Position numbers and translations under genes: made by a program
NCBI GenBank assembly: GCA_029856525.1
Contig: JAHQXC010000020.1
Location: 1 to 18,727 of the forward strand
DNA from: Candidatus Odinarchaeia archaeon
Lineage (GTDB): Archaea > Asgardarchaeota > Odinarchaeia > Odinarchaeales > Odinarchaeaceae
DNA: 18,727 bases
Direction of reading: 5' to 3'
The notes under the pieces: generated by a model
What the model saw: the letters and a program-made list of their open reading frames with translations, nothing else
What the model was told of the DNA's origin: nothing
Database searches by the model: none
Shown: positions 1-18,727 of the stretch, piece after piece
Position numbering within the stretch: position 1 is the stretch's first letter
How the letters are laid out: each line of letters opens with the position of its first letter

Positions 1-483
1 AAACTCTGTTATGTGGCCTTAGACCCTGAGAAAGAGCTGAAATTAGCACAGAAAGTCAGTGAAATGGAGAAAACCTATATGCTACCAGACGGAGCTCCTC
101 TAACAATAGGGGCTGAAAGATTCCTAGCACCGGAAGTCTTCTTCAACCCTGGAGTAATAGGGCTTGAAGCTCAACCTTTAGATGAAGTAATAGTGCAAAC
201 AATCGAAAAATGCGATGTAGATCTGAGACGCGATTTATACAGTAACATAGTCCTATCAGGCGGTTCAACAATGTTCCCAGGGTTAAAGGAAAGGCTAACC
301 AAAGAAATTAAAGAAATGATCCCGGAGTCAGTGGATGTGAAAATAATAGCTCCGCCTGAGAGAATGTACTCGGTGTGGATCGGTGGTAGCATACTAGCCT
401 CACTGAAAACATTCCAGAAACTATGGGTAACTAGAAAAGAGTATCAGGATGCGGGGGCTGGTATAATACACCGCTGCTTCTAA
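1..483 (+). CDS. Actin (Asgard actin / Lokiactin-like), C-terminal part; gene starts left of the window
   Basis: Frame is open from base 1 (KLCYVALD...). The motifs PDG-x-x-x-TIGAERF, [39 protein letters not shown] and the C-terminal HRCF closely match eukaryotic actin ([50 protein letters not shown]). Confidence 0.97.
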
Positions 484-509
484 AAAGCGGAATAACTCGA
501 TTCAAAATC

Positions 510-530
510 TTCCTCTATTTTTTAATTTTT
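510..530 (+). terminator. T-rich archaeal-type terminator downstream of actin
   Basis: Oligo-T tracts (ctctattttttaattttt) start about 30 nt after the actin stop codon. Confidence 0.4.
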
Positions 531-779
531 AACTGAGATCTAATTCAGAATTTTGTTTATTATAGATGAATGGCTGAAGCTGTTAATCTTCTATGCTAAT
601 ATTTTGAACGCTGAAATAATATCTATTTCACCATATTTATGAACAGGGTCTTCTGAAGGCTTTCAAAGCTTTCAAATTATAAAACAGGTTTCGAGAAAAA
701 TAGGATTACTAATTTTCACCTTCACTTTTGAACACCTAGATTTAAGCCCGCGTTTTATTCACTGTAATAGTGAAAAAAA

Positions 780-1571
780 TTATAGCCGGGTTGCTGATAT
801 TTTAAGATTTCCGTCCACTGTTAGAAGCGTATTGTTCTCTATAGGCGTCCAGTTTTCTTCACTTGTCAGTTTTTCAGAGCATATTATTATCGCTTTCTCC
901 TCGTTTAGCAGCTTTGAAAGAATAAGCTGGCGGGTTTGCTTAGATTTATATTCAAACATCTCTCCGCGCTCAGGGTCGCGTGAAAGATAGTAGAGCGAAT
1001 AATAATCCGGGTTTACGCGCGCCTTCCTTAAAGCGTATAATTTCGATCCGTCTGTTAACAGAAAGTTTAAGCTAGTGTAACTTAAACACTCCTCTATAAA
1101 TTTTAAACCCGCTTTTAAACCATCGATGACTCCGTTTAACTCTATGTTTTGCATCAGCCAGATAAATAATGTTTCAGAATCAGTCTCCCCTTGAATAAGC
1201 TGCATGTACTCTGGGGTGATAGCTTTTCTAAGACTCTCGATATTATCAATAATGCTGCCGTTATGAGCGAACAGCCAGTTCTTATACTGGAATGGATGAG
1301 AGTTCTCAAATCTGCGACTGCCACTAGTAGCCTTTCTAACATGGGAGATTATAATATTTGATATACAGTATTTTGAAATCTCTTCTATCTTCGAGCTTTT
1401 ATCTATCCGCTGCGGTTCTTTGAATACTTTACTTATTTTATTCTCATAGTAGCCGATCCCCCAGCCGTCACGATTTTCAGACCCTAGATCTTTAAAAGGC
1501 TTATCGGCTTTTAAAAAACTGAACTCAACATCTACAGGTTTATTCGCGATTAAACCGAATAGTCTACACAA
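780..1571 (-). CDS. Class II glutamine amidotransferase, YafJ/EgtC/DUG3-like (Ntn hydrolase)
   Basis: N-terminal MCRLFG with Cys2 nucleophile, N-x-DGWGIGYY, SHVRKAT, NSHPF, FAHNG and GETDSE motifs. TTG start preceded by GGAGG. Confidence 0.9.
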   Translation of the reverse strand: MCRLFGLIANKPVDVEFSFLKADKPFKDLGSENRDGWGIGYYENKISKVFKEPQRIDKSSKIEEISKYCISNIIISHVRKATSGSRRFENSHPFQYKNWLFAHNGSIIDNIESLRKAITPEYMQLIQGETDSETLFIWLMQNIELNGVIDGLKAGLKFIEECLSYTSLNFLLTDGSKLYALRKARVNPDYYSLYYLSRDPERGEMFEYKSKQTRQLILSKLLNEEKAIIICSEKLTSEENWTPIENNTLLTVDGNLKISATRL

Positions 1572-1623
1572 TTTTAACCGTCTCCTCCACTAATTTTATA
1601 TTTTAATAAGATAGAGTTTAATA

Positions 1624-1750
1624 CTCGCTGCGGTTAAAATCCAGTCTTCAAGCCACCTTAAGAAGACCCGGTTATACCGATTTCAAATCACCGCGAGGTA
1701 AAAGGTGTCTTCTCCACAGGCTTCTCAGACGGCTTAGCATCGCATCCTTA
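1624..1750. ncRNA. Candidate structured non-coding RNA or long 5' leader (unassigned)
   Basis: About 49% GC by hand count inside AT-rich flanks, with no credible ORF. Nested helices: CTCGC/GCGAG, GGT/ACC, GTCTTC/GAAGAC, CGGT/ACCG and GATT/AATC. A TTTATAAA box lies at 1772-1779. Confidence 0.35.
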
Positions 1751-1799
1751 CTATTATATTGGAGCTCTATCTTTATAAAGACTGTCAGCTTTCACCCGG

Positions 1800-2840
1800 C
1801 TAAGTCGAATATTCTGTTATAAAAATGTTAGAATCTTTTTGCAGGATTCTTTTAATAACTGGCAGTGTAATTTTTTCTTCATGCCTTGTCATTACTGGGA
1901 AACCATAATTGCGGTTAAAGTATTTCAGCGGGCCGTGTACTTCAATATATTTTTGGATGAAATCGACGTGTCTGCGCAGTCTCTCCTTAATATAATCGTT
2001 CAGTAGGCTAGTGGAGGATAATATTTTTTTAATTATATGGTTTCTAAAACAGGGATCTAATTCAACCCCTATACTGTTACGCTGAGATGCTATAGCGGCT
2101 AATATCGTTGTCCCGGTTCCGAGGAAAGGGTCTAAAACAGTGTCGTTTTTAACAGAGAACATGTTTATTAAACGGTAGGCTAACTCGAAAGGATAGGCTG
2201 CGCTTCTACTTCTAAGCTCCCCGCCGCTTAAATTTTGTTTAACACCTTTAAGATCCATCCAGATGTCTGAAAACCAGTTGTTACGCTCCTCCCAGAAGAA
2301 AGCGCTTTCAACACGGTTTAACTTCTCATCAACTGATTTGAATTCACGTTTCCCGGTTTTCTTGAATATGAGAATGTATTCATGCTCTAAGGTCACGTAA
2401 GCGGTTGGAGGTAGCATACCTGAACCCATAAACTTGTTAGGCGCGTTTGACTGTTTACGCCATATAATAGACGGTAAAGCTTTAAACCCTAAGCTTAAAC
2501 ATGAGGATGTGATTCTAGAATGTGATGGAAATAGTTGGAATACGCCGTTTACGGTTCTAGTCGCATCCCCGATTACAATGCACGCTAAACCCCCCGGTTT
2601 TAAAACACGGTGGCATTCACTCCAAACCTTATCTAGTTCTTTATGCATTAACTCGAATACTAAACCGTCATCCCCGGCTTTAATAAGATTTGAAATCTCA
2701 GCGTTTAAAGACGCGAATAAACTATCCCACATATCAATCATAGGGTAAGGCGGCGAGGTTACAATTAAATCTACAGAGTTACTGTCAATATTACTTAGAT
2801 TCCGTGAATCCTGAAATAATAAGCTGTGAGCTGTCTCCAT
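1800..2840 (-). CDS. Site-specific DNA methyltransferase, N4-C/N6-A, beta class; apparently orphan
   Basis: Catalytic motif IV (DLIVTSPPY) lies N-terminal to the SAM-binding motif I (VLDPFLGTGTT), followed by SIGVELD. Also IIWRK and HEYILIFKK motifs. Confidence 0.9.
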   Translation of the reverse strand: METAHSLLFQDSRNLSNIDSNSVDLIVTSPPYPMIDMWDSLFASLNAEISNLIKAGDDGLVFELMHKELDKVWSECHRVLKPGGLACIVIGDATRTVNGVFQLFPSHSRITSSCLSLGFKALPSIIWRKQSNAPNKFMGSGMLPPTAYVTLEHEYILIFKKTGKREFKSVDEKLNRVESAFFWEERNNWFSDIWMDLKGVKQNLSGGELRSRSAAYPFELAYRLINMFSVKNDTVLDPFLGTGTTILAAIASQRNSIGVELDPCFRNHIIKKILSSTSLLNDYIKERLRRHVDFIQKYIEVHGPLKYFNRNYGFPVMTRHEEKITLPVIKRILQKDSNIFITEYST

Positions 2841-3013
2841 TCTAAAACCACTCGTTAAATCTTTAAGTTAAAAAATCTTTTTGAATAAGTCTAATACGTT
2901 TACATCTAGCATTAGAAACACCTGCTATCAGTATTTAATTTTTAACCATATATTATGATATCTACCCTAACTAATATATGCTGATTTAACACCAATAATA
3001 TTAAGGTGGGGTT

Positions 3014-3352
3014 ATGCTAATTCTATTCGGGGAGGATGTAATTAATTTCATTAAAAGCAGGCTTCCTTCATTAGATGAGAATCTTGTTGAAATAATTGTT
3101 TTCGGAAGCTTCGCTCGCGGAGATTACACTCCGCAAAGCGACATCGACTTATTGTTAATCACTAAAAATATTAAAGTAACGGAAAAAATTTTCTCAGATT
3201 TAAGAATAAACATACTGCTGAATTTTGAAATCGCTGTCTCCGCTATATATTATACGCCTGAGGAATTCGAGAAATTATTCGAGAAAGGTGATCCGTTAAT
3301 AAACACGATTTTAAAGGAGGGTAAAACAGTTTGGAGAAGAAGAGCAACCTAG
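3014..3352 (+). CDS. Minimal nucleotidyltransferase (MNT, MntA-like antitoxin)
   Basis: VFGSFARGD...SDIDLL Pol-beta NTase motif, 112 aa, overlaps the downstream HEPN gene. Confidence 0.9.
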   Translation: MLILFGEDVINFIKSRLPSLDENLVEIIVFGSFARGDYTPQSDIDLLLITKNIKVTEKIFSDLRINILLNFEIAVSAIYYTPEEFEKLFEKGDPLINTILKEGKTVWRRRAT

Positions 3353-3738
3353 TGGAGATATCGTTTACTCTACTAGAGAAAGCTGAGAGAAAACTCAGAA
3401 GCAGCAAAATACTTTTAGAACATGATCTTATCGAGGATTCTGTGAGCAGAGCCTACTATGGCGCTTTTTTAGCTGCTAAAGCAGCTTTACTTATTATAGG
3501 AGAGGACCCTAAAACGCATCAGGGTACTTTGACGTTATTCGGGCTGAAACTAGTTAAAAAAGGTTTACTGCCTGAAATACTGGGGAGATATTTATCCGAT
3601 TTACTAGAAAAAAGACAGGCTGCGGATTACGCTGCTATAACATATCTTTCAAGAGAAGACGCTCAAGAGTTGATATTTAAAGCTGAGAAAATTATTCAAG
3701 AAATAACTAAATTTCTTAACTTGAACATAAAAAAGTAA
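3331..3738 (+). CDS. HEPN domain protein (UPF0332/COG1895-type), partner of the MNT
   Basis: SRAYYGAFLAAKA, KTH-x-G and RQ-x-ADY motifs. TTG start with AAGGAGG about 10 nt upstream; 22-nt overlap with the MNT gene. Confidence 0.88.
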   Translation: MEKKSNLVEISFTLLEKAERKLRSSKILLEHDLIEDSVSRAYYGAFLAAKAALLIIGEDPKTHQGTLTLFGLKLVKKGLLPEILGRYLSDLLEKRQAADYAAITYLSREDAQELIFKAEKIIQEITKFLNLNIKK

Positions 3739-3872
3739 ATATTACAGAATTTCTAACAATATTCTTTAGCCTATACTCGTCAGGGAATCGCCTTCAGATT
3801 ATCATTTAGCTTAAAAGTTAAATATTTTTAAATAGTTGATTTCTTAGTTTAGAGTAATTAGTGTAAGCGATT

Positions 3873-3985
3873 GGGCGGGTAGTCTAGTTTGGCTATAGGT
3901 TTAACCGGCTAGGATTCCGGTTTCGGGAACCGGAGGTCAGGGGTTCAAAAGTATATTTATACTGAAAATCCCTTCCCGCCCACCA
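3873..3985 (+). tRNA. tRNA-Pro(CGG) with encoded CCA and two non-canonical introns (about 3897-3912 and 3950-3968)
   Basis: Acceptor stem GGGCGGG (3873-3879) / CCCGCCC (3975-3981), then A and CCA. Anticodon arm CCGGT-TTCGGGA-ACCGG with CGG at 3924-3926. T arm AGGGG-TTCAAA[19 nt]T-CCCTT. Both insertions fold into bulge-helix-bulge-type motifs. Confidence 0.95.
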
Positions 3986-3990
3986 ATAAA

Positions 3991-5361
3991 TCACTTTGAA
4001 TGCTTGTTTAATATACCGCGGGCTGCTATTATACCTGTAGCGGCTGCTTGAACAAGCCCCCTTGAAAGGCCGACACCGTCGCCTGCTACGAATAGATCCT
4101 CGACGGTTGTCTCCAGGTTAGAGTCTACAGGAAACCTGTTAGCTGAGAATTTTATTTCAGGAGCGTATAATAATGTAGTCGGGCTGTCCACGCCGGGCAT
4201 AACGGCGTCTAATTTTTCAAGTCCCTCGGTTATATCCGTTAAAATTCGATGAGGAAGCGCCATAGCGATATCACCGGGTGTGACTGAAGTCATAGTAGGT
4301 TTAACGTTACTCCGCCTGATTCTCTCCCATGTGGAACGGTTACCGTGTTTCAGGTCGCCTAATCTTTGGAGTATAGGACGTTTGCCTCCAAGTATTGAAG
4401 CTTGATGAGCTATAGATAAAGCGTATGCTGTTGTATCCTCTAAAGGCTCTGTTAAAGCAACGCGGACTAGAAAAGCGAAGTTACTGTTAGATGATTTTTG
4501 TCCTACCATCGCATGGCCGTTAACGCCTACGAATCCGTCGTATACTTCTTCTACAACGAAGCCTCGATGGTTTACGCAGAAGGTTCTAACAAAGTCATCA
4601 TATGTATCGGTGTAAATATGGAATTTAGGGTCACGCGCGATATTATAGATAGGCGCTAATACGACAGCTGGGATTTCCACTCTAACACCGACGTCGATCG
4701 GCATGTGACTGGTGTGGATGCCGAGGTTTTTACCCTGCTGCTTCATCCATTCAGCGCCAACTCTGCCAGGAGCGGCTAGAATATATTTACATGTTAATTG
4801 TTCACCTGATTTTAAAGTAACCTTGTGAGGTTCTATAGAGGTGACCTCGGTTTTCAGCATGAAGCGGACGCCTTTCTCGACAAGATAATTTTTCATATTC
4901 TTGATAACTTCAGGGGATTTATCTGTACCCATATGTCTTTGCGGGATTGGAACGAATTCTATTCCAACAGCTGCAGCCTTCCTGGAGAGCTCTTCAACAT
5001 CCTTAGGGCTGGGCTCGTATATTTCAGTCGGGGCTCCGAATGAAAGGAAGATATCGTCAACGTATTTTACAAGTTTATAGGCTTCCTCTTCGTCTCTTAC
5101 AAGGCTTGTAATATCCCCGCCTATATCCGGTCTCAGATTAAGCAGACCGCTAGATAGTGTTCCAGCTCCACCTACACCAGCCATTACATTACAGGGATTA
5201 CATTTAGTACACAAAGAGTATGTTGAAATAGGGCATTTCCTCTTATCAACATCGTAGCCGCGGTCTATTATAAGAGTTTTCAGATTAGAGTTTTTAGCCA
5301 GTTCATAAGCAGCGAACATTCCGGCAGGGCCCGCTCCGATAATAATAACATCATAATCCAA
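3991..5361 (-). CDS. NAD(P)/FAD-dependent oxidoreductase (COG2509-like uncharacterised FAD dehydrogenase)
   Basis: DVIIIGAGPAG Rossmann motif, GVGGAGTLS, RTFCVN, YAPEIKF and FVAGDGVGLSRGL motifs. Confidence 0.88.
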   Translation of the reverse strand: MDYDVIIIGAGPAGMFAAYELAKNSNLKTLIIDRGYDVDKRKCPISTYSLCTKCNPCNVMAGVGGAGTLSSGLLNLRPDIGGDITSLVRDEEEAYKLVKYVDDIFLSFGAPTEIYEPSPKDVEELSRKAAAVGIEFVPIPQRHMGTDKSPEVIKNMKNYLVEKGVRFMLKTEVTSIEPHKVTLKSGEQLTCKYILAAPGRVGAEWMKQQGKNLGIHTSHMPIDVGVRVEIPAVVLAPIYNIARDPKFHIYTDTYDDFVRTFCVNHRGFVVEEVYDGFVGVNGHAMVGQKSSNSNFAFLVRVALTEPLEDTTAYALSIAHQASILGGKRPILQRLGDLKHGNRSTWERIRRSNVKPTMTSVTPGDIAMALPHRILTDITEGLEKLDAVMPGVDSPTTLLYAPEIKFSANRFPVDSNLETTVEDLFVAGDGVGLSRGLVQAAATGIIAARGILNKHSK

Positions 5362-5498
5362 AAGCCCATCACCTATTAATCATGTAAAAGAGAAAACCAT
5401 TAAGTATTTAATAGATTAAAATATAAACTTTACTTTTTCAACTTTTAACATGGATTCTCCGCTAAACCAGGTATATCTATAAATGCTTAGATAGTATT

Positions 5499-5535
5499 TG
5501 ATGAATAGGGGCTTAACTGAAAACGACTCTTTTTT
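5499..5535 (+). ncRNA. Candidate box C/D guide sRNA (one clear C...D unit)
   Basis: Intergenic TGATGA (5499-5504), 12-nt spacer ATAGGGGCTTAA, CTGA (5517-5520), then a T tract. A TATA-like sequence lies at about 5472-5484. Confidence 0.4.
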
Positions 5536-5687
5536 ATAAAAATAAAAGTGAAGAGAAAAATACTTGAAGCTTTAAAGTTAAGTAGGCAAAAATATAGGTT
5601 ATTTAAATATTCTCTATATAAGAATAGATTAGATTGGATGCTTTCAGTTTAATCTAAAGTGAAGCCTATGTTCTTTAAGGTGGTCTC

Positions 5688-6086
5688 ATGAGCGGTGAAT
5701 GTGAGAGATATTTCGCGGAGCTGGCTCAGAGAAAGGTTTTAACCGGGCGGATGCTTAAATTTTTCTCAGAGAACTTCGGTGAAAGATTCTGGAAGGCTCT
5801 TAAAGCGGTAGCTGATGGATTAATAAAAAAATATGTTTTCACACCTAGTAACAGAGTTGAATGGGTGATAGTAGGTAAAAAAAGAGATTATTTAATTGTC
5901 TCAGAGCTTTACTGTGGATGTGAGGATTTCTATATAAACGTGGTTTTAAGAAAAAACACGTTAATCTGCTATCACCTGCTTGCTAGAAAACTGGCTGAAG
6001 CGTTAGACTGCTTCGAGGAGATTAGAGTTGAAGACGATAAGTACGAAAAATTTATGTGCGAGTGGAGAGAGATTGAAGATAGTTGA
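5688..6086 (+). CDS. SWIM zinc-finger protein (archaeal COG5431-like)
   Basis: YCGCEDFY...ICYHLLA gives CxC-x(n)-CxH; GGTGG Shine-Dalgarno before the ATG. Confidence 0.8.
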   Translation: MSGECERYFAELAQRKVLTGRMLKFFSENFGERFWKALKAVADGLIKKYVFTPSNRVEWVIVGKKRDYLIVSELYCGCEDFYINVVLRKNTLICYHLLARKLAEALDCFEEIRVEDDKYEKFMCEWREIEDS

Positions 6087-6095
6087 GTGGTGGAT

Positions 6096-6200
6096 ATGAT
6101 CCCGCTTAATGTAGTACAGGATATAGTGGTAGGTTTAGGTGTTGTATTGATAATTTTACTATTAGTCTACCTTGTTCTAGCTAGAAAAGAAGAAGAATAA
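6096..6200 (+). CDS. 34-aa single-pass membrane microprotein (not in the ORF track)
   Basis: Hand translation MIPLNVVQDIVVGLGVVLIILLLVYLVLARKEEE*. One hydrophobic helix with a charged tail; GTGGTGG upstream; fills the gap between the SWIM gene and mptA. Confidence 0.65.
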   Translation: MIPLNVVQDIVVGLGVVLIILLLVYLVLARKEEE

Positions 6201-6209
6201 ATGATACTC

Positions 6210-7154
6210 TTATACTTGGTTAAAAGCCTCTCTCAACTTATTAAAAGTAGTCTTATTCTCGCACACGAGATTATATTTGTGAATGCTCTCCTCGCTTTCA
6301 ACTCTGATGTGAATAATAAAATCATCCGGCATATACGGGAAGCGTTTAACTAAATTATAGGATATCTCTCTTAAAACGTCTTCAACGAACATAGCTCGGC
6401 TGGCCGCCTTCTTAATTAGGTGAAGCTCATCCTCTCTTTTCAGTATAGAGAAGGTTGCAGCACTCGGAGATGAAATTAAGATCTCAATTAAATCATCTAG
6501 ATCAATATGCGCTTTATTAGATGTCTCTATGAGAGCGTAAACCCTACACCTCTGGTTATGGGAGGCTAGAGGAGTGGTTTCAACGATGCGGCGGGTTAAA
6601 TCTTCGTTTAAGTTAAACTCGTTTAAAAGGCGGGAGCGAAACTCCTCTCTCAAACCCTCCATTAAACAGGGGCAGTATGTTAATCCTACTATTTCCGCGC
6701 CGATGAAGCGTCTGCCTTTCACTCCGCTCTCTAATCTTTCCGCTGAAGCTGAAGCGTAAATCTTACAATACTCATCTGACACGTTATCTGTCAGAGGCGC
6801 GCGGCGGGAAATATAATAGTCTGAGCTTAAATAAACCTCTGCTAGTGTTGAGTATTCGTGTTTTTTTAGAAGAGCTGTAGCTATCTTGAAACAGAATCCT
6901 TCAAGATAGCGGACAGGTTTATTCTTAAAATCAGCTAAAACATCGTAAATCGAAGTTAAACTTCTAGATATATGCGCGCCCTTCATATAGAAAGGGAGAT
7001 TAACATAGAGATTTATAGAAGGGTAAAGAACGTTAATCGCGCCTATCCTCTTCGTTTTTAATATCAGCCGAATTGATTCCGCGCCAACCCTATTAATATC
7101 TGTTTTAAATTTAGGTGAAGCGTCGTGGATATCCAAGACAACACCACCTCTCAA
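6210..7154 (-). CDS. mptA: GTP cyclohydrolase MptA / FolE2 family
   Basis: INRVG, KGAHISR, TYCPC, SHNQR, LKREDE, FVED and ESEESIH motifs. The real start may be the TTG at 7136 (after GAGGTG). Confidence 0.88.
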   Translation of the reverse strand: MRGGVVLDIHDASPKFKTDINRVGAESIRLILKTKRIGAINVLYPSINLYVNLPFYMKGAHISRSLTSIYDVLADFKNKPVRYLEGFCFKIATALLKKHEYSTLAEVYLSSDYYISRRAPLTDNVSDEYCKIYASASAERLESGVKGRRFIGAEIVGLTYCPCLMEGLREEFRSRLLNEFNLNEDLTRRIVETTPLASHNQRCRVYALIETSNKAHIDLDDLIEILISSPSAATFSILKREDELHLIKKAASRAMFVEDVLREISYNLVKRFPYMPDDFIIHIRVESEESIHKYNLVCENKTTFNKLREAFNQV

Positions 7155-7268
7155 TAATATGAAAAATAGGCTAATACTCTTACTTAATAAAGATATAGAG
7201 TTAAATATTAATATCCGTTTAACTTTAATATTTGATGTGGAAGATAACCTGTAATTTTAAATAATGAA

Positions 7269-7892
7269 GTGGGGGTCGGCTTGAAAAAACTAATTCTCCC
7301 TGTGCTGGTCTGCACGCTGATAGCGTTCACGTTCACATCTTTCTCATTTCAGACATCAAACGTAATAAATGCACAGGATAATATAGTTCAACCGGTTATT
7401 GATAATCAGGGTAACATTATCGTCAACCAGTCTAGTGTAGAGAATGAGACAGACATCATATTCAATGAACCCGGTGTAGTTGCAGGTGAAGGTGTCATAG
7501 AGCCTGGCGGTAATCTTACGTTATGGTTTAAAGCCTCAGGCGGCGGTTACATATATGAAAACGGCTACAAGAATAATTTCGGGTTTAATATATGCTATAA
7601 TAATACTCTTGAAGGGCATGTGAATTACGTTGACAGAGCTGGAGGATACCATTTCAAAAGTATAATAATCGAGAATGCTAGCGTTGAGGTTAAAGACGGC
7701 GGATACTTAATAAAAGCTTACGGGGTTGGAGAGATCCAGGGTCAGAGATATTTATTCAGATTAGAGGCGGCGGATAAAGGGGAGCCGGGGGTGAGCGATA
7801 CCTTTAATATATCGATATATATGGAGAGCGGGTTTTTATATGATTGCAGTGGCGGTGTTATAGGCGGAGGCAACATTAATATTAATATTTAA
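7269..7892 (+). CDS. Secreted or surface protein with a signal peptide and a C-terminal post-COAP-1-like beta domain
   Basis: Probable TTG start at 7281 (MKKLILPVLVC..., signal-peptide-like). C-terminal GGG-x-I...NFGF...D-x-GEPG-x-x-DTF-x-I...GGGNI pattern recognised from memory. Confidence 0.6.
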   Translation: MGVGLKKLILPVLVCTLIAFTFTSFSFQTSNVINAQDNIVQPVIDNQGNIIVNQSSVENETDIIFNEPGVVAGEGVIEPGGNLTLWFKASGGGYIYENGYKNNFGFNICYNNTLEGHVNYVDRAGGYHFKSIIIENASVEVKDGGYLIKAYGVGEIQGQRYLFRLEAADKGEPGVSDTFNISIYMESGFLYDCSGGVIGGGNININI

Positions 7893-8470
7893 CGGTGAAA
7901 TATTTTCATCATATTCTCTATATAGACACGGATTTTATTTAAGCATTCAATACAAAATGAGGCAGGCTTCAAGTCTGTTTCAATAATAGTGTTAGAGAAC
8001 CGCATAACACACTTCTTCACGCAGTGATCTAAGGTTAAAGTATGGCCTAATTCGTGAACCGCTTCTTTCAGTAAACGTGTCTTAAATACTCTAGATTTGA
8101 GGTCGGCTAACCCGGTTGTAAGTCTATTAGTGGATACTAAAGCGGTTAAAGATGTTTCATCGAATGGATTGAGAGGTTTCTGAGCTAAGCCGAAAACGAA
8201 GTTTAACCCCTCCACGTAGATATCCTCGTTTGTTAACGCTAATACACGGAAGAAACCGGTGTTTTTAAACATAGTTGAGAGGCTGCTGAGAATACCGTAA
8301 GCATTGAATTGGAGGCGTTTAGTGTTATAATACGATGAAGATAACGGTAGATTTACCTCCGAGACTTCGAATATAATCTGGGGAGGAATATAGGATGGTA
8401 GACTCTGCTGCAGCCAGTTTAATAATTCCGTTTCAAAGCCGCCTAAACCCTGCAATAATATTTTCAGCAA
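7889..8470 (-). CDS. amzA: Archaemetzincin (AMZ-family Zn metalloprotease)
   Basis: EGLNFVFGLA, KEAVHELGH-x-x-x-x-x-HC, Met-turn CVMRFS and FC-x-x-C motifs. Confidence 0.88.
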   Translation of the reverse strand: MLKILLQGLGGFETELLNWLQQSLPSYIPPQIIFEVSEVNLPLSSSYYNTKRLQFNAYGILSSLSTMFKNTGFFRVLALTNEDIYVEGLNFVFGLAQKPLNPFDETSLTALVSTNRLTTGLADLKSRVFKTRLLKEAVHELGHTLTLDHCVKKCVMRFSNTIIETDLKPASFCIECLNKIRVYIENMMKIFHR

Positions 8471-8527
8471 TCAACCACCATATAAACCGTTCTAAAAATG
8501 AAATTAACGTGATAGTTTACTGATAGG

Positions 8528-9532
8528 TTAAGAGGAGAGGCGTTTATGAGCTTCTCTGATAAGTTTCCTGATAGGCAGCTTATAAGGACATCTCTCCTCG
8601 CAGAGACCGCATTCAGTGCATTTTTCAGGTGTCACGTCTACAAGACTCTTATATCTATCTTTAGCCCAGTCTGGTAGCCTGTATCTCTGATAGTAGGCGT
8701 CTAAAAGCAGGATAACCGGGATTTTAATACCTTGAGGGCATGGCTGACAGTATTCGCAGCGACGGCATATCTGTTTATCAATCATCTTCAACTCTTGTTT
8801 TAAAGCTTTAAGCTCCTCCTCTGTTAGAGGAGAGCCTAGGATACTAAGATTATACTCAACTTGCTGAATACTATCCATTCCAGGGATAACCACCGAGACA
8901 TCGTGTTGAAGAATCCATTTTAAAGCTGCACCTGAATTATAGAATGCTCCTCCAGCTAAAGGCTTCATAATAATAGTTCCCACGTCGTAATCTCTAGCTG
9001 TTTTAATAAGCTCTAAACCCTCTGTTTCAAGCGGGTTAAATGGGAATTGAATTGTATCAAATAAGTCGCTGGCTAAAACCTTTTTTAATAGTGAGTGAAC
9101 GTGGCTGGTTATGCCAATATATTTTATTAAACCTGTTTCCTGCGCTTCTTTTAAAGCGGCTATAGCGCCGTCCGGTTGAAGAGCGCGATTATAACTTTCA
9201 AGATCGCTTATATTATGTAACTGGTATAAGTCTATTCGCTTCAAGTTTAAATTACTGAGACTTAACTTTATATCATTCTCCATTTCAAGCTTAGTTAAAG
9301 CTCTTGACTTAGAGGCTACGATGCAGCCGTTACTATGATCTTTTAAAGCTAACCCTATTTTAAACTCGCTGTCCGTGTAAACTCTAGCTGTATCTATGAA
9401 GTTAACGCCTAATTGTAAAGCCCGGCGGATAATGTGCACAGCATCCTCTACACTAACCCTTTGAATAGGGATGCCCCCGAACCCGATCGCTGAGACCTTG
9501 AGCCCTGTTCTTCCAAGCCTTCTCTTAAACAT
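8528..9532 (-). CDS. Aldo/keto reductase with C-terminal 4Fe-4S dicluster-type domain
   Basis: RRLGRTGLKVSAIGFG, FIDTARVY, IDLYQLHN and IMKPLAGG motifs; C-terminal CRRCEYCQPCP...CTECGLCEERCP. Confidence 0.92.
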   Translation of the reverse strand: MFKRRLGRTGLKVSAIGFGGIPIQRVSVEDAVHIIRRALQLGVNFIDTARVYTDSEFKIGLALKDHSNGCIVASKSRALTKLEMENDIKLSLSNLNLKRIDLYQLHNISDLESYNRALQPDGAIAALKEAQETGLIKYIGITSHVHSLLKKVLASDLFDTIQFPFNPLETEGLELIKTARDYDVGTIIMKPLAGGAFYNSGAALKWILQHDVSVVIPGMDSIQQVEYNLSILGSPLTEEELKALKQELKMIDKQICRRCEYCQPCPQGIKIPVILLLDAYYQRYRLPDWAKDRYKSLVDVTPEKCTECGLCEERCPYKLPIRKLIREAHKRLSS

Positions 9533-9685
9533 AAAAGAATAGTATTAAAAATAAGGTATTAAGGTTTTAGCCTATTATTAAAGTGAAAGTTTATAAGTTT
9601 AAAAAACACTTAGATGTATTGTAACATATATTACTATTTTTGTATAGTAGTATATGTTATTATAATTAAAGGAGTAGATTAGGTT

Positions 9686-9844
9686 TTGAGAAGATCAGGT
9701 GGAGGTTTCAGAGGCAGCTCTGAGCCTCGTCAAATGTATAAGGCTATCTGCTCAGAGTGCGGTGCTGAATGCGAAGTCCCGTTTAAACCCGCTGAGGGCA
9801 GGCCTGTATACTGTAGAGAATGCTTCGCTAAGAGGAGAAGGTAA
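9686..9844 (+). CDS. CxxC-x17-CxxC zinc-binding small protein, 52 aa (not in the ORF track)
   Basis: Hand translation from TTG: MRRSGGGFRGSSEPRQMYKAICSECGAECEVPFKPAEGRPVYCRECFAKRRR*. Exactly 17 residues lie between the two CxxC motifs; the VPFKP...RPVYC signature is present. Confidence 0.9.
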   Translation: MRRSGGGFRGSSEPRQMYKAICSECGAECEVPFKPAEGRPVYCRECFAKRRR

Positions 9845-9899
9845 GCTGATAAGCTTTTCACACACCTTTCCCCTTGAATTTTTTATATTTAAATCTCGA

Positions 9900-10790
9900 T
9901 TACGCGGGGGAGCCGTAACAGTAGTCACAGCTATGTTTACATGAGAAGAAACCTTTATAGCCACCTATATCAATCGACCTGTGGCATGCGCACTCCTCAC
10001 GCTGACCTTTATCTTTAACTTTAGGGAGAGTTATCCCTGTTAAGCGCTCCATTTTAGAAGCGTCGATGCATCTAGAACCCGTAACACCTGGGATTCGAAG
10101 CAGCTCAGGTTGGCAGCAGGCTCTTAAAATTATATTATAACGGTTGCAGATTTCAACTAGCCGGGTGACTATAAGTTTTTTCTCATCTATTGACAGGTTA
10201 ACAGGTATTCTACCTCTTGAAATCATCCGTGAAACAACCTTAGGGTATAATGAGATAAAAGAGAAGACGATTTCAGTTATATTTAAATCAGCGGCTTTTT
10301 TAACAATATATTCAAAAGCGGCTAGATTATTTTTAATCCGTGTTGAACCCGGTGTCTTATAAAAGACTATAGGGTCGAATCTAAGTGTTACAGCCTGGGG
10401 GGTGAACTCTTCTACTAAAAATTTAAGTTGAGAAAGACGCTCCCCTAGACTCGGCTTAACACCCGGCTCAAGCTCGCATGGAGTGTTAATAGTAAACTGG
10501 AAGAAATGCCCTTTATAAGCGTTGAAAACCTCCGGGGTCTCGTAAAAGCTTTTAATCCATGCGCTGAAATCTTTAGACCACCAAACCCAGCATTTAACAA
10601 CTGATGGTTTAAGCGTAACCCTGGAGACTATGCTAGGATTGAAAGGATTTCTAACATCAACGTAACCTGTCTTAATCCTATCTAAAACCCAGCTCATATG
10701 ATGAGCTGGTATATCAGTTCTACGTGAACATGAGATCACAGGGTATTCTATAACCCTCATTTTATTCGAAGACAGCAGCATTCCAACCAC
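9900..10790 (-). CDS. DUF1848 family protein (SPL-related radical-SAM-like, with C-terminal CxxxCxxC)
   Basis: ISCSRRTDIPA, V-x-V-x-NPFNP, WWSK, RFDPI, R-x-x-C-x-C-x-x-S-x-DIG and CKHSCDYCY motifs. The start may be the ATG at 10760. Confidence 0.9.
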   Translation of the reverse strand: MVGMLLSSNKMRVIEYPVISCSRRTDIPAHHMSWVLDRIKTGYVDVRNPFNPSIVSRVTLKPSVVKCWVWWSKDFSAWIKSFYETPEVFNAYKGHFFQFTINTPCELEPGVKPSLGERLSQLKFLVEEFTPQAVTLRFDPIVFYKTPGSTRIKNNLAAFEYIVKKAADLNITEIVFSFISLYPKVVSRMISRGRIPVNLSIDEKKLIVTRLVEICNRYNIILRACCQPELLRIPGVTGSRCIDASKMERLTGITLPKVKDKGQREECACHRSIDIGGYKGFFSCKHSCDYCYGSPA

Positions 10791-11402
10791 TTACCCTGTG
10801 AAATTTTTACAGTAGGCGTTAACCGGGCAGTTAGAGCATCTCCTCCGCTTACAGAATTCAATATAAAGCCTCATCAAAGAAGCTTCATATTTCTCAGCGT
10901 CTTTAACGTCAAGCAAAGCCGCCATTTTTAATGCTATAGGAGACGGAGACGGCTTCGCTTTAACCCAGATGCCTCTCAGCTCTCTTAAAAAAATATTAAC
11001 GCAGACAGGTCCGACTCCTTTAAACTCCATTAACCGTTTCTCTAAATCCATTGAGTTAGCAGCCTGCTCGTGAATATTCTCTAGATCACCGTATTTTTTC
11101 AAAATATTCTCTGAGAGTAGAAGCAGATTAGAAGCTGTAGAGTAGTCGTAACGCACATAGCCGCCTCTGTCAAGCACATCCACTAGTTTATGCCAGCCTG
11201 CTTTAATTAAGCGCTCAGGGGTTACAAGGTCTTCGGATATAAAACAGCGAATAGTTTTTTTCGCAACCTCCACTGAAATACGTTTAGCGAAGAGAAAAGA
11301 GGCTAAAAACCATTTAAAACGGTCTCCGGGGTCATGTAGATTTAACCCTAATTCTTCAGCGTAGCCGGGGATACTCGCTAAAATAGTTTCCACACCAGTC
11401 AT
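10791..11402 (-). CDS. HhH-GPD superfamily (endonuclease III-related) protein with C-terminal Fe-S Cys cluster
   Basis: FKWFLASFLFAKRIS, GGYVRYD, HhH motif FKGVGP...IFLRE, and C-terminal C-x4-C-x2-C-x5-C. Confidence 0.8.
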   Translation of the reverse strand: MTGVETILASIPGYAEELGLNLHDPGDRFKWFLASFLFAKRISVEVAKKTIRCFISEDLVTPERLIKAGWHKLVDVLDRGGYVRYDYSTASNLLLLSENILKKYGDLENIHEQAANSMDLEKRLMEFKGVGPVCVNIFLRELRGIWVKAKPSPSPIALKMAALLDVKDAEKYEASLMRLYIEFCKRRRCSNCPVNAYCKNFTG

Positions 11403-11677
11403 TTAATATAAACCTCTACAAGGTGTTTCAGAGATTAGTAAAACTAAGATACACGTTTTTAAGATTCAGCTCAAACATATTTTAAATCAGTATACCGCGT
11501 GTCTATAAGTGATTATACGGGAGTGTATTATATAAAACTTGCCCGGCTTATACGCCGCCAAGCCCCCTTACGACTAATATTCGAATCCCTGTATTAAGCG
11601 AGTATGCTGATAGTCTACTTTTCGCATAGGATTCAATCAGAATGATAATGTAGTGTTTACTTCTCGAATCATTAAAG

Positions 11678-12793
11678 TTATTCTTTAACCACGGGTTTAA
11701 TGAAATCTGAGAGGCGTTTTAACATGTGAAGTTTATCTTTATTATTTATCTTCGCCTCTTCAACGACGCTCTTCAAAAAATTGGCTGACTCCGTCATGAG
11801 TGAGCGATTCACAGGATAGGGGACACCGTCCTTGCCTCCATGAGCGAAGGAGAACTTAGCCGGATCCCTCCAGCTTGGTGAAGCACCCCAGATTAGCTGG
11901 GAGATTAAAGCTAAAGCGCGGACTGCAGCCGGGCCTATGCCTTGAATAAGGAGAAGATCCTCGTAGCTGTCGGGTTGAAGCTCGTAAGCTTGCTGAAGCG
12001 CATCCCAGTCGATTCTACGAGGCATGTTTAAAATTTGAAGGTTATGGTTTAAATTAAGAGGATAATCTGTTAAAGATTTTTGAGCCGGGTCTTTTAGACT
12101 GTTAAAAACTTTTTTTAAGCGGTGAGGGTTATCTTTCACAAGATCCAGGCTTGTTCTCCGGCATTCCTCGCTTTCCCTAGCACACATATCTAGGACTTGA
12201 TCGCGGATAACATCGCTTACAATGCCTGTATGAGGTTCAACTATTAAATTTTTTGAATGCTTTGAAAACCAGTGGTAGCGTCTAGCATATAGATTGATTT
12301 TATCCATCCCCTGCTGGATAACCGCCCAGTTTTTTCTACTTATAATCATACTATGATGGTATAGTTGAAAACCGTCTTGAATAGCAGCGTTATCGACTTT
12401 AGCTGTTAGCCGGCTGATTTTTTTAAGCTTTTTAACATCGCTTTCACTGAGGTTTAAGCTTTCAGCTATTTTTTCAATTTCATCAGGGGCCCGCCGGCTT
12501 ACAGCGCCTTTGCCGCCTACTACAGCTAAACCGTGGTCAACAGGGTTTAAAAAAGATTTAAGCACGCCTATAGTGACGGTTGTTGTACCGCTGCTGTGCC
12601 AGTCGTAGCCTAGAATACATGAAAGACATTGAAACCAAAACGGGTCTGAAAGCCTTCTTAAAATCTCCTCTTCCCCGTACTCTAAGAGCATAACTGAGAA
12701 AACAGCTTTACCTAACTCGATCATTTTAGCTATAAGCCAGGGTGGGGCTTTCCCGCCGTGGAGAGGTAGATTAGCTAAACCTGTTCGAAGCAT
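11678..12793 (-). CDS. DUF763 family protein
   Basis: LPLHGGKAP, RLSDPFWFQ, G-x-DWHSSGTTT, W-x-VIQQGM, ARRYHW, HhH-like GIGP and FAHGGKDG-x-PYPV motifs. Start placed at ATG 12793 (MLRTG...) rather than 12844. Confidence 0.92.
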   Translation of the reverse strand: MLRTGLANLPLHGGKAPPWLIAKMIELGKAVFSVMLLEYGEEEILRRLSDPFWFQCLSCILGYDWHSSGTTTVTIGVLKSFLNPVDHGLAVVGGKGAVSRRAPDEIEKIAESLNLSESDVKKLKKISRLTAKVDNAAIQDGFQLYHHSMIISRKNWAVIQQGMDKINLYARRYHWFSKHSKNLIVEPHTGIVSDVIRDQVLDMCARESEECRRTSLDLVKDNPHRLKKVFNSLKDPAQKSLTDYPLNLNHNLQILNMPRRIDWDALQQAYELQPDSYEDLLLIQGIGPAAVRALALISQLIWGASPSWRDPAKFSFAHGGKDGVPYPVNRSLMTESANFLKSVVEEAKINNKDKLHMLKRLSDFIKPVVKE

Positions 12794-13110
12794 AAATATC
12801 TCAACTTGGCTTAGTATTAATCTAAAATTGAAGCTGACTCTCAAGAATAATAAATTAAAATTCAGCTAATAAACTTATAGAGAACATATCTTATAAGAAT
12901 TATTTGACGTTCACCATGGTTAAAGCCTTGATTCTAAGCTTTCAACTATAATCTCTCTTAGGCTGTAAGCTTAAGCTGAGCTTGTAAGATTTCATCTTAT
13001 TAGAGATTGTAAAACTTTTTTAGATAGATTATTTAAAATAGTATTTTTATAAAATAAAAATTTGCTATTAGATTAATCTCATAGTCGACAAGTCTAGAAG
13101 AGGGAGCTGA

Positions 13111-14391
13111 GTGGTAACATGGATATTAATAGCGATTTTAATATTAGTTAACATATTGCTCGCGTTTCAACGTGTTTCAAACGCTTTAGTCGGTTTGCTT
13201 GGGGCTATTTTAGTTATAATAGTAGGGTATCTTTCAGGATTATTCAATTTTATAGATGCTTTAAGCTTCGTCGATTTCAACGCTATATTCCTAATACTAG
13301 GTTTATTTATACTAATCCAGGTTACTAAGGATAGCGGTTTATTCCAGTTTATAACGCTTAGAATAGTTAAAAAAACAGGGGGGAGAGTTTACCCGCTTTA
13401 CATATCGTTTATTATATTAACCTTCCTGTTAGCTGGTTTAATTGGGAGTATAACTACGATGATGATAATCGGGTCTATGACGGTTATAACCAGTTCAACC
13501 TGCGACTACGATCCTGTGCCCTTCTTAATAATTGAATCTTTTATAGCTGATATGGCTGGGACCACGCTGGTAAGCGGCTCCGTCTCTATAATAGTAGCCT
13601 CCCAGCTACTAGGAATCTCATACGCAGAGTGGGCGTCCATAGCCTACCCGATGGGTTTAGTGTTTTTAGGTTTTTCTATTCTAATAGCGCCTAAGCTTCA
13701 AAGAAGAAAGATGGCGGTGCAAAAAACTTCTACGGAGATATTATATGAATTAGAGTTAATTGACCCTTGGAGTGTTGTTTATAAGAGGAGTGTGTTTTAT
13801 GCAACTGCAGGTGTGCTAGCGTTCACGTTTATAATGTTTTTTCTAAGCAGTTTTATAGGTGTTAGCTTAGGGTTTATCGCTTTACTAGCAGCGACGATCA
13901 TGTTGATTATTAATCGAGCTGATTTACAGCATGTCTTCCAAAAAACAGACTGGGAGACATTAATATATATAATCGGTATCTCTATTACGATAGGCGGTGT
14001 AAGTGAAAGCGGTATTCTAAACGCGCTCGGGGAATCTCTGTCACTTTTAATAGGTGGAAGCGCTATCTTAGGGTTAATTATTATTCTATGGGTTGTATCA
14101 GCTCTAACAGGGTTTATAGATAATTTAGCTGTCACTCTAATGTTTATACCTACTGTTAGAATCCTCTCAGCGACTGCGCCTCTTCTACCTATGGCTTACG
14201 CGCTCTTACTAGGCGCTGATATAGGTATCACATTTCTACCATGGGCTACCACTTCAGGTTTAATAGCTATGAGCTTGGCGAAGGAGGCTGGCGCTAAAAT
14301 TAAAGTAAGAGACTACGCTAAAGTAGGGTTATTAAATCTCGGCTATCTTTCAATAGCCACTCTGTTCTTGACTATATTAACTGTTATATAA
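13111..14391 (+). CDS. ArsB/NhaD (ion transporter superfamily, P-permease/SLC13-like) permease
   Basis: About 11-12 hydrophobic segments; DFNAIFLILG, DWETL, GFIDNL and LLGADIG motifs. Confidence 0.8.
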   Translation: MVTWILIAILILVNILLAFQRVSNALVGLLGAILVIIVGYLSGLFNFIDALSFVDFNAIFLILGLFILIQVTKDSGLFQFITLRIVKKTGGRVYPLYISFIILTFLLAGLIGSITTMMIIGSMTVITSSTCDYDPVPFLIIESFIADMAGTTLVSGSVSIIVASQLLGISYAEWASIAYPMGLVFLGFSILIAPKLQRRKMAVQKTSTEILYELELIDPWSVVYKRSVFYATAGVLAFTFIMFFLSSFIGVSLGFIALLAATIMLIINRADLQHVFQKTDWETLIYIIGISITIGGVSESGILNALGESLSLLIGGSAILGLIIILWVVSALTGFIDNLAVTLMFIPTVRILSATAPLLPMAYALLLGADIGITFLPWATTSGLIAMSLAKEAGAKIKVRDYAKVGLLNLGYLSIATLFLTILTVI

Positions 14392-14547
14392 GCCTGTAAA
14401 TGAAGTCTTAAAAATTAATTATAAAGAGATGTTTTTTCAGATGAGTGTTACCTGTGTAAACGCTTATAGAGCTTCGGTTACAGTAGCCTTATGTTAGCGT
14501 TTAACTGAGCTTCCCGTCTTATTTATTAAGACAGGCTTATACTAATT

Positions 14548-15765
14548 TTAAGCGGATTTCACTATTATAGTAGCGCTTAAAAATAAAGCTGCGAGTATAA
14601 GGGAGCCTGCTACATAAAATGGGGCTGGGATTGCAAGCTGGTAGGCTAATCCTGCGATAATAGGCCCAGGTATCCTAGCGATACTGCTAACCGACTCAGA
14701 GACCCCTAAAGTAACCCCGTAGTCTTCAGGGTTCGTTTTCTTAGATAAAAAGCTGCAGATAGCCACGTCGACTAAGAATACGCCGACTGAGATTATTGTC
14801 ACAGATGTCATAAAAAGTATTATAGATGGAAGAAGCGGCATTGTGAAAACTCCTATAAGTGTTAGAAATATTCCGGTTAAAATAATAAGCTCGTCTTTAA
14901 CGCTTTTAGAGATCCTCCCGATAAGTATGAATTGAATTATAAATCCGATCACACCTATATAAGCGAAGAATACGCCTACAGCCGCCTCCCCTAAACCGAA
15001 GACATCCCAGCTGTAAAGCGGTAAAACAACAGGCATAGCGGCGAATGCGAAACCCATAGCGAAGACTATTCCTAGAGCTAACTGTATGATAGGGGATTTA
15101 ACTATGAGAGCGATGTCTTTAATATAGGAGAGAGGTGTGGAGTTTTCGCAGTTGACGCTAGTGTTTTTTAATTTAACTGTTTCCGGTAGAAAAAAGTATA
15201 CGAGCATCAGGTTTAAAATTGTTAACGCTATTGCGGTTAAACCTGGAAGCCAGAAACGGCCGTAAATGTTTACAAAACCGCCTAAAACCGGTCCAAGTAT
15301 TATACCAATATTAGAGGCGGCTCCAACCTTCCCTATAGCTGAAGTTCTAGATCTCTCCCCTGTTAGATCGGAGATGTAAGCGTAGGCGACACCATACTCT
15401 GTAGCCATCCCAGCTATTATCCTGGAGATTAACAGCATTATGAATGAGAACGAGGCTGTGAAGATGATAAAGCTTATCGCGGAGAAGAGAAGCGAGTATA
15501 TTAGTATTCTCCGCCGCCCAACTTTATCTGAAAGACGCCCTAGTAGAGGTGCGAAAAAGAATTGCATTAAAGCGAAAACTGCGACCAGTAATCCTAAAAG
15601 CGTTGAACTGGCTCCGAATTCTAAAGCGTAAAAAGGGATTAAAGGAATGACTAAACCGTATCCTATAGAGTCTATGAGTAGAGTGATGAAGATGATAGTT
15701 AACGGGGGGATACGCCGGCTACCTTGCAGATTATCCTCCTCCCATTCCCCGCTCATCTCAACCAC
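14548..15765 (-). CDS. MFS transporter, TetA/DHA1-like
   Basis: Motif A G-x-LSD-x-x-GRR, motif C-like GIILGPVLGG, FFLPET; about 12 TM segments. The start may be the ATG at 15756. Confidence 0.9.
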   Translation of the reverse strand: MVEMSGEWEEDNLQGSRRIPPLTIIFITLLIDSIGYGLVIPLIPFYALEFGASSTLLGLLVAVFALMQFFFAPLLGRLSDKVGRRRILIYSLLFSAISFIIFTASFSFIMLLISRIIAGMATEYGVAYAYISDLTGERSRTSAIGKVGAASNIGIILGPVLGGFVNIYGRFWLPGLTAIALTILNLMLVYFFLPETVKLKNTSVNCENSTPLSYIKDIALIVKSPIIQLALGIVFAMGFAFAAMPVVLPLYSWDVFGLGEAAVGVFFAYIGVIGFIIQFILIGRISKSVKDELIILTGIFLTLIGVFTMPLLPSIILFMTSVTIISVGVFLVDVAICSFLSKKTNPEDYGVTLGVSESVSSIARIPGPIIAGLAYQLAIPAPFYVAGSLILAALFLSATIIVKSA

Positions 15766-15816
15766 TAATCCTATGCTTACCTGAAAATTTTGCGAAGAAT
15801 ATTGAAAAATATTATA

Positions 15817-16401
15817 TTATTTACTCCACCGGATTACAGGACGTTCACCGATGCAGAAGGCGTCTCCTATAGGACCGGTTGACCCGTAATACTTTGAGTC
15901 TATAGGTGAATAAAGGAATGGTAATATCTTACCCCATTCAGGTAATCCTTTCTCATTGAGAGCTGTTTCATCAGCTTTAATATCAATTATTTCTCCAATA
16001 AACATGGTGTGAATACCGATTTCATACGTTTGAATAAGCTTACACTCAGCTATGAGAGGGAATTCTTTTATGAAAGGAGCGTCTACTAAAACACTTTTAA
16101 CAGGTGTGAGGCCTGTGCTCGCGAATTTATCAACCTCTTTACCTGAGAATATGCCTGTGAAATCCGACTGCCATAGAAAATCCTTTGATGGAACGTTCAC
16201 GGTGAACGCTCTTCTACTCATAATATTATGGTAAGTGTAGGTTGCCTTCCTAATCGAGATGTTAACACATGGAGGTTTAGACGAGCATATTCCACCCCAC
16301 GCAACCGCCATAATATTAGGTTTACCCTCCGAGTCGTATGATCCTATAAGCCAAACAGGTGTAGGGATTAGAAAAGGCTTAGCTCCAAGAGACTTCTTCA
16401 T
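15817..16401 (-). CDS. Flavin reductase-like FMN-binding split-barrel protein (flavoredoxin)
   Basis: NIMAVAW, PPCVNIS, T-x-x-NI...FTVN, DAP-x-I-x-E-x-P and G-x-HTMFIGEI motifs. Confidence 0.88.
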   Translation of the reverse strand: MKKSLGAKPFLIPTPVWLIGSYDSEGKPNIMAVAWGGICSSKPPCVNISIRKATYTYHNIMSRRAFTVNVPSKDFLWQSDFTGIFSGKEVDKFASTGLTPVKSVLVDAPFIKEFPLIAECKLIQTYEIGIHTMFIGEIIDIKADETALNEKGLPEWGKILPFLYSPIDSKYYGSTGPIGDAFCIGERPVIRWSK

Positions 16402-16461
16402 TTTAACCCCTCATCTAGAAATATACCTAATCTTATAATTAAAGCTTATATTTAAAATAAG

Positions 16462-16962
16462 CTAGTTTTCGCTGACAATGAATAAATTAACGTCAAGCCG
16501 CCTTATTTTCAACGAGTTATCAAGCTCTTTTAAATCCTTTTTAGCTATGAGAAAGTTTTCACCATCCTCGTTTTTAAAAAAATAAGTATTATAGCCGAAT
16601 ATCAATTTAAGCAGCGGGTTCACTAAAAATAAAGGTGTGGACACATAAATATACGCTATAATAGAGTACACTACTATTAAAGCTATTAATGTAGCTGTAT
16701 CTATGAATGTGAGAAACGGTATAAGATAAGTTAATATGAAGGCCGTGTACTCGAATCCGCGTGGTTTTTCAACGGCCAAGCCGGTTAATTCAGAGACTTC
16801 TCCATGCGGTATTAAAAACCTTCTTAAAATTAATATGAAAAGCGCGGCGAACACTATGAAACCTAATATTGTAAATAGGTTGAAACTGAAACGGATAATA
16901 ATCGTGAAAAACAACGGGAGATAAGCTAACATGTAAAGAAGATATTTTAAATACTTATACAA
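16462..16962 (-). CDS. KwaA-like membrane protein (Kiwa anti-phage system component), no adjacent kwaB
   Basis: About 4 TM segments with Y-x-PL at the N-terminus, E-x-x-x-F-x-x-TY-x-IP, IY-x-x-x-x-LF-x-x-NP-x-L-x-x-x-GY-x-x-Y and a C-terminal beta tail (LIAKKDL...RRLD-x-x-LFIV). This matches KwaA as I recall it; not confirmed by a search. Confidence 0.65.
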   Translation of the reverse strand: MYKYLKYLLYMLAYLPLFFTIIIRFSFNLFTILGFIVFAALFILILRRFLIPHGEVSELTGLAVEKPRGFEYTAFILTYLIPFLTFIDTATLIALIVVYSIIAYIYVSTPLFLVNPLLKLIFGYNTYFFKNEDGENFLIAKKDLKELDNSLKIRRLDVNLFIVSEN

Positions 16963-17015
16963 TCTCTCATACCGCCTTCCATACTCTAATAAGATTAAAT
17001 GAATTTATATAAGTG

Positions 17016-17159
17016 TTAATCTTCTTTTTCACTCTTTTTAAGACCTTTCTTTAAACCTCTGCCTGCTGATTTAGCTACACTCCAACCCTTTTTTAAACCT
17101 TCTCCAACGGTTTCCCCGACTTTCTCAGCTTTACTCTTCTTCTCTTTACCCTCGCTCAT
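17016..17159 (-). CDS. 47-aa Lys/Gly-rich amphipathic microprotein (not in the ORF track)
   Basis: Hand translation MSEGKEKKSKAEKVGETVGEGLKKGWSVAKSAGRGLKKGLKKSEKED*; AGGTGA Shine-Dalgarno 5 nt upstream of the ATG. Confidence 0.75.
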   Translation of the reverse strand: MSEGKEKKSKAEKVGETVGEGLKKGWSVAKSAGRGLKKGLKKSEKED

Positions 17160-17280
17160 ATAGTTCACCTATAATAATATGTTCTATTTAATTTTTTAAT
17201 TAATATTTTATTTTTTCAACTGAGTAATAAATTTAGCTTGAAGTAATATTAACCTGTTTAAAATTTAGCGTTTTAACTTA

Positions 17281-17308
17281 ATTTAACTAACTAAATGTTA
17301 GGTTAAAT
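17281..17308. promoter_or_regulatory. dif-like 11-6-11 imperfect inverted repeat just upstream of the integrase (candidate recombinase core site or operator)
   Basis: ATTTAACTAAC-TAAATG-TTAGGTTAAAT. The outer 7 bp are perfectly inverted, and the right arm is 10/11 identical to the E. coli XerD arm TTATGTTAAAT. Confidence 0.4.
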
Positions 17309-17337
17309 TTAAATAATATTTCAACCTATGTTTACTT

Positions 17338-18453
17338 ATGGCTAAGCTTAAACCTGTATTTGAAGAAGAGCGGGTAAATAGCTTTCTAAACTTTTTTAAA
17401 GGTAAAACAGAGAAAGCTTATAGAACTGCGTTAAAAATCTTCTTAGACTTCTATAGGGAAAAACACGGGGATAAAGCTACGATAAGTGAATTCTTGAAAG
17501 CAATATATGAAGATTGGAGGAGAGACATTTCACAGCAGGAGAGAATCGCTGAGAACACTCTTCAACAATTCATAAACTATCTAAGCGAGAAAGGTAAATC
17601 CCCTAAGACTATCAGCACTTATATCGGGGGAATACAAAGCTTCCTAAAATACTGTAACATACCCGTATCAACAAGGTTTATTAAAAAACCTTACCCGGTG
17701 CCGTTAAAAAAGAATAGTAAAATAGTTTGGTCGATACCTAAATTGAAAAAATTCGTTGAATCAGCTTCAAACTACAGGGATAAAGCTATAATCATGTGCT
17801 TGTTCCAGTCAGGGCTTGGTGTAAATGAATTGTGTTCTTTAAACTATGGGGATATAAAGGAGGAATATGAAGCCGGTGTTTTACCTTTATGCGTTAACAT
17901 AACCCGTAAAAAATCCGGAGTTCAACATTACACGTTCTTCGGTAGAGACGCTGTCTTCTACCTGAGAAGATATCTTGAAACCAGGGGTAAAATAGAATAT
18001 GATGAACCTTTATTCCTAGCTAAGAAAAATGAACGTATAACCCCTGCAAGTGTTGAGATGATGTTCAAACGGTTAGCTAAAAGATGCGACTTCATACCGA
18101 AAGAGCAATTAGAAGACGGCTATAACCCTGCTAGACCCCACAGTTTAAGAACAGCGTTTAGAACAATACTCAGCGACGCCGGGTTAAACGAAAACTACAT
18201 AGAGTTTTTCATGGGTCACGCTATACCTGAACAGAAAAAAGCTTATTTAAACAAGTCTATAGACTCATGGAGAGAAACATACCAGAAATTCGAAGAATAT
18301 CTTAGCATAGAGAAGACAAGCAGAGAAGAAAGCCTTGAAACGATAGACCAAGTTATGAATTATATAGCGCAGGACCCTAGGTTCCAGCAAGTAGTAAAAG
18401 AAATATTAGAAGAGAAAGGATACAAGAAAATATTAAATAATGTTTCAAATTAA
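17338..18453 (+). CDS. Tyrosine recombinase / integrase of mobile-element type
   Basis: N-terminal SAM-like core-binding region (SPKTISTY), box I RDKAII...SGLGVNEL, H268-x-x-R271, MGH294 and Y303. Confidence 0.92.
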   Translation: MAKLKPVFEEERVNSFLNFFKGKTEKAYRTALKIFLDFYREKHGDKATISEFLKAIYEDWRRDISQQERIAENTLQQFINYLSEKGKSPKTISTYIGGIQSFLKYCNIPVSTRFIKKPYPVPLKKNSKIVWSIPKLKKFVESASNYRDKAIIMCLFQSGLGVNELCSLNYGDIKEEYEAGVLPLCVNITRKKSGVQHYTFFGRDAVFYLRRYLETRGKIEYDEPLFLAKKNERITPASVEMMFKRLAKRCDFIPKEQLEDGYNPARPHSLRTAFRTILSDAGLNENYIEFFMGHAIPEQKKAYLNKSIDSWRETYQKFEEYLSIEKTSREESLETIDQVMNYIAQDPRFQQVVKEILEEKGYKKILNNVSN

Positions 18454-18473
18454 GATTACAGCTTTAAACTAAT

Positions 18474-18583
18474 ATGGTTTGTAACGAGTGTAACGAATGT
18501 AACACTTTTTCTCTCTTGGAGGGTAGTGTATTTATCCATGGTTTGTAACACTTGTAACAGATGTAACACTTTCTTCTCTCTGG
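18474..18583 (+). repeat. Two 46-bp direct repeats (period 64), each containing 3 x TGTAAC at a 9-bp period
   Basis: 18474-18519 ATGGTTTGTAACGAGTGTAACGAATGTAACACTTTTTCTCTCTTGG and 18538-18583 ATGGTTTGTAACACTTGTAACAGATGTAACACTTTCTTCTCTCTGG. Confidence 0.9.
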
Positions 18584-18660
18584 GGGGTGAATTCTATAAG
18601 TGAAGTGGAAAATGGAAGCCCCTATTTTATCTCCTACCATCCTAAACCTGTTAAGCGCTA

Positions 18661-18678
18661 CTGCCCCACGTGGGGCAG
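18661..18678. repeat. Perfect 18-bp GC-rich palindrome
   Basis: CTGCCCCACGTGGGGCAG is identical to its own reverse complement. Confidence 0.95.
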
Positions 18679-18727
18679 GAGTTGTTATTTTCAAACTAGA
18701 AGGATAACAAGAATATTTTCCGTTTAA

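Follow-up and report, generated by a model that had tools for sequence, protein, structure and literature searches.

The solo kwaA gene of Odinarchaeum encodes a member of the KwaA family, by HMM and by fold, and it is a true orphan with no assembly split behind it. We consider it probable that this Kiwa-derived protein has been kept as a tetrameric membrane sensor or pore that works independently of KwaB. Kiwa is regarded as a machine of two obligatory proteins: KwaA perceives changes in the membrane, and incoming DNA is captured by KwaB. Defence by E. coli Kiwa needs both proteins, and no output has been demonstrated for KwaA alone. The evolutionary facts presented here on the solo protein are well supported, and the function assigned to it is a hypothesis.

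The stretch of DNA analysed (the window; 18,727 nt) is a whole 18.7-kb contig of genome G000. A preliminary description, made from the letters alone, had reported a KwaA-like protein between a small peptide and a flavoredoxin in an Asgard genome. The Asgard assignment is correct, since the nearest homologues of the protein come from Candidatus Odinarchaeum yellowstonii LCB4 and an Odinarchaeota MAG. The features of the locus are as follows:

15817..16401, minus strand: flavin-reductase-domain protein (PF01613, Pfam E=1e-31), 60 nt downstream of kwaA.
16462..16962, minus strand: solo kwaA-like gene, 166 aa (ORF, PADLOC, AF2, Foldseek, dN/dS).
16963..17015, minus strand: spacer of 53 nt upstream of kwaA; a TATA-like box (TTATATAA) comes right after the peptide stop, and a GGNGG SD-like motif lies ~10 nt before the TTG.
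17016..17168, minus strand: Lys/Gly-rich small protein, 50 aa, or 47 aa from an internal ATG.
17287..18727, plus strand: polymorphic integrase-bearing insertion that runs off the contig end, outside the kwaA locus.
17338-18453: XerA-like tyrosine recombinase gene within the insertion, 376 nt upstream of kwaA.

The flavoredoxin reported 60 nt downstream is the PF01613 protein, and the 47-aa upstream peptide is present in the longer or shorter form given above. The window kwaA begins with TTG, and the starts of its two orthologues, GTG and TTG, fall at the same alignment position; because these starts align, the 166-aa form is preferred to the 156-aa version with an ATG start in the protein database. 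Weak start codons throughout (TTG, GTG, TTG) would fit low expression of Odinarchaeum kwaA. To judge from its motifs, the 53-nt spacer probably contains kwaA's own promoter, with the predicted TATA box at about 17004-17011.

Eight PADLOC KwaA models matched the window protein (best PDLC00213, E=5e-16). The NCBIfam KwaA equivalog NF041622 matched it with E=2e-10 and 40.6 bits, below its cut-off of 100 bits; at the sequence level, the protein is a KwaA family member and not an NF041622 equivalog. The precomputed database Pfam label is PF28043 KwaA, and our Pfam-A scan, in a copy apparently without the PF28043 model, gave no match. The top PDB sequence match was KwaA 9mrg (E=0.03), and in the alignment the KwaA motifs quoted in the preliminary description come close to the PDB KwaA sequence. 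All invariant or near-invariant residues of the family (31 members) are kept in the solo protein: Y14, P16, L17, T78, Y79, P82, Y106, N115, P116, L118 and Y124. Fused or longer homologues were searched for and none were found.

An AlphaFold2 model with the 31-sequence family alignment as input (pLDDT 88.1, pTM 0.80) placed helices at residues 3-25, 29-49, 70-85 and 89-108. Strands in the TM2-TM3 loop (51-68) and in the C-terminal part (125-163) form a cytoplasmic beta-barrel. The model agrees with the ∼4 TM segments and the beta-rich C-tail of the preliminary description, and the ORF and all the motifs quoted there are present. When the model was compared with the PDB by Foldseek, the best seven matches were all KwaA chains (9mrx, 9mrr and 9mrg; probability 1.0, TM 0.59-0.67), and the next match reached only E=0.3. 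Both checks proposed for KwaA likeness, the PADLOC KwaA HMMs and the Foldseek search against the KwaA structure, were thus positive.

To look for KwaB, four genomes of the genus were searched, G000 and in addition G001-G003; by its coordinates, G002 is the closed, single-contig 1.418-Mb LCB4 chromosome (CP091871.1). Six queries were used: PF16162, PDLC00224, PDLC00228, PDLC00223, PDLC00235 and a profile from the divergent KwaBs of the closest KwaA relatives. PF16162 was also silent in all 14 control genomes, and therefore the PADLOC KwaB models and KwaB-carrying Asgard control genomes were added. As positive controls, PDLC00235 detects KwaB in Asgard genome G068, PDLC00228 in G067 and PDLC00223 in G162. 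None of the six profiles gave a credible KwaB match in the four Odinarchaeum genomes, one of them closed, and the earlier observation that no KwaB-sized ORF lies near the window kwaA was confirmed. The weak PDLC00235 matches seen in all four genomes (12-18 bits) were rejected as spurious, as they fall in a 65-residue stretch within a class I aminoacyl-tRNA synthetase. These matches (in G000 on contig C22, L029, 2217-4712) are a false-positive trap for KwaB searches.

An ordinary Kiwa with an unassembled kwaB could be imagined for a genome of 1.32 Mb in 127 contigs (93% complete), in a window that ends 274 nt past the integrase gene. However, the gene downstream of kwaA is assembled and is the flavin reductase, and closed G002 has the same arrangement with KwaB nowhere in the chromosome. 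The split kwaA-kwaB pair that would have contradicted the preliminary description was accordingly not found, and a split contig is refuted for practical purposes. No kwaB (DUF4868) accompanies Odinarchaeum kwaA in an operon, and the protein is filed in the KwaA family, outside the Kiwa system (KwaA plus KwaB).

The order of genes in the window is that of G001 and G002: FtsX/MacB ABC genes, a 48-aa peptide, the KwaA-like gene, the flavin reductase, an MFS gene and an ArsB/CitMHS-type permease. The small Lys/Gly-rich protein is 70-73% identical in the two orthologous loci. In G003, the peptide gene is followed by ∼350 nt of AT-rich non-coding DNA and then by the flavin reductase and MFS genes, and neither kwaA nor a recognisable remnant of it was detected in the peptide-reductase gap. 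kwaA is therefore dispensable, because G003 does without it. The location is not that of a defence island or mobile element with a patchy, horizontally acquired distribution; the neighbourhood is of the housekeeping type and is syntenic in three species.

Four co-directional genes, separated by ∼50-70-nt spacers and kept in the same order in three species, might form a local module in which KwaA acts with the Lys/Gly-rich peptide, the flavin reductase and/or the MFS transporter. We regard this as highly improbable. G003 keeps the peptide, reductase and MFS genes without KwaA; the peptide is also found in G004-G006, genomes of a sister genus that lack KwaA, where its gene has different surroundings; and the TATA-like and SD-like motifs upstream of the flavin reductase gene are conserved in all four Odinarchaeum genomes. 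In addition, a variant contig of G000 (C112) has kwaA without the peptide gene, and none of the genes adjoining kwaA has a PADLOC match. The peptide, reductase and MFS protein are excluded as dedicated partners because they are kept in G003 without KwaA and because the reductase and kwaA have promoter-like motifs of their own. Of the two possibilities raised in the preliminary description, a stand-alone or a re-partnered KwaA, the former is borne out by the failure to find KwaB in four genomes, and re-partnering with the flanking genes is not, as these neighbours persist without KwaA.

Several observations on the neighbourhood deserve mention. Apart from KwaA, the sole PADLOC match in the window is a DUF1848 protein (9900-10790), ∼5.7 kb away, which matches 'RTasDUF1848' (DRT accessory; E=2e-40). 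It is probably not a defence gene here, lying in a DUF763 / HhH / DUF1848 block that is syntenic in related genomes. The Lys/Gly-rich protein (47-50 aa; core GLKKGW..AKSAGRGLKKG) is conserved in two Odinarchaeia genera in differing gene contexts (L036-L039), and it has no family match in Pfam, NCBIfam or PADLOC. Contig C112 (L011, 1.66 kb; 1-345 vs. window 16799-17011) joins the kwaA N-terminus and a 49-nt spacer to the FtsX upstream region, keeping exactly the kwaA upstream stretch, to window 17011. The junction omits the peptide gene and ∼31 nt, and C112 represents either a variant with a deletion or a chimeric assembly joined at a short A/T-rich microhomology.

The KwaA-like gene had been placed beside an integrase. 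A recombinase gene is indeed present, but it belongs to a separate insertion beyond the peptide gene. In the one public sequencing run that contains this DNA, the kwaA region lies on a 2988-nt contig at depth 16.4, and the integrase region has a depth of ∼5. This majority contig is identical to the window up to 17286 and then, after 31 nt, enters FtsX upstream sequence (L041), a junction that is the ancestral arrangement. Because of the difference in depth, and because the majority contig diverges at this point, the integrase is read as a minority polymorphic insertion with its left edge at 17286/17287. Between this edge and the kwaA start lie 324 nt, which include the conserved peptide gene. 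Internal 50-nt repeats follow the integrase gene (18474-18587), and a 30-nt stretch (18659-18688) is an exact match to G000 contig C53 (3218-3247).

Selection on the gene was analysed in the three species that carry it. The window protein is 73% and 60% identical to its two orthologues (57-73% across the three species), and TM3-TM4 is 82% identical vs. 62% overall among the three orthologues. Pairwise dN/dS was 0.16-0.23 for kwaA at dS 0.7-1.8, and 0.05-0.13 for the flanking genes. Odinarchaeum kwaA is under purifying selection, looser than that on its neighbours (dN/dS about twice theirs).

These values bear on whether the gene is a decaying, non-functional Kiwa remnant, truncated when kwaB was lost, possibly via a mobile element. 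An integrase lies upstream in the window, one species of the genus (G003) is without the gene and the kwaA dN/dS exceeds that of the neighbours, all of which speak for such decay. However, three species and several metagenome contigs have an intact ORF, its dN/dS stays low over a long divergence, the family-invariant residues are all kept and the 53-72-nt spacer before the flavin reductase gene has no trace of kwaB. In two of the three species, an integrase is missing at this locus, and in the population of the window it is a minority insertion. We consider decay very improbable. The proposal of a Kiwa remnant truncated at the edge of a mobile element, put forward in the preliminary description, is rejected, the insertion beginning beyond a conserved gene in a locus syntenic in three species and under purifying selection.

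Among the four genomes, G003 has diverged most (78-79% vs. 84-87% identity in three flanking proteins). The most economical account would be that kwaA was inserted once, after the peptide gene and ahead of the reductase promoter, in an ancestor shared by G000, G001 and G002. The polarity of gain vs. loss rests on G003 being the most divergent genome and on the sister genus having the peptide without KwaA. ArsB of the sister genus, considered as a root for the genus, was too divergent (36% identity) and has paralogues.

To place the solo protein in the wider family, an exhaustive HMMER search with KwaA was performed, which returned 298 cluster representatives at E<=1e-3, and a quick maximum-likelihood tree of 72 sequences was built (SH-aLRT supports, midpoint root). 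Together with P0005, a KwaA homologue of 195 aa from a JGI metagenome contig, the three Odinarchaeum KwaAs form a clade (SH-aLRT 96). The KwaB-paired P0006 and P0007 group with it (support 88), within a support-100 clade that contains further paired KwaAs. The solo state is derived from paired Kiwa, given a root elsewhere in the tree, a direction that depends on the midpoint root of a quick tree.

The neighbourhood survey suggested at the outset covered 400 Asgard genomes, 351 of another archaeal phylum and 401 of the phylum of a Clostridia MAG. Outside the Odinarchaeum clade, 30 KwaA loci were compared (3 Asgard, 15 from the other archaeal phylum, 4 from the Clostridia-MAG phylum and 8 from metagenomes or MAGs). 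An overlapping or abutting same-strand gene of KwaB size (269-367 aa) lies beside kwaA in 29 of them, and its identity as KwaB was confirmed in 25 of those 29 by PADLOC, Pfam, phmmer or homology to confirmed partners. The Odinarchaeum-clade KwaAs are solo, and the sole exception among the other 30 loci is P0005, sister of that clade; a further homologue search from P0005 found no more members. Judged against these 30 loci, the solo state is rare and confined to one small clade.

P0005 (L012) is 40% identical to Odinarchaeum KwaA and shares with it the lack of a kwaB directly downstream (the next gene is convergent) and neighbours of the housekeeping type. It comes, however, from a different organism (31.5% GC; neighbouring genes at most 45% identical to those of G000) and has a C-terminal extension, and its contig ends 145 nt downstream, so that its orphan status is less secure. 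The nearest KwaAs outside the solo clade are those of the archaeal or clostridial kwaAB pairs L013, L015, L018, L019, L020 and L042, with 29-38% identity and similar length. In contrast to the Odinarchaeum gene, they have an overlapping KwaB of 312-329 aa, weakly or not detected by standard models.

In L018 (3458-7745), L019 (3199-7739) and L042 (1-6507), kwaAB is nested in a type I restriction-modification operon, with hsdS on one side and hsdM or hsdR on the other, and one nested archaeal pair has a HEPN gene directly upstream. The KwaB of the nested archaeal pairs is so divergent that Pfam and PADLOC miss or barely detect it. Separately, a 100-aa ORF in the Asgard locus L027 (G187:C6, 1408-1710) matches only the first ∼70 KwaA residues (E=1e-4) and may be a fragment or pseudogene.

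E. coli KwaA forms a tetramer via interface I, and its beta-barrel is the docking platform for KwaB (bioRxiv 10.1101/2023.02.26.530102). According to the Kiwa paper, KwaA detects membrane deformation at phage attachment sites. The KwaA of E. coli O55:H7/ECOR49 (9mrg, 9mrr, 9mrx) has the same four TM segments and the same beta-barrel, built from ICL1 and the C-terminus, as the solo protein, and the two share signature residues, including the NPxL motif after TM4. The solo protein is, however, only 20-24% identical to E. coli KwaA, it has no kwaB adjoining or elsewhere in the genome, and it sits in a housekeeping neighbourhood, with no defence island or mobile element, and is inherited vertically within the genus.

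A four-copy prediction of the solo protein gave a putative homotetramer via TM1, TM3 and TM4, as in E. coli KwaA. The ipSAE was 0.51, vs. 0.00 for the best of three controls. In the calibration of the method, 20 of 30 proteins solved as same-chain pairs and 1 of 23 solved as single chains came up to this mark, counts that apply only roughly here, given the protein's own alignment and four copies. Runs agreed in at least 96% of contacts, with a partner pLDDT of at least 72. The predicted interface (residues 16-27, 68-86 and 89-111; TM1/TM3/TM4) matches interface I of E. coli KwaA, and these three segments are also the best-conserved part of the solo protein. Because a like complex, the KwaA tetramer, is already solved, the prediction may simply mirror it and is read as likeness and not as proof.

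In an HMMER alignment, the KwaB-contact residues of E. coli KwaA (K75, N77, Q79, H156, T162, Y181 and F183) have no counterparts in the solo protein. The mismatch is not diagnostic, because close paired relatives also differ at the contact positions of the beta-barrel. Conservation of the beta-barrel and the TM core was 0.47/0.82 in the solo clade vs. 0.38/0.60 in the paired clade. Solo and paired KwaAs cannot be told apart by contact residues or by regional conservation, so that these comparisons cannot show decay of the KwaB-docking surface, nor do they discriminate between an output at the membrane and a partner acting in trans.

Such a partner is the main alternative: KwaA would be a sensor that signals to an unlinked or non-KwaB effector encoded elsewhere in the genome. 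The platform that docks KwaB in E. coli is retained and folds confidently, it is conserved relative to the TM core to a similar degree in both clades, and the Kiwa paper notes that kwaA and kwaB are sometimes transferred independently. Against this, kwaB abuts or overlaps kwaA in all 29 paired loci, no KwaB-like gene is present in any of the four Odinarchaeum genomes, and no candidate partner was found, the neighbours being independent of KwaA. We judge re-partnering in trans to be rather unlikely.

We therefore return to the KwaB-independent tetrameric membrane sensor or pore as the probable function, for which the following course can be proposed. A four-TM KwaA with its beta-barrel would have lost, or never brought along, kwaB. 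Its gene would have become established between two housekeeping genes in an ancestor common to three Odinarchaeum species, and would since have been passed on vertically under purifying selection. The protein would still form a KwaA-type homotetramer via TM1, TM3 and TM4 and would act by itself, as a sensor of membrane perturbation or a pore gated by it. Its trigger would most likely still be virus attachment or membrane stress, and its output, in place of DNA capture by KwaB, may be an ion or lipid leak at the membrane, or a signal to a factor encoded elsewhere. Tentatively, KwaA might even be fully autonomous, a perturbation-gated tetrameric pore that protects or sacrifices the cell upon virus attachment or envelope stress without a DNA-binding effector. 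If so, the 'sensor' half of Kiwa can also be the effector, domesticated chromosomally in Asgard archaea.

A search of the searchable literature returned nothing relevant on solo KwaA or on Kiwa in Odinarchaeia, and the published Kiwa survey took only complete kwaAB operons. These data suggest that (i) a KwaA HMM match is not enough to call a Kiwa system in archaea; (ii) the membrane component can be useful by itself, to judge from the long retention of KwaA alone under purifying selection (dS ∼0.7-1.8) in an Asgard genome that is small and streamlined; and (iii) solo KwaA is a natural test case for the hourglass-shaped KwaA tetramer as a gated channel, which the Kiwa authors put forward as a suggestion only. 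Odinarchaeum KwaA may have a job of its own.
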